Below are positions 1 to 64,000 of a stretch of DNA of 64,000 bases, piece by piece. Made by a program: the position numbers and the translations under genes. The stretch is from Alphaproteobacteria bacterium. GTDB lineage: Bacteria > Pseudomonadota > Alphaproteobacteria > RF32 > CAG-239. The notes below the pieces were generated by a model. The model had not been told where the DNA came from and did not search any database. It was given only the letters and a program-made list of their open reading frames with translations. Location: positions 97,198-161,197 of the forward strand of contig JAZNXK010000011.1 in the NCBI GenBank assembly GCA_045593845.1. The letters run 5' to 3'. How positions within the stretch are numbered: the first letter of the stretch is position 1; the number at the start of each line of letters is the position of its first letter.

Positions 1-230
1 ATATTTTGCCCGAAGTTAAAAAGGGTACAAACGGGGAGATAAATTTGGCGGACGCAACAGGCTTGGCAGCGCAAAGAGGTATGAAATTGACAGGTGTACT
101 TTGTGATGTTACGAGATTTGATTGCGGAACAAATGCCGATTTATCAAAGGCAAATTTGAGGCTCTCTTTGATGGAAAATCCTGATTTGAGGGCATATTGT
201 AAAGATTTATTGGATAATATGTTTGTTTAA
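1..230 (+). CDS. 3' end of a pentapeptide-repeat protein; the gene starts upstream of the window
   Basis: The open frame runs in from the window edge. Successive A(D/N)LxxA-like pentads are visible (NLADATGLAAQRGMKLTGV...NADLSKANLRLSL). A stop codon is followed by a terminator hairpin. Confidence 0.35.
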   Translation, partial: ILPEVKKGTNGEINLADATGLAAQRGMKLTGVLCDVTRFDCGTNADLSKANLRLSLMENPDLRAYCKDLLDNMFV

Positions 231-236
231 TAGAAA

Positions 237-264
237 AGACCGCCTTTCGGCGGTTTTTTTCTTG
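237..264 (+). terminator. rho-independent terminator (GACCGCC ttt GGCGGTT + T-run)
   Basis: A GC-rich inverted repeat followed by TTTTTTT lies directly after the stop codon. Confidence 0.55.
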
Positions 265-326
265 CTTGTTTGAAAATTTTGTGTTAGCTAAAGAAAAAAA
301 TATCTATTAACTAAATTATTTAATTT

Positions 327-749
327 ATGAAGACTAAAAAAATTAAAAAAATCATTTCCGGGTGTTATCAATCAACTCCGGAAGAACAGATTTCGATGAT
401 TGAAAGCCATAATGCCGAGAAGGTCTTGCGGGCACATCTTAAACATTGTGGTCTTTGCAAAGAGGCACAGTTCAAAATGTTGGATATGCCCAATGCTATC
501 AGTCTTTTGGGTATTTATACTCAAAGATACTGGCTTTCAAAAGATGTGGAGATGCGGATGTTGGAACATCCTAAATCAACTGAGTTGTTGAAGGTGTATT
601 CAAAGAATCGCCGCCTTTCTTTTGAGGCTCAAGTGCATATTTTGGATGTGCCTAACTCTTTAAAACTCAGAGAAATTTACGGCTCTCGCCGTAACTTTTG
701 CGAGAAATACTATGAAGCTCTCTATCAAAGAAATCACATAGAAAGCTAG
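327..749 (+). CDS. small tandem-repeat protein (3 x ~36 aa, motif hLDxPxxxxLLxxY); same repeat family as the 512-aa protein at 44055
   Basis: Internal repeats KMLDMPNAISLLGIYTQRY / RMLEHPKSTELLKVYSKNR / HILDVPNSLKLREIYGSRR read off the translation. A terminator follows at 765-795. Confidence 0.45.
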   Translation: MKTKKIKKIISGCYQSTPEEQISMIESHNAEKVLRAHLKHCGLCKEAQFKMLDMPNAISLLGIYTQRYWLSKDVEMRMLEHPKSTELLKVYSKNRRLSFEAQVHILDVPNSLKLREIYGSRRNFCEKYYEALYQRNHIES

Positions 750-885
750 CTATCAAGGTCACCTTAATGGTGGCCTTTTTTTTTGTTGAAATAAATGCTT
801 GCAATCTCAAAAAATTTGATGTAGAAAGCAGTTGTTTCCGGCACCCCTGGAGGCCGGAAGGTTTTAATTTATAAGGAATAGTAAA

Positions 886-1176
886 ATGGTAGATATTACT
901 TTTAATGCTGAAAAGCGCGAAAAAGCAGGTAAGGGGGCAGCTCGGGCGTGTCGTCGTGAAGGGCGTGTTCCTGCCATTATTTATGGCAACAAAAAAGAGC
1001 CTGTTATGATTAGTTTGCATCCGGTTGAGCTTGAAAAAGCTTTGGATATGGTTGGTTTTTATGATGCAGACATTGAAGTTGTTGTTGACGGCAAAGCTAT
1101 TAAAGTTTCTTGCCAAGACGTGCAATTTCATCCGGTTTCTGACAAGCCAATTCACGTTGACTTCTTAAGAAAATAG
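886..1176 (+). CDS. rplY: 50S ribosomal protein L25, short 96-aa N-domain-only form
   Basis: Sequence similarity to the L25 5S-rRNA-binding domain. The conserved rplY-pth-ychF neighbourhood is present. An RBS (AGGAA) sits upstream. Confidence 0.7.
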   Translation: MVDITFNAEKREKAGKGAARACRREGRVPAIIYGNKKEPVMISLHPVELEKALDMVGFYDADIEVVVDGKAIKVSCQDVQFHPVSDKPIHVDFLRK

Positions 1177-1264
1177 GATTTAGAGATTTTTTTCGGAGCG
1201 TCGACGGGAAGAAGTTTATTTCTAACCTGACGCTCCGAAGTTTATTTAAATCTGAGGTTTTGAG

Positions 1265-1828
1265 ATGTTCTTGATAGTCGGTTTGGGAAATCCAGGTGCA
1301 GAATATGTCGGTACTCGCCATAATGTGGGTTTTATGGTTGTTGATGCTTTGGCTGAAAAATATGGTTTTTCTTCTTGGCGTGAAAAATTTGACGGTTTGA
1401 TTGCAGAGGGAAAAATCGGAGAGCATAAAGTTTTTTTGTTAAAGCCACAAACGTTTATGAATTTATCGGGAAATTCCGTGGTTAAAGCCGCAACATTTTA
1501 TAAAATTTTGCCGCAAAACATTGTGGTTATTCATGATGATATGGATTTAGATATATCTAAAATAAAAGCAAAAACGGGTGGCGGAACCGGAGGCCATAAC
1601 GGATTGAAAAGTATTGATGCACATATTACCAATGCTTATCATAGGATTCGAATCGGGGTAGGACATCCGAAAAATGAGGATGCAATAAATTATGTGTTGT
1701 CCGGCTTTTCGAAAGAGGATAAGAAATATTTGGAAGCAAATATTGTTATAGTAGCTGACAATATAGAGATTTTGTTAAATGAAGGTATGCCGGCTTTTAG
1801 CAACAGAATCGGCATGCTTAAAGCTTGA
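1265..1828 (+). CDS. pth: peptidyl-tRNA hydrolase
   Basis: N-terminus [11 protein letters not shown]...RHNVGF is the Pth signature. Position after rplY is as expected. Confidence 0.9.
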
Positions 1829-1838
1829 GGAGTGAAAA

Positions 1839-2948
1839 ATGGGATTTAATTGCGGAATTGTAGGTTTGCCGAATGTTGGAAAATCAACATTGTTTAATGC
1901 TTTGACACAAACTATTGCGGCACAGGCGGCAAATTTTCCTTTTTGCACAATAGAGCCTAATACGGGAAGGGTAGCGGTTCCGGACAAGCGGCTCGATAAA
2001 CTGGTTGAGATGGTAAATCCTAAAAATGTTGTGCCGACACAGTTGGAATTTGTTGATATTGCCGGTCTTGTAAAAGGAGCTTCAAAAGGTGAAGGACTGG
2101 GCAATCAATTCTTGGCAAATATCAGGGAAGTTGATGCCATAATCCATGTTTTGCGCTGTTTTGAAGATGATAATATTACTCACGTTGAAGGTAGTGTTGA
2201 TCCGGTCAGAGATGCAGAAATTGTTGAAACAGAGTTAATGTTGGCTGATTTAGAATCGTTAGAAAAGAGATACGATCAAACAGCAAAAAAGGCCAAGGGA
2301 GGAGATAAAGAATCTATTGTGCGTTTGGCTGTTATGGAACCGATTATTGCCGCTTTGAAAACAGGAAGGCCGGCAAGAGCGGCAGCTCCGGATGCTTCAA
2401 ATAAAGATGCAATTAAAGAATATAAAATGTTGCAACTTTTGACTTCAAAACCGGTTTTGTATGTTTGTAATGTGGATGAAAATTCGGCGGCAAAAGGCAA
2501 TAAATTTTCAGATATGGTTATGGAGAAAGCCAAAAAAGAAAGTGCAAAAGCCGTTGTGATTTCTGCGGAAATAGAATCAGAAGTAGCACAACTTGATGAT
2601 AAAACGGAGCAACAGGAGTTTTTGGAAACTTTGGGGCTGGAAGAAACGGGTCTTACAAAGATTATAAAAGCAGGGTATGAGCTCTTGGGCTTGCAAACAT
2701 ATTTTACCGCCGGACCGAAAGAAGTTAGAGCTTGGACTTTTGTAAAAGGGTCTAAAGCGCCGCAGTGCGCAGGAATTATACACTCGGACTTTGAGCGCGG
2801 ATTTATTAGAGCAGAAACAATATCTTATGATGATTATGTTCGGTTGGGTGGGGAACAAGCCTGTAAGGAAGCCGGTAAAATGCGTTCCGAAGGTAAGGAT
2901 TATGTTGTACAAGACGGTGATTTATTGAATTTTTTGTTTAATGTATAA
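1839..2948 (+). CDS. ychF: ribosome-binding ATPase YchF (Obg-family GTPase)
   Basis: G1 motif GLPNVGKST, a TGS C-terminal domain, and position after pth. Confidence 0.9.
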
Positions 2949-3003
2949 TTAAGAATTTTTTGTTACAATTCCTCCGAATCGGTCTTTTTAAGAGCCTCAC
3001 ATA

Positions 3004-3032
3004 TTGACAAATGTTTTGTCAAATGGTATGAT
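3004..3032 (+). promoter_or_regulatory. consensus sigma70 promoter (TTGACA-17-TATGAT) overlapped by the palindrome TTGACAAA-tgt-TTTGTCAA
   Basis: Read directly from the sequence. Perfect -35 at 3004-3009 and near-perfect -10 at 3027-3032. An 8-bp-arm inverted repeat spans the -35 element. Confidence 0.55.
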
Positions 3033-3068
3033 GTGTTTATAGAGCAATATTTTATGGAGGGTAGAACG

Positions 3069-3377
3069 ATGGCTGAAAAAGATATTAATGCACAAGAGGC
3101 TCCTGCGGCGGCTGTTGCAATTGATGGATATGAGGAAATAGCCAGAGGTGGCAGCAAGTTATGGGATAAAGTAAAGTATCACGTTATTAGAACTGGAGTT
3201 ATTTTAGGGGCGCTTGCCGCATCATACGGTATGAGTAAAGCTGATTTTCCTAATAATGAATATAAAATTGGCGCGACGGTTGCTCCAGTTTTGTTTGGTT
3301 TTGCAGTAGCCTCGTCTATTAAAAACGATAAAGATAATAATAAAACAGCTGATTTTACCAAATACGCAGGAAGATAA
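3069..3377 (+). CDS. hypothetical small protein with a hydrophobic central segment
   Basis: ORF with a GGAGGG RBS 6 nt upstream of the ATG at 3069. No recognisable domain. Confidence 0.4.
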   Translation: MAEKDINAQEAPAAAVAIDGYEEIARGGSKLWDKVKYHVIRTGVILGALAASYGMSKADFPNNEYKIGATVAPVLFGFAVASSIKNDKDNNKTADFTKYAGR

Positions 3378-3394
3378 TAGGGAGAACGATTTAA

Positions 3395-3808
3395 ATGTCA
3401 TTAGAAAATATTTTAGTTGATGAATTTAGAATTTTGCAAAAAGGTGATAAGTATGCCATTGCCTTGCAGATTGATGATGGTGCCACAGATGATGCTGATT
3501 TTATGTATGACGGCAGAAATTGCGCTATTCTTGTTCGTAATAAAACAAAGGCATATCTGCTTACAAATATATTACCCGGTTTACGTGAAGTTTTGGCAGA
3601 ACAAAATGATTTGATGATTTTTGAGGAGCGAGGTTCCGAAGTTGCCAATAAATATGAAGTTAAGGTAAGACACGTTAAAGAGATTCCATATCCTGATAAT
3701 TTTGAAAAAGATGCAGCAAAAATGATGGAAGATCTTAAAGTTGAACTGGGTGAAGAAAAGTATAATGAGTTGGTAAAAGCAATTGAAGAGGCTTATAATA
3801 AGAAATAG
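3395..3808 (+). CDS. hypothetical protein (137 aa, acidic/coiled C-terminus)
   Basis: ORF with an AGGGAGA RBS, followed by a bidirectional terminator at 3834-3866. Confidence 0.45.
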   Translation: MSLENILVDEFRILQKGDKYAIALQIDDGATDDADFMYDGRNCAILVRNKTKAYLLTNILPGLREVLAEQNDLMIFEERGSEVANKYEVKVRHVKEIPYPDNFEKDAAKMMEDLKVELGEEKYNELVKAIEEAYNKK

Positions 3809-3833
3809 TTTCTATCACTTCATAAAATGAAAA

Positions 3834-3866
3834 AAACTCCGCTATTTTGCGGAGTTTTTTTATTTT
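3834..3866. terminator. bidirectional terminator (AAAAAACTCCGC tatttt GCGGAGTTTTTTT)
   Basis: A perfect hairpin flanked by an A-run and a T-run, lying between a plus-strand CDS and the minus-strand tRNA. Confidence 0.6.
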
Positions 3867-3868
3867 AT

Positions 3869-3944
<76 letters not shown>

Positions 3945-4054
3945 AAAACAAAATTACCTTTATATTATTTGGTTGAAAAATGCAAGAATTTTGTTATCAT
4001 ATATTTAATATTTTTACTTTAACATAAGCAAATGTTATTGAGAAAGGACGAAAT

Positions 4055-4939
4055 ATGAGTGATAAAAAGCTTAATTTTAAGGTGGATTATTCAAAATTTG
4101 ACATTGTTACGGAGTATAATGTCAAAAATCAGCGTTATCCATTGGTTCTTTCCGTTCCTCATAGCGGCAGAATTTTTCCGCCAGAGTTTTTAGCAAATGT
4201 TTCGGTTGATGAAAATGAACTTCGTTCCAATGAAGATCCCTATGTTGATGAATTGATTATGGAAGCTTCCAATAATGGAATTCCCTTGCTTTCTTTGAAT
4301 ATTGCAAGGTCTTTTATTGATGTTAATCGTGACGTTTTGGAAATAGACTCGTCAATGTTTTATAATTATCCCGATAGCGATGTGGTTACAAACAATAAGA
4401 GGTGTCGCGCTGGTTTGGGATTGTTGCACAGAATTACCGCAGATAGAAAAAATATATATGATGGTCTTTTGGATTATAATGAAGCGCAAGCCAGAATTAA
4501 AAATGTGTATAATGTTTATCATAAATCTTTGCAAAAACTCATTGATAAAACACTGAAAAAATTTGGTTTTTGCTTGGTGCTTGATTGTCACTCCATGCCC
4601 TCAAAAATTTGTAATATTATGCAGGATAATCGCCAAATTGAGGTTTGTTTAGGGACATTATTTGAACAGAGTTGTTCCGCGGAGATTATTGAGTTTATGA
4701 CGCAAAGGTTGGAACAAAAATATAATGTGAGTTTGGATTGTCCGTATTCAGGTGCGTTTACAAGTTTTAACTATTGTCAGCCACGCAAAAGTGTTTTTAC
4801 CCTGCAAATGGAGATAAATCGCAAGCTTTATGAGGACGAGGCTGTGTATAAAAAAAGTGCAAATTTTCAATATGTTAGCACAGATATATGTGATGCGATA
4901 ACGGCTTTGGCCAATTTTTTGCTGGATTTTAAAAAATAA
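4055..4939 (+). CDS. N-formylglutamate amidohydrolase family protein
   Basis: Family-like motifs (LSVPHSGR...FIDVNRD...LDCHSMP). Confidence 0.5.
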   Translation: MSDKKLNFKVDYSKFDIVTEYNVKNQRYPLVLSVPHSGRIFPPEFLANVSVDENELRSNEDPYVDELIMEASNNGIPLLSLNIARSFIDVNRDVLEIDSSMFYNYPDSDVVTNNKRCRAGLGLLHRITADRKNIYDGLLDYNEAQARIKNVYNVYHKSLQKLIDKTLKKFGFCLVLDCHSMPSKICNIMQDNRQIEVCLGTLFEQSCSAEIIEFMTQRLEQKYNVSLDCPYSGAFTSFNYCQPRKSVFTLQMEINRKLYEDEAVYKKSANFQYVSTDICDAITALANFLLDFKK

Positions 4940-5121
4940 TTGTGTTATAGCTCTGCTGATTTTAATTTGAAAGTGCGGCAAGGTGCCGCATTGTTTGTGA
5001 AATGCCCCTAAAATTTTTTGGGTGCCGTTAAGCAAATTGAAACCGTAAAAGGGGGATTTTTGTGGCAGTTTTAGGGATACAGAGGGATACTTTATATTTT
5101 TTATAAGTATCGAAAAAATTT

Positions 5122-5784
5122 ATGTTATTTCTTATATTGCTGATGTTGTTTCAGCCTTTGCCGGCAGCGGCGCAAGATATTGCGATTGCCGATGAAGGGA
5201 TAGCATGCTTTGATGCAGCAATTAAAGCAGAACAAAAATATGGAATTAAAAAATATTTATTGGTTTCTATTTCAAAAGTAGAAACAGGCAGATGGAATGA
5301 AAAGCTACAACAAAAAACTGCTTGGCCATGGACGGTTAATGCCGGTGGCAGAGGCCGTTATTATAAGAGCAAAGAAGAGGCTATTGCTGCAGTAAAAGAT
5401 TTGCAAAACAGCGGTTATGAAAGTATTGATGTCGGTTGTATGCAGGTTAATTTGCATTTCCATGGTGATAAATTTGCAAATTTGGAAGATGCCTTTGATC
5501 CCGAAAAAAATGTTGATGTGGCTGCGAAGTTCTTGATGGGTAGATATAAACATCGTAAGGATTGGTTGCTTGCGGCAACAGACTATCATTCAAAACTTCC
5601 AAGCAGAGCAAAAACATATAAACAAAAACTGTTGGCTTCTTTCGGTGAAGCAAATGCTCATAAGAATTATTTCGAGGAAAAAGATGAGAGCGTTTTAGGC
5701 ATTAAGTATGCCGGAACTATGCTCTTTAATATGATTTCTTTAGCAAAAACGGTTGGAGAATTTGTAATTTCTCTAAAGGATTAA
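5122..5784 (+). CDS. secreted lytic transglycosylase (SLT/VirB1-IagB-like)
   Basis: A signal peptide, then KVETG...WPWTVNAGG...GCMQVN, which resembles the catalytic E-[ST]-G ... GLMQ[IV]N pattern. Confidence 0.55.
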   Translation: MLFLILLMLFQPLPAAAQDIAIADEGIACFDAAIKAEQKYGIKKYLLVSISKVETGRWNEKLQQKTAWPWTVNAGGRGRYYKSKEEAIAAVKDLQNSGYESIDVGCMQVNLHFHGDKFANLEDAFDPEKNVDVAAKFLMGRYKHRKDWLLAATDYHSKLPSRAKTYKQKLLASFGEANAHKNYFEEKDESVLGIKYAGTMLFNMISLAKTVGEFVISLKD

Positions 5785-5788
5785 AAAT

Positions 5789-6526
5789 ATGAAAATAAGT
5801 AAGTTTTCACGCGAATATTCTATATGCAGTTATGAATGTGATTGCAGAGGAATATTGCGAGTTGTTTCGTTGATGAACATGTTTCAAGATGTGGCTGATA
5901 CTCATGCGGAACTGTTGGGTGTGGGAATTGAACATTGTATAAAACATGGACTTGCTTGGTTTGGTTCTAATTATCATATAAAGATTTTTCGTATGCCGTC
6001 GTGGCATGAAAAAATTAAAATTGTAACTTGGCCTTCGCAAGAGAAAAAAATCGGAGCTGTCAGAGATTTTGAAGTTGTTGATGAAAACAACAAGATAATA
6101 ATAGTTGCTTCAAGCCAATGGATTTTGATAGATTTTGCGAAGAAGAGGCCTTTATCCTTAAGAGAAAATTTGCCTGATTATGAGGTAGTAGAAGAAAGGG
6201 CAATAGACACTGATTTTCCAAAAATAGGGTTGCCGGAAAATGCTTCTTTTTGCAAAAGTTTTGCTGTCAGATATGATGATATTGATGTTAACGGACACGT
6301 TAATAATTCTGTTTATCCTTTGTGGGCAACAGAAGCAGTGGATAAGGATTTTCGTTTGAATAACACTCCGGCGGAAATTGAAATTGCTTTTAAGAAAGAG
6401 ACGTTATTCGGTGATGTTGTGAAGGTTAGCACCCAAATAGATGAAAACATTACTTTACATGAAATGGTTTGCGGTGCTGATAATCATGAAATTGCTCGTT
6501 TGCGTATAATATGGAAAAGTGTTTAG
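5789..6526 (+). CDS. acyl-ACP thioesterase
   Basis: Length and N-terminal hot-dog-fold similarity to FatA/B-type thioesterases. Confidence 0.6.
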   Translation: MKISKFSREYSICSYECDCRGILRVVSLMNMFQDVADTHAELLGVGIEHCIKHGLAWFGSNYHIKIFRMPSWHEKIKIVTWPSQEKKIGAVRDFEVVDENNKIIIVASSQWILIDFAKKRPLSLRENLPDYEVVEERAIDTDFPKIGLPENASFCKSFAVRYDDIDVNGHVNNSVYPLWATEAVDKDFRLNNTPAEIEIAFKKETLFGDVVKVSTQIDENITLHEMVCGADNHEIARLRIIWKSV

Positions 6527-6850
6527 TTTAATATACTTTTTTAGTAATTCATAATTTTGTCTATAATGCAACGAATCGGAAATATAAATCTGACTCAATT
6601 AGAGTCAGAGCAAGGGTTTCTGTTTTTGTAAAAAAATGAAAAAATGTGTTTTTTTTGCTTGCATTATATTTTTGAATGTGTTACAAAGCGCTCACCTAGT
6701 TGGATTTCAGCGCATTTACGCTCTTCTGACGGTGATATAAAATATAGCGTAACATATTGATTTTTCAGTATTTTACATGACATTAATTTTTAGGCGGTAA
6801 GATTGCCCAAGGCGAATCGTGCCGTCCTAGTTATAGGAAAAGTATTTGAT

Positions 6851-7162
6851 ATGATGGATACACAAAATATAAGAATTCGTCTTCGCGCTTTTGACCATCG
6901 TTTGCTCGATTTATCTACAAAAGAAATTGTGCACACAGCCAAAAGAACGGGGGCAAACGTAAGGGGTCCGATACCTCTTCCGACAAGAATCGAGAAATTT
7001 ACGGTTAACCGTTCTCCGCACGTTGATAAAAAATCTCGTGAGCAGTTCGAAATCAGAACTCATAAGAGACTTCTTGATATTGTCAGTCCGACACCGCAAA
7101 CAGTTGATGCTTTGATGAAGCTAGATTTGGCCGCCGGTGTTAATGTTGAAATTAAGTTGTAA
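6851..7162 (+). CDS. rpsJ: 30S ribosomal protein S10
   Basis: [20 protein letters not shown] is the S10 N-terminus. It is the first gene of the r-protein cluster. Confidence 0.9.
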
Positions 7163-7255
7163 TTGTTTGTTATAAATAATTACCCGTTATTAAATAAGCA
7201 ATGTTGGTCTTTTGGATATTTGGAAAGGTCAACCAATTGAAAAGGAAAAATAAAA

Positions 7256-7975
7256 ATGCGTACTGGTTTAATCGCAAAAAAATTGGGAATGTCCCGTATT
7301 TTTGAAGCTAATGGAACTCATGTGCCGGTTACTGTTTTGAGTGTTGAAAATTTGCAAGTTGTTGCAGTTAAAACACAAGAAAAAGACGGATATACCGCCG
7401 TTCAGCTCGGAACAGGTGCTGTTAAGGCAAAAAATGTTTCTAAGGCTTTGAAAGGACATTTTGCAAAGGCTAATATTGAGCCGAAAAAGAAATTGGGCGA
7501 GTTCAGAGTTTCTGAAGACTGCCTGCTTTCTGTTGGTGCTGAACTGTCTGTAGAACACTTTGTTTGCGGGCAATTTGTTGATGTTTGTGCAACATCTTTA
7601 GGTAAAGGTTTTGCAGGTCCTATGAAACGTCATAATTTTGCCGGCTTGGAAGCCAGCCACGGTGTTTCTATTTCTCACCGTTCTCATGGTTCTACAGGTC
7701 AGAGACAGGACCCGGGTAAAGTATTTAAGGGCAAGAAAATGGCCGGACATATGGGTTCTGAACGCGTTACCGTTCAAAATCTTAAAGTTGTTGCCATTGA
7801 TGCTGACAAAGGTTTGATTATGGTAAAAGGTGGTGTTCCCGGAAGTGAAAATTCTTGGGTTCGTATTACTGATGCCATTAAGAAAACAGCAAATGTCGAG
7901 CTTCCTTTGCCTGCAGGTTTGAAAAAAGTTGATGCACCTGTCGCAGTTAAAGCTGAAACAGCTGATAATGCATAG
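7256..7975 (+). CDS. rplC: 50S ribosomal protein L3 (with ~25-aa C-terminal extension)
   Basis: Near-identity to alphaproteobacterial L3 ([51 protein letters not shown]). Confidence 0.95.
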
Positions 7976-7989
7976 AATGAAGGAATAAA

Positions 7990-8613
7990 ATGATGAAACA
8001 GGACATCTTAAGTTTAGATAATAAAAATGTTGGTTCTATCGAACTTAACGAATCGATTTTCGGTTTGGAAGTCAGAGCTGATATTTTGCAACGGGTTGTA
8101 AGATGGCAATTGGCCAGAATGCAAGCCGGAACTCACAAAACTAAAGGGCGTTCCGAAGTTGCTTTGACACCTGCAAAACCTTTTAAGCAAAAAGGTTCGG
8201 GTAATGCACGTCAAGGTAGCCGTAAGGGTACTCAATTTAGAAAAGGTGGAATCGTGTTTGGTCCGGTTGTTCGTGACCACTCACATGACTTGACCAAGAA
8301 GTTTAGACGTTTAGGCTTGAAAATTGCTCTTTCTGCAAAAGCTAAAGACGGTAATTTGGTTGTTGTTGATGATATTAAATTGTCTTCACCGAAGACCAAA
8401 GATTTGCAAGATAAGTTGAATGTTTTGGGCTGGAATAATTGCTTGGTCGTTGATGGAAAAGAAGTTGATATTAACTTCGCATTGGCTTCTCGCAATATTG
8501 CCGGTATAGATGTTTTGCCGACAATCGGTGCCAATGTATATGACATCTTGAGAAGAGACAAACTGGTGTTGACTAAAGACGCTGTTAACTGCTTGGAGGA
8601 AAGACTGAAATGA
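7990..8613 (+). CDS. rplD: 50S ribosomal protein L4
   Basis: L4 family similarity and position. Confidence 0.9.
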
Positions 8614-8927
8614 AAAAGAATGTTAAAACCAACAATGTAGTTGCATCTATGTATGATACATTGGTTAGTCCGGTAATCACTGAGAAATCAATGCTGTTGT
8701 CTGAAAACGGAAAAGTAGTTTTTAGAGTTCCGTTGGATGCCAGTAAGGAAGCTGTTAAGGCTGCCGTTGAAGCCATTTTTGGTGTCAAGGTCGTTAAAGT
8801 GAATACTATTCGTCAGTTTGGTAAGGTAAAAAGATTCAGAGGTCATACGGGTTGCCGTTCTGACTATAAGAAAGCTTTGGTTACTCTTGCCGAAGGTCAA
8901 AATATTGATGTTACAACAGGAATTTAA
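8610..8927 (+). CDS. rplW: 50S ribosomal protein L23 (possible downstream start at 8649)
   Basis: [13 protein letters not shown] motif. ATGA overlap with the rplD stop codon. Confidence 0.85.
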
Positions 8928-8930
8928 AAA

Positions 8931-9764
8931 ATGGTGTTAAAAACATATAAGCCCACATCTCCCGGACTTCGTCAACTGGTTATTGTTGACAGAAGCGAGC
9001 TTTATAAAGGAGCTCCAGAGAAGTCTTTGACAATTGGTCTTACTAAGACCGGTGGGCGTGATAATTTTGGACATGTTACAAGTCGGAGAAAGGGCGGCGG
9101 ACATAAACGCAAGCTCAGAATTATCGACTTCAGACGTAATAAATTTGATATGGAAGCCACGGTTGAGAGAATCGAGTATGATCCTAACCGCTCATCTTTC
9201 ATTGCTTTGATCAGCTATGAAGATGGCGAAAAGGCTTATATTTTGGCTCCTCAAAGATTGAAGGCTGGTGATAAGGTTATTTCTGCACAAAAAGCTGATA
9301 TTAAACCCGGAAATGCTATGCCTTTGAAAAATATGCCGGTTGGTACAATTGTTCACAACGTTGAGTTGCGTTCAGGCAAAGGCGGACAATTGGTTCGTGC
9401 TGCAGGATGCTATGCTCAAGTTGTTGGTAAAGATGCCGGATATGCTCAATTGAAGTTAAGTTCGGGCGAATTGAGAATTGTTCGCGAAGAGTGCTTGGCT
9501 ACAGTTGGTGCAGTTTCCAATCCGGACAATCAAAACAGGTCTTTAGGTAAGGCTGGTCGCACACGTTGGTTGGGTTTGCGCCCTGTATCTCGTGGTGTGG
9601 CTATGAACCCGGTTGATCACCCGATGGGTGGTGGTGAAGGTCGCACGTCAGGCGGTCGTCATCCGACAACTCCGTGGGGTAACCCGACTAAAGGCGGAAG
9701 AACACGTTCTAACAAGAAGACAGATCGCTTTATTATGCGTTCGCGTCATGATAATAAGAAATAA
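8931..9764 (+). CDS. rplB: 50S ribosomal protein L2
   Basis: Strong identity to alphaproteobacterial L2 ([32 protein letters not shown]). Confidence 0.95.
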
Positions 9765-9778
9765 AAGGAGATAAGCTA

Positions 9779-10057
9779 ATGACACGTTCAGTATGGAAAG
9801 GACCGTTTGTTGATGGATATCTTCTGAAGAAAGCAGACGCTGCCAGAAATTCTAGCCGTAATGAGGTTATAAAAATTTGGTCGCGCAGATCAACAATGTT
9901 GCCACAATTTGTTGGCTTGACATTTGGTGTTCACAATGGTCATAAGTTTATCCCGGTATTGGTTACTGAAGATATGGTAGGCCACAAATTCGGTGAATTT
10001 GCTCCTACTCGTACTTTTTACGGCCACGCCGCAGATAAGAAAGCAAATAGGAGTTAG
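9779..10057 (+). CDS. rpsS: 30S ribosomal protein S19
   Basis: [13 protein letters not shown]-terminus. Confidence 0.95.
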
Positions 10058-10059
10058 TA

Positions 10060-10434
10060 ATGGGAAAATCTAAAGACGTTAGAAGCCTTGCTGCAAATCA
10101 AGCGAAAGCTGTTTGCTATGCATTGCGCACAAGCCCGCAAAAACTTAACCTTGTTGCTGCGACAATCCGTGGTTTAAATGTTGAAAAGGCTGTTGCTGAA
10201 CTCACTTTCTCAAAGAAGAGAATTGCAAAGTCGGTTTTGAAAGTTTTGCAATCTGCGATTGCAAATGCTGAAAACAATCATCAGTTAAACATTGATAAGC
10301 TTTATGTAAGCGAAGCTTATTGCGGAAAAAGTTTTGTAATGAAACGTATGCATGCGCGCGGTCGCGGAAGAGGAGCCAGGGTTTTGAAACCTTTCTCCAA
10401 TATTACAATCGTTGTAACCGAGCGTGGGGAGTAA
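10060..10434 (+). CDS. rplV: 50S ribosomal protein L22
   Basis: Family similarity and position. Confidence 0.95.
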
Positions 10435-10438
10435 AGGT

Positions 10439-11107
10439 ATGGGACAGAAAGCAAATCCTACAAGTCTTCGTTTGGGAGTTAACCGCACTTGGGACTCTCG
10501 TTGGTATGCAGATGAGAATTATGCTCAATATTTGCATGAAGACGTTAAAATTAAAGAATTCTTGAAAGAGAAACTGGCTCAAGCCGGAATCAGCAAGATT
10601 GTGATTGAGCGTCCTGCCAAAAAAGCCAGAGTAACCATACATTCGGCAAGACCGGGTATTGTTATCGGCAAGAAAGGACAAGATATCGAAGCTTTGAGAA
10701 AAGAAATTCAGGCTTTGACATCTTCGGAAGTTCAATTGAATATTTTGGAAGTAAGAAAACCGGAGTTGGATGCACAGCTTGTTGCTGACAGTGTTGCTCA
10801 ACAATTGGAAAGACGTATTGCTTTCCGCAGAGCTATGAAACGCGTTATGCAATCAGCATTGCGTTTGGGCGCTGAAGGAATTAAAGTAAGCTGCAGCGGT
10901 CGTTTGGGAGGGGCAGAAATTGCCAGAACCGAACAGTATCGTGAAGGTCGTGTTCCTTTGCACACATTGCGCGCTGATATTGATTATGCAACTTCGACTG
11001 CTCACACAACTTATGGTGCTTGTGGCGTTAAAGTTTGGATTTATAAGGGCGAAATTATGGCTCATGATCCGATGGCTCAAGACAAGAAGTTGGCTAGTAA
11101 CAAGTAA
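10439..11107 (+). CDS. rpsC: 30S ribosomal protein S3 (start moved to the ATG at 10439, after an AAAGG RBS)
   Basis: [14 protein letters not shown] is the S3 N-terminus with a KH domain. The earlier in-frame start would overlap rplV. Confidence 0.95.
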
Positions 11108-11126
11108 ACTTTGAGGTTATAAGAAA

Positions 11127-11555
11127 ATGTTAAGTCCAAAAAGATTAAAATTCCGCAAGCAACACAAAGGCCGTATTCACGGCTTGGCTAAAGGTGGTGC
11201 GGAATTGAGTTTCGGAGCATATGGATTGAAGGCTTTGACACCTGATCGTATTACAGCTCGCCAAATTGAGGCAGCTCGTCGTGCGATTACGCGTGAAATG
11301 AAAAGAGCCGGAAGAGTATGGATTCGAATTTTTCCAGATGTACCAGTATCTGATAAACCTGCCGAAGTTCGTATGGGTAAAGGTAAAGGTTCTATCGAAT
11401 ATTGGTGCGCCAGAGTAAAACCAGGCAGAATTATGTTTGAAATTGATGGTGTTCCAGAGGAAGTTGCAAGAACAGCTTTTGCTTTGGGTGCAGCCAAACT
11501 TCCAATTAAAACAAAGTTTGTAAAACGCCTTAATTCTGACCAAGGAGTAGCATAA
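11127..11555 (+). CDS. rplP: 50S ribosomal protein L16
   Basis: [17 protein letters not shown]-terminus. Confidence 0.95.
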
Positions 11556-11556
11556 G

Positions 11557-11754
11557 ATGGCAAAAACAAAAGAACTTCGCAGTATGAGTGTTGATGAATT
11601 GGAAGCAAAATTGCTTGAAGCAAAAAAAGAGCAATTTAACTTGCGCGTTCAACATTCTACCGGACAGTTGCAAAATACTGCAAGTATGCGCAAAGTCCGT
11701 CGCGATATTGCAAAAATCAATACGCTTATAACAGAGCGTAAGAAGAATAGTTAG
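11557..11754 (+). CDS. rpmC: 50S ribosomal protein L29
   Basis: Size, position and similarity. Confidence 0.9.
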
Positions 11755-11765
11755 GAGAAAAAGAT

Positions 11766-12005
11766 ATGCCTAAAAGAATTCTTCAAGGTGTTGTTGTTAG
11801 TGATAAGCAGGATAAAACCGTTGTCGTTAAAGTTGAACGTCAGGTTATGCACCCTGTTTATCGTAAATTCATTAAGAGAAGCAAAAAATATGCTGCTCAT
11901 GATGAGAATAATCAGTTTAAGATTGGTGATGAGGTTAGAATTATCGAATCTAAACCTTATTCAAAGACCAAGTCTTGGACAGTGTTAGTTGATAACGCCG
12001 AATAG
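11766..12005 (+). CDS. rpsQ: 30S ribosomal protein S17
   Basis: Similarity and position. Confidence 0.9.
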
Positions 12006-12020
12006 AGAAGGAATAAAAAA

Positions 12021-12389
12021 ATGATACAAATGCAAACCAACTTGGATGTTGCTGATAATTCGGGCGCACGTCAAGTGCAGTGCATAAAGGTTCTGGGCGG
12101 TTCTAAAAGAATGCATGCAACCGTCGGTGATATAATCGTTGTTTCGATTAAAGATGCTCTGCCTAAAGGCCGTGTTAAGAAGGGCGATGTCCATAAAGCA
12201 GTTATCGTTCGCACAGCAAGTGATATTAGACGTAAAGACGGTTCAGTTATTCGTTTTGATTCTAATGCCGCTGTTCTGATTAACAAGGACGGAGAGCCGA
12301 TCGGAACTCGTATCTTTGGTCCTGTTACCAGGGAATTGCGTGCGAAGAAATTTATGAAGATAATTTCATTAGCACCGGAGGTATTGTAA
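12021..12389 (+). CDS. rplN: 50S ribosomal protein L14
   Basis: [18 protein letters not shown]-terminus. Confidence 0.95.
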
Positions 12390-12709
12390 TGAACCTTAAG
12401 TTAAAAATTAAAAAAGGCGATCAGGTTATTGTTTTGTCAGGTGATGACAAAGGCAAAACCGGTGAGGTTGTAAAAGCTATGCCGAAAGAAGGTAAAGTTG
12501 TTGTTCAAGGCGTTAATTTGGTTAAACGTCATACAAAACCGAGCCAAACTTCTGCAGGCGGTATTTTGACCAAAGAAGCCCCAATTAATGTTTCTAAAGT
12601 TGCAATTGTTGATGCTAAAACAGGCAAAGGAACAAAAGTTGGATATAAAGAAGTTAACGGACGTAAGGTACGTTTTGCCCGTAAGTCCGGTGATGTAATC
12701 GATAAATAA
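12389..12709 (+). CDS. rplX: 50S ribosomal protein L24
   Basis: KOW motif and position. Confidence 0.9.
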
Positions 12710-12722
12710 GGGATTTTGAAAG

Positions 12723-13262
12723 ATGACAAATTTTGAAAAATTGTATAATGAAGTCATTAAGAAAGCTCTTGTGGAAAAATTCGGTTACAAGAATCCACAC
12801 GAGGTTCCTAAGTTGACTAAAATTGTCTTGAACATGGGCGTTGGTGACGCTGTGGCAGACAAAAAGAAATTGAACAATGCGGCTGATGAAATGAGTTTGA
12901 TTGCCGGACAAAAGGCTGTTATTACTCATGCTCGCAAGTCTATCGCTACTTTTAAGGTAAGAGAAGGCATGCCTTTGGGATGCAAAGTTACCTTGAGACG
13001 CGAAAAAATGTATGAATTCTTGGAGAGACTTGTAAATATGGCTTTACCGAGAATTAGAGACTTTCACGGTATTCAGGGAAAGAACTTTGATGGCAAAGGC
13101 AATTTTGCTTTTGGTATTAAGGAGCAAATTATTTTTCCGGAAATCAACTACGAAAAGGTTGATGCTGTTCGCGGTATGGATATTGTAATCTGCACATCAG
13201 CAAAAACCAACGAAGAAGCAAAAATGCTTCTGACCAGTTTTAACCTACCGATTAAGAACTAA
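12723..13262 (+). CDS. rplE: 50S ribosomal protein L5
   Basis: Similarity and position. Confidence 0.95.
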
Positions 13263-13276
13263 GCGGGAGAGATAAT

Positions 13277-13582
13277 ATGGCAAAAACAAGTTCAATTTAT
13301 AGAAACTTAAAAAGGGTTGCAAAAACACAAAAATTTGCTGCAAGACGCGGTAAATTGGTTGCTGCAATCAAAGATAAAAATACCTCTCCTGAAGAACGTT
13401 TCAAGATGGTATTGAAGTTGGCAGAATTGCCGCGCAGTTCTTCAAAGGTTCGTATCAAGAATCGTTGTGAGAACACCGGTCGTTCACGCGGGGTATATCG
13501 CAAATTTAGGCTTTGCCGTAACGAATTGAGAAGAATGGCAGGCTTCGGCGAAATCCCCGGTTTGGTTAAATCAAGCTGGTAG
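13277..13582 (+). CDS. rpsN: 30S ribosomal protein S14 (long, 101-aa form)
   Basis: Similarity and position. Confidence 0.9.
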
Positions 13583-13596
13583 TAGGAGGTTTTTAG

Positions 13597-13995
13597 ATGT
13601 CTATGTCTGATCCTTTGGGCGATATGCTCACACGCATTAGAAACGCACAAAGCGCGAAGAAAAAGGAAGTTGTTTCTCCTGCTTCTCGCCTGCGTGAAAG
13701 TGTTTTGGAAGTTTTGAAAAAAGAAGGCTATATCTTGGGTTATGAGAGATATAATGTAAAAGCCGGTATTGATGAACTTCGTATTAAATTGAAGTACTTT
13801 GAAGGTGCTTCTGTAATTAAAGAAATTTACCGCGTATCAACTCCGGGACGTCGCGTTTATTCAAGCGTGAAAGATTTGCCGAGAGTATATAACGGCTTGG
13901 GTATTTCCATTGTTTCTACTCCGCAGGGAGTTATGAGTGACAGTGATGCTCGCAAAGCTAATGTCGGTGGTGAAATTCTTTGTCAGGTATTTTAA
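13597..13995 (+). CDS. rpsH: 30S ribosomal protein S8
   Basis: [13 protein letters not shown] motif. Confidence 0.95.
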
Positions 13996-14007
13996 GGGAG
14001 AATTGGT

Positions 14008-14547
14008 ATGTCTAGAGTTGGAAAATATCCAGTTGTTATCCCTGCCGGTGTTGAAGTTAAAATTGAAAATAATACGGTTATTGCAAAAGGTAAAAACGGT
14101 GAATTGTCTTTTTCTTTTGACGATAGCCATGTCAGCACCAAATTGGAAGAAAACAAAATTGTGGTTACTCCGTTGAGTCAATCACAACAAGCCAGAGCTT
14201 TGTGGGGAACAACCAGAGCCCAAATAAATTCTATTGTTAAAGGTGTAAGCGAAGGCTTTACCAAGCAATTGGAATTGATTGGTGTAGGTTATAAAGCCAG
14301 ATTGGAAGGCTCAAATAAGTTGGTATTATCTTTAGGTTTTTCACACGAAGTTGTGTTTATGGCACCGGAAGGTATTAAGATTACTTGTGTATCTCCGACA
14401 CAGTTGACAGTGTTCGGCGCTAATAAACAACTTGTCGGACAGGTTGCCGATAAGATTCGCGAATATAGAAAACCAGAACCTTACAAGGGAAAAGGTGTAA
14501 GATATACTGATGAATATGTTCGTCGTAAAGAAGGCAAGAAGAAATAA
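14008..14547 (+). CDS. rplF: 50S ribosomal protein L6
   Basis: MSRVGKYPVVIPAGVEV N-terminus. Confidence 0.95.
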   Translation: MSRVGKYPVVIPAGVEVKIENNTVIAKGKNGELSFSFDDSHVSTKLEENKIVVTPLSQSQQARALWGTTRAQINSIVKGVSEGFTKQLELIGVGYKARLEGSNKLVLSLGFSHEVVFMAPEGIKITCVSPTQLTVFGANKQLVGQVADKIREYRKPEPYKGKGVRYTDEYVRRKEGKKK

Positions 14548-14559
14548 GGAATAAGTCTG

Positions 14560-14922
14560 ATGAATACATCAAGAAAATTGTTTAAGAAAAGACAAGCCCG
14601 CGTTAGAACAGCTTTGAGAAACGCTGCAAACGGCAAGATGAGATTGTCGGTTTTTCGCAGCGGTAAGCATATCTACGCACAAATCATCGACGATGTTAAA
14701 GGCGCAACTGTTGCTTCTGCTTCTACTTTGGATAAAGAAGTCAGAACAAATGTTCAAAAAACTTCAACGGTTGCAGCTGCCACTGTAATTGGTAAAACTG
14801 TTGCCGAAAGAGCTTTGAAAGCAGGTGTAAGCGAGGTTATTTTTGACCGCGGCGGGTACATTTATCATGGCCGTGTAAAGGCTTTGGCTGATGCAGCTCG
14901 TGAAGCTGGTTTGAAATTCTAA
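14560..14922 (+). CDS. rplR: 50S ribosomal protein L18
   Basis: Similarity and position. Confidence 0.9.
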
Positions 14923-14932
14923 GGAGATTGAT

Positions 14933-15496
14933 ATGACACAAGCTTTAGATCGTCGTAAAACAGAAAAGAAAGAAGAATTGGTTGAGAGACTGGTTCATAT
15001 TAATCGTGTAGCTAAAACCGTTAAAGGTGGTCGCACAATGTCTTTTGCTGCTGTTGTTGTAGTAGGAGATCAAAAAGGCCGCGTTGGTTTCGGTTCAGGT
15101 AAAGCTGCTGAAGTTCCTGAAGCTATTACCAAAGCTACAAATGAAGCAAAAAAGAATATGGTCCGTATTCCTTTGCGTGAAGGCAGAACATTGCACCATG
15201 ACATTCATGGTCGTTTTGGAGCAGGAAAAGTTATTTTGAGAACAGCTCCTGCCGGTACCGGTGTTATTGCCGGTGGTCCTATGCGTGCTATATTCGAAGT
15301 TTTGGGTGTGCAAGATGTGGTTGCAAAATCTTTGGGTTCAAATAATCCATACAATATGATTAAAGCCACTTTCAATGCCTTGACTTCGATTAATTCGCCG
15401 AGAATGGTTGCCGCCAAAAGAGGCAAAAAAGTTGGCGATATTGTCAGCCGCAGAGAAGGTTCTGTCAGCGCAAAAGTAGAGAAAGAGGAGGCTTAA
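14933..15496 (+). CDS. rpsE: 30S ribosomal protein S5
   Basis: [14 protein letters not shown] motif. Confidence 0.95.
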
Positions 15497-15499
15497 TCG

Positions 15500-15682
15500 A
15501 TGGCTAAAAAAACGATAAAAGTTAAGCAAATCGGCAGTGCAATCGGTCGTCCCGCTAAACAAGAAGCTATCCTTATCGGACTTGGCTTGAACAAAATGAA
15601 CAAGGTTGTCGAGCTGGAAGATACCGCCGCAATCAGAGGAATGATCAATAAAATTCCTCATTTGGTTCAAATAGTAGATTAA
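15500..15682 (+). CDS. rpmD: 50S ribosomal protein L30
   Basis: Size, position and similarity. Confidence 0.85.
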
Positions 15683-15748
15683 TCTGTTGGGTGGGCGACT
15701 TTGTTTTTTTTGAAGTCGTCTGCCTGATAAAAATGTTAGGTGAAGAAA

Positions 15749-16204
15749 ATGAAACTTAATGAATTAAAAGACAACTATGGAGCAACCAAAAATCGCATTC
15801 GCGTAGGTCGCGGTATTGGTAGTGGTAAGGGTAAAACCTCCAGCCACGGTCAAAAAGGACAAAAAGCTCGCAGCGGTGTTGCTATCAATGGTTTTGAAGG
15901 CGGACAAATGCCAATTTACCGCAGATTGCCGAAACGTGGTTTTAAGAATCCGTTTGCTAAAGTTTTTGCGGTTGTTAATTTGGATAGTTTGCAGAAGGCT
16001 ATTGATGCCGGTAAATTAAATGCTGAAAATGTTGATTTGGAAGCTTTGAATAAAGCCGGTTTGGTTAACAAGGCTCATGACGGTGTTCGTTTGTTGGCAC
16101 GCGGTGCTGTTAATACTGCGGTCAATATCTCGGTTAATTCTGCATCTAAAGCAGCGGTTGCTTTGGTAGAAAAAGCCGGCGGCAAAGTCAATATTGTTGA
16201 CTAA
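15749..16204 (+). CDS. rplO: 50S ribosomal protein L15 (start set at the ATG at 15749, after an AGGTGAAG RBS)
   Basis: MKLNELKDN...[20 protein letters not shown] motif. Confidence 0.9.
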
Positions 16205-16228
16205 AAAATAGTTGCTTAAATAGAATGA

Positions 16229-16264
16229 AAAAAGAGCAGTCGAAAGACTGCTCTTTTGGTTTTG
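16229..16264 (+). terminator. intrinsic terminator ending the r-protein operon straight after rplO
   Basis: AAAAGAGCAGTC gaaa GACTGCTCTTTTGGTTTT. Confidence 0.6.
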
Positions 16265-16345
16265 AAAAAATCTTATTTTTTTGCTTTGTGTTAACTTTTT
16301 TGGGATAGACTTTGGGAAGAAAAAATCAGATTGGAGGAAGGTAAA

Positions 16346-17311
16346 ATGATACCAGCAAAATTACATTCGGGTTCGCACATAAGAGTTATTGCGCCATCAC
16401 GTAGTATGGCGCTTATAAAAGAAGATTGTCGCAAAATTGCCAATGAACGATTAGCAAAGTTAGGGTTGACTGTTTCGTATGGTAAAAATGTTGAGAAATG
16501 TGACGAGATGTTATCTTCTTCTATAAAGTTGCGTGCGGATGATTTGAATGAGGCTTTTGCAGATAAATCCGTGGATGCAATTTTGACGGTTATCGGCGGT
16601 GTTAATTGTATGGAGATTTTGGACTATCTTGATTATGATTTAATAAAGAAAAATCCGAAAATTTTTTGCGGTTTTTCTGATATTACAGCCCTTAGTAATG
16701 CAATATATGCAAAGACAGGATTGGTTACTTATTCAGGGCCTCATTTTTCAAGTTTTGGGATGCTGAAAGGTTTTGACTATACGTTAGAGTATTTTCAAAA
16801 ATGTCTTATGCAAGATAAGCCTTTTGAGCTAAAGGCTTCTGCTGAATGGTCTGATGATCCATGGTTTAGAGATCAAGAGAACCGCAATTTTATTAAAAAT
16901 GACGGATATTGGCTCTTGAATAAAGGCAAGGCTGAAGGGCGTATGGTCGGTGGAAATTTGGGACTTCTGGATGAATTGAAGGGCACACCATATTTTCCGG
17001 ATATTAAAGATTGTATTTTATTTTTGGAGCATTGTTCGGAAGATGCTCTCTGGGCATTTAATCGCAGTTTGGAGGCTTTAATGCTGCATCCTGATTTTGT
17101 GACGGTAAAAGCGGTGGTATTCGGCAGATTTGAGCCGGAGCATAAAGTGACCAGAGAAGTGCTGGAGAAAATTTTGGCGAATAAAAAAGAACTGAAAAAC
17201 ATTCCGGTGATTGCTAATGTTGATTTTGGGCATACAACTCCGATTATAACTTTTCCGGTTGGCGGAAAGTGCCTAATCGACGGCGATAAAATTGAATTAT
17301 TGGAATTTTAA
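16346..17311 (+). CDS. LD-carboxypeptidase (peptidase S66) family protein
   Basis: N-terminal ...IRVIAPS... and overall S66 similarity. It occupies the place where secY normally sits. Confidence 0.6.
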   Translation: MIPAKLHSGSHIRVIAPSRSMALIKEDCRKIANERLAKLGLTVSYGKNVEKCDEMLSSSIKLRADDLNEAFADKSVDAILTVIGGVNCMEILDYLDYDLIKKNPKIFCGFSDITALSNAIYAKTGLVTYSGPHFSSFGMLKGFDYTLEYFQKCLMQDKPFELKASAEWSDDPWFRDQENRNFIKNDGYWLLNKGKAEGRMVGGNLGLLDELKGTPYFPDIKDCILFLEHCSEDALWAFNRSLEALMLHPDFVTVKAVVFGRFEPEHKVTREVLEKILANKKELKNIPVIANVDFGHTTPIITFPVGGKCLIDGDKIELLEF

Positions 17312-17317
17312 TGAAAA

Positions 17318-19324
17318 TTACTCGTTGACAAACATGGCGTTGTTGTAAATGCGCATGGCGAGTTTTTCGAGGTTTTTGATTTTATCGCGATAAATGACAG
17401 CTTGTTCAAAGTCGAGATTGGTGGCGGCTTCTTTCATCAATTTAGTGCATTCTTTAATTTGCTTTTCAATATCTTTTGCATCGCCGGCATTGATGGGTTC
17501 TTCTTTGGCATAGTCTGTTTCACTCATTTCGCGTAAAGTTGAAGAAATGCTTTTCTTTATGGTTTGAGGAGTTATGCCGTGTTCAAGATTGTAACGCAGT
17601 TGTTTGTCACGACGGCGGTTGGTTTCATCCAAGGCTTCTTGTATAGATTTGGTCATTTTGTCGGCATATAAAATCACACGACTTTGGGCATTGCGGGCTG
17701 CACGACCAATAGTTTGAATTAAGGAGCGAGTAGAACGCAAAAAGCCTTCTTTGTCGGCATCTAGAATGGCAACAAGTGAACATTCGGGAATATCCAAACC
17801 TTCGCGCAAAAGGTTTATGCCAACCAAAACATCAAAAATACCAAGCCGTAGGTCGCGAATTATTTCTATACGCTCCAAAGTATCAATATCAGAGTGCATA
17901 TAGCGGACTTTTATGCCATTTTCATTCAAATATTCGGTCAAGTCTTCTGCCATTTTTTTGGTTAATGTGGTAACTAATACACGCTCTTTTTTAGCAATTA
18001 TTTTTTGACATTCCGCCATAAGGTCGTCAATTTGATTTTCGACGGGGCGAACAAGACAAACAGGATCGGTCAGTCCGGTCGGGCGAATAACCTGCTCGGC
18101 AAAACTACCGTGGCTTTGTTCTAATTCCCAATCACCCGGAGTAGCAGAAACAAAAATAGTTTGCGGGCGCATTTTTTCCCATTCTTCAAATTTTAGCGGG
18201 CGATTATCCAAACAAGACGGCAAACGGAATCCGTATTGAGCAAGTGTAGATTTTCGATTACGGTCACCACGGAACATTCCGCCGATTTGGGGGACTGATA
18301 TGTGGCTTTCATCAATAAAGAGAAGGGCATCTTCCGGCAGATATTCAAACAAAGTCGGAGGAGGTTCGCCGGGAGCTCTTCCGGTTAAATAACGAGAATA
18401 GTTTTCAATACCCTTACAGTGATTGGTGGTTTCCAACATTTCTAAATCGAATCTAGTTCGTTGCTCAAGCCGTTGAGCTTCAAGCAGCTGATTATTTTGA
18501 CGGTATATAGCAAGTTGAGTTTCTAAATCTTTTTTGATGTTGACAATTGCTTGTGATAGTGTTGGGCGAGGGGTTACATAGTGACTTGCTGGATAAACAA
18601 CAACTCTTTCCAAATCGAGAATTTTTTTGCCGGTTAATGAATCAAACTCATAAATATTTTCTATTTCATCGCCAAAGAAAGATATTCTCCACGCGCGGTC
18701 CTCATAGTGAGCGGGAAAAATATCTAAAGTGTCGCCTTGCAGGCGAAAGGTGGTGCGAACAAAATTTTGTTGGTTGCGTTCATATTGAAGTTCTGCCAAG
18801 CGACGGCATACTTCGGTAATTTCAATTTCCATTCCAGTTTTCAGTTCACAGGTCATGGCGGAATATGAGGCAACGTCACCAAGACCATAGATGCACGAGA
18901 CAGAGGCGACAATTATAACATCACGATTTTCCAGAATACTTCTGGTTGCAGAGTTACGCATGCGGTCAATTTGTTCATTGATGGCGGAATCTTTTTCGAT
19001 ATATGTATCGGTTTTCGGAACGTATGCTTCTGGCTGATAATAGTCGTAATAAGAAACAAAATATTCGACATGATTATTGGGAAAAAATTCTTTCATTTCA
19101 CTGTAAAGCTGTGCGGCAAGAATTTTGTTGGGGGCCATAATTAAAGTCGGGCGCTGGCATTTTTCGATAATTTTTGCCATAGTGAAAGTTTTTCCGGAGC
19201 CGGTAACACCTAATAAGACCTGGTCTTTCAATCCCTGATTTATACCATTACAAAGATTTTCTATTGCTTGGGGTTGATCTCCCGCCGGTTCAAAAGGACT
19301 TACAATTTTGAATTCGTTTTCCAT
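17318..19324 (-). CDS. uvrB: excinuclease ABC subunit B
   Basis: 668 aa with Walker A GVTGSGKT, helicase motifs and a UVR domain at the C-terminus. Confidence 0.95.
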
Positions 19325-19325
19325 G

Positions 19326-19841
19326 CTATGCTTGGCCGGCAGTTTCCATTAGAATCGGGTATAGTGCTTGTGCGGGATCCATTCCTTTGGTGAGCACAAC
19401 CTTAAAAATAGGATACATTCTCTCACATTCCTTAACGGCAATGTCGAAAATTTGGATAATCTGTTTATCGAATCGTGGATTTTGTTCATTACAAAAAACC
19501 GAATGGCGAAATACCGGCATTTTTTGTTCGGCCCAATAAGAAAAATGTCCTACCCAAAGATTTTCGTTGATTAGTGCCAGTAATTCAAAAATTTTACTTT
19601 TGTTTTCGATTTGATTTTCAATGTTCATCAAGCAGGAAATATGGAGACAGCGCATATTTTCTTCAAAAGAGAAAAAGACCAGCATATCATTCCATTTTCC
19701 TTGAATTTCAACCACAATTTCATTTGGGCTGCGGCGCTCCAGAGTATAGGAGTGCGCATTGAGAAAAGTCTCAATTTGGTCGATAGGATTAGGTGCAGGC
19801 ACTATATTTGCAGCCAGATTCATACATAACTCCCGAAACAC
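19326..19841 (-). CDS. hypothetical protein (possibly YbjN-like), translationally coupled to uvrB
   Basis: The ORF ends 1 nt before the uvrB start. The family assignment is a weak impression only. Confidence 0.3.
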
Positions 19842-20064
19842 GGTTGATTTAAAATGACAATCTTATTGTTAACATTTTAGAATCGAAAAAAAAATCGGGC
19901 TGTTAAGTTTTCCACCTTAATTTATTTTTTAAAAAATTAGCTGGAAAATAAAATTTATGAAAATCAATAAGTTATATAAGTAGCGTTGAATATTTTTTTT
20001 TAAATGTGGATATGTGCGGTAAAGTTAATATACTGTTTACTAATTAGTTTTTAGCGGAGGTTTA

Positions 20065-20856
20065 ATGATTGGTTTTGATTTTCCGGCGGTGTCTCCGGTT
20101 GCTTTTTCAATCGGCGCTTTGATGATAAGATGGTATTCTTTGGCATATTTATTCGGAATTATTGCGGCATGGTTGCTGGTTCTGCATATGATTAAAAAAT
20201 ATAATTTATCTCTTTCAAAGCAGCAGGTTGAAGATGCTGTATTTTATACTACGCTTGGTATTATTCTCGGTGGCAGATTGGGATATGTGTTGTTTTACGG
20301 AGGAAACTATTTTTGGCATCATCCTTTGCAAATATTGGCGATTTGGCATGGTGGAATGTCTTTTCACGGAGGAGCTGTCGGAGCTGTACTCGGACTTTTA
20401 TACACCTCATATTCACGTAAGGTAAGTTTTTGGTTGTTGGCTGATTTGGCTGCATTATTTGCTCCGATAGGATTATTTTTAGGGAGAATCGCCAATTTTA
20501 TTAATGATGAGTTGTGGGGCAGAGTTACGGATTTGCCATGGGCAGTGCGTTTTCCGAGCGGTGGAGGTTTACCAAGGCATCCCTCACAATTATATGAAGC
20601 ATTTTTGGAAGGGGTAGTTATTTTTGCGGTTTTAAATATTCTTTGGCGAATTCCGAAAATCAGAGAAAAAAGAGGAACGGTTTCTGCATTGTTTGTTTTG
20701 ATGTATGCGGTGTTTCGTTTCTTGGTAGAGTATGTGAGGGAGCCGGACGAACAATTAGGATTTTTGTGGCTCGGACTAACCATGGGACAATGGCTTTCAG
20801 TGCCGGTATTTTTGTTAGGAGTTTGTTTGGTTTTTGTTTTTTGTTTTTTATTTTAA
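20065..20856 (+). CDS. lgt: prolipoprotein diacylglyceryl transferase
   Basis: Polytopic protein with the Lgt signature region (...HGGMSFHGG...G...). Size and family match. Confidence 0.8.
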   Translation: MIGFDFPAVSPVAFSIGALMIRWYSLAYLFGIIAAWLLVLHMIKKYNLSLSKQQVEDAVFYTTLGIILGGRLGYVLFYGGNYFWHHPLQILAIWHGGMSFHGGAVGAVLGLLYTSYSRKVSFWLLADLAALFAPIGLFLGRIANFINDELWGRVTDLPWAVRFPSGGGLPRHPSQLYEAFLEGVVIFAVLNILWRIPKIREKRGTVSALFVLMYAVFRFLVEYVREPDEQLGFLWLGLTMGQWLSVPVFLLGVCLVFVFCFLF

Positions 20857-22031
20857 GCCCGAGAAGTAATGTTTTGTGTAAATTTGTAAGTTTTTTGCAA
20901 AACACGATGTGCTCTTATGAATACACTGTTTACATTATTGTCACTGCGTTTTTTATCGGTAACACTGCAAGATACGGTTATTTTTAAGGGCTTTTTTATT
21001 TTGCTCAAGATGAAATCTGATGCGGCAATTTGTCGGCGAATTTCATCAACCTTTGCGAAAGATGTTCCCTTTTCGGCATTGAGAAATATTATTATAAATT
21101 CGTCGGGAGTGCATCGATATATTTGGGCTTCCGGCTCCATAAGAGAAATTTTTTTTCCAAGCATTTGCATAATGTTGTAAACTTCATTTTTATGAAAAGC
21201 CTGCAAAAGATGTTTGTAGTCATCTATACAAATAATTCCGAGACCATATTTCAAGGGCAGTTTTTTGGATTTTTGTTCAAAAGTGTTAGCATTGTCAAAA
21301 CCGGTTGCCATATCTTTGTGAGTAATGAATAAAAGGTGTTGTATAATACTGATAAGAGTTATAAGTGCTCCACAAGCAAAAAACAGCGCAAAACCTGATG
21401 ATTGCGGGGACAAGTATAATCCGATTGCTATTGATGCAAAGGCAAAAGTAAGTCCCATGTTCAGGATATTGTTGAAAACGGACGCATGCAAGAGCATGGT
21501 AAAAAAGGCGCAGATGAATAAGAATAAACCGAAGAGCTGTAAACCTATGCCAAAGTTTGTCGGTGTGGAAATATTTAATTTTATTCCGGTCTCGCTTAAG
21601 ATTTCGCCGAGAGAAAAACCTAATAAAATTAAGAAAACAAATTTTAAGGTTTCGTGAGAAAAGAAAGGATGATTGGGGAGAAAATAAAAAAGTAACATTC
21701 CCGAACAGCCTAAAAAAATCAGATTGTAGTAGGCTGGCGAAAGATAAAATATAATCCCGTAAGTATGTTTGAGATAATTTATCAGCATATAAGTCAGCAG
21801 AGTGCATATAACAAAAAATAAAGGTTGATTACTGTTGTTTTTTGCTAAAAGAATAATACTGCAAAAGCTGAATATATAAAAAAGAATGTGAATTATTTGT
21901 TTTATTATCGGCTCGAAAGGGCTAAAAAACATAAATGAACATACTGCAACAAGCAGTATGCCGGCGGGCAACCAAGAATGGCGCATCAAGGGGAAAAATT
22001 CCCGTAGGCAGTTAGTATATTTTTTCAGCAA
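20853..22031 (-). CDS. integral membrane protein with a C-terminal degenerate GGDEF domain (RCTPDEF in place of R[YF]GGEEF)
   Basis: About 8 TM helices, then GLGIICIDDYKHL ... IYRCTPDEFIIIF. The A-site residues are not conserved. Confidence 0.45.
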   Translation of the reverse strand: MLKKYTNCLREFFPLMRHSWLPAGILLVAVCSFMFFSPFEPIIKQIIHILFYIFSFCSIILLAKNNSNQPLFFVICTLLTYMLINYLKHTYGIIFYLSPAYYNLIFLGCSGMLLFYFLPNHPFFSHETLKFVFLILLGFSLGEILSETGIKLNISTPTNFGIGLQLFGLFLFICAFFTMLLHASVFNNILNMGLTFAFASIAIGLYLSPQSSGFALFFACGALITLISIIQHLLFITHKDMATGFDNANTFEQKSKKLPLKYGLGIICIDDYKHLLQAFHKNEVYNIMQMLGKKISLMEPEAQIYRCTPDEFIIIFLNAEKGTSFAKVDEIRRQIAASDFILSKIKKPLKITVSCSVTDKKRSDNNVNSVFIRAHRVLQKTYKFTQNITSRA

Positions 22032-22071
22032 TTTTATTCCTTTCAGAATGCGTATTATAAAATCGATAAGT

Positions 22072-23157
22072 TTAAATTTTATTTACGCATTTGATGATTG
22101 AGCTGTCTCCATAGGAATAAAAACGATATTTTTTTTCAATGGCATGCTGATAAGCTTTTTTCATACGATCAATTCCGGCAATAGCACATACAAGCATGAA
22201 CAAAGTGGATTTGGGTAAGTGAAAGTTGGTTATTATCATATCAATAACCTTAAATTTGTAGCCCGGGGTGATGAATATGTTGGTGCTGTTTGCAAAAGGC
22301 TGAACGAATCCGTTGTTATCGGCTGAACTCTCCAATAATCTTAAGGAAGTTGTTCCGACAGCAATAATTCTTCTGCCTTCTCTTTTTGCCTTATTGATAA
22401 TGTCTGCTGCTTGCGGGGTGATTTCGCCATATTCGGCGTGCATTTTGTGGTCTTTTGTATCGTCAGTTTTGACAGGTAAAAAAGTTCCGGCTCCAACATG
22501 CAGAGTTATGAAAACTTTTTCGACTCCTTTTTCTTCGAGAGCCTTAAAAACTTGTTCGGTAAAATGCAGTCCGGCAGTGGGGGCGGCAACAGCTCCTTCA
22601 TAATGGGCATAAATAGTTTGATAATTTTCTTTGTCGTTATATTTATCCCAAATTCCGTCGGTTGTAGGTTTTTCTCTTTTTATATATGGAGGAAGAGGCA
22701 TCAAACCATATTTTTGCAGTTGAGTTGCCAATTCTTGTGCCGGACAGCAAAATTTGATGCGGACTCCATCTTCACCATTTTTTTCGATTACTTGAGCGGA
22801 AAAGTCGCTATTGTCAGGTGAAATAGAATCGGTATAAAATTTTATAATGTCACCATTATGCAGACGCTTGGAATTTTTGATAAAAGACCACCATTCAATC
22901 CCGTCAATCGGGCGGTATAGGGTTATTTCGACTTTGGCATCTCCTCTTGCTCCGTATAATCTGGCGGGAATAACTTTGGTGTCGTTAAAAACCAATAAAT
23001 CTCCTCTTTGCAAAAGGGAGGGCAAGTCATAAAAATGTCTGTCTGAAATTTGATTTTCGACACTTAAATCCAATAATTTTGAATGGTCGCGAGGGTTTGC
23101 CGGTTGAGAGGCAATCAGGTTACGGTCTAAATCAAAATCAAAAATATCCACTTGCAT
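22072..23157 (-). CDS. queA: S-adenosylmethionine:tRNA ribosyltransferase-isomerase
   Basis: MQVDIFDFDLDRNLIASQPA N-terminus with full-length similarity. Confidence 0.9.
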   Translation of the reverse strand: MQVDIFDFDLDRNLIASQPANPRDHSKLLDLSVENQISDRHFYDLPSLLQRGDLLVFNDTKVIPARLYGARGDAKVEITLYRPIDGIEWWSFIKNSKRLHNGDIIKFYTDSISPDNSDFSAQVIEKNGEDGVRIKFCCPAQELATQLQKYGLMPLPPYIKREKPTTDGIWDKYNDKENYQTIYAHYEGAVAAPTAGLHFTEQVFKALEEKGVEKVFITLHVGAGTFLPVKTDDTKDHKMHAEYGEITPQAADIINKAKREGRRIIAVGTTSLRLLESSADNNGFVQPFANSTNIFITPGYKFKVIDMIITNFHLPKSTLFMLVCAIAGIDRMKKAYQHAIEKKYRFYSYGDSSIIKCVNKI

Positions 23158-23226
23158 AGCTGTTTGTCCTTTTCTTTGCGCCTGTTATAGTATATAGATT
23201 TTATAATTGCAAGAATTATAAAGGAG

Positions 23227-24006
23227 ATGTCTATGTCAAAAGTAGTTACTATGATACCGGTAAGAATGGCCTCTACCAGATTGCCGAACAAGCCTTTGTT
23301 GGATATCAATGGAAAAAGCCTGTTGCAGCGTGTCTATGAGAATGTAAAGAAAACAGTGCCCGGTGATGTTTATGTGGCAGCAGGCGATCAGGTTATTGTT
23401 GATGAATGCCAAAAATTCGGGGCAAAGGCAATTTTGACGGATCCGAAATTGCCATCAGGAACAGATAGAATCGCTGCGGCCATGAAAGAGATTGATGCAG
23501 ATGGTTCAAAATATGATATTGTAGTTAACTTTCAGGGTGATGCAATCAATGTCAATCCGCAAATTAATAATGAGTTGATAGAAATTGTTGAAAAAAGCGG
23601 CTGTGATATTGCGACTGTCGGGATGATTTTTGATTCAAAAGAAGAAGTTGAGAGTCCGAACAATGTAAAAATTGTTATGGGTTTGAGAGAGGGGCAAAAA
23701 GAAGGCAGATGTTTATATTTTACGCGTGCGGCGGCACCTTTCATTCGCAATCCCGAAAAAGTGAAAAATCATGACTTTTATCATCATGTCGGAATTTATG
23801 TTTATAAGGCTTCATCTTTGAGAAAAATTGTTTCTTTGCCAGTTGGGGTTTTGGAGGAGCGCGAATCGCTTGAGCAATTGCGTGCTTTGGAAAACGGAAT
23901 GGTTATCAGAGCAAAGTTGGTTGATGAGCTAAAATTGAACAAGCAAGCTCCGGCAGATATTGACACAATGGAAGAGCTGGAAGAAGCTAGGAAGTATATA
24001 AGATAA
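23227..24006 (+). CDS. kdsB: 3-deoxy-manno-octulosonate cytidylyltransferase
   Basis: IPVRMASTRLPNKPL motif. Confidence 0.85.
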   Translation: MSMSKVVTMIPVRMASTRLPNKPLLDINGKSLLQRVYENVKKTVPGDVYVAAGDQVIVDECQKFGAKAILTDPKLPSGTDRIAAAMKEIDADGSKYDIVVNFQGDAINVNPQINNELIEIVEKSGCDIATVGMIFDSKEEVESPNNVKIVMGLREGQKEGRCLYFTRAAAPFIRNPEKVKNHDFYHHVGIYVYKASSLRKIVSLPVGVLEERESLEQLRALENGMVIRAKLVDELKLNKQAPADIDTMEELEEARKYIR

Positions 24007-24168
24007 GTCTTGTGTTGTTGTGAGAACAGTGAGCTCTTAGAAATCTTGGTTAAGATACCCTCTTAACCATATCTTTAATTTTTTCCCGTTCTATTTTTTC
24101 TAGACAAAAATATTTTTTTGTGATAAATTATGTTCAATAAAGTGGTTTAAACTATAAGGGGAAAGTAG

Positions 24169-25542
24169 ATGAGGCATGATAGAGAGAATATGTCTTCCAT
24201 TTTGCGTAAAGTGGAAAAAATTACAGAGGTAGCTGAGAGTGTTCTTAAGGAAAAGGATGTCGGGAAGGTTGTAGATTTTATTGATCTTTCTCCGGAAAAT
24301 GTTTTTGTGCTTAGTATTGTTGCACCTGCAGATGTTAAATTAGCAAATCAAATAGTTGCAGAATATAAGAAAAAACATCCTAATTGTTGTATGGATGACA
24401 TGATTTTTTCTGCGGTTAATATGGTTCTTGATGGAGGAGATACATATTATGAGAAGCGCAGAAAAAATTTGAGAGAAGAGCGTAATAAAATTGAGGAAAA
24501 CCGAAAAAAACTGCGAGAATGTTTAGAGGTTGCAAAAAAAAGAAGGATGAATGCTTATTTAGTTGGCGATGAAGAGGGAGTTAAAAAACAAGATTTAGTT
24601 ATCGCTGATATAAATAGTCTAAGAAATATAGATGATGGTATGGGGCGTGCTTGGAAAAATGATTTTTTGTATTCGTCAAAAATTAAAGAATTACGCGAGC
24701 AAAAAAGTAGTTTTGCAGCTTTTCTTCTGAGATCATTAAATTCTCCTGATGCTGAAGTTCTATCGAAAGAGGATCTTTTATCCTTATGTAGTCAAGGAAT
24801 AAGGGATACGTTTATATATGGGCAAGGTGTTAGTGGCAAAAGTGAAGAAGATCTTCGTAAATTTGATGCAAGCCATATGGAAGGTTATTTAGATTTGATT
24901 GACCCTGCATATTTGATAGAGGGTGTTACCAAGTGTGTTGATTCTTGTGTCTTGCCGCAGAATATAGAAAATTATGATTTTCTTGGAGAAGGAGCTGTTG
25001 TTCAAAGGGCTAATATGTCGCCTTTGTATCGGCATCTGGCTACTAAATATTCTGAGTGGCTTCTTCGAGAACAAAAGCCAGGTTTTTGTGTAATGGATGA
25101 CTTTTTACCGACAAGCTATTTAGTGAATTGGGATCTTGTATATACAAACGATCGAGAGAATGCCAAAGCAATTTTTAGTACGCTCAAAACTTCTTCAGAC
25201 ATTCAAAATTGGATAGAGTCATTTGATAAGATACCATTAGATGATTTTCTTGGAAAAGTTCCTGGATTGAAAGTGGATATTGAGGATTCTACAAGTCAAG
25301 TTTTTGCTCCTGCAGAGGCTGCTTTGAAATATGCGCAATGCCGTGAAAAATATTTTCCTGAGCAGTCTGTTGAAGAGTGTTTGAGCAAAACTTCGGGGTT
25401 GTGTTGTCCTGAATATAGAAGGGATAGTATGGACAATATGGCTATTGCATATGTTTTAAACAAAATAGTAAAATCTGAAACTCCGGAGCAAAATAAGCAA
25501 AGATCATTCACTAAGATAAGGGATAATGATGGCGGACGTTGA
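24169..25542 (+). CDS. orphan hypothetical protein (457 aa) with a coiled-coil segment, no recognisable domain
   Basis: A long ORF with its own upstream AT-rich region and a downstream bidirectional terminator. Confidence 0.5.
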   Translation: MRHDRENMSSILRKVEKITEVAESVLKEKDVGKVVDFIDLSPENVFVLSIVAPADVKLANQIVAEYKKKHPNCCMDDMIFSAVNMVLDGGDTYYEKRRKNLREERNKIEENRKKLRECLEVAKKRRMNAYLVGDEEGVKKQDLVIADINSLRNIDDGMGRAWKNDFLYSSKIKELREQKSSFAAFLLRSLNSPDAEVLSKEDLLSLCSQGIRDTFIYGQGVSGKSEEDLRKFDASHMEGYLDLIDPAYLIEGVTKCVDSCVLPQNIENYDFLGEGAVVQRANMSPLYRHLATKYSEWLLREQKPGFCVMDDFLPTSYLVNWDLVYTNDRENAKAIFSTLKTSSDIQNWIESFDKIPLDDFLGKVPGLKVDIEDSTSQVFAPAEAALKYAQCREKYFPEQSVEECLSKTSGLCCPEYRRDSMDNMAIAYVLNKIVKSETPEQNKQRSFTKIRDNDGGR

Positions 25543-25560
25543 TTTATCAATGCTAAAATA

Positions 25561-25596
25561 AAAAAATCCTCGGAAGTGATTCCGAGGATTTTTTGT
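25561..25596. terminator. bidirectional terminator (ATCCTCGGAA gtgat TCCGAGGAT + T-run)
   Basis: A perfect 10-bp stem between the convergent genes. Confidence 0.6.
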
Positions 25597-25608
25597 TGAA
25601 GCTGATTT

Positions 25609-26817
25609 TTATTTTTTCAGCACGGCGACGCCGGGGAGCTCTTTTCCTTCCATCCATTCAAGAAAACCACCGCCGGCTGTTGAAATATAAGAAAATTTGT
25701 CAGCAACTCCGGCATTGGCAAGAGCAGAAACAGTATCTCCGCCGCCGCCTACCGACATAAGTTTTCCGGCTTTTGTTAATTCTGCAGCGTGTTGAGCAAC
25801 TTTGTTGGTTGCGTTGTCAAAAGGTTTCATCTCAAACACACCGAGAGGTCCATTCCAAACAAGGGTTTTGCTTTCATCTAAATGAGAATTTATCAAAGCA
25901 ATGGTTTTTTCGCCGACGTCAAGCAGATTCCATCCTTCTGCGGGAATTTCATCAAGACCCACGGTTTTGTGTTCGGCATTAGGCTTAAATTCTTTGGAAA
26001 CAACAACATCTTCCGGCAATATAATTTCGCAACCATGAGCTTTTGCTGCCTGCATAATTTCTTTTGCGGTTTCAATCATATCCATTTGGACAAGAGAGTT
26101 GTTTTCGTTTACGGTATCAATACCGCTGGCTTTCATAAATGTATGAGCCATACCGCCGGAAATTACCAATTTATCGACTCTTTTGACCAAATTATTTAGC
26201 AAATCCAATTTTGTAGAAACTTTTGAGCCACCGACAATAGCAATCAATGGGCGAATCGGATTGGAAAGAGATTTTTCCAAAGCATTGACTTCTTCTTCCA
26301 TGAGACGTCCCATTGATGATGGTAACAATTTTACTGCAGCAACCATTGAAGCATGGGCGCGGTGAGCTGTTGAAAAAGCATCGGAAATATATACATCGGC
26401 CGGTGAGGTCAACTCTTTGGCAAAATTTTCATCACCTTTCTTTTCTTCATCATAAAAGCGCAGATTTTCAAGTAAAAGAATTTCGTCGTTGTTCATATTG
26501 GCAATAGCAGTTCTGACTTTTTCACCAGTGCAATCATCTACAAAAATAACTTTTTTACCTAATGATTTTTCTAAATTGGCAACAATGTGAGAAAGAGAAT
26601 TTTTCATATCGCCTTTGCCTTCGGGACGACCAAAGTGGGATATTACAACAACTTTTGCTCCTTTGCTCATCAATTCTTTGATTGTGGGAACAGTGCGGTC
26701 AATGCGGGCGGTGTTGGTAACATTAAAATTTTCATCCATCGGTACATTGAGGTCTGCACGCAGCATTGCCACTTTACCTTGTAAATTACCTAAATCATCA
26801 ATAGTTTTATAATTCAT
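25609..26817 (-). CDS. pgk: phosphoglycerate kinase
   Basis: Full-length similarity (402 aa). Confidence 0.95.
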   Translation of the reverse strand: MNYKTIDDLGNLQGKVAMLRADLNVPMDENFNVTNTARIDRTVPTIKELMSKGAKVVVISHFGRPEGKGDMKNSLSHIVANLEKSLGKKVIFVDDCTGEKVRTAIANMNNDEILLLENLRFYDEEKKGDENFAKELTSPADVYISDAFSTAHRAHASMVAAVKLLPSSMGRLMEEEVNALEKSLSNPIRPLIAIVGGSKVSTKLDLLNNLVKRVDKLVISGGMAHTFMKASGIDTVNENNSLVQMDMIETAKEIMQAAKAHGCEIILPEDVVVSKEFKPNAEHKTVGLDEIPAEGWNLLDVGEKTIALINSHLDESKTLVWNGPLGVFEMKPFDNATNKVAQHAAELTKAGKLMSVGGGGDTVSALANAGVADKFSYISTAGGGFLEWMEGKELPGVAVLKK

Positions 26818-26892
26818 ATAAGTATTCCTTCTTAAAAATAAAAATTATAAAAAGCGGCTGGAAATCCAACCGCTTTTTCAAAATATGCAAAA

Positions 26893-27903
<1,011 letters not shown>

Positions 27904-28001
27904 TTATTATCCTTCCATAGTAAAATTTATGCGGAACGCCCCGCACGAGCATTTTTTTCGCACTTAATTTAACACGAAATAAGTCTTTTTCAAGAATATT
28001 T

Positions 28002-28541
28002 TTAAGCTGACCACAGCTCCCAGTGAATTTTGTTTTTCTTAAAACGATCGTCCGGTTGAGGGGGTGTGTTTTGAGGGTAGCCAAGAACGATTATGGCAAC
28101 AGGGCGGATATGTTCCGGCAAATTAAAATATTCGGAAATTCCTTTTATAACCAAGGGCATGGGAGAGCAACCGCAAAAGCAACTGCCGATACTTTTGGAG
28201 TGTGCGGCAAGCATCAAGTTTTGGGCGGCCAGAGAGCAATCGATATCCGCGTAATCCCATTTTTCGCCGTCTTTGTCGCGACTGAAGGCTTCTTGCAAAT
28301 TTCCGCAAACAATAATCGCACAAGAGGCATCTTGAGCAAAAGATGTCCATCTTTGAAAATTGCGCAAATTTTTGAGTTTTTCTTTATCTTCTATTACCAA
28401 AAATTCCCAAGGTTGCATATTGTGTGCAGACGGGGCATATTGTGCGGCCTTGATAATTTCTTCTAAATCGGAGTGAGAGATTTTTTGTTCAGTAAATTGG
28501 CGAACAGAACGTCTGGTCAGTATGCCTTGATATAAATCCAT
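28002..28541 (-). CDS. nitroreductase family protein
   Basis: TRRSVRQF...APSAHNMQPWEF motif. Confidence 0.7.
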   Translation of the reverse strand: MDLYQGILTRRSVRQFTEQKISHSDLEEIIKAAQYAPSAHNMQPWEFLVIEDKEKLKNLRNFQRWTSFAQDASCAIIVCGNLQEAFSRDKDGEKWDYADIDCSLAAQNLMLAAHSKSIGSCFCGCSPMPLVIKGISEYFNLPEHIRPVAIIVLGYPQNTPPQPDDRFKKNKIHWELWSA

Positions 28542-28564
28542 GATTTTTTCCTTATATGTTAATG

Positions 28565-29167
28565 TTAATTTTTAGCAGTTTGTTCAGAAAAACGAGGTAA
28601 AACATAGTTTTCAATAATAAAAGCTATTGAGCGGTTAACCATTTTGTCGGTATGCAAAAGGGTTTTTAGCACATTGTCAAATTCCGAATCTTTAATATCT
28701 CGTTTTTCAAATTGACGATAGATATCGCACAAATCAGAAACGGAATCTATCATTTGTGCAATAAAAGCCGGAATTTTTATGTTATCTTGGCCGCCCCAAA
28801 AGCCTTCCAAATATCCGGCTTCAATTTGTTCGCAACGGTTGGAGCAAAATGTTTTTAAGTCGGATATTGTTTTTATTTTTTCTATGGGTAAAGAAATTTT
28901 GTTCAACATTACTTGTTCAAAAATCTCATCCCAAAGTCCCATAAAAAATTTGAAAAAAAGCTCTGCTTCTTCTTTTGTTTGCAGACGAGGTTCCTGTCCT
29001 TCTGCCCAAAGGGAAGAGATAACGTCAGTGGGGCGAAGGTTGAGGTTTGGACTGGATATTGCTCCGGCAAAACGGAGTTTTATAAGGTTTATGTCGGCAG
29101 GACAATGATAATGTTCGAGCATTTTTTTGAACTTATCATCACCAATATATTTATTTTGGCTTTGCAT
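28565..29167 (-). CDS. UPF0149 (YgfB-like) family protein; start set at MQSQ
   Basis: Loose similarity (LIKLRFAGAISSPNL...SLW). The longer upstream reading would overlap the next gene. Confidence 0.35.
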   Translation of the reverse strand: MQSQNKYIGDDKFKKMLEHYHCPADINLIKLRFAGAISSPNLNLRPTDVISSLWAEGQEPRLQTKEEAELFFKFFMGLWDEIFEQVMLNKISLPIEKIKTISDLKTFCSNRCEQIEAGYLEGFWGGQDNIKIPAFIAQMIDSVSDLCDIYRQFEKRDIKDSEFDNVLKTLLHTDKMVNRSIAFIIENYVLPRFSEQTAKN

Positions 29168-29225
29168 TTTAAACTTCTTTGTATATAAATTAACGATAGG
29201 TCTTAATTTAATGGAGATTTGAAAA

Positions 29226-29540
29226 TTGTCTAGGGGAAAAATAATTATATTTTTGTTGTTGCTGTGCGCGGTCAATGCTTGTTCACAGGTGGAGCCCTTT
29301 GTTGACAGCAGACGAGAAGCCGGCAGACCAAGAGAAAATTTGTATGTTGGGAGTTCTAAAAAAAATGCTCCAACAGTTTGCTATAATCCGTTGTGGACCG
29401 ATTTTGAAAAAGTTCAAAAAATGGCTGATGAAGTTTGTGTTAAGAATGATACGGGAACAAAAGCCGTTTTGGGTAGAAAAAATTATTTTTCCTGTGCATT
29501 GACCACACCGACAAAAGCATTTTTTAAATGTGAAAGATAA
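29226..29540 (+). CDS. small Cys-rich lipoprotein (TTG start; lipobox VNAC|S)
   Basis: Signal peptide IIIFLLLLCAVNACS and four further Cys. It abuts and overlaps the argS start. Confidence 0.35.
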   Translation: MSRGKIIIFLLLLCAVNACSQVEPFVDSRREAGRPRENLYVGSSKKNAPTVCYNPLWTDFEKVQKMADEVCVKNDTGTKAVLGRKNYFSCALTTPTKAFFKCER

Positions 29541-31275
29541 AGACATGGAACATACTTTATGTGAAAAAATTAGCAATAAAATTGCGAGAAAGTTCGAGGA
29601 ATTAAATTTAAACGAGAAATTTGCTTTTGCTAAAATATCCGATAGGCCTGATTTGAGTGATTTTCAATGTAATGCGGCATTGGCATTGGCAAAAGAAGAA
29701 AAGAAGAATCCACGCCAAATAGCAGAAGAAATTGCAGAAAAATTGCGTGAGGATGAAGATTTTGCTAAAGTTTCAGTTGATGGTCCTGGGTTCTTAAATT
29801 TTGTTTTAAGCGATGATTTTATTGCTTCTAATGTCAATGACCTTGTCGAAGATGAGAGATGCGGGTGCTCATTTGTTTCCGTTCCGAAAACTATTGTTTT
29901 GGATTACGGTGGACCTAATGTTGCTAAAGAAATGCATGTCGGACATTTGCGCTCCGGTGTTATTGGAGAATCGATAAGGAGGATTGAGCAGTTTGTCGGT
30001 AATAAAGTTATTGCGGATGTCCATCTCGGTGATTGGGGAACACCGATGGGAATGATTTTGGCGGAGATTATCGAAAAAGATGGTAATTGTGATAATATGA
30101 AAAATTATGATATTGCCGAAATTACAAAATTTTATAAACAAGCCAATATTCGTTGCAAAGAAGACGAAAAGGCAAAAGAGAAAGCAAGAATTGTAACTGC
30201 GGAACTGCAAAACGGAAATCCGGAATATACTAAAGCATGGAAATATATAAGAAAAATTTCAGTTGAGGCAATCAAAAATAATTATTTGGAGCTGGGTGTT
30301 AATTTTGATTTGTGGCTGGGAGAATCCGATGCTCATAAGACTTGTTTTGAAGTTGCGGAACTTGCAAAGCAAAAGGGATTGTTAGAGTTTGATGAAGGTG
30401 CATATATAATCAGATTAGATGAGGAGAATAAGCCCAAACCTCCGGTTATTATTGAAAAAACTGATGGCGGTTTTACTTATCAGGCTACAGATTTAGCTAC
30501 CATAAAAATGCGTGCCGAAACTTTGAAAGCCGATGAAATTGTTTATTTTACGGATAAGAGGCAGCAGTTGCATTTTGAACAAGTTTTTGAAGCGGCACAA
30601 AAGTTGAATATTGCGCCGGATGTTGTATTAAAACATATCGGTTTCGGAACGGTGAACGGCCCGGACGGAAAGCCTTTTAAGACCAGAGATGGTGGTGTTA
30701 TGCCTTTGGCAGATATGATTAAAATGTCAAAAGAAAAAGTTGCAGAATCGATGCCAAAAGCCGGTGATGAAAATGGTTTTTCTAAAGAAGAAATAGAAAA
30801 ATTGGTAAATCAGGTAACAATAGGTGCGATTAAATTTCAGGATTTAAAAAATAATATTGCTTCCGGGTATATTTTTGATTTGGAAGATTTTGCAAATTTT
30901 GAAGGAAAAACCGGACCATATGTTCAATATGCAGTCGCCAGAATTAATTCAATTTTGCGAAAAAATCCGGATTTGAGCGGAGGAAAAATTATCGTTACCA
31001 ACAAAGAAGAACGTGACTTGATGCTTAAATTGTTGCAGTTTGGGGCGATAGTTTTACGTTCGGAAGAAGAGAAGGAACCGAGTATTATATCCGAATATAT
31101 ATATAATTTGGCACAAATATTCAGTGTTTTTTATAATACTTCTTCCATTAAGAGCGCAGAAAGCAGGGAGATTGCCGGTTCACGATTGAGTTTGGCAAAA
31201 TTGACAAGAAATATTTTGGTAAAGGGACTTTGGTTGCTTGGAATCGAGGCGCCTGAAGTTATGCCCAAAGCTTGA
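29530..31275 (+). CDS. argS: arginine--tRNA ligase
   Basis: HIGH motif (MHVGHLRS), length and domain order. Confidence 0.9.
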   Translation: MKDKDMEHTLCEKISNKIARKFEELNLNEKFAFAKISDRPDLSDFQCNAALALAKEEKKNPRQIAEEIAEKLREDEDFAKVSVDGPGFLNFVLSDDFIASNVNDLVEDERCGCSFVSVPKTIVLDYGGPNVAKEMHVGHLRSGVIGESIRRIEQFVGNKVIADVHLGDWGTPMGMILAEIIEKDGNCDNMKNYDIAEITKFYKQANIRCKEDEKAKEKARIVTAELQNGNPEYTKAWKYIRKISVEAIKNNYLELGVNFDLWLGESDAHKTCFEVAELAKQKGLLEFDEGAYIIRLDEENKPKPPVIIEKTDGGFTYQATDLATIKMRAETLKADEIVYFTDKRQQLHFEQVFEAAQKLNIAPDVVLKHIGFGTVNGPDGKPFKTRDGGVMPLADMIKMSKEKVAESMPKAGDENGFSKEEIEKLVNQVTIGAIKFQDLKNNIASGYIFDLEDFANFEGKTGPYVQYAVARINSILRKNPDLSGGKIIVTNKEERDLMLKLLQFGAIVLRSEEEKEPSIISEYIYNLAQIFSVFYNTSSIKSAESREIAGSRLSLAKLTRNILVKGLWLLGIEAPEVMPKA

Positions 31276-31335
31276 GGGAAAATCTTTGTAAAAAAACAAG
31301 ATTGTATTATTATGGTTACGAAATAAGGAGAAAAA

Positions 31336-32052
31336 ATGTCGGATAAAGCAATGGCAGAGCCAATTTTGAAAATGGAAAACGTAAGTATGCGTTACGGTGA
31401 CGGACCAGAGATTTTGAGTAATATAAATTTGTCCTTACCCAGAGGTTCTTTCCATTTTTTGACAGGAAAAAGCGGCGCCGGAAAAACTTCATTATTAAGT
31501 TTGATGTATTTAGCTCAAAAGCCCAGCAGTGGTCGTATGAGTATTTTCGGGAATAATGTAAATTTTACTAACAGGTCGGCATTGGCTATGAGCAGAAGAA
31601 GGATTGGTGTTGTTTTTCAGGATTTTAGACTTTTAGACCATGTTTCGGCTTTTGATAATGTTGCTTTGCCTTTGCGTGTTTGCGGTATGAATGAGCGAGA
31701 GATCGGAGCGCGAGTTGGAGAACTTTTGAAATGGGTTGAGATAAAACGCAGCACCTTATCATTGACTTCTACACTTTCAGGCGGTGAAAAACAGAGAGTG
31801 GCAATTGCTCGTGCTGTTATTAACAGGCCTGATTTTTTGTTGGCGGATGAGCCGACAGGTAATGTGGATAGCGATATTGCCACAAAATTGATGAAATTGT
31901 TTGTTGAACTTAACAAGTTGGGAACGACAGTTGTAATTGCTACTCATAACGAAAATTTGATAAAAGAATTTCATTATCCGCAAATACATTTGCATAATCA
32001 CGGGGTAACAATAATTCCGGCAGAGAGAGGCATAAATGTTGCAAGAATTTAA
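31336..32052 (+). CDS. ftsE: cell division ATP-binding protein FtsE
   Basis: ABC ATPase with Walker A GKSGAGKTS and signature LSGGEKQR, followed by ftsX. Confidence 0.85.
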   Translation: MSDKAMAEPILKMENVSMRYGDGPEILSNINLSLPRGSFHFLTGKSGAGKTSLLSLMYLAQKPSSGRMSIFGNNVNFTNRSALAMSRRRIGVVFQDFRLLDHVSAFDNVALPLRVCGMNEREIGARVGELLKWVEIKRSTLSLTSTLSGGEKQRVAIARAVINRPDFLLADEPTGNVDSDIATKLMKLFVELNKLGTTVVIATHNENLIKEFHYPQIHLHNHGVTIIPAERGINVARI

Positions 32053-32950
32053 GAGTACAAAACACAGAGAGCTACCTCTTTCAAAAGACAGCTCTAATTT
32101 GTTTTTAAAAATTATGATTTCAATTTCTGTTTTTCTTTTTGCCGTTACTTTGGCAGGTGTCCTATCGGTTAATTCTATGTTGGTTAATTGGAATTATAGC
32201 ATTTTGGGTTCTTTGACGGTGCAAATTATTCCGATGAACAGTACGGACAGACAAAAAGCAATGGAAGAAACTTTGGAACAACAGCAAAAAGTTGTGGCTT
32301 TACTTGAAGCAATGCCCGAAGTAGAAAGAGTTGTGCCTTTGAGTGATAAACAGTTGCAAAAATTGCTCAATCCGTGGTTGGGTGATGACGTTAATATTGC
32401 GGATTTACCAATGCCGAGATTGGTGGATGTTAAGTTGAAAAAGGGTGCTGATATTGATTATGATATGTTGGCGGAAAAATTGGTAACTATTGCTCCGCAG
32501 GCCTCATTGGATAATCATAAATTATGGCTTAATAAATTGATAAATTTGGCTTCGGGATTAAAAATGTTGGCATTGTCAGTTTTGTTATTGGTTGTCGGTG
32601 TGACCTCCGGCGCAATATTTTATACAACTCAAACGAGTTTGGGGTTGCATAAGGACGTGATAGAAATATTGCATCTTATGGGAGCAAAAGATACATATAT
32701 TGCACAACAATATGCTTTTAGGACAGCGTGGTTAGGTTTTATAGGCGGAGTTATCGGTGTGGTTGTTGCGGTGCCGACAATTTTGCTGATTGCTAGAATG
32801 GCCCAACAAATTGAGGGCGGAATTATTAACGAGATGAGCTTGTCTCCGCAAGGGTGGATGGTGATTGTAAGTCTGCCTTTGTTTTCGGCTTTGATTGCAA
32901 TGCAGACTGCTTACTATACGGTAAAACATACGTTAGAGAGAATGATGTGA
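32036..32950 (+). CDS. ftsX: cell division permease FtsX
   Basis: TM1, a periplasmic loop and three C-terminal TMs; overlaps ftsE. Confidence 0.75.
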   Translation: MLQEFKSTKHRELPLSKDSSNLFLKIMISISVFLFAVTLAGVLSVNSMLVNWNYSILGSLTVQIIPMNSTDRQKAMEETLEQQQKVVALLEAMPEVERVVPLSDKQLQKLLNPWLGDDVNIADLPMPRLVDVKLKKGADIDYDMLAEKLVTIAPQASLDNHKLWLNKLINLASGLKMLALSVLLLVVGVTSGAIFYTTQTSLGLHKDVIEILHLMGAKDTYIAQQYAFRTAWLGFIGGVIGVVVAVPTILLIARMAQQIEGGIINEMSLSPQGWMVIVSLPLFSALIAMQTAYYTVKHTLERMM

Positions 32951-33528
32951 CTAAAAAAATTTGTGTTGTTTTATTGTTAGTGTTGTTGCTGTGGTTTGCA
33001 GGCTTTGTGCTTTTTATGCATAAGATTTATAATGTTCAAAATATTGAAAAAGGAAAGGCTGATGCGATTGTTGTGTTGACCGGCGGACGTAACAGATTGA
33101 GCGGTGCGGTGAGATTATTAAATTCGCAAAAAGCCGAAAAAATGTTTGTTTCAGGTGTGTTTAAGAATACATCAATTAAAGAATTGCAAAATCGCTCTGA
33201 TGTAGAATTTTTTAATTCGGAAAAAGTTGTTTTGGATAAGAAGTCGACCAATACGGTAGAAAATGCTATTGAAACGGCACAATGGATTGAACAATATAAT
33301 ATAAAGTCGATTTATTTGGTTACGTCAAATTATCATATGCCGAGGAGTATGATTGAATTTCATCATTATAATCCGAAATTAGAGATAATTCCATATCCGG
33401 TTTATTCCGATAAAGTTTCGCAACAATGGTGGAGAAACTGGGGCAGTTTTAAGCTGTTGCTCGGTGAGTATAATAAGTTTTTGTATGTCTTGTTCAGAGA
33501 CGGATTGAGTGTAAAAAAGGAGAACTGA
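32947..33528 (+). CDS. DUF218 (YdcF/ElyC/SanA) family membrane-anchored protein; GTG start overlapping the ftsX stop
   Basis: N-terminal TM, then VVLTGG...FVSGV motif. Confidence 0.45.
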   Translation: MTKKICVVLLLVLLLWFAGFVLFMHKIYNVQNIEKGKADAIVVLTGGRNRLSGAVRLLNSQKAEKMFVSGVFKNTSIKELQNRSDVEFFNSEKVVLDKKSTNTVENAIETAQWIEQYNIKSIYLVTSNYHMPRSMIEFHHYNPKLEIIPYPVYSDKVSQQWWRNWGSFKLLLGEYNKFLYVLFRDGLSVKKEN

Positions 33529-33529
33529 A

Positions 33530-34285
33530 ATGTTGTTTGTGCGCTCTTTGCTTGGTAATATATGGGTTTACGGATGGATAGTCATCGGGGTTATTGTGTG
33601 TGGTATTATCGGATGGTTTTTGCCGACAAAATGGCATATAAACTGGTGGAATCATATTATTCTACCTAAAATTTTATGGGGTATGAAGGTTTTCGGCGGT
33701 TTGGATGTTGAGTTCAGAGGCCTGGAAAATCTTGATGATGGGGCAATTTATGCCTGTAAGCATCAATCAGCATGGGAAACCTATGTTTTGACTACGGTTT
33801 TGGATAAGGCGACAATGATTTTGAAAAAAGAACTTATGCGTATTCCGTTTTTCGGTTGGGCGGCAAAAATGTATGGACTGATTCCGGTTGACAGAGCTGC
33901 CGGTGCCAGCGCAATGAAAAAAATGCTTACTTCGGCACAAAAAATTGTTAAAACGGGAAGACCGTTAGTTATTTTTCCGGAGGGGCACAGAGTTGCCGCG
34001 GGAACGTTGCTGAAATATAAACCGGGATTTTTGTTTTTGGCACAAAATCTGAATATGCCGGTTGTACCGGTAGCTTTGAATAGCGGAATGTTTTGGCCGA
34101 GAAGTTCTTTTAAGCATATACCGGGAAAAATTGTTGTTGAGTTTTTGCCAGCGATGAAGATGGAAGGCGATAAAAACGAATTTTTGCAAAGAGTACAAGA
34201 TTGCATTGAGGAAAAGTGCTATGAACTCAATCAAGAGGCAATGCGTGATTTTCCGGCCAGTAAAGTGAATTATAAAGGTAAATGA
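33530..34285 (+). CDS. plsC: 1-acyl-sn-glycerol-3-phosphate acyltransferase
   Basis: HQSAWE and FPEGHR acyltransferase motifs. Confidence 0.8.
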   Translation: MLFVRSLLGNIWVYGWIVIGVIVCGIIGWFLPTKWHINWWNHIILPKILWGMKVFGGLDVEFRGLENLDDGAIYACKHQSAWETYVLTTVLDKATMILKKELMRIPFFGWAAKMYGLIPVDRAAGASAMKKMLTSAQKIVKTGRPLVIFPEGHRVAAGTLLKYKPGFLFLAQNLNMPVVPVALNSGMFWPRSSFKHIPGKIVVEFLPAMKMEGDKNEFLQRVQDCIEEKCYELNQEAMRDFPASKVNYKGK

Positions 34286-34288
34286 ATT

Positions 34289-34774
34289 TTAAGCAAATTT
34301 ACCCATAATACGTGATTTTTCACGGTTCCAGTCGCGTTGTTTTTCTGTTTCGCGCTTGTCATAAAGTTTTTTACCGGTGCCAAGTCCTACTTCAAGTTTT
34401 GCTCGACCTTTCTCGTTGAAAAAAAGTCGGATGGCCACTAATGTGCAGCCTTTTTTTGCGATTGCTCCGATTATGTCACTGATTTCTTTTTTTTTCAGGA
34501 GAAGTTTGCGTTCTCTTTTTTCGGCATGAGATGAATAGCCTTTGTTTGCATATTCGGCAATAAACATATTTGAAATAAAAATTTCTCCGTTTTTATCTAT
34601 GCCGAAAGCATCTGTAATATTGGCATGGCCCAGACGCAGCGATTTTACTTCGGTGCCGGTAAGCTCTATGCCGGCAACAAATTTTTGGGTAATATTATAA
34701 TCAAAATAAGCACGACGGTTTTGAGCTACCAATCCTGTTGATATAAAATCAGACTTACTTTTTTTTGCTACCAT
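34289..34774 (-). CDS. smpB: SsrA-binding protein
   Basis: NRRAYFDY...GTEVKS motif. Confidence 0.85.
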   Translation of the reverse strand: MVAKKSKSDFISTGLVAQNRRAYFDYNITQKFVAGIELTGTEVKSLRLGHANITDAFGIDKNGEIFISNMFIAEYANKGYSSHAEKRERKLLLKKKEISDIIGAIAKKGCTLVAIRLFFNEKGRAKLEVGLGTGKKLYDKRETEKQRDWNREKSRIMGKFA

Positions 34775-34775
34775 T

Positions 34776-35228
34776 TTATTCGGCAACTTTCAGCGGAGTT
34801 TTTTTGGGTAATGGTTTTTCTTGAGCTTCTGCAGGAGCACTTTTTTCTCGGAAACAATGGCCCTCAATATAAGCTCCCGGTTCAATGGCAATAGTTTTGT
34901 GTGTTGTATCGCCGATAATATGTCCGGTCTTGGCGATAAACAGATTGTCAACAAAGGCTTGTCCGTTGAGGTTGCCGTATAAATACATATTTTGGGCTTT
35001 TATTGTCCCAATGACAAAACCTTTTACACCGACAATAACTTCTTCGCAAACAATATCACCTTTGATGTTACCATCAATATGTAATACTCCTGAAGAGGTG
35101 ATATTCCCGTCTATGGTTGTATTCTCGGCGATTATACTGGGAACAGATGAACTGTTTTTACCGCGTCCGAGAAAACGAGCAATTTTTAAATATAGTGTTT
35201 TTCTAAACTTTTTCATTTGTTCCTCCAT
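34776..35228 (-). CDS. bactofilin (CcmA/BacA-like polymer-forming protein)
   Basis: Repetitive DGNIxG / beta-helical pattern typical of DUF583. Confidence 0.7.
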   Translation of the reverse strand: MEEQMKKFRKTLYLKIARFLGRGKNSSSVPSIIAENTTIDGNITSSGVLHIDGNIKGDIVCEEVIVGVKGFVIGTIKAQNMYLYGNLNGQAFVDNLFIAKTGHIIGDTTHKTIAIEPGAYIEGHCFREKSAPAEAQEKPLPKKTPLKVAE

Positions 35229-36453
35229 TGATTGGTTGAGTTTTTATAAAGGGCATAGGATCAACATCCTTACCCTGATATAAAATTTCGTAGTGCAGAT
35301 GCGGGCCGGTTGAACGTCCGGTTGATCCCATTTCTCCTATAAAATCACCTGCTTCTACAAGCTGTCCTTTTTTGACGTATGATTTGTTTAAGTGTGCATA
35401 TTTAGTAACAAACCCGTTGCCATGGTCAATTTCGACAATATTGCCGTACCCCGAATTGTAACCGGAACTTTTGACTTTTCCGGAAGCCATTGTTTTGACC
35501 TTATTGCCGGTTCTTCCTGCTAAATCTACGCCTTTGTGATATGCTTTGCTTTTCTTAAACGGATCGCTTCTTGCTCCATAAGGAGAAGTTATCCACATAC
35601 TCCAGACCGGTTTGCCGAGGGGAATATATTTTACAATCTGTCGATAGTATATAATGTCATCAACGTCTTTGTATAGCTGACTTACTTTATCGTTAACCTT
35701 CTTCTCGCGTAAAAAGTTGTTTTCTGTCGGAATATATGGACCGCCGCTACCGTTCTGTTTTTTATTATTGGCCCAAATATTAAAATATAACCCGCGTTTT
35801 TTTAATGGTACATTTATAGCGCTGATTGCACTTTTGATTGTATTCATTTCTTTAGCTGCAATTTGAGATACTTTATCGATTACTTCCATCTCGGCTTCAC
35901 GCATGTCTTCAACCATTTTTTGCAATTCTAAAAGTTTGCGGCGCAATTCGTCTCGTTCGGAAAGGGCGATATCTCTTTGTAAAGAAATTTCATTTAAGCT
36001 GGTTTTTTCTTCCAATTTGCTTTGACTTATCCAATTTGATTGGCTGGTGATTTGTTTTACTTTTTCTTCCACTAAGCTTGCTTGTTGTTTGTATTGTTCA
36101 ACGTCAAGCTGATTATTACTGGTTTCATCCAAGTCATCTATCATTTGAGTAATATTGCTTTGCAAAGCAACAAAGTCGCTCATGAGGTCGATATAAGCAT
36201 CTCTGGTAGCATTAAGTTCATTATTTCTGCGGTTTAGGACTCGGTCAGAGTGGTGATACATGTGGGAAGAATGGACAACCCACACAGCAACAAGAGCCAA
36301 TAATATTAACATTATCAGCTGCATTTTTGGGGAAATATTTAACACTCTTGCTCGTCCGTTGCTCCTAAATATTATTTCTTTATTGGAGAAAAGCGGTTTC
36401 TTCTCTTTATATCGCAAGGGTGCAGGAGCAATTTTTTTATGTATCTTTTTCAT
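35203..36453 (-). CDS. M23 (LytM) peptidase with a long N-terminal coiled coil (EnvC-like)
   Basis: N-terminal TM and coiled coil, with a C-terminal HxxxD...HLHYE M23 motif (HKGVDL...GPHLHYEIL). Confidence 0.75.
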   Translation of the reverse strand: MKKIHKKIAPAPLRYKEKKPLFSNKEIIFRSNGRARVLNISPKMQLIMLILLALVAVWVVHSSHMYHHSDRVLNRRNNELNATRDAYIDLMSDFVALQSNITQMIDDLDETSNNQLDVEQYKQQASLVEEKVKQITSQSNWISQSKLEEKTSLNEISLQRDIALSERDELRRKLLELQKMVEDMREAEMEVIDKVSQIAAKEMNTIKSAISAINVPLKKRGLYFNIWANNKKQNGSGGPYIPTENNFLREKKVNDKVSQLYKDVDDIIYYRQIVKYIPLGKPVWSMWITSPYGARSDPFKKSKAYHKGVDLAGRTGNKVKTMASGKVKSSGYNSGYGNIVEIDHGNGFVTKYAHLNKSYVKKGQLVEAGDFIGEMGSTGRSTGPHLHYEILYQGKDVDPMPFIKTQPINGGTNEKV

Positions 36454-36541
36454 ATAAACATCCTATTGCAAGGCTATGTATAACAAAAAAAATATAAAAA
36501 ATACAGTATTTTTTTTAAGTTGGTAAAAGTGGGGATAATGA

Positions 36542-36853
36542 TTATTCATCCAAAATGATAAATTCGCCTTTGCCGACAAGGTTTAGGACGTCTCTGGCTC
36601 TTTCATCGAGCAAATCTATATCCAAATTATTTGGGGACAATAATTTAATTTCTTGGTTTAAATCTTCTTTTTTCTGTTGATATTGAGCGGCAATTTCTTG
36701 GGCATATTGAACTTCTTTTTTCAAATGCAGATATTTTTGCAAGCCACGCTCACCGCAGAAAATGTTATAAACAAAATAGAAAAAGAGCATAACAAAAGAT
36801 ATCAGCAAACCTGATTGTTTTACCCAATATTTTATGTCATGCAAAAAGTTCAT
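36542..36853 (-). CDS. septum formation initiator (FtsB/DivIC-like)
   Basis: A single TM followed by a coiled coil, ~100 aa. Confidence 0.5.
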   Translation of the reverse strand: MNFLHDIKYWVKQSGLLISFVMLFFYFVYNIFCGERGLQKYLHLKKEVQYAQEIAAQYQQKKEDLNQEIKLLSPNNLDIDLLDERARDVLNLVGKGEFIILDE

Positions 36854-36890
36854 TCGTTTGTCTCCAAAGCGACATTCTAGAGTTGTTTTA

Positions 36891-37358
36891 TTAAAATTTG
36901 GTAACGGAGCGCTTATTTTTGAAAAATTTTTTTAAGATGTCGGAACATTCGGTTTGCAAAATACCATATTCTGTTTTTGGGCGGTGGTGACAAGTCGAAG
37001 AGGCAAAAAAACGCACACCATTGATGATTGCACCTCCTTTGGGGTCAGGTGTGGCAAAATATACTTTTTGTATGCGCATCATAGATATTGCGGCAGCACA
37101 CATGGTGCAGGGCTCAAGAGTTACATATATTTCCATATTCCAAAGGCGATTTTGTTTGAGTTTTTTACAAGCTTTTTCCATTGCCAAAATTTCGGCATGG
37201 GCAAGAGCGTTGTTACCATGTTCACTTTTGTTACCGGCTTTGGCAATAATTTTACCGTTTTCGGTGTCAACAATTACGGCGCCGACCGGTACTTCGTCAT
37301 TTTCAAAAGCTTTTTGTGCCTCTTTTAAGGCAATTTGCATATAATATTCAGAATCCAT
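36891..37358 (-). CDS. tadA: tRNA-specific adenosine deaminase
   Basis: HAEILA...PCTMCAAA zinc-binding motifs. Confidence 0.85.
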   Translation of the reverse strand: MDSEYYMQIALKEAQKAFENDEVPVGAVIVDTENGKIIAKAGNKSEHGNNALAHAEILAMEKACKKLKQNRLWNMEIYVTLEPCTMCAAAISMMRIQKVYFATPDPKGGAIINGVRFFASSTCHHRPKTEYGILQTECSDILKKFFKNKRSVTKF

Positions 37359-37417
37359 CTTTATTTTTCTCCAATTTTAGTTTATGATATGTTCAAAATT
37401 GTTGAGGATTGTTTAAT

Positions 37418-38137
37418 ATGTCGGAAAGAATTGCCAAATTGATTGCTCGCTCAGGTGTTTGTTCTCGCCGTGATGCCGAAAAACTTATATTACAGCAACG
37501 CGTTACCTTGAACGGAGAGATTGTTGTTTCTCCAGCAATTAATGTTGAAAAAGGTGATGATATTAAAATTGATGGCGAAAAATTGCCGATTATTGAACAA
37601 ACACGTTTGTGGCTTTATTATAAACCTGTCGGTTTGATTACCTCTCATAAGGATTCGAATCGTAAAACGGTATTTGAAAGTTTGCCCGAAGGAATGCCGA
37701 GGGTTGTATCGGTCGGTCGCCTTGATTTGAACTCGGAAGGTTTGTTGTTGCTGACAAATAATGGTGAATTGTCGCGTATGCTTGAGCTGCCGCAGAACGG
37801 GTGGAGCAGACGATATAAAGTAAAAGTGCACGGTGTGTTGGATAAAAATAAATTAGAATCGCTTGAAAACGGTGTGACGATTGACGGTGTTGATTATGGT
37901 GCGGTGAAAATTGTTGTGAACGGAACGCAAGGGACAAACTCGTGGCTGACCATAACTTTGAATGAAGGTAAGAATCGCGAAATCAGAAAATTGATGCAAT
38001 ATATAGGATTAGAAGTAGCAAGGTTGATACGTTTATCCTACGGACCTTTTCAACTCGGAAGTTTGCAGAAAGGTGAGGTTAAGGAAGTGCCGCAGAAGGT
38101 TTTGCGTGAACAATTGGGCGGAAAGTTTGAATTATGA
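37418..38137 (+). CDS. rRNA pseudouridine synthase (RsuA/RluB family) with an S4 domain
   Basis: S4 N-terminus (RSGVCSRRDAEKLI) and the catalytic GRLD motif. Confidence 0.8.
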   Translation: MSERIAKLIARSGVCSRRDAEKLILQQRVTLNGEIVVSPAINVEKGDDIKIDGEKLPIIEQTRLWLYYKPVGLITSHKDSNRKTVFESLPEGMPRVVSVGRLDLNSEGLLLLTNNGELSRMLELPQNGWSRRYKVKVHGVLDKNKLESLENGVTIDGVDYGAVKIVVNGTQGTNSWLTITLNEGKNREIRKLMQYIGLEVARLIRLSYGPFQLGSLQKGEVKEVPQKVLREQLGGKFEL

Positions 38138-38697
38138 GAATTGTTGGTGGTTTGTATAGAGGTAAAAAACTGTTTTCTCCGCAATCTGATGAAGTTCGGC
38201 CGACGGCGGACAGAGCCCGCGAATCGGTTTTTAATATTTTGTATTCAATGCTGAAAAAGCCGTGGGCAGAGTTGAGTTTTGCCGATATTTTTGCCGGAAC
38301 GGGAGCTATGGGATTTGAAGCTCTTTCAAGAGGGGCAAAGAAAGTGGCTTTTGTTGATATTGATGTTGCGCTTGCTAATAAAAATTTGGCAATGTTTCAA
38401 AATGAAAAAGGCAAAGTTTTCGTTCTGAAAAGAGATGCCTGTTGTCTTGGCTTTGCGCCGTGCGCTTTTGATGTGGTTTTTATGGATGCTCCGTATAAAA
38501 AGGGCTTGAGCGAAAAAGCACTTTGTGCAGTGCTTGATAATCAGTGGCTGGAAAAAGATGGGGTGTGTATTGTGGAAACAGGAGCAAATGAAAATCTTGT
38601 TTTTGATGAAAGGTTGGAGTTGGTTGATAAAAGAAAATACGGAATTGCTGCTTTTTGGTTTTTGCAACGAAAGAAGGATTTTCAGCAAGATAAATAA
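38134..38697 (+). CDS. rsmD: 16S rRNA (guanine966-N2)-methyltransferase
   Basis: RPTADRARESVFN, D(P/A)PY motif and size. Confidence 0.8.
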   Translation: MRIVGGLYRGKKLFSPQSDEVRPTADRARESVFNILYSMLKKPWAELSFADIFAGTGAMGFEALSRGAKKVAFVDIDVALANKNLAMFQNEKGKVFVLKRDACCLGFAPCAFDVVFMDAPYKKGLSEKALCAVLDNQWLEKDGVCIVETGANENLVFDERLELVDKRKYGIAAFWFLQRKKDFQQDK

Positions 38698-38732
38698 AAA
38701 AAGCACCGCGTTTAGGCGGTGCTTTTTTGCAT

Positions 38733-39314
38733 TTATTTGCTTATCATATCCGCACAATTGACTTCATTTTGAGCAAGTTTTATTTGCTCGCTGAGAGCTT
38801 GTGTCGATTTTCCGCTTAATTCTGATAAAGCTTGCAAATAATCTCCGTTAGTGTTGCTTGAAAAAGCCTCATTTTGTAATTCGGGATAATTAAATAAGAC
38901 AAATCGTTTGATTTGTGAGCTGTGATGGAAATTTTCTTTTTCAGCACGCGTCATTTTTTTCTTTTCCATGTTGAGATAAACACCGTCTTGACGATATTTC
39001 CATGCTGCTCCGTCAACAAGGTCGGTAGTCCAGCTGTAAACAAAAGTAATATTTCCTATTGCGGCAGGATTGATTTGTGTTTTTAGAGCCATCCCTACAT
39101 CTTCATATCCTTCTTTTTTGCCGACAATAGACATACTTCCCGAGGCTCGTTCGGCAGGATAAACGCAGGGAGTTTTGCAGGCAAAGGCACCATCAATATA
39201 GACTGACACTTCTTTAACGTTTGAATCAAAACTGATGTCTTGACTTGTTCCGCTGAAAACTGTGCCGCAACCGGCAAGAGACAGAACGCCAGTAATTAAA
39301 TAAATTTTTTTCAT
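38733..39314 (-). CDS. lipoprotein of unknown function (lipobox LAGC|G)
   Basis: Signal peptide plus lipobox. It lies downstream of the structured leader. Confidence 0.55.
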   Translation of the reverse strand: MKKIYLITGVLSLAGCGTVFSGTSQDISFDSNVKEVSVYIDGAFACKTPCVYPAERASGSMSIVGKKEGYEDVGMALKTQINPAAIGNITFVYSWTTDLVDGAAWKYRQDGVYLNMEKKKMTRAEKENFHHSSQIKRFVLFNYPELQNEAFSSNTNGDYLQALSELSGKSTQALSEQIKLAQNEVNCADMISK

Positions 39315-39333
39315 AGTTCACTTCCTTATCAGT

Positions 39334-39525
39334 ATTAAAAAAAAGCCGCTTGATGAGAAGCGACCGGAAGTTGGAAACTATTCATACGTATAGTGCGACA
39401 TATTGACCGCAAAGGCTATTTTGTCACCTTCCGGTCAGTTGACCAGAAGGCATTAAATGTCGTTTTAATGCAAACGCGTATGAATGAGGTTTCCACACCT
39501 CGAACAGGCTCATCAATCCCGTCTA
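39334..39525 (-). ncRNA. candidate structured RNA / riboswitch-like leader (~190 nt) with its own promoter and an intrinsic terminator ending ~20 nt before the lipoprotein start codon
   Basis: All seen in sequence. -35 TTGACA (39555-39560 rc) and -10 TAGTAT (39532-39537 rc) with 17-nt spacing. Long-range pairing GUGGAAACCUCAUUCAUACG with CGUAUGAAUAGUUUCCAAC. Mutually exclusive pairings among CUUCUGGUCA, UGACCGGAAG and CUUCCGGUCG. Terminator GUCGCUU-CUCAUC-AAGCGGC followed by U8. Confidence 0.35.
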
Positions 39526-39531
39526 ATTTGA

Positions 39532-39560
39532 ATACTATGGTGATGTTTTGTTAATGTCAA
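39532..39560 (-). promoter_or_regulatory. sigma70-like promoter TTGACA-17-TAGTAT driving the structured leader
   Basis: Read on the minus strand; it lies between the eno terminator and the RNA element. Confidence 0.45.
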
Positions 39561-39627
39561 TAATAAATTTGGCAACAAAAAAGCACCGTATTTTTACGGT
39601 GCTTTTTTTTAGCAGTGTTTTGAAAAA

Positions 39628-40920
<1,293 letters not shown>

Positions 40921-41058
40921 TTAAATTATAAAAACTGTAATATTACTTCCTTTATTTTACGCAAATTGTCAAGCTGTTATGTGTTTAAATTTTATAAAAA
41001 ATGTTTGCGCTTGTTATATTTAGCATTTATCATGATGTTATAACAGAGGAGGTGTAAA

Positions 41059-41514
41059 ATGTTTTCAGAAAAATGGCATTTACGTTTTATGGAAGTTGCA
41101 AGATTGGTTGCGACTTGGTCAAAAGATCCGAGCACAAAAACAGGTGCGGTTGTTGTCGGACCAGACAGAGAAATCAGAGCAACGGGTTACAACGGTTTGG
41201 TCAGAGGTGTTGATGATGATATTCCGGAAAGATTGGAAAGACCGACAAAATATGACTTTTTTGAACATGCGGAAAGAAATGCAATATATAATGCTTCTTT
41301 GACCGGAGTTTCTTTGAAAGGCTGTGTGATGTATGCGACTCATCCGCCTTGCACCGATTGTGCGCGTGCAATAATTCAATCCGGAATAAAGATGGTCGTT
41401 ACCAACGAGATGAAAATTGATGCCAATTCGCCGAGCGGAACGTGGCGTGATAAGTTGGAATATTCGTCGCAGATGTTCAAAGAAGCAGGAGTTGAATATA
41501 AAATATTAAAGTAA
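41059..41514 (+). CDS. dCMP/cytidine deaminase family protein (ComEB-like)
   Basis: HAERNAI...PCTDCA zinc motifs. Confidence 0.7.
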   Translation: MFSEKWHLRFMEVARLVATWSKDPSTKTGAVVVGPDREIRATGYNGLVRGVDDDIPERLERPTKYDFFEHAERNAIYNASLTGVSLKGCVMYATHPPCTDCARAIIQSGIKMVVTNEMKIDANSPSGTWRDKLEYSSQMFKEAGVEYKILK

Positions 41515-41587
41515 CTCTTTAAACTGTTCGGCACAGTGATTAAATCTCAAAAAGCTTTGTAGTTTATGAAAAGTTTTAGGAGGTTTT

Positions 41588-42205
41588 ATGAGAGTTTTAA
41601 TTGCTGACGATCATGCGCTTTTTCGTGATGCTTTGGGAAAACTTGTTGAGGAGTTGGATGCTTCTGCCGGTGTGGTGCAGGTTTCCAGCTATTCGCAGGC
41701 ATTAAAAATTTTGAAAAACGAGCCGCCTTTCGATATGATTATTTTTGATTTGGAAATGCAAGATTTGCTTTCGTGGGAACAAGGAATCGACGAGCTTAAG
41801 AAAGCGGCAAATGGGGCGAAGTTGGTTGTGGTTTCGGCAATAGAAAATCCGAGAAATATCCGCAGTGTGTTGGAGCGCGGTGTTAACGGTTATATCAGCA
41901 AGCGCTCGGAGAGTAAAATTCTGTTAAATGCCTTGAAGTTGATTTTGGAGGGCGGCACTTATATTCCTCCGGTTTTGTTGTTGCAGAATAATCTTGCGGA
42001 AAAAGGAAGTGCTAAAAATTTGACCAATCGGCAGAGCCAGGTTTTGGGGTTGGTGGCGCAAGGAATGTCAAATAAGCAAATTGCTTATGAAATGGGAGTT
42101 TCAGAGGCAACAGTAAAGCTGCATATCAATGCACTGTTACGATCAGTCGGGGCAAACAACCGAACCCAAGCAGTGATTACGGCACAGAAAATGGGGATAA
42201 TTTAG
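41588..42205 (+). CDS. orphan response regulator, REC + LuxR/FixJ-type HTH
   Basis: MRVLIADDH...D55 context, and a C-terminal LTNRQSQVLGLVAQGMSNKQIA HTH. Confidence 0.8.
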   Translation: MRVLIADDHALFRDALGKLVEELDASAGVVQVSSYSQALKILKNEPPFDMIIFDLEMQDLLSWEQGIDELKKAANGAKLVVVSAIENPRNIRSVLERGVNGYISKRSESKILLNALKLILEGGTYIPPVLLLQNNLAEKGSAKNLTNRQSQVLGLVAQGMSNKQIAYEMGVSEATVKLHINALLRSVGANNRTQAVITAQKMGII

Positions 42206-42213
42206 TGGGGATG

Positions 42214-42252
42214 GATATTTAAAAATAAAAAAAGGGGCTGACGCCCCTTAAT
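42214..42252. terminator. bidirectional terminator (AAAAAAGGGGCTGACGCCCCTTAATTTTTT)
   Basis: A hairpin flanked by A- and T-runs between convergent genes. Confidence 0.6.
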
Positions 42253-42270
42253 TTTTTCTTTTGAAAAAGG

Positions 42271-42861
42271 TTATGCCTTTTTAGCATCTGCTTTTTTAGC
42301 AGTAGTTTTTGTTGCTTTTTTGGCAGGTTTCTTTTCTGTTTTCTCTTCAGTTTTAGCTTCTGCCTTTTTAGCTGTTTTCTTTGTTGCTTTCTTTTCAGCT
42401 TTTACTTCTTCTTCAGCAACTTTTTCAGCATTTTTCTCTGCGGCTTCTGCTGCGGCTTTTTCGGCTGCAACGCGAGCTAAATCTTTTGCACCTTTGGCTG
42501 TAACATCGCGGTCAACAAGCTCAACAATAGCCATTTGAGCGGCATCACCATAACGGATTCCTGCTCTCAAAACTCTGGTATAACCGCCGTTGCGCTCTTT
42601 GTAGCGTTCTGCCAAAGTGGAGAACAATTTTGCGACAACTTCTTCGTCTCTCAAAAAGGCCAATGCCAAGCGGCGGCTGTTCAAATCGCCTTTTTTAGCA
42701 AAGGTAATCATATTGTCGGCGAAAGTTCTCAATTCTTTTGCGCGAGGCAATGTTATTTTTATTTGTTCGTGTGTGAGCAGAGCGCAAGTCAAGTTTGAGA
42801 ACAAAGCCCTTCTTTGGCTGGTCGGCATATTAAATTTTCTATGTGCATCACCATGTCTCAT
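42271..42861 (-). CDS. rplQ: 50S ribosomal protein L17 with a ~75-aa Lys/Ala/Glu-rich C-terminal tail; located away from rpoA
   Basis: N-terminal MRHGDAHRKFNMPTSQRRAL...YTRVLRAGIRYGDAAQMAIVEL is L17. The tail reads ...AEKNAEKVAEEEVKAEKKATKKTAKKAEAKTEEKTEKKPAKKATKTTAKKADAKKA. Confidence 0.85.
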   Translation of the reverse strand: MRHGDAHRKFNMPTSQRRALFSNLTCALLTHEQIKITLPRAKELRTFADNMITFAKKGDLNSRRLALAFLRDEEVVAKLFSTLAERYKERNGGYTRVLRAGIRYGDAAQMAIVELVDRDVTAKGAKDLARVAAEKAAAEAAEKNAEKVAEEEVKAEKKATKKTAKKAEAKTEEKTEKKPAKKATKTTAKKADAKKA

Positions 42862-43063
42862 GGCATTTTCCTTTCATTAAAATTGGTTATGCTTTGTCTG
42901 GCAAAGCGGATAAAACAAGTCGGATACTACCTTCATATATATCCGGCGCGCGGGCAAAAAGCCTTTGGCGTGTGCGCAATATATAAAATATTTTTTTGTT
43001 TTGCAAGTGTTTTCTAATAAAATTTTAACTATTGCCATTGAGACTGATTTTTCGGAGGGCAAT

Positions 43064-43513
43064 ATGAAAATTTTGATACAAAGAACTAAAGGGGCTTTTG
43101 TTGAAGTTGAGAACAAGGTTGTCGGCAAAATTGATAAAGGAATGCTGGTTTTGGTCGGGGTTGAAAAAGGAGACTCAAAAGCAGAGGCTGATTGGTTGGC
43201 AAAAAAGACTACCAACTTGCGGATTTTTGAGGATGACAACGGCAAGATGAATCTGTCGATCAAAGATGTGGGCGGCAAAATTTTGGCGGTTTCACAGTTT
43301 ACACTGGCGGGAGATTGCTCAAGAGGGAATCGCCCCGGCTTCGATGGTGCAGCAGAACCGAAAATTGCAAATGAACTGTATGTATATTTTATGGATAAGT
43401 TAAGGGAAGAAGTGCCGGTTGAAAGCGGCATTTTTCAGGCAGATATGCAAGTGCATTTGGTAAATGACGGGCCGGTTACATTTATGTTGGAGAAAAAATG
43501 TGAAAAAAATTAA
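43064..43513 (+). CDS. dtd: D-aminoacyl-tRNA deacylase
   Basis: [15 protein letters not shown]...SQFTL motif, with a GGAGGG RBS. Confidence 0.85.
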
Positions 43514-43568
43514 AATTAGGTATTGCATTTTTTTTTGAATATGCTATCTTGCCTCTCGCAATGGTGAT

Positions 43569-43643
43569 GCGGGCGTAGCTCAGGGGTAGAGCGCAACCTT
43601 GCCAAGGTTGATGTCGAGGGTTCGAATCCCTTCACCCGCTCCA
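43569..43643 (+). tRNA. tRNA-Gly (anticodon GCC)
   Basis: Hand-folded: anticodon stem CAACC/GGTTG with loop TTGCCAA, T arm GAGGG-TTCGAAT-CCCTT, encoded CCA. One C-A mismatch in the acceptor stem. Confidence 0.8.
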
Positions 43644-43644
43644 T

Positions 43645-43713
43645 TTTTTAAGACCTCCCAAAACGGGAGGTTTTTTTATTATTCGGGTGAAGGGATTAAA
43701 ATCCCTGTCTTGC
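43645..43713 (+). repeat. 69-bp unit, copy 1 of 2: terminator hairpin GACCTCCC-aaaac-GGGAGGT + T-run, then an inverted copy of the tRNA-Gly 3' arm (CGGGTGAAGGGATT) in a GGGATTAAAATCCC palindrome
   Basis: Direct comparison with 43872-43940 gives ~92% identity. The 14-nt stretch AATCCCTTCACCCG of the tRNA is present as its reverse complement. Confidence 0.55.
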
Positions 43714-43871
43714 TCCTAGGTGTTGCGTTAATCGCAACACCAAGTCGCTTCGGTCACTCGTGTTGTAACATTTGCTTTGCACACTGTCGTGGCTTTGCAA
43801 ATTAACAACACTTCGCCTGTCGTTAAAAATTGCTCATTTGAGAGCAATTTTTTGCCTCCAGCCTGCTCCAA

Positions 43872-51946: not shown

Positions 51947-52102
51947 GAATTTTTGCCTTTCTTTCGTATTAAAAACAAAGTCAGTTTAGAAAAATGTATG
52001 GATAAATACAAGGAGAAAATAAATTCCGCTATTGTATTTTTACAATAAATATTATAATCTAAATCGAAAATTTGACATGATTTTTAGGACGAAAGGTTTT
52101 TT

Positions 52103-54559
52103 ATGAGCGCAACTAATACACATTATAACGGTAAGGATTTTTCAGAGTGGCAGAAAGAATGGGCTTTGGAGGATCGTTATAATTTCAGGACTATTGAAAA
52201 GAAGTGGCAGAAGATTTGGGATGATGAAAAAGTCTATCGTGCCGAAGTAGATAAAGATAAGGAAAAATTTTATCTGTTGGTTGAATTTCCTTATCCGTCA
52301 GGTGTCGGCTTGCATGTTGGCCATCCGCGTTCTTATACGGCTTTGGATGCAGTTGCGCGCAAAAAGAGAATGCAGGGATATAATGTTTTGTATCCGATGG
52401 GCTTTGATGCATTTGGTTTGCCGGCAGAGAATTATGCTGTTAAAACAGGTATTCATCCGGCTGTTTCCACAAAGCAAAATATTGCCAATTATAAACGTCA
52501 ATTAAAGTCTTTGGGATTTAGTTTTGATTGGGACAGATGTATAGAAACCTGTGATCCCGAATATTATAAGTGGACACAGTGGATGTTTTTGAAATTTTTT
52601 GAAAAAGGACTGGCTTATAAGGCAAAAATGCCGATTAACTGGTGTCCGAGTTGCAAAGTCGGTTTGGCAAATGAAGAAGTTGTTGACGGTAAATGTGAAC
52701 GTTGCGGTGCCGAAGTTGAGCGTAGAGATAAAGAACAATGGATGATTGCCATAACAAAATATGCCGATAGGTTGATTGATGATTTGGATGAACTGAATTT
52801 TATCGATAGAGTTAAGACCCAGCAAGTAAACTGGATTGGCAGATCACAAGGTGCTGAACTTGATTTTGATTTTGCCGATGAAAAATTGCGTGTGTTTACA
52901 ACTCGTCCTGATACAGCTTTCGGTGTGACTTATATGGTTATGGCGCCTGAACATCCGTTTGTAGCAAAATATATGGATAGGTTTGAAAACAAAGATGAAG
53001 TTTTGGCTTATGTTGCAGAGGCGGCAAAAAAATCTGATTTACAACGTACTGCAGGTGATGAGAAGACCGGTGTGGAGTTAAAGGGAATTAAAGCAAAGAA
53101 TCCGTATAACGGACAGATGATACCGGTATTTATTTCAGATTATGTTCTGACCGGCTACGGAACAGGAGCAATTATGGCAGTTCCGGCACATGACCAAAGA
53201 GACTATGACTTTGCCAAAGCTTTTGATTTGCCGATTATTCAAGTTTTGGAAGGCGGAGATATATCGCAACAAGCTTGGGAAGAAGACGGAGCACATATCA
53301 ATTCCGAATTTTTGAATGGTATGAATAAAGAAGACGGTATGCGTGCGGCGATAGATTATGCGGTTAAGAACGGTTTTGGTCAGGCAAAAGTTAATTTTAA
53401 GCTCAGAGACTGGGTTTTTTCACGCCAACGTTATTGGGGCGAACCGATACCAATGGTTTATTGTGAACACTGCGGTTGGCAACCTTTGCCGGAATCGGAA
53501 TTACCGCTTGAACTGCCAGAAGTTACTGACTTTTTGCCCAATGATGATGGTGCTTCCCCTCTGGCAAAAGCTACAGATTGGGTTAATACTGTTTGTCCGA
53601 AATGCGGCGGAAAAGCTCGCCGTGAAACTGATGTTATGCCAAATTGGGCAGGTTCTTCATGGTATTTCTTGAGATATTGTGATCCTCATAATGATAAAGA
53701 GTTTGCCTCTAAAGAAGCTCTTGATTATTGGATGAATGTGGACTGGTATAACGGAGGTATGGAACATACGACGTTGCACCTGTTATATTCGAGATTTTGG
53801 CATAAGTTTTTGTATGATTGCGGTTGCGTTTCTACCAAGGAGCCATATAAGAGAAGAACTTCGCATGGTATGATTTTGGCTGCTAATGGTGAAAAAATGT
53901 CAAAATCACGCGGTAATGTGGTTAATCCGGATGAAATTGTCGAAAATTTCGGAGCTGATACATTCAGATTGTATGAAATGTTTATCGGTCCGTTTGATCA
54001 AGCGGCAATGTGGTCGGAAGAAAGCTTGATGGGGGTTTATCGTTTTGTCGGTAAAATATACTCATTATTCAAGAAAGTTTCTAAATCAAGCCCGACGGAA
54101 AAAGATTTGAGAGCAATGCATAAGTGCATTTTGGAAGTTGATGAGAGAATCGAGACAATGAAGTTTAATACTGCAGTTTCATCACTGATGACTTATGTAA
54201 ATTATTTGAGCTCAATGGATGAAGTTCCACAAGAAATGTATGAGACATTATTGAAAATCTTGTCACCTTTTGCTCCTCATTTGAGCGAAGAAATGTGGGC
54301 AAGACTCGGCCATAGCAAAACAATTGTCAATGAGAAATGGCCTGAAGGTGATAAGAAATTGGCAGAAGATAATGTGGTAACTTTGGCCGTGCAGATTTGC
54401 GGCAAAATGCGCGGCACTATCGAAATGCCAAAAGATTCTCCAAAAGAAGAAGTGGAGAAAAAAGCTTTGCAACTTGAAAATGTTGCTCGTCAAATTGAGG
54501 GTTGCAATATTAAAAAAATAATTGTTGTACCAAATAGGATTGTGAACATTGTTGTATAA
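52103..54559 (+). CDS. leuS: leucine--tRNA ligase
   Basis: HVGHP HIGH motif, KMSKS, and 818 aa. Confidence 0.95.
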   Translation: MSATNTHYNGKDFSEWQKEWALEDRYNFRTIEKKWQKIWDDEKVYRAEVDKDKEKFYLLVEFPYPSGVGLHVGHPRSYTALDAVARKKRMQGYNVLYPMGFDAFGLPAENYAVKTGIHPAVSTKQNIANYKRQLKSLGFSFDWDRCIETCDPEYYKWTQWMFLKFFEKGLAYKAKMPINWCPSCKVGLANEEVVDGKCERCGAEVERRDKEQWMIAITKYADRLIDDLDELNFIDRVKTQQVNWIGRSQGAELDFDFADEKLRVFTTRPDTAFGVTYMVMAPEHPFVAKYMDRFENKDEVLAYVAEAAKKSDLQRTAGDEKTGVELKGIKAKNPYNGQMIPVFISDYVLTGYGTGAIMAVPAHDQRDYDFAKAFDLPIIQVLEGGDISQQAWEEDGAHINSEFLNGMNKEDGMRAAIDYAVKNGFGQAKVNFKLRDWVFSRQRYWGEPIPMVYCEHCGWQPLPESELPLELPEVTDFLPNDDGASPLAKATDWVNTVCPKCGGKARRETDVMPNWAGSSWYFLRYCDPHNDKEFASKEALDYWMNVDWYNGGMEHTTLHLLYSRFWHKFLYDCGCVSTKEPYKRRTSHGMILAANGEKMSKSRGNVVNPDEIVENFGADTFRLYEMFIGPFDQAAMWSEESLMGVYRFVGKIYSLFKKVSKSSPTEKDLRAMHKCILEVDERIETMKFNTAVSSLMTYVNYLSSMDEVPQEMYETLLKILSPFAPHLSEEMWARLGHSKTIVNEKWPEGDKKLAEDNVVTLAVQICGKMRGTIEMPKDSPKEEVEKKALQLENVARQIEGCNIKKIIVVPNRIVNIVV

Positions 54560-55103
54560 AAGATTTATATTTTTAATGCTGATAAGTTTTGTTTCGGCAT
54601 GCGGTTTTGAACCTTTGTATGTTGAGCGCAAAGGTGATAATGCTTGGTATTTTAAGGGTGATTTTGATACCTCCATTTCTCAAGAAATGGCAAAAATCAA
54701 GGTTATGCCGATAAAAGACAGATTCGGACAAGTAATGAGAAATGATTTGATTGATTTACTTTCCCCGAAAGGTCAGCCGCAAAAGCCAAAATATAGGTTG
54801 TTTGTGACCTTGGAAAGCAAAATAGAGAGAGATCAAGCTTTGCGTTCTGATATTACGGCAACGCGTAAGATGGTGAAATACAAAGTTTCTTATTATATGG
54901 CGGATAATGATAGGACTTTATTAAAAGGAGACAGTGTCGCATATACCGGCTATGATATTTTGGCGAATCCTTATTCTACGACGATAGCAAAGAAAAAAGG
55001 CGATGAAGACGCGGCAAGAATCATTGCTAATGATATTTCTTCGCGTTTGGGCGCATATTTTCACAGTATTGCAACCAAACGGAGCATAGAAAATGATTTT
55101 TAA
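54549..55103 (+). CDS. lptE: LPS-assembly lipoprotein LptE-like
   Basis: Lipobox VSAC|G, and the conserved position between leuS and holA. Confidence 0.5.
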   Translation: MLYKRFIFLMLISFVSACGFEPLYVERKGDNAWYFKGDFDTSISQEMAKIKVMPIKDRFGQVMRNDLIDLLSPKGQPQKPKYRLFVTLESKIERDQALRSDITATRKMVKYKVSYYMADNDRTLLKGDSVAYTGYDILANPYSTTIAKKKGDEDAARIIANDISSRLGAYFHSIATKRSIENDF

Positions 55104-56100
55104 GGCTCTGCAGATTAATAATTTTATAAAAAAAGCAGATAAAAATATTAAGGCTATATTGGTCTATGGTTCGAATGACGGATTAGTTTTAGAGAGCATA
55201 AAAAGACTTGCTCGTTCAGTGTGTGAGGATTTGAATGATGCTTTTCAGGTCGCGGATATATCGGGAGAGAGCGTTCTTGATGATTTTGGAAAATTGGTTG
55301 CCGAGTATAATGCACAATCTTTGATGGGAGGACGTCGTGTTGTTATTGTGCGTGACATTTCCAATCAGTTGTCAAACGATATAAGAAAAATGCTGGATGA
55401 AAGTAAATCTGACAATTTGTTGTTGCTATATGCTAGTGATTTAAGCAAAAAATCAAGTTTGGTAAAATTGGCAGAGAATAGTGATGATATGGCTTGTTAT
55501 GCTTGTTATGACGATAAAAGCGAAGATATTTATCATGTATTGCGAACAACAGGCCTAACGTTTGATCCGCAGGCAATCCAATTTTTGTGCTCAAGGTTGT
55601 CTAATGACAGGATGATAAATTTATCTGAAATTGAGAAGCTTAAAACCTATATGGGAGAGGCTAAAAATGTTACAGTTAATATTGTGGCAAAAGTTATAAG
55701 CGATCAGTCAAATTCCAGTGCTGAAGATATATGTTATGCGGTAATGAACGGTGATAGGGTAGAAGCCGAAAAGTTATTTGAAAAATATTTAGATGAAGGA
55801 AATGAAGCTGTTTCCTTACTTAAACCTATGGAATATCATGTGATGAAATTGTTGTTATGTGCAGCAGGACTGGAGAAAGGTGAAAGTGAAGATGAGGCAC
55901 TAAAAAGATTGGTTCCGAAACTGATGTTTTATAGAGTAGATGATTTTAAGAAGCAGCTGAGAAAGTGGAAAAGAGATAAGTTGTTGTCGGCATTAGAAGT
56001 TCTTTATGAAGTGGAAAAAGATTGTAAAACAACCGGCATGCCCGGAGAGGATGTTGTCGGAAGAATGTTGTTGAGGATGGCAGGAGCTGCGGCCAAATAG
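55093..56100 (+). CDS. holA: DNA polymerase III subunit delta
   Basis: N-terminal ILVYGSNDGLVLE pattern, size, and position after lptE. Confidence 0.65.
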   Translation: MIFKALQINNFIKKADKNIKAILVYGSNDGLVLESIKRLARSVCEDLNDAFQVADISGESVLDDFGKLVAEYNAQSLMGGRRVVIVRDISNQLSNDIRKMLDESKSDNLLLLYASDLSKKSSLVKLAENSDDMACYACYDDKSEDIYHVLRTTGLTFDPQAIQFLCSRLSNDRMINLSEIEKLKTYMGEAKNVTVNIVAKVISDQSNSSAEDICYAVMNGDRVEAEKLFEKYLDEGNEAVSLLKPMEYHVMKLLLCAAGLEKGESEDEALKRLVPKLMFYRVDDFKKQLRKWKRDKLLSALEVLYEVEKDCKTTGMPGEDVVGRMLLRMAGAAAK

Positions 56101-56102
56101 AT

Positions 56103-56801
56103 ATGACAAGCGAGAGGTTTCAAAAATTTATTGAAATGTGGCAAAAAGATTTTGCCATTGATCGCAGTATTGATGAAAAAGTTTGCGTCGATAAAGACGG
56201 CAACTCTATTCCGTGGTACACATATCCGGCTATTGAATATCTATCACAGTTCGATTATTCGACCTTAAAAATTTTTGAGTTCGGGTGCGGGTATTCTTCG
56301 GCTTTTTGGGCAGAAAGAGCCTTAAAAGTAGTTAGTATTGAGGATAAAACCGAATGGTTCGAAAAATGGAAAAGCGAGTTCAAATATGAAAATTTAGACA
56401 TCAGATGGCGCGACGAAGGTGAAGGTTATGATGCGGCAATTTTTGAAGATAAAGAAAAATATGATGTAATCGTAATTGACGGAAAGCGCCGAAAAGAATG
56501 TGCCGAAGCGGCAGTAAAAGCTTTAAATACTGGCGGAATGATTATTTTGGATGACAGCGACAGAATTAATACCAGTGAAGAATATGTGCAAGCGATAAAA
56601 ATTTTACGAGCGGCAAATTTGTTGCAGGTGGATTTTTACGGATTTTGTCCTATGAATTGCTATACCAAAACGACGTCGCTATTTTTCAGCAGAGAATGGA
56701 ATTTTGCTTCAAAAAATAAAATTCAGCCGATTAACGGTTGGGGAAATTTGTGGTCTATGCAACGAAAAAAAAGAAAAAATTTTTTTAATGACTTTGGTTA
56801 A
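56103..56801 (+). CDS. class I SAM-dependent methyltransferase-like protein of unknown specificity
   Basis: FEFGCGYSS (motif I-like) and DVIVIDG (acidic loop). Confidence 0.35.
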   Translation: MTSERFQKFIEMWQKDFAIDRSIDEKVCVDKDGNSIPWYTYPAIEYLSQFDYSTLKIFEFGCGYSSAFWAERALKVVSIEDKTEWFEKWKSEFKYENLDIRWRDEGEGYDAAIFEDKEKYDVIVIDGKRRKECAEAAVKALNTGGMIILDDSDRINTSEEYVQAIKILRAANLLQVDFYGFCPMNCYTKTTSLFFSREWNFASKNKIQPINGWGNLWSMQRKKRKNFFNDFG

Positions 56802-56840
56802 AAGTTTGCGCTATACTTGTTCCATATAAAAGGGGGAAAT

Positions 56841-58010
56841 ATGGAGATTTGTTTTCATAATGCGACGCTTATTAACGGCTATTCGGTAATGCCTGATTGC
56901 GGAGTTTTGATTAAACAATATAAGATTATTGATGTATTTAATGAAGCTCGCTTTAAGCAAAAGCAATTTAAGCCGGAGACAAAATTTATTGACCTTAAAG
57001 GGGCATATATTGCGCCAGGGTTGATTGATACGCATATTCACGGAATCTGCGGTTTCGGCACAGATGATATGGATAGCGAATCGATACTCAAAATGTCGGA
57101 GATTTTGCCGCAATACGGAGTTACGTCATTTATTCCCACCTTATATTCCGCGCCCAAAGAAAAACTGTTCAAAGGTATGATTAGCATTCTTAAAGCTATG
57201 GGACAGGAAAAAGGTGCAAAAATATTGGGTATGCATTTGGAAGGACCTTTTATTTCTCCGGCACGTTTGGGTGTGCAGTCGCCGGATGCGATTTCTCCGG
57301 TTGACATTGAGTATATGAAAGAAATTATTGCTTTGGGACAAGGCAATATTATCAATATGACGGTTGCACCGGAGTTGAAAGGTATGCGTGAATTGGCTTT
57401 GATGTGTATTGACCAGGGAATTATTTTGCAATCCGGACACAGCAATGCAACTTATCAGCAAATGGTTGAAGCCATGCAGGCACGCATTATGCATGTTACG
57501 CATTTGTTTAATGCCATGAGCCGAATTCACCACAGAGACCCCGGAGTGGTCGGAGCAGTGTTTATTCATCCGGAGTTGTCTTGCGAGATTATTGCTGACG
57601 GATTTCACATCAACCCGGATATTGTAAAATTTTTGTTCAGATGCAAGCCGGTTGATAAGGTTGTTTTGGTTACAGATGCCCTAAAACCGACCAAGCAAAA
57701 AGCAAAACATTTATTTGCCAACGGAGAAGAAGTGTATTTGGATAAATGCTTTTTGAGAAAATCTGATGACGTGATTGCCGGTTCGGCATTGACGATGATT
57801 GATGGTGTTAAAAATTTGGTATCTTGGGGATTGCCGATTGAGCAGGCGGTGCAAACGGCATCATATAATCCGGCAAATATTATGAAGCAGGAACATTTGG
57901 GGCTTGTTGCACCTGGGTATGATGCTGATTTGGTTGTTTTTGATAAGAATTTTAAGGTTTTGAAGACCGTTATTAAGGGTAATGTTTTTGAAAAAGGAAT
58001 TTGCAAATGA
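56841..58010 (+). CDS. nagA: N-acetylglucosamine-6-phosphate deacetylase
   Basis: GLIDTHIHG motif and a strong RBS. Confidence 0.85.
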
Positions 58011-58789
58011 GAGTTATTATAAAACCCGATTATGACAGCATTTCGGCTTGGGCGGCTGAGTATATTGCCGACAAAATAAATGCCTTTGCGCCAACAGAAA
58101 ACAGACCGTTTGTTTTGGGTTTGCCGACAGGCTCGACTCCTTTGGGAGTTTATAAAGAGCTTATAAATATGTATAAGCAAGGCAAAGTTTCTTTTGCAAA
58201 TGTCATAACTTTTAATATGGATGAATATGTCGGTTTGCCGGCGGACCATCCGCAGAGTTATCATTATTTTATGTTTGAGAACTTTTTTAATCATATAGAT
58301 ATTAAAAAAGAGAATATTCATATTTTGGACGGCATGGCAAAAGACATTCAGGTTGAATGCGAAAATTATGAAAAAGCGATTGTCGGTTGCGGCGGTATAG
58401 ATTTGTTTTTGGGAGGAATCGGCGAGGATGGACACATTGCTTTTAATGAGCCTTTTTCATCATTAACTTCTCGCACAAGGGTAAAGACTTTGACCTCTGA
58501 TACAATCAAAGTAAATTCACGCTTTTTTGATTATGATATCAGCAAGGTGCCGACAAGGGCGATGACTGTCGGAGTGGGGACGATTATGGATGCAAAAGAA
58601 GTGATTATTTTGGCAAACGGAGTTAAAAAAGCCAAAGCAATTTATCATGGAATTGAGGGGGCGGTTAGCCACAAGTGGACAATCAGCGTTTTGCAAAATC
58701 ATCAACACGGGATTATTGTATGCGACGATGCGGCGGCAAGCGAACTTGAGCCGGAGACGATAAAATATTTCAAAGATATTGAAAAATAG
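58001..58789 (+). CDS. nagB: glucosamine-6-phosphate deaminase
   Basis: Full-length similarity (262 aa). Confidence 0.9.
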
Positions 58790-58828
58790 AAAATCTTTTT
58801 TGAAACTATACGATACCTTTTTAGGCTC

Positions 58829-59590
58829 TTATCCGTTTTGATTGGGCCTTGTGATGGCGTATGACTTCATCGCTGTTGTTAAAAAATCTTTTTCTTGTTT
58901 TTGATCTGCTTTCAATTTTTCAATTTGTATGTTATGATAGGTATCCATTAGTCCTTCGCACTTTGATAAACCTTTAGAATTGTTACTGCATATAGGAGCC
59001 GCTTGAGCTAAAAATTTTTGCGTCTGGCTAATTTCATAATCCGATATTTTATTAAATTCTGTTTCTTTTAGTTTCTTGTCGAGCTCACTGACCATAAGCG
59101 TTGTAAGTTCAGAATTGGTTGATAATTTGCCTTCTTCATTTGGCCTATGTTCTATGAGTTTATGATAAAAATCTATTAGATGATGTATTGGGAAATTCTT
59201 TTCATCGCCCATTAAGTCGGGTGCAGCTTGGGTCACATTGGCTGCTGCTAGGATGATATTTTTTCCAAGTTCCTTCGCATCACTATTTTTACCTTCCTGA
59301 CAACGATAAAGCTCAGCCCAATAACGCCAGCCTTGAGCGGCAGCAGTTTCTCTCATCAGTGTGGCAAAATGTTCTTTTGTAGGTTTTCTTTCTATCGTCG
59401 GGGCAATCATATCTGTGATTTCAGTAACATCCAATTCTTGTTTGGATAATAAATTACTTAATAAACTAATTTCTCTATCTGTTACTTCATTGGGATGGAG
59501 CTTTCTTTCTGTTTCTAGAAATTTTTTTTGTGAAGATGTTTCTTGTGCTTGTTGTTCAATCTCATCGGGAAATAACATTCTTTTTAGCAT
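58829..59590 (-). CDS. hypothetical protein, paralog A of a duplicated pair (~40% aa identity to 59796-60521)
   Basis: Shared blocks NxVTDREISLL, W.YW.ELY and KL(S/T)TNSEL. AGGAG RBS. Confidence 0.5.
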   Translation of the reverse strand: MLKRMLFPDEIEQQAQETSSQKKFLETERKLHPNEVTDREISLLSNLLSKQELDVTEITDMIAPTIERKPTKEHFATLMRETAAAQGWRYWAELYRCQEGKNSDAKELGKNIILAAANVTQAAPDLMGDEKNFPIHHLIDFYHKLIEHRPNEEGKLSTNSELTTLMVSELDKKLKETEFNKISDYEISQTQKFLAQAAPICSNNSKGLSKCEGLMDTYHNIQIEKLKADQKQEKDFLTTAMKSYAITRPNQNG

Positions 59591-59662
59591 ATCTTTTCTC
59601 CTATAAAGTAATAAACGATATAGCAAGTTTACTATATTTATTTAATTTTGTCAAATTTTTTA

Positions 59663-59756
59663 TTATAGCTCTTTCAGCACTTCGTCAACATGGCCGGATA
59701 CTTTGACTTTGCGCCATTCTTTAATGACTTTCAGTTGTTCGTCCAAAATGAAAGTC
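59663..59756 (-). pseudogene. duplicated 3' fragment of bcp (last ~31 codons + stop), identical to 60595-60688
   Basis: Nucleotide alignment of 59633-59756 with 60564-60688 is ~97% identical. Confidence 0.55.
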
Positions 59757-59795
59757 TATTCCTTTTGCCAATATTTGATAGGAGGATTTGATATT

Positions 59796-60521
59796 TTATA
59801 ATTCCATTTCTTTTTGTTTAGCTTTTATGGGTGAGGTTAAACCAAGTATGTTTATTACGCTATTTTCTTCACTTTTCTGCTCTCTTCTTAGCTGTTCTTT
59901 TTCTATATTATGAATGCTTTTTATAATCTCTATGCATTTTGATGAAGCTGTAGAATGATTTTTAATTTCTTCTGCGGCTGTGTATACAAATTTTTTAATC
60001 ATCATAAAATCCCTCTCTTGAAGAAAAGGGGTGTCGGAGGGATCTGACATTAAATTATTATAAAACTCATTTGTCATGAGTGATGCCAATTCTGAATTTG
60101 TTGTTAATTTATTCTGAGTCGAATTTTCTTTGTTTCTGATTTTTATAAGTCTAACGTAAAATTTAGCTAATGCGTGTTTTCTATCAGCACAGTCATATAC
60201 TCCGTTTGAAGCTTGGATAATATTTTTACAAATTCCTTTGCTGTCATTTTCTTCCTGCTGGCTGTACAGCTCAAACCAATAATCCCATTTATATGTATAG
60301 GGTTTTAATGAGCCATTCATTAACAAAGCAATTTGTTCTTTTGAAGGATTTCTTTCAACTGTTGGTGTCATTATGCTTGCAATTTCATCGAGTTTCCAAC
60401 TTTTAGATTCGAATATGTCATTTAATAGGCTAATTTCTCTGTCAGTTACATTATCAGGGTTAGATGCTCTTTCATTGAATAGAAGTTTTTGCTGTAAAAT
60501 GACGTTATTTTTTTGTTCCAT
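59796..60521 (-). CDS. hypothetical protein, paralog B of the duplicated pair
   Basis: See paralog A. Confidence 0.5.
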   Translation of the reverse strand: MEQKNNVILQQKLLFNERASNPDNVTDREISLLNDIFESKSWKLDEIASIMTPTVERNPSKEQIALLMNGSLKPYTYKWDYWFELYSQQEENDSKGICKNIIQASNGVYDCADRKHALAKFYVRLIKIRNKENSTQNKLTTNSELASLMTNEFYNNLMSDPSDTPFLQERDFMMIKKFVYTAAEEIKNHSTASSKCIEIIKSIHNIEKEQLRREQKSEENSVINILGLTSPIKAKQKEMEL

Positions 60522-60594
60522 CTTTTATTCCTTGTAAGTGGTTGTATAGTGAGGATAGTTTATTATATTTATTTAATTTTGTCAAACTTTTTCA

Positions 60595-61035
60595 TTATAG
60601 CTCTTTCAGCACTTCGTCAACATGGCCGGATACTTTGACTTTGCGCCATTCTTTAATGACTTTCAGTTGTTCGTCCAAAATGAAAGTCGAGCGTTCAATT
60701 CCCATATATTTGCGTCCATACATGGACTTTTCTTTCCATACGCCAAATGCTTCGGACAAAGTATGTTCAGGGTCGGATAGCAGAACAAAATTTAAGCCTT
60801 GTTTTTGCTTAAATTTGATATGGCTGTTTATACTGTCGGGGCTTACGCCGATTACAGTTGCTTTGGAGCAAAGGCGGTTGTAGTTATTGCGAAAGTCGCA
60901 GGCTTCTTGCGTGCAACCGGAAGTGTTGTCTTTGGGGTAAAAATACAGAACTGTTTTCTTGCCTTTGAAATCACTTAATGAAAAGGTTTTTTCCACTCCG
61001 TTTTCATCAATTCCCTGCAGTTTTATATTTATCAT
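60595..61035 (-). CDS. bcp: peroxiredoxin Bcp (thiol peroxidase)
   Basis: FYPKDNTSGCTQEAC active-site motif. Confidence 0.85.
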   Translation of the reverse strand: MINIKLQGIDENGVEKTFSLSDFKGKKTVLYFYPKDNTSGCTQEACDFRNNYNRLCSKATVIGVSPDSINSHIKFKQKQGLNFVLLSDPEHTLSEAFGVWKEKSMYGRKYMGIERSTFILDEQLKVIKEWRKVKVSGHVDEVLKEL

Positions 61036-61049
61036 TTTTATTCCTTTAT

Positions 61050-61078
61050 AAAATAGAAAAAAGGCGTCGATTGACGCC
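61050..61078. terminator. bidirectional terminator AAAAAGGCGTC-gatt-GACGCCTTTT
   Basis: Seen in sequence. Confidence 0.55.
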
Positions 61079-61092
61079 TTTTGTGTTGTAAA

Positions 61093-62865
61093 TTATTTGC
61101 TCTTGTACATATCTCGCGGTGTGTAGTGAGTATGCAAGAGATGATGTGCTTTTTCGCCACCGGGATTGCCGATAAAATCTTTATACAAGGTTTTAATCGA
61201 CTCATTATGGTGAGAAAAGCGGTTTTTAGCGTTCAAATCTTCTTCAAACAAACCGTTAGCACGTTTCTGTCTGATTTCATCAGTAATACCATAAGGTTTA
61301 GCAAAAGGAGCACCGATAACGCGCGGTTGTCCGCCACCGGCAACACAACCGCCGCGGCAAGCCATTACCTCTACAAAGTGATAGGGCAATTCTTCGCCGT
61401 TGGCTTTTGCTTGGCGAATTCTATCCAAGATAATTTCTACATTGCCGACACCATGAGCAACTGCAATGCGAATATCTTTGCCGTTGATGGTAACCGTGGT
61501 TTCTTTAATGCCTTCCAAACCTTCAATATCGGTAAAGTCCGGTTGAGCCAATTCTTGTCCGGTGATGTAGAAATATGCTGTGCGCAAAGCCGCAATCATA
61601 ACGCCGCCGGTTGCACCGAAAATTGTGCCTGCACCGGAATATTCGCCCAAAGGATTGTCCGCTGTTTTTTCTGCAATATTACAAAAATCTATGCCGGCTT
61701 GCTTAATCATTTTGGCAAATTCGCGCGTGGTGATAGATACGTCAATATCCTGATAACCGGAGGAACTCATATCTTGACTGCGGACGATTTCCCATTTTTT
61801 GGCGGTGCAAGGCATTATTGATACAACACGAATTTTTTTCGAGTCAATGCCGTTTTTCTCGGCAAAATAAGTTTTTGCCAAAGCACCGACCATTGCTTGC
61901 GGAGATTTGCAGGTTGAAAAATGCGGAATCATATCGGAATTGAATTTTTCCAGCATATCAACCCAAGCAGGACAGCAAGAAGTAAACATCGGCAAGCTTT
62001 CCGGTTCTTGAGTAAAGCGGCGAACAAACTCGGTGGCTTCTTCAATGATGGTTAAGTCAGCACCGAAATTGGTATCGAATACTTTATCAAAACCCATACG
62101 GCGCAAAGCGGCATAAGTTTTTCCGGTCAAGTTTTTGCCGAACTCAAAGCCAAATTCTTCGCCGATAGCAACGCGAACTGCCGGTGCAATTTGCACAATG
62201 GTGAAAATTTCCGGATCACGCAACATTTCCCAAACTCTGCCGGTGTCATCATATTCTACAATAGCACCGGTCGGGCAGTGAGCTGAACATTGTCCGCATT
62301 TGATACACGGACTGTCTTCCAAGTTGATACCGTTGGCCGGAGTTATGCGAGTGGCCAAACCGCGGTTTAGGTAGCTTAAAGCCCAAATATTTTGTTTGTT
62401 TTGGCAGATGTCAACACAACGACCGCAAAGTATGCACTTGGAACTGTCAAGGACGATGGCTTTAGTAGAATCGTCGATGGGTGTTCTTTTGGTTAAATTG
62501 GGTAATGGTGCGTCGGTAATGTTGAATACATTAGCCATATCTTGCAATTCACAATGGCCGGAACGGGCGCATGAAAGACAAGAATTCGGGTGGTTGCTCA
62601 ATATCAATTTTAAAACCATGCGGCGAACTTCAAAAAGTTCTGCATCGGTGGTAATAACTTCCATACCTTCGGCAACAGGTGTGCAACAAGAACGCATAAT
62701 ACGTCCGTTGACGCGGACAATACACATTCCGCAACCGGCAGACGGGTCAACGTCAGGATGTTTGCACAAGGTCGGAATTTCGATTTGCACACTGCGTGCG
62801 GCGTCCAGAATAGAGGTGCCGGCGGCAACTTCAACTTCTTGATTATCAATTTTTAATTTTACCAT
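61093..62865 (-). CDS. hydA: [FeFe]-hydrogenase catalytic subunit HydA with N-terminal 2Fe-2S and 2x[4Fe-4S] domains
   Basis: H-cluster motifs read from the translation: L1 TSCCPAW, L2 MPCTAKKWE, L3 EVMACRGGCVAGGGQP. Ferredoxin-like Cys clusters CILCGRCVDIC and CIKCGQCSAHCP. Confidence 0.85.
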   Translation of the reverse strand: MVKLKIDNQEVEVAAGTSILDAARSVQIEIPTLCKHPDVDPSAGCGMCIVRVNGRIMRSCCTPVAEGMEVITTDAELFEVRRMVLKLILSNHPNSCLSCARSGHCELQDMANVFNITDAPLPNLTKRTPIDDSTKAIVLDSSKCILCGRCVDICQNKQNIWALSYLNRGLATRITPANGINLEDSPCIKCGQCSAHCPTGAIVEYDDTGRVWEMLRDPEIFTIVQIAPAVRVAIGEEFGFEFGKNLTGKTYAALRRMGFDKVFDTNFGADLTIIEEATEFVRRFTQEPESLPMFTSCCPAWVDMLEKFNSDMIPHFSTCKSPQAMVGALAKTYFAEKNGIDSKKIRVVSIMPCTAKKWEIVRSQDMSSSGYQDIDVSITTREFAKMIKQAGIDFCNIAEKTADNPLGEYSGAGTIFGATGGVMIAALRTAYFYITGQELAQPDFTDIEGLEGIKETTVTINGKDIRIAVAHGVGNVEIILDRIRQAKANGEELPYHFVEVMACRGGCVAGGGQPRVIGAPFAKPYGITDEIRQKRANGLFEEDLNAKNRFSHHNESIKTLYKDFIGNPGGEKAHHLLHTHYTPRDMYKSK

Positions 62866-62879
62866 AATTTTAGCTCCTC

Positions 62880-64000
62880 TTATTCTTTGTTTTTAGATAC
62901 TTTAGCTTCGTATTCATTGCCGAAGAAACGCAAGGTTGAAAGCACCGGATTTGGAGCTGTTTGTCCCAAACCGCAGAGCGATGCTTTTTGCATGGCATTG
63001 GCAATTTGACGCAATGTATTTATGTCTTCTTTTGTGGCATTGCCTTTGCTGATTTTTTCCAACAACATCAGCATTTGTTTACCGCCGATACGGCATGGAG
63101 CGCATTTGCCGCAAGATTCATCAACCGTAAAATCTAGATAGAATTTTGCCAAGTCGACCATATCGGAACTTTCATCAATAACAATCATACCGCCGGAGCC
63201 CATGATAGAGCCAACTTTTTTGAGTTCTTCATAGCAAAGGGGCATATCAATATAGTCTGTCGGAATAACACCGCCGGACGGACCGCCGGTTTGAACAGCT
63301 TTTAGTTTTTTGCCGTTTGGAACACCGCCGCCGATTTCGTTGACGATTTCGTTGATGGTGGTGCCCATTGGGACTTCGATAAGTCCGGAATGTTCAACTT
63401 GTCCGGTGAGTGCAAAAACTTTTGTACCTTTTGAAGTTGCCGTGCCGAAAGAAGAAAACCAATCTGCGCCTTTTAAGATAATCGGAGCAACGTTGGCCAA
63501 AGTTTCAACATTGTTAATGCAGCTGGGTTTATCCCACAAACCTTTATCTGTCGGATATGGCGGACGCGGGCGAGGAGTACCTCTTTTGCCTTCAATGGAG
63601 TGAATAAGAGCTGTTTCTTCACCGCAAACAAATGCGCCGGCACCAAGACGAATATCAATGTTAAAATTGAAATTTGTTCCCATGATGTTGTTGCCGAGCA
63701 AACGGTTCTTTTTGCAGGCTTTGATTGCTTTTTCAATGCGTTCAACTGCCAAAGGATATTCTGCTCTAATATAAAACCAGCCTTCGGTTGCTCCGATGGC
63801 ATAAGCGGCAATCATCATACCTTCGATAACACCGTGCGGGTTGGATTCCAAAATACTGCGGTCCATATAAGCACCCGGGTCGCCTTCATCACCATTACAA
63901 ATGATAAATTTAGAATCTTCGGCTTTTACTCTGGAAGCAAAATCCCATTTGTTACCGGTCGGAAAACCTGCACCACCGCGGCCGCGAAGTCCGGATTTTT
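62880..64000 (-). CDS. hydB: NuoF-like NADH-binding flavoprotein subunit of the hydrogenase (HydB/HndC-like); 5' end lies beyond the window
   Basis: GGAGFPTG... and SCGKCAPCR motifs. The reading frame stays open past the listed Met to position 64000. Confidence 0.8.

What the first reader, a model, noticed from the sequence alone, without database searches (positions are those of the whole stretch)
39334..39525. ~190-nt structured RNA with alternative pairings between eno and a lipoprotein gene: candidate riboswitch or attenuator
On the minus strand the layout is eno terminator, then TTGACA-17-TAGTAT promoter, then a highly structured transcript, then an intrinsic terminator (7-bp stem + U8), then ~20 nt later RBS AAGGAAG and the ATG of a lipoprotein. 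Within the RNA, a 5' segment GUGGAAACCUCAUUCAUACG can pair either locally (GAGGU/ACCUC hairpin) or with a distal CGUAUGAAUAGUUUCCAAC. A central UGACCGGAAG can pair with either an upstream CUUCUGGUCA or a downstream CUUCCGGUCG, and the latter overlaps the terminator stem. These mutually exclusive helices are the logic of a transcription-attenuation switch. I see no match to riboswitch consensus motifs I know (TPP, FMN, SAM, glycine, cobalamin, ZTP).
Basis: seen in the sequence. Interest (0 to 1): 0.65.

Follow-up and report, generated by a model that had tools for sequence, protein, structure and literature searches.

The report
Leader RNA switch for surface-protein genes
The flagged stretch is one copy of a previously uncatalogued, widespread 5' leader RNA of uncultured gut and rumen Alphaproteobacteria, which sits in front of lipoprotein, pilin, autotransporter and other cell-surface genes and can fold either into a transcription terminator or into a competing anti-terminator; what flips it is unknown.

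Summary
The fold is far more stable than chance (z = -6.6). No Rfam 15 family matches. Homologues were found in about 170 loci from gut and rumen Alphaproteobacteria. In about 140 of 159 cases with a downstream ORF, that ORF starts 20-35 nt after the match. These genes encode PEGA lipoproteins, autotransporters, prepilin-like proteins, outer-membrane barrels and glycosyltransferases. The upstream gene varies, so eno is irrelevant. Three sequence types share one architecture. A central strand (C) pairs either with an upstream arm (U) or with a downstream strand (D). D overlaps the terminator's 5' arm by at least 3 nt. Covariation supports both folds: C:D is 97-100% paired, with compensatory changes. 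The 5' half of D is also complementary to an unusual, type-specific RBS (GGAAGU, GGAUGUU or GGAGAGUU) that is nearly absent from other genes. The terminator fold is favoured by a median of 16 kcal/mol, so the default is OFF. This is a new cis-acting attenuator family. The effector (ligand, protein or RNA) is undetermined. Tandem orphan copies hint at an additional role in trans.

The parts
39532..39560 (-). Sigma-70-type promoter, TTGACA-17-TAGTAT. The predicted transcription start is near 39525.
   Evidence: 10 of 12 consensus matches. Promoter-like sites lie at the same place upstream of many copies.
39503..39523 (-). P0, the 5' hairpin. The stem is conserved and the loop is variable.
   Evidence: helix 1: 99.5% paired, and 6 of 6 pairs have changes on both sides.
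39486..39501 (-). 5' element GAGGU (39501-39497), which pairs locally with ACCUC (39490-39486) to form hairpin HL5. The loop of HL5 is the 5' strand of P1a.
   Evidence: helices 2-3, partial support. The hairpin has type-specific variants: GAGGU/ACCUC, AGGG/CCCU and GGAGC/GCUCU.
39477..39495 (-). 5' strands of the long closing helix: P1a at 39495-39489 and P1b at 39485-39477.
   Evidence: strong covariation; recovered by a blind scan.
39450..39476 (-). P2 region. A hairpin (CGUUU/AAACG) has a loop that also pairs with the strand just 5' of the U arm (GCAUU.../...AAUGC). This is a candidate H-type pseudoknot or an alternative hairpin.
   Evidence: (helix 5). Whether the two pairings form together was not determined.
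39441..39449 (-). U arm, CUUCUGGUC. It acts as the anti-antiterminator and pairs with C to form P3.
   Evidence: helix 8 (78% paired, 4 pairs with changes on both sides); helix 4 (100% paired in type C).
39428..39436 (-). Central strand C, GACCGGAAG. It pairs with U in the OFF fold or with D in the ON fold.
   Evidence: helix 6: 97% paired, and 5 of 9 pairs have changes on both sides. helix 3: 100% paired. Also.
39395..39427 (-). P4 hairpin with A-rich internal loops (AAAAUA / CAAUA). The loops are conserved in types A and B.
   Evidence: helices 9-10 (6 of 6 outer pairs have changes on both sides); consensus.
39372..39394 (-). 3' strands of P1b (39388-39380) and P1a (39378-39372). The same stretch can instead form the local hairpin P5 (ACUAU / AUAGU).
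   Evidence: P1a, P1b. helix 9 (P5: 92% paired, 3 of 5 pairs with changes on both sides). (P5 appears when C:D is forced).
39362..39372 (-). D strand, AACUUCCGGUC. Its 3' part is shared with the 5' arm of the terminator. Its 5' part (AACUUCC) is complementary to the RBS.
39337..39365 (-). Intrinsic terminator: an 8-pair stem followed by U8.
   Evidence: 138 of 140 unique copies have a hairpin followed by at least 5 U in 8 nt.
39312..39327 (-). Module-specific RBS, AAGGAAGU (GGAAGU is complementary to D), and the ATG of the lipoprotein gene.
38733..39314 (-). The regulated gene: a PEGA-domain lipoprotein of 193 aa with a lipobox LAGC.

Best explanation
This is a cis-acting 5' leader RNA with its own promoter. 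It gates expression of the gene behind it through an intrinsic-terminator / antiterminator switch coupled to the ribosome-binding site.

In the default (OFF) fold, the long P1a/P1b helix closes the RNA. The U arm holds the central strand C in hairpin P3. The terminator then forms and most transcripts end at the U-tract as an RNA of about 190 nt.

In the alternative (ON) fold, C pairs with D. This closes a three-way junction with P4 and the local hairpin P5, while the 5' element folds into its own hairpin. C:D consumes the first 3-4 nt or more of the terminator's 5' arm, so RNA polymerase reads through. C:D also occupies the anti-RBS part of D, so the unusual RBS stays free.

An effector not yet identified must act co-transcriptionally. 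The most plausible site is the 5' domain or pseudoknot next to the U arm, where it could stop U from capturing C.

Shown here: the conservation, the gene linkage, both folds by covariation, the overlap with the terminator, the complementarity between D and the RBS, and the energetic default. Inferred: the direction of the switch (ON on signal), where the effector acts, and what it is. My split for the effector is roughly 0.35-0.4 small molecule or ion, 0.35 protein or RNA factor, and 0.1 physical or kinetic signal. The terminated RNA may in addition act in trans.
For: Conservation and linkage to the downstream gene:
- The RNA is found upstream of the PEGA lipoprotein gene in most of 49 genomes recovered through the protein (about 47 across the three types), whatever the upstream gene.
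All 80 loci tested carry covariance-model hits of 30-163 bits.
- 159 of 167 copies have a co-directional ORF. About 140 of these ORFs start 20-35 nt after the match.
- The RNA is more conserved than the protein. In L003 it is 83% identical while the lipoprotein is 52% identical.

Structure and covariation:
- The OFF fold is 86.8% paired, 40 pairs have changes on both sides, and 0 of 500 shuffles reach this.
- In the ON fold, C:D is 97% paired with 5 of 9 pairs changed on both sides, and P5 is 92% paired.
- In type C, U:C and C:D are both 100% paired.
- The best C:D duplex overlaps the terminator arm by at least 3 nt in 135 of 138 unique copies. 138 of 140 have a hairpin followed by at least 5 U in 8 nt.
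- The OFF fold is favoured by a median of 16 kcal/mol in 111 leaders.
- Frequent G-U pairs fit only the gene strand.

RBS:
- GGAAGU, GGAUGUU and GGAGAGUU track the D types.
- GGATGT occurs in 1 of 560 and GGAAG in 3 of 236 non-leader genes of the same loci.
- A contiguous Watson-Crick match of at least 6 nt between D and the RBS occurs in 48 of 86 leader genes against 7 of 585 control genes. With D types swapped the longest match is 4 nt.

Regulated genes: PEGA, Autotransporter, OMP_b-brl, glycosyltransferase families and prepilin-like proteins.
Against: - No effector was identified.
- Unpaired nucleotides are not conserved across all three types. The P4 internal loops of types A and B differ from those of type C. 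That is unusual for a single metabolite pocket.
- The energy gap of about 16 kcal/mol means the switch can work only kinetically or with a strong factor.
- In most type-B copies an A-C mismatch weakens the part of C:D that invades the terminator.
- The D:RBS pairing is not favoured by the thermodynamic model in the read-through transcript. It is absent in about a quarter of copies and in sub-type C2.
- Tandem arrays of complete promoter-RNA-terminator units with no gene between them make little sense for a purely cis element (L011 has 4 units, L036 at least 3; also L051, L068, L099).
- The D strand of the metagenome set was partly fixed by the search pattern. Its invariance in that set is therefore not evidence.
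Confidence: 0.72

Rival explanations
1. This is primarily a gene for a trans-acting small RNA. The terminated RNA of about 200 nt is the product. Its CU-rich D strand (AACNUCC) pairs with the matching RBS of the family's mRNAs, or the RNA titrates a binding protein. Read-through into the next gene would be secondary.
For: - Each copy has its own strong promoter and a terminator, and the default fold terminates.
- Orphan and tandem copies exist with no ORF behind them: 4 units in L011, at least 3 in L036, the vestigial RBS in L099, and the second copy in L002.
- D is complementary over 7-8 nt to a type-specific RBS.
- The Bartonella Brt RNAs have the same layout and were proposed to act both in cis and in trans (PMC5387305).
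Against: - About 140 of 159 copies with a downstream ORF lie 20-35 nt from its start codon, with no room for a separate promoter.
- A purely trans-acting RNA would not need a copy in front of every target.
- The three-way covariation of U, C and D around the terminator has no role in a simple sRNA.
- In the OFF fold D is predicted to be paired.
Confidence: 0.15
2. This is a constitutive, unregulated leader. The terminator only damps expression, and the alternative pairings are folding intermediates or by-products of a G-rich / pyrimidine-rich design. No signal is sensed.
For: - No ligand-like invariant core is shared by all types.
- The OFF fold is overwhelmingly favoured.
Against: - Selection keeps C complementary to both U and D through several compensatory changes, within and between the three types.
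- P5 and P1b exclude each other, and both covary.
- Maintaining about 200 nt of structure and a matched RBS in front of dozens of genes is costly for a plain attenuator.
Confidence: 0.08
3. This is a mobile or repetitive intergenic element (MITE- or REP-like) whose inverted repeats mimic RNA helices.
For: - The element is multicopy and about 200 bp long, with long inverted repeats.
- There are signs of recombination (tandem copies, and one copy on an integrative element, L170).
- The cassette in the window is flanked by twin hairpins.
Against: - The element is always co-directional with the next gene and at a fixed distance from it.
- The helices covary instead of keeping transposase-type terminal repeats. 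G-U pairs make the structure strand-specific.
- It carries a promoter, a terminator and a matched RBS.
Confidence: 0.02
4. This is a classical ribosome-mediated attenuator, driven by translation of a leader peptide.
For: - It has a chain of overlapping hairpins that ends in a terminator.
- An AUG lies in the P0 loop of some copies.
Against: - Any short ORF in the leader falls in different reading frames in close relatives, so no leader-peptide frame, length or stop codon is conserved (read by eye from the alignments).
- The substitution pattern is covariation in stems, not codon-like.
Confidence: 0.02

Closest known systems
Terminator-type riboswitch expression platforms, especially ON switches in front of pilin or adhesin genes (for example the c-di-GMP-II riboswitch upstream of pilA1 in Clostridioides difficile and the adenine pbuE switch; from my own knowledge).
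   Same: It is a structured 5' leader with a junction and a pseudoknot-like domain. It has a three-tier logic of anti-antiterminator, antiterminator and terminator. There are many copies per genome in front of functionally related genes, here surface structures.
   Different: It matches none of the 4227 Rfam 15 models. No ligand is known. No unpaired core is shared by all three types. The antiterminator strand doubles as an anti-RBS that covaries with the RBS.
Brt1-9 RNAs of Bartonella henselae (PMC5387305).
   Same: The host is a host-associated alphaproteobacterium. The RNAs are multicopy, 194-203 nt long and highly structured. Each lies immediately upstream of a poorly transcribed gene and ends in a terminator-like 3' structure. 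They were proposed to be both a riboswitch and a trans-acting sRNA, and they are linked to an autotransporter adhesin.
   Different: Brt RNAs precede helix-turn-helix regulator genes. Only 1 of 159 downstream genes here looks like one. Brt RNAs are reported as specific to the genus Bartonella. No covariation-supported switch has been described for Brt.
Tandem CU-rich anti-Shine-Dalgarno sRNAs such as LhrC1-5 of Listeria, and riboswitch-derived trans-acting RNAs such as SreA/SreB (my own knowledge; SreA/B are cited in PMC5387305).
   Same: There are tandem repeated units, each with a promoter and a terminator. A pyrimidine-rich strand is complementary to the RBS of surface-protein or lipoprotein mRNAs. 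The terminated leader could act in trans.
   Different: Here nearly every copy is physically fused to a target gene, and the pyrimidine strand is also half of a terminator / antiterminator switch.
Protein-dependent antitermination leaders (LoaP and other NusG paralogues, BglG/SacY RAT sites, ANTAR targets) and processive antiterminator RNAs (put, EAR). From my own knowledge.
   Same: The layout is promoter, structured leader, intrinsic terminator, then surface or polysaccharide genes.
   Different: Those leaders are short and simple, or sit in front of long operons. By eye I saw no dual hexaloop hairpins (ANTAR) and no RAT-like element, but no formal search for either was run. No Rfam family, EAR included, reached even a permissive threshold (E <= 10) across the leader. 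No candidate protein was identified.

Membership tests
Any described RNA family (Rfam 15, including c-di-GMP-I/II, T-box, EAR and alphaproteobacterial sRNAs) | A covariance-model match at the family's gathering score | tested here: not met
   The whole window and seven loci carrying types A, B and C gave only tRNA and tmRNA hits. With E up to 10, nothing covers 39380-39500 beyond noise.
Riboswitch (metabolite- or ion-sensing leader) | A conserved structured domain supported by covariation, in the 5' UTR and co-directional with the regulated gene | tested here: met
Riboswitch (metabolite- or ion-sensing leader) | An expression platform whose alternative pairing excludes a terminator or an RBS | tested here: met
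   C:D overlaps the terminator arm in 135 of 138 copies. Both U:C and C:D covary.
Riboswitch (metabolite- or ion-sensing leader) | Invariant unpaired nucleotides forming a binding core in all members | tested here: inconclusive
   The A-rich internal loops of P4 are conserved in types A and B. Type C has GUAUGUUCAG / AAAG instead.
Riboswitch (metabolite- or ion-sensing leader) | Direct, selective binding of a small ligand that changes the fold | not testable with these tools
   This needs in-line probing or SHAPE and transcription-termination assays.
Leader-peptide attenuator | A conserved short ORF with regulatory codons overlapping the first hairpins | tested here: not met
   Reading frame, length and stop codon differ between close relatives (read by eye from the alignments).
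Independent trans-acting sRNA gene | Its own promoter and a Rho-independent terminator that yield a discrete short RNA | tested here: met
   These are predictions only; there are no expression data.
Independent trans-acting sRNA gene | Genomic position independent of its targets, and a conserved accessible seed | tested here: not met
   About 140 of 159 copies with a downstream ORF are fused to it 20-35 nt away. D is predicted to be paired in the OFF fold. Orphan and tandem copies are the exception.
Brt family (Bartonella) | Sequence homology to Brt1-9, and a downstream helix-turn-helix 'Trp' gene | not tested
The downstream genes here are surface proteins, not helix-turn-helix regulators.
MITE / REP-type repeat | Conserved terminal inverted repeats, and insertion in either orientation at variable distance from genes | tested here: not met
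   The orientation and spacing are fixed. The helices covary and contain G-U pairs.
CsrA/RsmA-controlled leader | Several GGA motifs, one in the RBS, and a CsrA protein in the organism | tested here: inconclusive
   GGA is present in C and in the RBS of all types. The type-B sequence AAGGAUGU resembles the E. coli SELEX consensus (from memory). A motif search of 1.2 Mb of loci found no CsrA-like ORF (a crude regex).

The most novel reading that the evidence does not exclude
The family would be a new riboswitch-like sensor class for a gut or host-related signal. It would co-ordinate a contingency-style surface regulon in an uncultured order of gut Alphaproteobacteria. That regulon covers autotransporter adhesins, pilins, lipoproteins, outer-membrane barrels, glycosyltransferases and DNA methylases. 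It would also contain a built-in cis/trans circuit: the terminated leader carries the anti-RBS for the very mRNAs made by read-through, so tandem orphan copies would set an expression threshold.
Probability: 0.3. Interest if true: 0.85.

Novelty: new member of a known kind. Interest (0 to 1): 0.7.

Why it matters
This would be a new, abundant regulatory RNA family in a poorly known and uncultured group of human-gut and rumen bacteria. At least 170 copies turned up in two capped scans. It points to a single RNA-based control layer over the cell-surface proteins these organisms present to the host. It offers a well-defined orphan switch, with two covariation-supported folds, on which to look for a new ligand or RNA-binding factor. 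The strand that serves at once as terminator arm, antiterminator partner and type-matched anti-RBS is an unusual design. It makes transcriptional and translational control, and possibly trans-titration, testable in one element.

Tried and rejected
- Rfam at gathering score and at permissive thresholds found nothing.
- Leader-peptide attenuation was rejected because no reading frame is conserved (read by eye).
- The extension of P1 by pairing the 5' element with D ('P1x', present in the MFE) is poorly supported across types (helix 2, first pairs). I do not rely on it.
- c-di-GMP was considered because of the pilin and adhesin regulon. There is no GEMM match, and a regex search of 1.2 Mb found no GGDEF, EAL or PilZ motif. 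That is weak evidence, and the idea stays open.
- CsrA: resemblance of the GGA motif only, and no CsrA ORF was seen.
- A hammerhead-like CUGAUGA in the P0 loop lies in a hairpin loop and is not conserved, so it was rejected.
- An 11-nt tetraloop-receptor reading of the P4 loop does not fit the register.
- A blind mutual-information scan for further tertiary pairs recovered only the known helices plus signals that merely separate type A from type B.
- Literature searches on PEGA and riboswitch, on RF32 and autotransporter, and on antiterminator terms found no description of this RNA.
- The exact-sequence look-up of the lipoprotein found no record.
- The thermodynamic model does not predict D:RBS pairing in the read-through transcript. 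That pairing therefore rests on covariation and enrichment only.

Full report

On the minus strand, eno ends at 39628 and is followed by a hairpin terminator. Next comes TTGACA-17-TAGTAT (39560-39532), then about 190 nt of RNA, and then an 8-pair hairpin with U8 (39365-39337). AAGGAAG follows, and an ATG at 39314 opens a 193-aa lipoprotein with a PEGA domain.

The 197-nt stretch folds at -68.7 kcal/mol, against -43.8 +/- 3.8 for dinucleotide shuffles (z = -6.56). The minimum-energy fold consists of:
- a 5' hairpin (P0);
- a long helix that joins the 5' and 3' parts (P1a/P1b);
- three internal hairpins (P2, P3, P4);
- the terminator.

**2. Relatives**

Rfam 15 has nothing here, at curated or permissive thresholds, for this copy or for divergent copies.

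The lipoprotein has homologues only in uncultured gut and rumen Alphaproteobacteria. Fetching 49 genomic loci through the protein showed the RNA directly upstream of the gene in most of them, about 47 across the three types. The upstream neighbour differs from locus to locus, and eno occupies that position only in the window and in L001. The RNA can be more conserved than the protein: 83% against 52% in L003.

All 80 loci tested carry covariance-model hits. One more copy lies on an integrative element in the viral collection. The window itself holds a single copy.

**3. Cis or trans?**

Of 167 copies, 159 are followed by a co-directional ORF. About 140 of these ORFs start 20-35 nt after the match, which leaves room for an RBS but not for a promoter. 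The downstream genes break down as follows:
- 46 PEGA lipoproteins;
- 39 autotransporters (Pfam Autotransporter, 9e-48);
- 30 prepilin-type proteins (recognised from the G|RSMIEMLGVLAIIGVLS N-terminus, no Pfam hit);
- several small lipoprotein and signal-peptide families;
- an outer-membrane beta-barrel;
- GT2/GT92 and DXD glycosyltransferases;
- an EcoRI-type methylase.

This is a cell-surface regulon. Many copies have a recognisable TTGACA/TTTACA-17-TAnnnT promoter just before P0 (40 of 120 unique copies match at least 9 of 12 consensus positions, against 19 of 120 in a reverse-complement control).

**4. Architecture and the two folds**

Three sequence types share one plan.

| Type | Central strand C | Downstream strand D |
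|---|---|---|
| A (window) | GACYGGAAG | AAC-UUCCRGUC |
| B | GGRYGGAUGU | AAC-AUCCGCCC |
| C | GGUCGGGGAG | AAC-UCYCCGAYC |

In every type an upstream arm U is also complementary to C.

On 33 genome-derived sequences of types A and B, the OFF fold (P0, P1a, P1b, P2, P3, P4, terminator) is 86.8% paired. Forty pairs have changes on both sides, and no shuffle or slid register comes near this.

The ON fold also holds up:
- C:D is 97% paired, with 5 of 9 pairs changed on both sides.
- Hairpin P5 is 92% paired, with 3 of 5 pairs changed on both sides.
- Support for the 5' local hairpin is partial.

P5 uses the strands that otherwise form the inner ends of P1a and P1b. The two folds therefore exclude each other, yet both are under selection. 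In type C, U:C and C:D are each 100% paired. A blind mutual-information scan recovers the same helices.

Across the unique copies:
- 138 of 140 have a terminator hairpin followed by at least 5 U in 8 nt.
- The best C:D duplex reaches at least 3 nt into the terminator's 5' arm in 135 of 138.
- Forcing C:D costs a median of 16 kcal/mol relative to the terminator fold, and only 3 of 111 leaders have C:D in their minimum-energy structure.

The default is therefore termination.

**5. The RBS is part of the module**

| Type | RBS | 5' half of D |
|---|---|---|
| A | GGAAGU(U) | AACUUCC |
| B | GGAUGUU | AACAUCC |
| C1 | GGAGAGUU | AACUCUCC |

In each type the RBS is the exact complement of the 5' half of D. 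These RBS forms are almost absent from other genes in the same loci: GGATGT occurs in 1 of 560 and GGAAG in 3 of 236. A contiguous Watson-Crick match of at least 6 nt between D and the RBS is seen in 48 of 86 leader genes against 7 of 585 controls. With D types swapped the longest match is 4 nt.

D thus has up to four partners: the 5' element, C, the terminator's 3' arm and the RBS. The simplest reading is that C:D both prevents termination and keeps D off the RBS. The thermodynamic model does not favour D:RBS in the read-through RNA, so this step is inferred.

**6. What senses the signal?**

This is unresolved.

In favour of a ligand-binding RNA:
- The RNA is 190-250 nt long, with a multi-helix junction.
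- It contains a probable H-type pseudoknot whose second stem abuts the U arm (in type C, GGAUAUA pairs with UAUAUCC).
- The P4 internal loops are conserved.
- There are many copies per genome.

Against a single ligand:
- No unpaired core is shared with type C.
- The energy gap is large.

A protein or RNA factor is equally possible. A crude motif search of 1.2 Mb found no GGDEF, EAL, PilZ or CsrA ORFs.

Tandem arrays argue that the terminated RNA has a use of its own, as a trans-acting anti-RBS RNA or as a decoy. These arrays are complete promoter-RNA-terminator units, of which only the last is followed by an RBS and a gene. L011 has 4 units and L036 at least 3. L051 and L099 have 2 each, and in L099 the first unit keeps a vestigial RBS with no start codon.

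**7. Comparison with known systems**

The logic is that of terminator-type riboswitches and attenuators. The nearest described case is the Brt1-9 family of Bartonella: multicopy structured RNAs of about 200 nt, each upstream of a gene, proposed to be both riboswitch and sRNA and tied to the BadA adhesin (PMC5387305). Homology to Brt could not be tested, and the downstream genes differ. No literature on this RNA was found.

**8. Verdict**

The element is a new family of a known kind of regulator. Its distinctive features are a surface-protein regulon in uncultured gut Alphaproteobacteria and a strand that serves as terminator arm, antiterminator partner and anti-RBS. The effector and any trans-acting role remain open.

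Noticed in passing
window 38701-38724 and 39581-39604: The promoter-leader-lipoprotein cassette is bracketed by two near-identical bidirectional terminator palindromes (AAGCACCG...CGGTGCTT). Shuffled sequence gives 0 such matches.
   Followed up: partly
L011 1748-2975 (also L036 2201-2975): There are four tandem, almost identical type-C units. Each has a TTGACT-17-TAAAAT promoter and its own terminator. Only the last is followed by an RBS and the lipoprotein gene. Units 1-2 carry C-to-U and A-to-G changes that keep the pairings as G-U wobbles.
   Followed up: partly
L099 1099-1548; L051 489-962: Two leaders lie in tandem about 70 nt apart, each preceded by its own promoter-like sequence (clear -35/-10 hexamers in L099). 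In L099 the first is followed by GGAGGAAG but no start codon. This looks like a gene lost by recombination between leaders.
   Followed up: partly
L002 3659-3840 and 3960-4235: A divergent orphan copy (C = GGUUGGAGAG, D = AUAUCCAACC) is followed by a second terminator and no real ORF. Downstream lie two direct repeats of about 140 nt of unknown nature.
   Followed up: no
L011 and L033: One genome can carry different leader types on different genes: type A or B on a pilin-like gene and type C on the lipoprotein gene. The types are therefore paralogous, not just lineage variants.
   Followed up: partly
Type-B copies, e.g. L120 and L051 (C element and RBS): AACAAGGAUGUU at the RBS and ACGGAUGU in the central strand closely resemble the E. 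coli CsrA SELEX consensus RUACARGGAUGU. The resemblance is recalled from memory and was not tested.
   Followed up: partly
L170 8467-9900: The only hit in the viral collection sits on an element with an integrase and T4SS-like genes. It lies upstream of two small membrane or SHOCT-like ORFs.
   Followed up: partly
L062, L075, L139, L157: A few leaders precede DNA methyltransferase genes (an EcoRI-type methylase and an N6-methylase-like protein). Together with adhesins, pilins and glycosyltransferases, this gene set resembles the phase-variable contingency loci of other host-associated bacteria.
   Followed up: no
window 3872-3944, 43569-43640, 47499-47572; L004 1665-2008: The window contains three tRNA genes. 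L004 contains an alphaproteobacterial two-piece tmRNA, which confirms the class assignment.
   Followed up: no
window 41588-42205: A LuxR-type response regulator (Response_reg + GerE) lies about 2 kb from the leader, beyond eno. No link to the leader was tested.
   Followed up: no

What the first reader, a model, noticed from the sequence alone, without database searches (positions are those of the whole stretch)
58829..60700. Tandem paralogs with only ~40% aa identity but a 97%-identical 125-bp upstream anchor that includes a copied piece of bcp
The 125 bp upstream of each paralog (59633-59756 and 60564-60688) are near-identical. They consist of the last 94 nt of the bcp coding sequence plus the -35 TTGACA of a shared promoter (TTGACA-17-TAAACT). 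The 42-nt 5'UTRs and the coding regions, by contrast, have diverged heavily. A plain old duplication would not keep a non-functional bcp fragment intact while the CDS drifts to 40% identity. This looks instead like a recombination anchor at which alternative gene cassettes are exchanged, either by gene conversion or as a cassette-acquisition site. The proteins are hydrophilic and have no recognisable domain.
Basis: seen in the sequence. Interest (0 to 1): 0.65.

Follow-up and report, generated by a model that had tools for sequence, protein, structure and literature searches.

The report
Two divergent alleles stacked by recombination
A fast-evolving gene of unknown function that sits alone next to a peroxidase gene (bcp) in related bacteria is present here as two very different versions in a row, and the copied piece of bcp between them looks like a recent recombination scar, not a dedicated cassette-capture site.

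Summary
A 131-nt direct repeat (59626-59756 and 60557-60688, 97% identical) precedes two minus-strand genes, A (58829-59590) and B (59796-60521), which are 37% identical in protein. The repeat is the last 94 nt of bcp plus a whole TTGACA-17-TAAACT promoter.

Twelve related metagenome contigs carry one gene at this position (bcp-A-nagB or bcp-C-nagB). Only this genome has the extra 932-bp unit.

The 39 nt after B's stop are a relic of a family gene's last codons. The join to the bcp fragment lies in a 7-nt microhomology, ACTTTCA, which is the mark of illegitimate recombination.

The bcp part shows 0/95 differences, whereas flanking genes differ from relatives at dS 0.55-0.77 and A versus B is saturated. 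So A and B did not diverge in place.

Allele A is 99.3% identical to a lineage whose flanks are only 88-89% identical, which indicates recent horizontal exchange.

Best reading: recent stacking of a foreign allele at a hypervariable locus, by homologous recombination on one side and illegitimate recombination on the other.

The family is new: about 17 clusters among 1.84 billion representative proteins, a confident all-alpha model, and no Pfam or structural match. I found no integrase or att-like sites.

Interest is moderate.

The parts
60595..61035 (-). Intact bcp (Bcp/PrxQ-type thiol peroxidase, 146 aa)
   Evidence: Pfam AhpC-TSA E=2.5e-34. NCBIfam PRK09437 scores 132.7 bits, just under its cutoff of 140. 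It is syntenic in all related contigs.
60557..60688 (-). Anchor copy 1: last 94 nt of intact bcp (60595-60688) plus the promoter of B (-35 TTGACA 60580-60585, -10 TAAACT 60557-60562)
   Evidence: The promoter allele keeps the G after TAAT and the G before TTTGACA, as in the L010/L011 lineage.
60681..60687 (-). ACTTTCA inside bcp: the recipient-side microhomology of the illegitimate joint
   Evidence: Three-way register of anchor copy 1, anchor copy 2 and L012.
59796..60521 (-). Gene B (241 aa): divergent family member with a unique 35-nt 5'UTR (60522-60556)
   Evidence: 37% identical to A. Its only match among the 5.8 billion clusters is itself. It keeps all nearly invariant family residues. 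GC3 is 0.26, against 0.39-0.44 in the flanking genes.
59756..59794 (-). Relic of the last 12 codons plus stop of a family gene (ISNPPIKYWQKE*), out of frame with B. It fills the spacer between B and the bcp fragment.
   Evidence: 86% identical over 44 nt to the 3' end of the C-type gene in L012 (...SVKSWQKE*).
59749..59755 (-). ACTTTCA at the novel joint. It is shared by the sequence just 3' of a family gene's stop codon (as in L012) and by bcp at position -94.
59626..59756 (-). Anchor copy 2: non-functional bcp 3' fragment (59663-59756) plus the promoter of A (-35 at 59649-59654, -10 at 59626-59631)
   Evidence: The promoter part is identical to the L001 lineage, while the first 37 nt of the fragment are of the window/L010 type.
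58829..59590 (-). Gene A (253 aa from the ATG with a GGAG ribosome-binding site; the ORF extends to a TTG at 59626, which lies inside the -10 box)
   Evidence: AF2 model: pLDDT 87, pTM 0.83, ten helices.
58898..59722 (-). Recombination tract: 825 nt, 99.3% identical to lineage L001, embedded in flanks that are 88-89% identical
   Evidence: dS for A is 0.029, against 0.55-0.77 for bcp, nagB and hndD.
58001..58789 (+). nagB (glucosamine-6-phosphate deaminase): the conserved right border of the variable slot, convergent with A
   Evidence: Pfam Glucosamine_iso on the orthologues; ORF.

Best explanation
The interval between bcp and nagB is a hypervariable slot. In related lineages it holds a single gene of a new, fast-evolving, all-alpha protein family, and that gene has its own sigma-70-type promoter directly after the bcp stop codon.

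In this genome a second, deeply divergent allele (B) has been stacked in front of the resident allele (A) by one recombination event between two haplotypes. B arrived with its own variant of the promoter, its own 5'UTR, and a relic of an older gene's tail.

On the left the exchange ran through homologous bcp sequence. On the right it was illegitimate. The ACTTTCA that lies just after a family gene's stop codon in the donor was joined to the ACTTTCA that lies 94 nt before the bcp stop in the recipient.

The outcome is bcp - promoter - B - relic tail - [last 94 nt of bcp + promoter] - A - nagB. This is a 932-bp net insertion that duplicates the 131-nt anchor.

The bcp fragment is a passenger scar. 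It is intact because the event, or the last gene conversion, is young, not because it has a function. Each gene keeps a full promoter, so both are probably expressed. The 95-131-nt direct repeats make the arrangement unstable, since loop-out would delete B.

What is shown: the anatomy, the absence of the unit from relatives, the microhomology, the relic tail, the heterogeneous divergence, and the horizontal exchange of A. What is inferred: the order of events, the donor haplotype (bcp-B-nagB), the uptake route, and expression.

The family's function is unknown. Its pattern is dN/dS of 0.3-0.7, low GC3, presence/absence variation, and transfer between lineages. My guess from this is a protein-binding factor under conflict-type selection, such as phage or competitor interaction.
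For: 1. Twelve related contigs spanning at least four lineages carry a single gene between bcp and nagB. They are L001, L002-L007 and L009-L011 with A types, L012 with type C, and L016 with D-bcp-A. Alignment shows one clean 932-bp extra unit in the window. Several of these contigs are k141 assemblies, and from my knowledge of the assembler's contig naming, k=141 exceeds the 95-nt exact repeat, so collapse of a tandem is unlikely. B has no homologue in those samples.

2. Junction anatomy. The 39-nt spacer after B matches the 3' end of the C-type gene in L012 (38/44 nt). The three sequences share only ACTTTCA at the crossover point.

3. Divergence is heterogeneous. There are 0/95 differences in the bcp part and 4/36 in the promoter (p=0.005), the UTRs cannot be aligned, and the CDSs are 38% identical with pS 0.63. 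Zero differences in about 119 effectively neutral sites bounds pairwise neutral divergence at about 0.05 or less. The lineage split is at dS 0.55-0.77.

4. The two promoters have separate histories. Copy 2 is identical to the L001 type. Copy 1 shares the ancestral G and the GTTTGACA variant with L010.

5. A lies in an 825-nt tract that is 99.3% identical to L001, with flanks at 88-89%. A's dS is below that of the flanks in every lineage pair tested.

6. A second family member (D) sits between the hndD terminator and bcp in L013 and L016. In L013 it is flanked by a duplicated 28-nt terminator hairpin with 27/28 identity. That is the same footprint of an insert bracketed by a duplicated upstream sequence.

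7. None of the ten neighbouring large ORFs scanned against Pfam is a recombinase. Five are housekeeping genes (rsmB, leuS, holA, nagA, a hydrogenase subunit) and five match nothing.
Against: - No B-only haplotype (bcp-B-nagB) and no second B-A genome was found, so neither the donor nor the age of the tandem has been observed.
- The perfect 95-nt identity requires the donor and recipient to have had identical bcp 3' ends, or a later gene conversion.
- The microhomology on the donor side is inferred from a C-type relative (L012), not from a B-type donor.
- Only one genome shows the structure and its reads could not be inspected.
- Fused two-domain members elsewhere (P0024, halves 50% identical) show that in-place duplication also occurs in this family.
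Confidence: 0.6

Rival explanations
1. Ancient in-place tandem duplication of [bcp 3' end + promoter + gene]. The two genes diverged as paralogues to 37% identity. Repeated gene conversion kept only the anchor homogeneous, because it is the only part still similar enough to recombine. Relatives lost B by loop-out between the anchors, a deletion that always removes B and leaves bcp-A.
For: - Direct repeats of 95-131 nt spaced 932 nt apart are substrates for both conversion and deletion (established knowledge of RecA-dependent recombination).
- Loop-out explains why relatives keep only A.
- Tandem duplication with divergence does occur in the family (P0024, halves 50% identical).
- In L013 the two terminator copies within the genome (27/28) are more alike than the post-D hairpins of L013 and L016 are to each other. 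This hints at concerted evolution.
Against: - Every one of at least four related lineages would need an independent loss or an early loss, yet no B-like gene or relic is seen anywhere.
- The promoter parts have distinct lineage affinities, copy 2 with L001 and copy 1 with L010. The conversion tract would have to stop exactly at the bcp stop codon.
- The non-functional relic tail is still 86% identical to a functional C tail, no more diverged than ordinary sequence between lineages.
- B's UTR is unlike all the others, while types A and C share theirs.
Confidence: 0.2
2. One reading: the 131-nt anchor is an evolved recombination site at which expression-ready cassettes (anchor + promoter + variable gene) are captured and exchanged. 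A plausible route is a circular loop-out intermediate that reintegrates by a single crossover, which would be an integrase-free cassette system.
For: - The slot content varies between strains.
- A was exchanged between lineages with its left breakpoint in the anchor.
- The D insert is likewise bracketed by a duplicated upstream element.
- In the remote locus L014, a family member and an unrelated ORF share a near-identical promoter core, downstream segment and terminator.
- Single-crossover integration of a circle would give exactly this repeat structure.
Against: - The anchor is found only at this locus in the 64-kb window.
- No recombinase was found among the neighbouring ORFs scanned.
- Arrays longer than two were never seen.
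- The joint sits at a microhomology beside a relic tail, as expected of a one-off illegitimate event.
- Ordinary homologous recombination in conserved flanks explains the allele exchange without any special site.
Confidence: 0.12
3. Artefact: a chimeric read or a misassembly joined two co-occurring strains' haplotypes (bcp-B and bcp-A) into a false tandem.
For: - The source is a single 208,946-nt NCBI contig of an uncultured-type organism and its reads are unavailable.
- The A segment is 99.3% identical to another lineage, as strain mixing could produce.
- In-vitro template switching also uses microhomology (my own knowledge).
Against: - The joint sequence GGAATAG-ACTTTCA-TTTTGGACG exists in neither putative parent, so a k-mer or overlap assembler could not create it without reads that contain it.
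- The bcp fragment at the joint is of the window's own type, not the L001 type.
- Both flanks continue colinearly into housekeeping genes.
Confidence: 0.05

Closest known systems
Homology-facilitated illegitimate recombination (HFIR) during uptake of foreign DNA. Described in Acinetobacter, Streptococcus pneumoniae and Pseudomonas stutzeri, as cited in PMC5361080 and PMC3240628.
   Same: There is a homologous anchor on one side (bcp) and an illegitimate joint at a short microhomology on the other (7 nt, ACTTTCA). The result is a net gain of DNA that relatives lack.
   Different: The donor, the uptake route and the left crossover have not been observed. Here the illegitimate joint falls upstream of the end of the homologous region, so part of the anchor is duplicated and nothing from the recipient is deleted.
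Displacement arrays of Rhs/CDI toxin tips and T6SS effector-immunity modules (orphan arrays; Kirchberger et al. 2017, PMC5361080, and references therein to C-terminal displacement in rhs).
   Same: A new variant enters next to a conserved upstream sequence. The older variant is pushed downstream and keeps a piece of that conserved sequence. The outcome is a row of divergent, horizontally acquired alleles, not duplicates.
   Different: No toxin or immunity domains are present and there is no T6SS or CDI context. The anchor is the 3' end of a separate housekeeping gene plus a promoter, not the constant part of the same ORF. The displaced gene keeps a complete promoter and so is not a silent orphan. 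The array has only two members.
Tandem duplication by unequal or illegitimate crossover at microhomology (the classical mechanism of bacterial gene duplication; from my own knowledge).
   Same: The novel joint links the end of the unit to its start at a 7-nt microhomology, and the unit boundary falls inside a neighbouring gene and leaves a gene fragment.
   Different: The two units are not copies of each other. The CDSs are 37% identical, the UTRs are unrelated and the promoter alleles differ, so the crossover must have joined two different haplotypes, or else the copies were replaced later.
Integron gene cassettes
   Same: Variable genes are arranged in a row at one chromosomal site, with the newest one nearest the conserved side.
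   Different: There is no integrase and there are no attI/attC sites. The genes carry their own promoters.

Membership tests
HFIR / displacement-type insertion | The inserted segment is absent from the orthologous site of related genomes | tested here: met
   Twelve related contigs carry one gene between bcp and nagB, and the window has a clean 932-bp extra unit.
HFIR / displacement-type insertion | One joint lies at a short microhomology (about 3-12 nt) between otherwise unrelated sequences | tested here: met
   ACTTTCA is the only stretch shared by bcp at -94, the joint, and the sequence after the C-type gene's stop in L012. The donor side is inferred from a relative.
HFIR / displacement-type insertion | The other end was resolved by homologous recombination in a conserved anchor | tested here: inconclusive
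   bcp is intact and continuous, but without a donor sequence no left breakpoint can be mapped.
HFIR / displacement-type insertion | The inserted DNA comes from another strain or lineage | tested here: inconclusive
   B has a unique UTR and CDS and no homologue in the databases. Its promoter allele differs from A's. No donor was found.
HFIR / displacement-type insertion | DNA is taken up by natural transformation or conjugation | not testable with these tools
   The organism was not identified; both genome-contig scans found nothing.
In-place tandem duplication with divergence | Neutral divergence of the duplicated non-coding or non-functional parts is comparable with that of the genes | tested here: not met
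   0/95 differences in the bcp fragment, against pS 0.63 (saturated) between A and B. Continuous gene conversion would be needed to rescue this.
In-place tandem duplication with divergence | Both copies, or traces of the lost one, are present in related lineages | tested here: not met
   No B-like sequence exists in any related contig or in the protein databases.
Integron / site-specific cassette system | An adjacent integrase, and attC-type imperfect inverted repeats bounding promoterless cassettes | tested here: not met
   None of the ten neighbouring ORFs scanned is a recombinase; five are housekeeping genes and five match nothing. No such inverted repeats were found. Each gene has its own promoter-like site. 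Only the 64-kb window could be examined.
Rhs/CDI/T6SS orphan toxin-immunity arrays | Polymorphic toxin tip and immunity gene pairs downstream of a conserved core or secretion genes | tested here: not met
   No toxin, immunity or secretion domains were found in Pfam, NCBIfam or PADLOC. The neighbours are hydrogenase, bcp, nagB and nagA.
Rhs/CDI/T6SS orphan toxin-immunity arrays | The displaced module retains a piece of the conserved upstream sequence | tested here: met
   A is preceded by the last 94 nt of bcp. This is a resemblance in mechanism only.
Bcp/PrxQ peroxiredoxin (the upstream gene) | AhpC-TSA fold with a family-level score | tested here: met
   PF00578 scores 118 bits against a cutoff of 26. 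The NCBIfam equivalog PRK09437 scores 132.7 against a cutoff of 140, just below.

The most novel reading that the evidence does not exclude
The bcp locus of this clade could be an integrase-free cassette site. Expression-ready units (promoter + variable gene of a new conflict-related all-alpha family) would be exchanged between species. They would be stacked by RecA-dependent single crossovers at short conserved anchors, namely the bcp 3' end for slot 2 and the hndD terminator for slot 1, with loop-out circles as the mobile intermediate. The shared promoter and terminator frames around unrelated ORFs in the remote locus L014 would be another instance of the same system.
Probability: 0.1. Interest if true: 0.7.

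Novelty: new variant of a known kind. Interest (0 to 1): 0.38.

Why it matters
The locus is a clean, sequence-resolved example of how a bacterium can come to carry two very different alleles of one gene side by side. The evidence points to a single crossover between haplotypes, homologous on one side and at a microhomology on the other, not to duplication followed by slow divergence. That process is usually discussed only for toxin-immunity arrays.

It also marks out a previously undescribed protein family. The family is small, has a confident all-alpha model and has no known relatives. It evolves fast, moves between lineages that are about 88% identical, and occupies two variable slots around bcp. 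That pattern makes it a candidate for a role in phage or inter-bacterial conflict.

In practical terms, near-identical upstream anchors beside divergent paralogues can be recombination scars and need not be functional elements.

Tried and rejected
Searches that found nothing:
- Two scans of genome contigs, one with protein patterns and one with a 37-nt anchor pattern.
- Two scans of metagenome contigs, one with the anchor and one with the promoter pattern.
- tblastn of B against phage and plasmid records.
- The exact-sequence look-ups of the window's bcp and of B, which gave no contig.

Function searches with no usable result:
- Pfam, NCBIfam, PADLOC, PHROGs and PDB sequence searches gave nothing above threshold.
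- I rejected three weak hits as noise or composition: DUF3349 (E=0.013, below cutoff), RT_UG20 on P0024, and P0027, a 1273-aa repetitive surface protein.
- Foldseek against PDB and BFVD gave only generic helical-repeat similarities with E of about 0.02 or worse.
- Rfam found no RNA family in the region.

Ideas considered and dropped:
- That the bcp fragment is conserved because it carries an upstream promoter element. Identity extends to every third-codon position that varies between lineages, which points to recency or conversion, not to selection on a binding site.
It is uninformative because dS is saturated at 1.39.
Full report
**1. Observation**

All relevant genes lie on the minus strand: hndD-like [FeFe]-hydrogenase subunit (61093-62865), bcp (60595-61035), gene B (59796-60521) and gene A (58829-59590). 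nagB (58001-58789) lies on the plus strand and converges on A.

A direct repeat precedes both A and B.
- The 95 nt at 59662-59756 and 60594-60688 are identical. None is expected by chance.
- The similarity continues through a complete promoter-like site, TTGACA-17-TAAACT, to 59626 and 60557. That stretch has three substitutions and one indel.
- The repeat is therefore 131/132 nt at about 97% identity. It consists of the last 94 nt of bcp followed by the promoter.
- Differences are clustered: 0/95 in the bcp part against 4/36 in the promoter part (p=0.005).
- Beyond the -10 box the 35-nt leaders cannot be aligned.

A and B are genuine homologues at 37% identity (E=1e-38).

**2. What relatives show**

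B has no relative among 5.8 billion protein clusters apart from itself. A has close relatives at 81-97% identity in gut-type metagenome assemblies.

Their contigs give the following arrangements.
- L001, L002, L004-L007 and L009-L011 read bcp - promoter - A - nagB, with a single gene. L003 carries the same A type followed by the convergent downstream gene, but starts too late to include bcp.
- L012 reads bcp - promoter - C - nagB. C is a third type, 33-36% identical to A and B.
- A fourth type, D, lies between the hndD terminator and bcp in L013. L016 carries D-bcp-A on one contig.

The family therefore occupies two variable slots around bcp, and slot 2 normally holds one gene. Aligning the window to L001 and L002 shows one clean 932-bp extra unit. 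Several of the contigs are k141 assemblies. From my knowledge of the assembler's contig naming, k=141 is longer than the 95-nt exact repeat, so collapse of a tandem in them is unlikely. B-like sequence is also absent from those samples.

**3. The junction**

The 39 nt between B's stop codon and the bcp fragment (59756-59794) read, in another frame, ISNPPIKYWQKE*. They are 86% identical over 44 nt to the 3' end of the C gene in L012 (...SVKSWQKE*).

In L012 the stop codon is followed by ACTTTCA-GCTTTCTA, where CTA is the reverse complement of the convergent nagB stop codon. In the window's bcp the sequence at -94 is CTCG-ACTTTCA-TTTTGG. At the joint the window reads GGAATAG-ACTTTCA-TTTTGG. ACTTTCA is therefore a 7-nt microhomology at the crossover. 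One partner is the sequence just 3' of a family gene and the other is bcp codon -31. This is the signature of illegitimate recombination, and it explains why a piece of bcp was copied.

**4. Age and ancestry**

Synonymous divergence between the window and lineage L001 is 0.59 for bcp, 0.55 for nagB and 0.77 for hndD. A versus B is saturated (pS 0.63, dS 1.39).

Zero differences in the 95-nt fragment, which amounts to about 119 effectively neutral sites over both copies, bound the pairwise neutral divergence of the two anchors at about 0.05. So the genes did not diverge after the event that made the anchor, unless gene conversion keeps erasing differences.

The promoters have different affinities. 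Copy 2 is identical to the L001 type. Copy 1 keeps the ancestral G after TAAT and shares GTTTGACA with L010/L011. B's UTR is unique, whereas types A and C share theirs.

**5. Allele A is itself a recent import or export**

Identity between the window and L001, by segment:

| Segment | Identity |
|---|---|
| hndD | 88.0% |
| bcp 5' part | 89.0% |
| First 37 nt of the bcp fragment | 70.3% |
| Remaining 58 nt of the fragment | 98.3% |
| Promoter | 100% |
| 5'UTR | 97.1% |
| A codons 1-233 | 99.4% |
| A tail | 81.0% |
| A-nagB intergenic region | 82.1% |
| nagB | 88.9% |
| nagA (part) | 86.6% |

A's dS is 0.029 against L001, 0.12 against L010 and 0.35 against L002. The flanking genes give 0.5-1.1 for the same pairs. 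A's dN/dS is 0.3-0.7, against 0.01-0.08 for the flanks. A and B have GC3 of 0.27 and 0.26, against 0.39-0.44 in the neighbours. The gene is thus a fast-evolving accessory gene exchanged horizontally between lineages, with the left breakpoint inside or next to the anchor.

**6. Best explanation**

One crossover between two haplotypes, bcp-pB-B-relic-ACTTTCA... and ...ACTTTCA(bcp -94)...-pA-A-nagB, produces exactly the observed structure. It would be homologous in bcp and illegitimate at ACTTTCA.

This is homology-facilitated illegitimate recombination, or an unequal crossover between different alleles. It is the process proposed for orphan arrays in T6SS, Rhs and CDI loci (PMC5361080).

The bcp fragment is a scar. 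The duplicated promoter means the displaced allele A is probably still expressed. The repeats make B liable to loss by loop-out.

The D insert in L013 is bracketed by two copies of the hndD terminator hairpin (27/28 identical). This is a second case of the same footprint at the same locus.

**7. Rivals**

- An old tandem with gene conversion of the anchor and loss of B elsewhere cannot be excluded. It needs several losses, a conversion tract that ends exactly at the bcp stop codon, and two promoters with different lineage affinities (confidence about 0.2).
- A dedicated cassette site has some suggestive support from the variable slots, the D footprint and the shared frames in L014. It lacks a recombinase, further anchor copies and longer arrays (about 0.12).
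- An assembly artefact is unlikely because the joint sequence exists in neither parent haplotype (about 0.05).

**8. The proteins**

A profile search of 1.84 billion representative proteins finds only 17 hits at E of 0.001 or better. At least one of them (P0027) is spurious. Two are fused two-domain forms; the halves of P0024 are 50% identical.

Conserved motifs are ERKxxPxxVTDREIxLL, PTIERxPSxEQ and LGKNIIxAA. AlphaFold gives a confident ten-helix model (pLDDT 87, pTM 0.83). It has no significant Foldseek match in PDB or BFVD, only generic helical-repeat hits. Pfam, NCBIfam, PADLOC, PHROGs and PDB sequence searches are all empty.

Function is unknown. The evolutionary pattern suggests a binding protein under conflict-type selection, but that is inference only.

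**9. Context**

The neighbours with a Pfam match are housekeeping genes: leuS, holA, rsmB, nagA, nagB and the hydrogenase. Five of the ten large ORFs scanned match no family. No mobile-element gene was found among those scanned, and Rfam finds nothing in the region. The organism could not be named.

**10. Verdict**

The anchor, however, is best explained as the scar of a recent homologous-plus-illegitimate recombination event that stacked a foreign allele.

This is a new variant of a known kind of event, involving a previously undescribed protein family. Interest is moderate.

Noticed in passing
window 43635-43721 and 43862-43948: An 87-nt direct repeat (91% identical) spaced 227 nt apart. It begins with the last 9 nt of tRNA-Gly(gcc) (43569-43643) and includes a terminator hairpin. 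This looks like an att-type duplication of a tRNA 3' end, or the remnant of a small insertion.
   Followed up: partly
L013 2508-2535 and 3375-3402; L016 1-830: A fourth family type (D) lies between the hndD terminator and bcp. In L013 it is bracketed by two copies of the same 28-nt terminator hairpin (27/28 identical). L016 shows D-bcp-A on one contig, so the family occupies two slots around bcp.
   Followed up: partly
L014 156-1157 and 2109-3036: In a remote lineage, a family member (P0022) and an unrelated 288-aa ORF with no known relatives share four things: a near-identical promoter core (25 nt, 96%), a similar ribosome-binding region, a 22-nt downstream segment (91%) and a terminator hairpin (27 nt, 96%). 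Their coding sequences are unrelated, so the expression frame is the same while the gene differs.
   Followed up: partly
L005 about 2050-2131 and L006 about 1190-1270: In these strains bcp-A-nagB is preceded only by the last 21 nt or so of hndD plus its terminator, followed by unrelated genes (DUF3656 on the opposite strand). A rearrangement breakpoint therefore lies just inside the 3' end of hndD, mirroring the bcp fragment in the window.
   Followed up: no
L012 213-370: The C-type gene has a frame disruption after a purine run (GAGGAAGAAGAAAGAAAGC) near its 5' end. As assembled, only a 203-aa ORF starting at a TTG is called. This could be a pseudogene, slippage-prone phase variation or an assembly error.
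   Followed up: no
window 58790-58828: The sequence after A's stop codon (AAAAAGGTATCGTATAG-TTTCA) loosely resembles the WQKE*-ACTTTCA tail seen after B and C. A-type genes may therefore also sit upstream of a decayed relic of an older tail. I judged this by eye and did not test it statistically.
   Followed up: no
window 58829-59626: Some public annotations (P0002, P0005, 265 aa) start A at a TTG that lies within the -10 box. The ATG at 59590, with a GGAG 9 nt upstream, is the more plausible start and gives 253 aa.
   Followed up: partly
window 48124-50606, 44055-45593, 54549-55103, 56103-56801: Five sizeable ORFs near the locus (467, 359, 512, 184 and 232 aa) have no Pfam match at E of 1e-5 or better.
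   Followed up: no

What the first reader, a model, noticed from the sequence alone, without database searches (positions are those of the whole stretch)
61093..64000. Multimeric [FeFe] hydrogenase (HydA + NuoF-like HydB) in an alphaproteobacterial-type chromosome
HydA shows all three H-cluster motifs plus N-terminal ferredoxin-like domains. The adjacent NuoF-like flavoprotein implies a NAD(H)/ferredoxin-coupled, probably electron-bifurcating, hydrogenase of the kind typical of strict anaerobes. Together with nagAB, nitroreductase and the low GC, it points to a fermentative, host- or gut-associated alphaproteobacterium. That lifestyle is unusual for the class.
Basis: partly seen in the sequence, partly recalled or inferred. 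Interest (0 to 1): 0.55.

Follow-up and report, generated by a model that had tools for sequence, protein, structure and literature searches.

The report
Ferredoxin-domain-less HydABC hydrogenase, rumen alphaproteobacterium
The window ends in a real, intact hydrogen-producing enzyme operon of an uncultured rumen/gut alphaproteobacterium, of a kind reported for this group in 2016, but its flavoprotein subunit lacks the parts needed for ferredoxin-coupled electron bifurcation, so it most likely links H2 directly to NAD(P)H.

Summary
Window 61093-62865 (-) encodes a complete 590-aa M3-type [FeFe]-hydrogenase HydA. Window 62880-64000 (-) holds the last 372 codons of a NuoF-like HydB that runs off the window.

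The closest public genome is a yak-rumen alphaproteobacterial MAG (HydA 99% aa, same synteny). It shows the full hydC(NuoE-like)-hydB-hydA operon, and that order recurs in about 36 gut/rumen alphaproteobacterial species. The genes are under strong purifying selection (dN/dS 0.013 and 0.029), so this is not a remnant.

"Probably electron-bifurcating" is not supported. HydB stops 6 residues after its last conserved core position. It therefore lacks the ~70-aa C-terminal 2x[4Fe-4S] ferredoxin-like domain (B3/B4) that forms the ferredoxin branch in every solved bifurcating HydB. All five B2-site ligands are also missing. Yet it keeps the "bifurcating-type" residues around FMN/NADH and the N-terminal [2Fe-2S] domain.

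The best reading is a non-bifurcating NAD(P)H-linked hydrogenase derived from bifurcating ancestors. The same tail loss recurs in other phyla.

The operon and the maturases were already reported for gut "Azospirillum/Acetobacter CAG" MAGs in 2016. I could not test for maturases in this genome. Interest is modest.

The parts
61093..62865 (-). hydA: complete catalytic subunit of an M3-type [FeFe]-hydrogenase (590 aa). It carries a [2Fe-2S] domain, a His-ligated [4Fe-4S], two [4Fe-4S], the H-domain and a small-subunit-like C-terminus.
   Evidence: ORF. Pfam domains. NCBIfam NF040763 is above its cut-off. Best PDB matches are T. kivui HydA1 (8a6t_A, E 1e-167) and A. woodii HydA1 (7q4v_A). dN/dS against L001 is 0.013.
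61324..61983 (-). The three H-cluster binding motifs of HydA: TSCCPAW (61963-61983), MPCTAKKWE (61789-61815) and EVMACRGGCVAGGGQP (61324-61371).
   Evidence: The same three motifs are kept in 35 of 35 full-length HydA of the gut-alpha clade.
62880..64000 (-). hydB, 3' part (372 codons plus a TAA at 62880-62882). This NuoF-like flavoprotein has an FMN/NAD(P)H site, an SLBB domain and an N3-type [4Fe-4S] (B1). The gene continues beyond the window. The protein ends ...[11 protein letters not shown] with no ferredoxin-like tail.
   Evidence: Pfam domains. DNA alignment to L001 hydB is 93% identical. The full-length homologue in L001 is 559 aa. The PDB bifurcating HydBs 7t2r_B, 7q4v_B, 8a6t_B and 7p5h_B all extend ~70 aa further.
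63858..63878 (-). HydB motif PGAYMDR. It has Ala and Met at the positions equivalent to T. maritima HydB 232 and 234, the 'bifurcating-type' residues of Losey 2020.
63273..63287 (-). HydB GGPSG motif in the SLBB domain ('bifurcating-type'). GAGAFVC, with Phe at the T. maritima 367 position, lies at 63624-63644.
62883..63176 (-). HydB C-terminal region, where the B1 cysteines (SCGKCAPC ... SLCGLG) are kept but the B2 ligands are gone. Cys438 is Asp (in DESSDMV), Cys476 is Ser, His525 is Lys (in EYEAKV), and Cys531/Cys536 would lie beyond the stop codon (A. mobile numbering).
   Evidence: Ligand list from PMC8880783. It was mapped through the alignment. The tabulation is and the coordinates.
62874..62879 (-). 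GAGGAG ribosome-binding site for hydA, immediately after the hydB stop. There is no room for a missing ferredoxin-domain exon or a frameshifted tail.
61059..61082 (-). Intrinsic-terminator-like hairpin (10-bp stem followed by a T-run), 11 nt after the hydA stop. It is the likely end of the hydCBA transcript.
   Evidence: The same hairpin is conserved in L001.

Best explanation
The window ends inside a hydC-hydB-hydA operon. It encodes a cytoplasmic heterotrimeric [FeFe]-hydrogenase (HydDB group A3; NCBIfam 'A6') of an uncultured rumen/gut alphaproteobacterium.

**Proposed electron path.** HydA makes or splits H2 at the H-cluster. Electrons pass through its four accessory Fe-S clusters to the [4Fe-4S] cluster B1 and the FMN of HydB, where NAD(P)+/NAD(P)H reacts. 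HydC contributes the [2Fe-2S] cluster C1.

**Why it is probably not bifurcating.** HydB descends from bifurcating-type HydB. It keeps their FMN-site residues and the N-terminal [2Fe-2S] domain. It has lost the B2 site and the whole C-terminal 2x[4Fe-4S] ferredoxin-like domain (B3/B4). That domain is the low-potential exit and the ferredoxin docking site of bifurcating HydABC. The enzyme therefore most likely works as a simple, reversible NAD(P)H:H+ oxidoreductase. Either it disposes of glycolytic NADH as H2 when hydrogenotrophs keep H2 low, or it takes up H2 to make NADH when H2 is high. It probably does not confurcate NADH plus reduced ferredoxin.

**Shown here:** gene content, domain and ligand losses, conservation, and selection.
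**Inferred:** the cofactor path, lack of ferredoxin coupling, direction of catalysis, and NAD versus NADP specificity.
For: 1. **Intact catalytic subunit.** HydA has all H-cluster motifs and sits above the NCBIfam cut-off for NADH-dependent [FeFe] hydrogenase.
2. **Complete operon.** hydCBA is complete in the nearest genome L001. It keeps the same order in all 80 related loci where the contig allows, and in L081-L083. The HydC C1 cysteines are conserved.
3. **Missing tail.** HydB aligns end to end with the solved bifurcating HydBs (E 6e-198 to 3e-161) but stops about 70 aa before they do. None of the top 120 homologues (81-100% id) has a Fer4 Pfam domain.
4. **Missing B2 ligands.** The ligands C438, C476, H525, C531 and C536 (PMC8880783) are D, S, K, absent and absent here. 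Every gut-alpha HydB shows the same pattern. The 'full' HydBs of Omnitrophota, Spirochaetes and Elusimicrobia in the same dataset keep Cys and His plus a 71-74-aa tail with 10-11 Cys.
5. **The missing domain is the ferredoxin branch.**
   - BfuB is defined partly by the ferredoxin-type domain IPR017896 and five clusters (PMC9304861).
   - Ferredoxin docks on the HydB C-terminal domain, and T. kivui HydABC with that C-terminus deleted has low bifurcation activity (PMC10021017).
   - In Nfn-Bfu the path is C1 to B3 to B4 to Fd (PMC12018979).
6. **Precedent.** Ferredoxin-independent NADH-linked HydABC-type enzymes with fewer HydB clusters are experimentally established: S. wolfei and S. aciditrophicus (PMC7311640) and an anaerobic fungus (PMC13556243).
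7. **Functional gene.** dN/dS is 0.013 (hydA) and 0.029 (hydB) against L001.
Against: - HydB carries all four 'bifurcating-diagnostic' features of Losey 2020: Ala and Met in PGAYMDR, Phe in GAGAFVC, and GGPSG. By that published sequence criterion it would be called bifurcating.
- The currently proposed bifurcation site (B1-FMN-C1, PMC12018979) is fully retained. So is the N-terminal [2Fe-2S] domain, whose loss cripples bifurcation in T. kivui (PMC10021017). Ferredoxin could conceivably dock on HydC/C1 or on HydA's distal clusters.
- NADH-only H2 evolution needs very low H2 (below ~60 Pa according to PMC7311640), which is marginal in gut and rumen.
- No biochemistry exists for this subtype.
- The HydB N-terminus and HydC are read from L001, not from this window.
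- Maturases were not located.
Confidence: 0.6

Rival explanations
1. It is still an electron-bifurcating/confurcating hydrogenase. NADH and reduced ferredoxin together would drive H2 formation, with ferredoxin docking somewhere other than the lost HydB tail. Candidate sites are the mobile C1 domain of HydC and HydA's distal [2Fe-2S]/[4Fe-4S] clusters, as in monomeric CpI.
For: - The bifurcating-type residues A/M/F/GGPSG are all retained.
- HydA, HydB and HydC are each closest to subunits of solved bifurcating enzymes.
- The B1-FMN-C1 'flavobicluster' and the N-terminal [2Fe-2S] domain are intact.
- Related gut MAGs are reported to have PFOR and small ferredoxins (PMC4967309).
Against: - B3/B4 and all B2 ligands are missing.
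- Deleting the HydB C-terminus in T. kivui gives low bifurcation activity.
- The only ferredoxin-bound Bfu structure places ferredoxin against the B3/B4 domain.
- No ferredoxin gene lies in the operon or elsewhere in the 64-kb window.
Confidence: 0.22
2. It has the same non-bifurcating chemistry but runs physiologically as an uptake hydrogenase. Gut or rumen H2 would be oxidised to make NAD(P)H for biosynthesis or an anaerobic respiratory chain, rather than serving as a fermentative H2 vent.
For: - H2 to NAD+ is exergonic at the H2 levels of gut contents (established thermodynamics; my inference).
- NADH to H2 is only feasible below ~60 Pa (PMC7311640).
- Some clade members carry a PAS-domain sensory-type hydrogenase next to the operon, which suggests regulation by H2 (L035).
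Against: - Nothing in the window links the operon to a respiratory acceptor.
- The genomic context is sugar and amino-sugar catabolism and glycolysis.
- Reported relatives have PFOR-type fermentative metabolism.
- The enzyme is reversible, so this is a matter of direction and not a different mechanism.
Confidence: 0.15
3. It is a non-functional remnant of a horizontally acquired operon.
For: - No hydE/F/G genes lie in the window or in the 10-kb flanks of 37 related loci.
- hydA and hydB have 45% GC against 38.8% for the window.
Against: - dN/dS is 0.013 and 0.029.
- All H-cluster and Fe-S ligands are intact.
- The operon is conserved in about 36 species, with 35 of 35 HydA keeping all motifs.
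- HydC is present.
- Maturases are reported in related MAGs (PMC4967309).
Confidence: 0.02

Closest known systems
NuoE/NuoF-like + M3 [FeFe]-hydrogenase operon of human-gut alphaproteobacterial MAGs 'Azospirillum sp. CAG:239' and 'Acetobacter sp. CAG:977' (Degli Esposti et al. 2016, PMC4967309)
   Same: - The gene order NuoE-like, NuoF-like, M3 HydA is the same (consecutive accessions CDB53275-7).
- The host group is the same kind: uncultured gut Rhodospirillales-like alphaproteobacteria. Several of my related loci carry the 'uncultured Azospirillum' label.
- The maturases are also encoded away from the operon.
   Different: - I could not show sequence identity to those accessions (one search returned no CDB numbers), so the link rests on taxonomy labels and architecture.
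- That paper, as far as I read it, does not discuss the missing HydB ferredoxin domain or the question of bifurcation.
Electron-bifurcating HydABC / BfuABC of Thermoanaerobacter kivui, Acetobacterium woodii and Thermotoga maritima (PDB 8a6t, 7q4v/8a5e, 7p5h)
   Same: - These are the best structural-database matches for all three subunits.
- They share the M3 HydA, the B1-FMN-C1 core, the N-terminal [2Fe-2S] domain of HydB, and the A/M/F/GGPSG residues.
   Different: - The ~70-aa C-terminal 2x[4Fe-4S] domain (B3/B4) is absent here.
- The B2/Zn-site ligands are absent.
- There is no HydD and no C-terminal [2Fe-2S] extension on HydA.
[quoted passage not shown]
   Same: - Heteromeric HydA plus a NuoF-like subunit (plus a NuoE-like subunit).
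- A HydB without the B2-B4 clusters.
- A predicted direct NADH-to-H2 link without ferredoxin.
   Different: - Those HydBs have Nqo1-type residues: Thr/Ser and Lys/Ser/Ala at Tm232/234, Tyr at 367, and no GGPSG.
- They also lack the N-terminal [2Fe-2S] domain.
- The HydB here has the bifurcating-type residues and keeps that domain. This points to an independent, later derivation.
Hydrogenedentota / Acidobacteriota 'sub-type II' BfuABC (Zheng & Huang 2024, PMC11406978)
   Same: A group A3 HydABC whose HydB lacks B3/B4, and which is predicted on that basis not to bifurcate.
   Different: Sub-type II also lacks the N-terminal B5 domain, which is retained here. I did not place sub-type II sequences in my trees.
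Hydrogenosomal Hyd + NuoE + NuoF of anaerobic fungi (Caecomyces churrovis, PMC13556243)
   Same: An [FeFe]-hydrogenase working with a NuoE/NuoF module. It was shown experimentally to make H2 from NADH without ferredoxin.
   Different: - The proteins are eukaryotic and separately encoded.
- The NuoF has non-bifurcating-type features.
- No operon is involved.

Membership tests
Heteromeric group A3 (NCBIfam 'A6') [FeFe]-hydrogenase HydABC | Catalytic subunit with the three H-cluster motifs and the H-domain | tested here: met
   Fe_hyd_lg_C scores E 2.9e-93. The motifs lie at 61963-61983, 61789-61815 and 61324-61371. NF040763 scores 776 bits against a cut-off of 765.
Heteromeric group A3 (NCBIfam 'A6') [FeFe]-hydrogenase HydABC | M3-type N-terminus: a [2Fe-2S], a His-ligated [4Fe-4S] and two [4Fe-4S] | tested here: met
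   Pfam Fer2_4, NADH-G_4Fe-4S_3 and two Fer4. Motifs HPNSCLSCARSGHC, CILCGRCVDIC and CIKCGQCSAHC.
Heteromeric group A3 (NCBIfam 'A6') [FeFe]-hydrogenase HydABC | Adjacent NuoF-like flavoprotein (HydB) with an FMN/NADH site and an N3-type [4Fe-4S] | tested here: met
   Complex1_51K, SLBB and NADH_4Fe-4S in window 62880-63998. hydB is separated from hydA by a 14-nt spacer (62866-62879) that carries the RBS.
Heteromeric group A3 (NCBIfam 'A6') [FeFe]-hydrogenase HydABC | NuoE-like [2Fe-2S] subunit (HydC) in the operon | tested here: inconclusive
   It lies outside the window. It is present directly upstream of hydB in L001 (160 aa, 2Fe-2S_thioredx E 9e-46, four Cys conserved). It is also present in every related locus with enough upstream sequence. 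For this strain it is inferred, not seen.
Heteromeric group A3 (NCBIfam 'A6') [FeFe]-hydrogenase HydABC | Maturases HydE, HydF and HydG in the genome | not testable with these tools
   No radical-SAM ORF lies in the window. No HydE/G/F-like ORF lies in the flanks of L001-L037. The genome is not in the look-up collection. Maturases are reported in related gut MAGs (PMC4967309).
Electron-bifurcating BfuABC/HydABC (Schut et al. 2022 definition) | BfuB carries the FMN domain (IPR011538), SLBB (IPR019554) and the Nuo51 [4Fe-4S] domain (IPR019575) | tested here: met
   The Pfam equivalents PF01512, PF10531 and PF10589 are found.
Electron-bifurcating BfuABC/HydABC (Schut et al. 2022 definition) | BfuB carries a C-terminal 4Fe-4S ferredoxin-type domain (IPR017896; clusters B3 and B4) | tested here: not met
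   The protein ends 6 aa after the position of His525, with no Cys. There is no Fer4 Pfam hit. None is found in the 120 closest homologues. Downstream is the hydA RBS, not a tail.
Electron-bifurcating BfuABC/HydABC (Schut et al. 2022 definition) | B2 (or Zn) site ligands: Cys438, (Cys/Thr476), His525, Cys531, Cys536 (A. mobile numbering) | tested here: not met
   They are Asp, Ser, Lys, absent and absent.
Electron-bifurcating BfuABC/HydABC (Schut et al. 2022 definition) | N-terminal [2Fe-2S] domain of BfuB (B5), plus BfuC with C1 | tested here: inconclusive
   Both are present in L001 (PF01257 at aa 29-101, with Cys in CCHSTGC...GCMGLC; HydC). This part of the gene lies beyond the window.
Electron-bifurcating BfuABC/HydABC (Schut et al. 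2022 definition) | Bifurcating-type residues near NADH/FMN (Ala202 and Met204 in A. mobile; Phe at Tm367; GGPSG) | tested here: met
   PGAYMDR, GAGAFVC and GGPSG.
Non-bifurcating NADH-dependent [FeFe]-hydrogenase, S. wolfei/S. aciditrophicus type (Losey et al. 2020 criteria) | Beta subunit with fewer Fe-S clusters than bifurcating enzymes | tested here: met
   B2, B3 and B4 are absent.
Non-bifurcating NADH-dependent [FeFe]-hydrogenase, S. wolfei/S. aciditrophicus type (Losey et al. 2020 criteria) | Thr/Ser at Tm232, Lys/Ser/Ala at Tm234, Tyr at Tm367, and no GGPSG | tested here: not met
   Ala, Met and Phe are found, and GGPSG is present.
Non-bifurcating NADH-dependent [FeFe]-hydrogenase, S. 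wolfei/S. aciditrophicus type (Losey et al. 2020 criteria) | Ferredoxin-independent NADH:H+ oxidoreductase activity | not testable with these tools
   This needs enzyme assays.

The most novel reading that the evidence does not exclude
The gut/rumen alphaproteobacterial HydABC may represent a distinct, recurrently evolved subclass of group A3 hydrogenases. Similar forms occur in Acidobacteriaceae, some Omnitrophota/Elusimicrobia and others.

In this subclass a bifurcating-type HydB has shed the B2 site and the B3/B4 ferredoxin domain. It keeps the B1-FMN-C1 core, the N-terminal [2Fe-2S] domain and every 'bifurcating-diagnostic' residue.

If so, one of two things follows:
- The published residue signatures do not predict bifurcation, and these are naturally 'de-bifurcated' NAD(P)H hydrogenases.
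- Ferredoxin can be served directly from C1, which would be a minimal bifurcating module.

Either outcome would be a natural test of current Bfu mechanism models. It would also bear on what kind of NuoEF-hydrogenase an alphaproteobacterial ancestor could have given to hydrogenosomes.
Probability: 0.45. Interest if true: 0.5.

Novelty: new member of a known kind. Interest (0 to 1): 0.3.

Why it matters
Group A3 hydrogenases are routinely annotated as 'bifurcating' in gut and rumen H2-budget studies. Here a very abundant gut lineage carries a version that most likely cannot use ferredoxin. One HydB relative alone is on >=1000 public contigs. If so, the thermodynamics change: H2 is made only at very low H2, or the enzyme takes H2 up. 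That in turn changes how these bacteria interact with methanogens.

The two published sequence rules for telling bifurcating from non-bifurcating HydB disagree on this protein. That makes it a cheap and informative target for enzymology.

Tried and rejected
- **Extending the window.** Exact-sequence look-ups of HydA, Bcp and the 241-aa orphan found nothing. This genome is not in the collection, so hydC and the 5' end of hydB had to be read from L001.
- **Maturases.** I searched for radical-SAM CxxxCxxC ORFs in the window. I searched for HydE/G/F-like ORFs in the flanks of L001-L037. Only RlmN-like and HemN-like proteins turned up.
- **Sequence link to the 2016 CAG:239/CAG:977 accessions.** Cluster members returned no CDB/CCZ accessions.
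- **Separate ferredoxin gene.** I scanned the window for a 2x[4Fe-4S] ferredoxin that could replace the lost domain. Only HydA's own motif matched the pattern.
- **Frameshift or mis-assembly.** I considered that the short HydB might be an artefact. I rejected this because the stop, RBS and hydA start are contiguous, and the same end is seen in about 36 species and in 120 of 120 close homologues.
- **Single origin of all short-type HydBs.** This was rejected by NJ bootstraps on concatenated HydA plus the HydB core (0 of 100; Fitch 2-5 changes). These are distance trees only.
- **Orphan ORFs.** Pfam, NCBIfam and PHROGs gave nothing for the two orphan ORFs.


Full report
**1. What is in the window**

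The minus strand of 61093-62865 is one 590-aa ORF. Its Pfam architecture is Fer2_4, NADH-G_4Fe-4S_3, two Fer4, Fe_hyd_lg_C (E 2.9e-93) and Fe_hyd_SSU. This is an M3-type [FeFe]-hydrogenase catalytic subunit.

The three H-cluster motifs (TSCCPAW, MPCTAKKWE, EVMACRGGCVAGGGQP) and the ligand motifs of the accessory clusters are all present. NCBIfam places the protein above the curated cut-off of NF040763, 'NADH-dependent [FeFe] hydrogenase, group A6' (776 against 765 bits). The best solved relatives are the HydA1 subunits of the T. kivui and A. woodii HydABC complexes (E 1e-167 and 2e-165), ahead of clostridial CpI.

Upstream on the same strand, the frame is open from the window edge to a TAA at 62880-62882. 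The 372 residues present carry Complex1_51K, SLBB and NADH_4Fe-4S. This is the C-terminal two-thirds of a NuoF-like HydB. A GAGGAG ribosome-binding site lies between its stop and the hydA ATG. A strong terminator-like hairpin follows hydA at 61082-61059.

**2. Whose genome, and the rest of the operon**

A scan of one genome per species found 563 relatives. The best hit, L001, is a yak-rumen MAG labelled Alphaproteobacteria (RGIG10214). Its HydA is 99% identical, its hydB DNA is 93% identical, and downstream synteny is the same (nagB, nagA, a 232-aa ORF, holA, lptE, leuS).

The next 36 loci, at 66-87% HydA identity, are all gut or rumen MAGs. They come from cattle, deer, yak, mouse and human, and they are labelled Alphaproteobacteria, 'uncultured Azospirillum', Rhodospirillaceae or (Pseudo)Proteobacteria. 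The source paper of the RGIG MAGs describes reduced ~1.6-Mb genomes of the order RF32 among ruminant Alphaproteobacteria (PMC8199421). I did not verify the GTDB placement of this strain.

In L001 the operon is hydC (160 aa, NuoE-like, E 9e-46), hydB (559 aa) and hydA (590 aa). The same order is seen in every related locus with enough sequence. It is also seen in three long contigs of an abundant human-gut relative. For this strain it lies just beyond the window and is inferred.

**3. A working gene, not a remnant**

Between the window and L001, hydA has dS 0.47 and dN 0.006 (dN/dS 0.013). The hydB part gives 0.029. All 35 full-length HydA of the gut-alpha clade keep the three H-cluster motifs.

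No radical-SAM ORF lies in the 64-kb window. No HydE/F/G-like ORF lies in the 10-kb flanks of 37 related loci. The maturases must therefore be elsewhere. Degli Esposti et al. reported HydE, HydF, HydG, PFOR and small ferredoxins in the gut MAGs 'Azospirillum sp. CAG:239/260' and 'Acetobacter sp. CAG:977/267'. They reported them together with exactly this NuoE-like/NuoF-like/M3-HydA cluster (PMC4967309). I could not search the rest of this genome.

**4.

The full-length HydB of L001 matches the HydB/BfuB chains of solved bifurcating enzymes almost end to end. These are A. mobile NiFe-HydABCSL 7t2r_B (E 6e-198), A. woodii 7q4v_B, T. kivui 8a6t_B and T. maritima 7p5h_B. The match is far better than to Nqo1 (1e-116). 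However, every one of those chains continues about 70 residues past the end of this protein.

Those residues are the 2x[4Fe-4S] ferredoxin-like domain (clusters B3 and B4). The B2 site of bifurcating HydB is ligated by Cys438, Cys476, His525, Cys531 and Cys536 (PMC8880783). Mapped through the alignment, these are Asp, Ser and Lys here, and the last two fall beyond the stop.

Across 76 HydBs from the related loci the split is clean.
- All gut-alpha proteins have Asp/Asn and Lys at the Cys438 and His525 positions (the semi-conserved Cys476 position varies), plus a 4-12-aa Cys-free tail.
- Omnitrophota, Spirochaete, Margulisbacteria and some Elusimicrobia proteins have Cys and His, plus a 71-74-aa tail with 10-11 cysteines.

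None of the 120 closest database homologues (81-100% id) has a Fer4 domain.

**5. Why that matters mechanistically**

- Schut et al. define BfuB by four InterPro domains, including the ferredoxin-type domain. They describe an invariant BfuBC core with six clusters. The non-bifurcating homologues (S. wolfei hydrogenase, Nqo1, FdsB, HoxF) lack B2-B5 (PMC9304861).
- In A. woodii and T. kivui HydABC, ferredoxin is modelled on the HydB C-terminal domain. A T. kivui complex with that C-terminus deleted has low bifurcation activity (PMC10021017).
- The ferredoxin-bound Nfn-Bfu structure shows the low-potential path C1 to B3 to B4 to ferredoxin. Ferredoxin is held between BfuC and the BfuB ferredoxin-like domain (PMC12018979).

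The enzyme here has no such exit. The most economical reading is a reversible NAD(P)H:H+ oxidoreductase. This resembles S. wolfei Hyd1ABC, S. aciditrophicus HydAB (PMC7311640) and the fungal Hyd-NuoEF complex (PMC13556243).

**6. Why I am not more confident**

Losey et al. proposed residue signatures as more diagnostic than cluster counts. The positions are given in T. maritima (Tm) HydB numbering.

| Position | Bifurcating type | Non-bifurcating type |
|---|---|---|
| Tm232 | Ala/Glu | Thr/Ser |
| Tm234 | Met | Lys/Ser/Ala |
| Tm367 | Phe | Tyr |
| SLBB motif | GGPSG | absent |

This HydB, and all 76 in my set, carries the bifurcating pattern: PGAYMDR, GAGAFVC and GGPSG. It also keeps the N-terminal [2Fe-2S] domain and, with HydC, the B1-FMN-C1 trio now proposed as the bifurcation site.

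So the two published sequence rules disagree on this protein. It fails membership of the Bfu family as defined. It also fails the residue criteria of the S. wolfei type. It looks like a bifurcating-lineage enzyme that lost its ferredoxin branch. A non-canonical ferredoxin site cannot be excluded. I put about 0.6 on non-bifurcating and about 0.2 on some form of ferredoxin coupling.

The direction of catalysis is open. NADH-driven H2 formation needs H2 below roughly 60 Pa (PMC7311640). That is marginal in rumen and gut (my inference), so H2 uptake to NADH is a live alternative.

**7. Distribution and origin**

In NJ trees of HydA, of the HydB core and of both concatenated (944 columns), the support values are as follows.
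- The gut-alpha clade is monophyletic in 100 of 100 replicates.
- A groundwater alphaproteobacterial MAG (L072) joins it in 87 of 100.
- A rumen 'proteobacterium' (L078) joins next in 68 of 100. Both of these are also short-type.

The next relatives, at 56-62% HydA identity, are Omnitrophota, Acidobacteriaceae, Spirochaetes and Elusimicrobia. Short-type HydBs also occur in Acidobacteriaceae, in a sub-clade nested among full-type Omnitrophota, and in a Sumerlaeota MAG. Monophyly of all short types was found in 0 of 100 bootstraps. Parsimony needs 2-5 changes, with a median of 3. These are distance trees with shallow sampling, so 'at least two independent losses' is provisional.

I also classified the 150 best representatives at 50% identity from an exhaustive search with the window's HydB.
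- 24 are canonical: four of four residues, both ferredoxin motifs, and all B2 ligands.
- Only two complete clusters combine four of four residues with no tail and no B2 ligands. One of them, P0149, is this clade's representative.
- A few clusters (P0156, P0193) keep the B2 ligands but lack B3/B4.

hydA and hydB have 45% GC against 38.8% for the window. This fits an old transfer, but it can also reflect amino-acid composition.

**8. Novelty and score**

Heteromeric [FeFe]-hydrogenase with NuoE/F-like partners in gut alphaproteobacteria has been published since 2016 (PMC4967309). It is also extremely common in public data. One 82%-identical HydB is on >=1000 contigs, including ~2-Mb contigs. The window adds a new strain of a known kind.

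The added value of this check has three parts.
- It corrects 'bifurcating' to 'most likely not'.
- It shows that this abundant lineage carries a B2/B3/B4-less HydB with bifurcating-type residues.
- It shows that published criteria conflict on this protein.

I did not find this subtype described in the papers I read. Hydrogenedentota sub-type II lacks B3, B4 and B5. My literature coverage is limited. I score interest at 0.3.

Noticed in passing
window 58790-61058: A ~2.3-kb segment lies between nagB and the hydA terminator. It carries bcp (peroxiredoxin, 60595-61035, -) and two paralogous orphan ORFs (241 aa at 59796-60521 and 265 aa at 58829-59626; 36.6% identical; GC 31-35%; no Pfam, NCBIfam or PHROG hit). 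The segment is absent from the otherwise syntenic L001 and from all other related loci. It is bounded by an 11-bp direct repeat, TTTTCTATTTT, which could reflect an insertion here or a deletion in L001.
   Followed up: partly
L031 11897-13375 (+); L032 6319-7788 (+); L035 14448-15911 (-) and 17335-19044 (-): Some rumen members of the clade carry further [FeFe]-hydrogenase homologues next to hydCBA. One is a ~490-aa protein with four Fer4-type motifs plus an H-domain. In L035 there is also a 569-aa protein with an H-domain and a PAS domain (sensory HydS-like). None of these is present beside the operon in this window.
   Followed up: partly
L042, L043, L048-L050, L053, L054, L059 (Acidobacteriaceae); L041, L051, L052, L067, L068, L073; L056; L072; L078: The same HydB tail loss, with the B2-ligand positions mostly replaced (the Sumerlaeota HydB L056 still has Cys at the Cys438 position) and the bifurcating-type residues retained, occurs in several other phyla. 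It is not monophyletic in NJ trees (0 of 100 bootstraps).
   Followed up: partly
P0156 (570 aa), P0193 (576 aa), P0151 (656 aa) from the representative search: Intermediate HydB architectures exist. Some representatives keep the B2 ligands (Cys, His and a CxxxC just after the core) but lack B3/B4. One short-type representative has an N-terminal region ~85 aa longer than the others.
   Followed up: no
window 61093-64000 versus the whole window: hydA and hydB have 45.0% and 44.6% GC, against 38.8% for the window and 39-40% for the neighbouring nagA and nagB. This could be an old horizontal acquisition or an effect of amino-acid composition.
   Followed up: no
window 56103-56801 (+): A 232-aa ORF lies between holA and nagA. 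It is conserved in six related loci (L001-L003, L006-L008; 68-90% id) and has only a weak class-I methyltransferase signal (Methyltransf_24, E 9e-4). It has no NCBIfam family.
   Followed up: partly
window 61059-61082 and L001 11786-11809: In L001 the hairpin after hydA sits between the convergent hydA and nagB genes, so it could act as a bidirectional terminator. In the window the insertion separates them.
   Followed up: no
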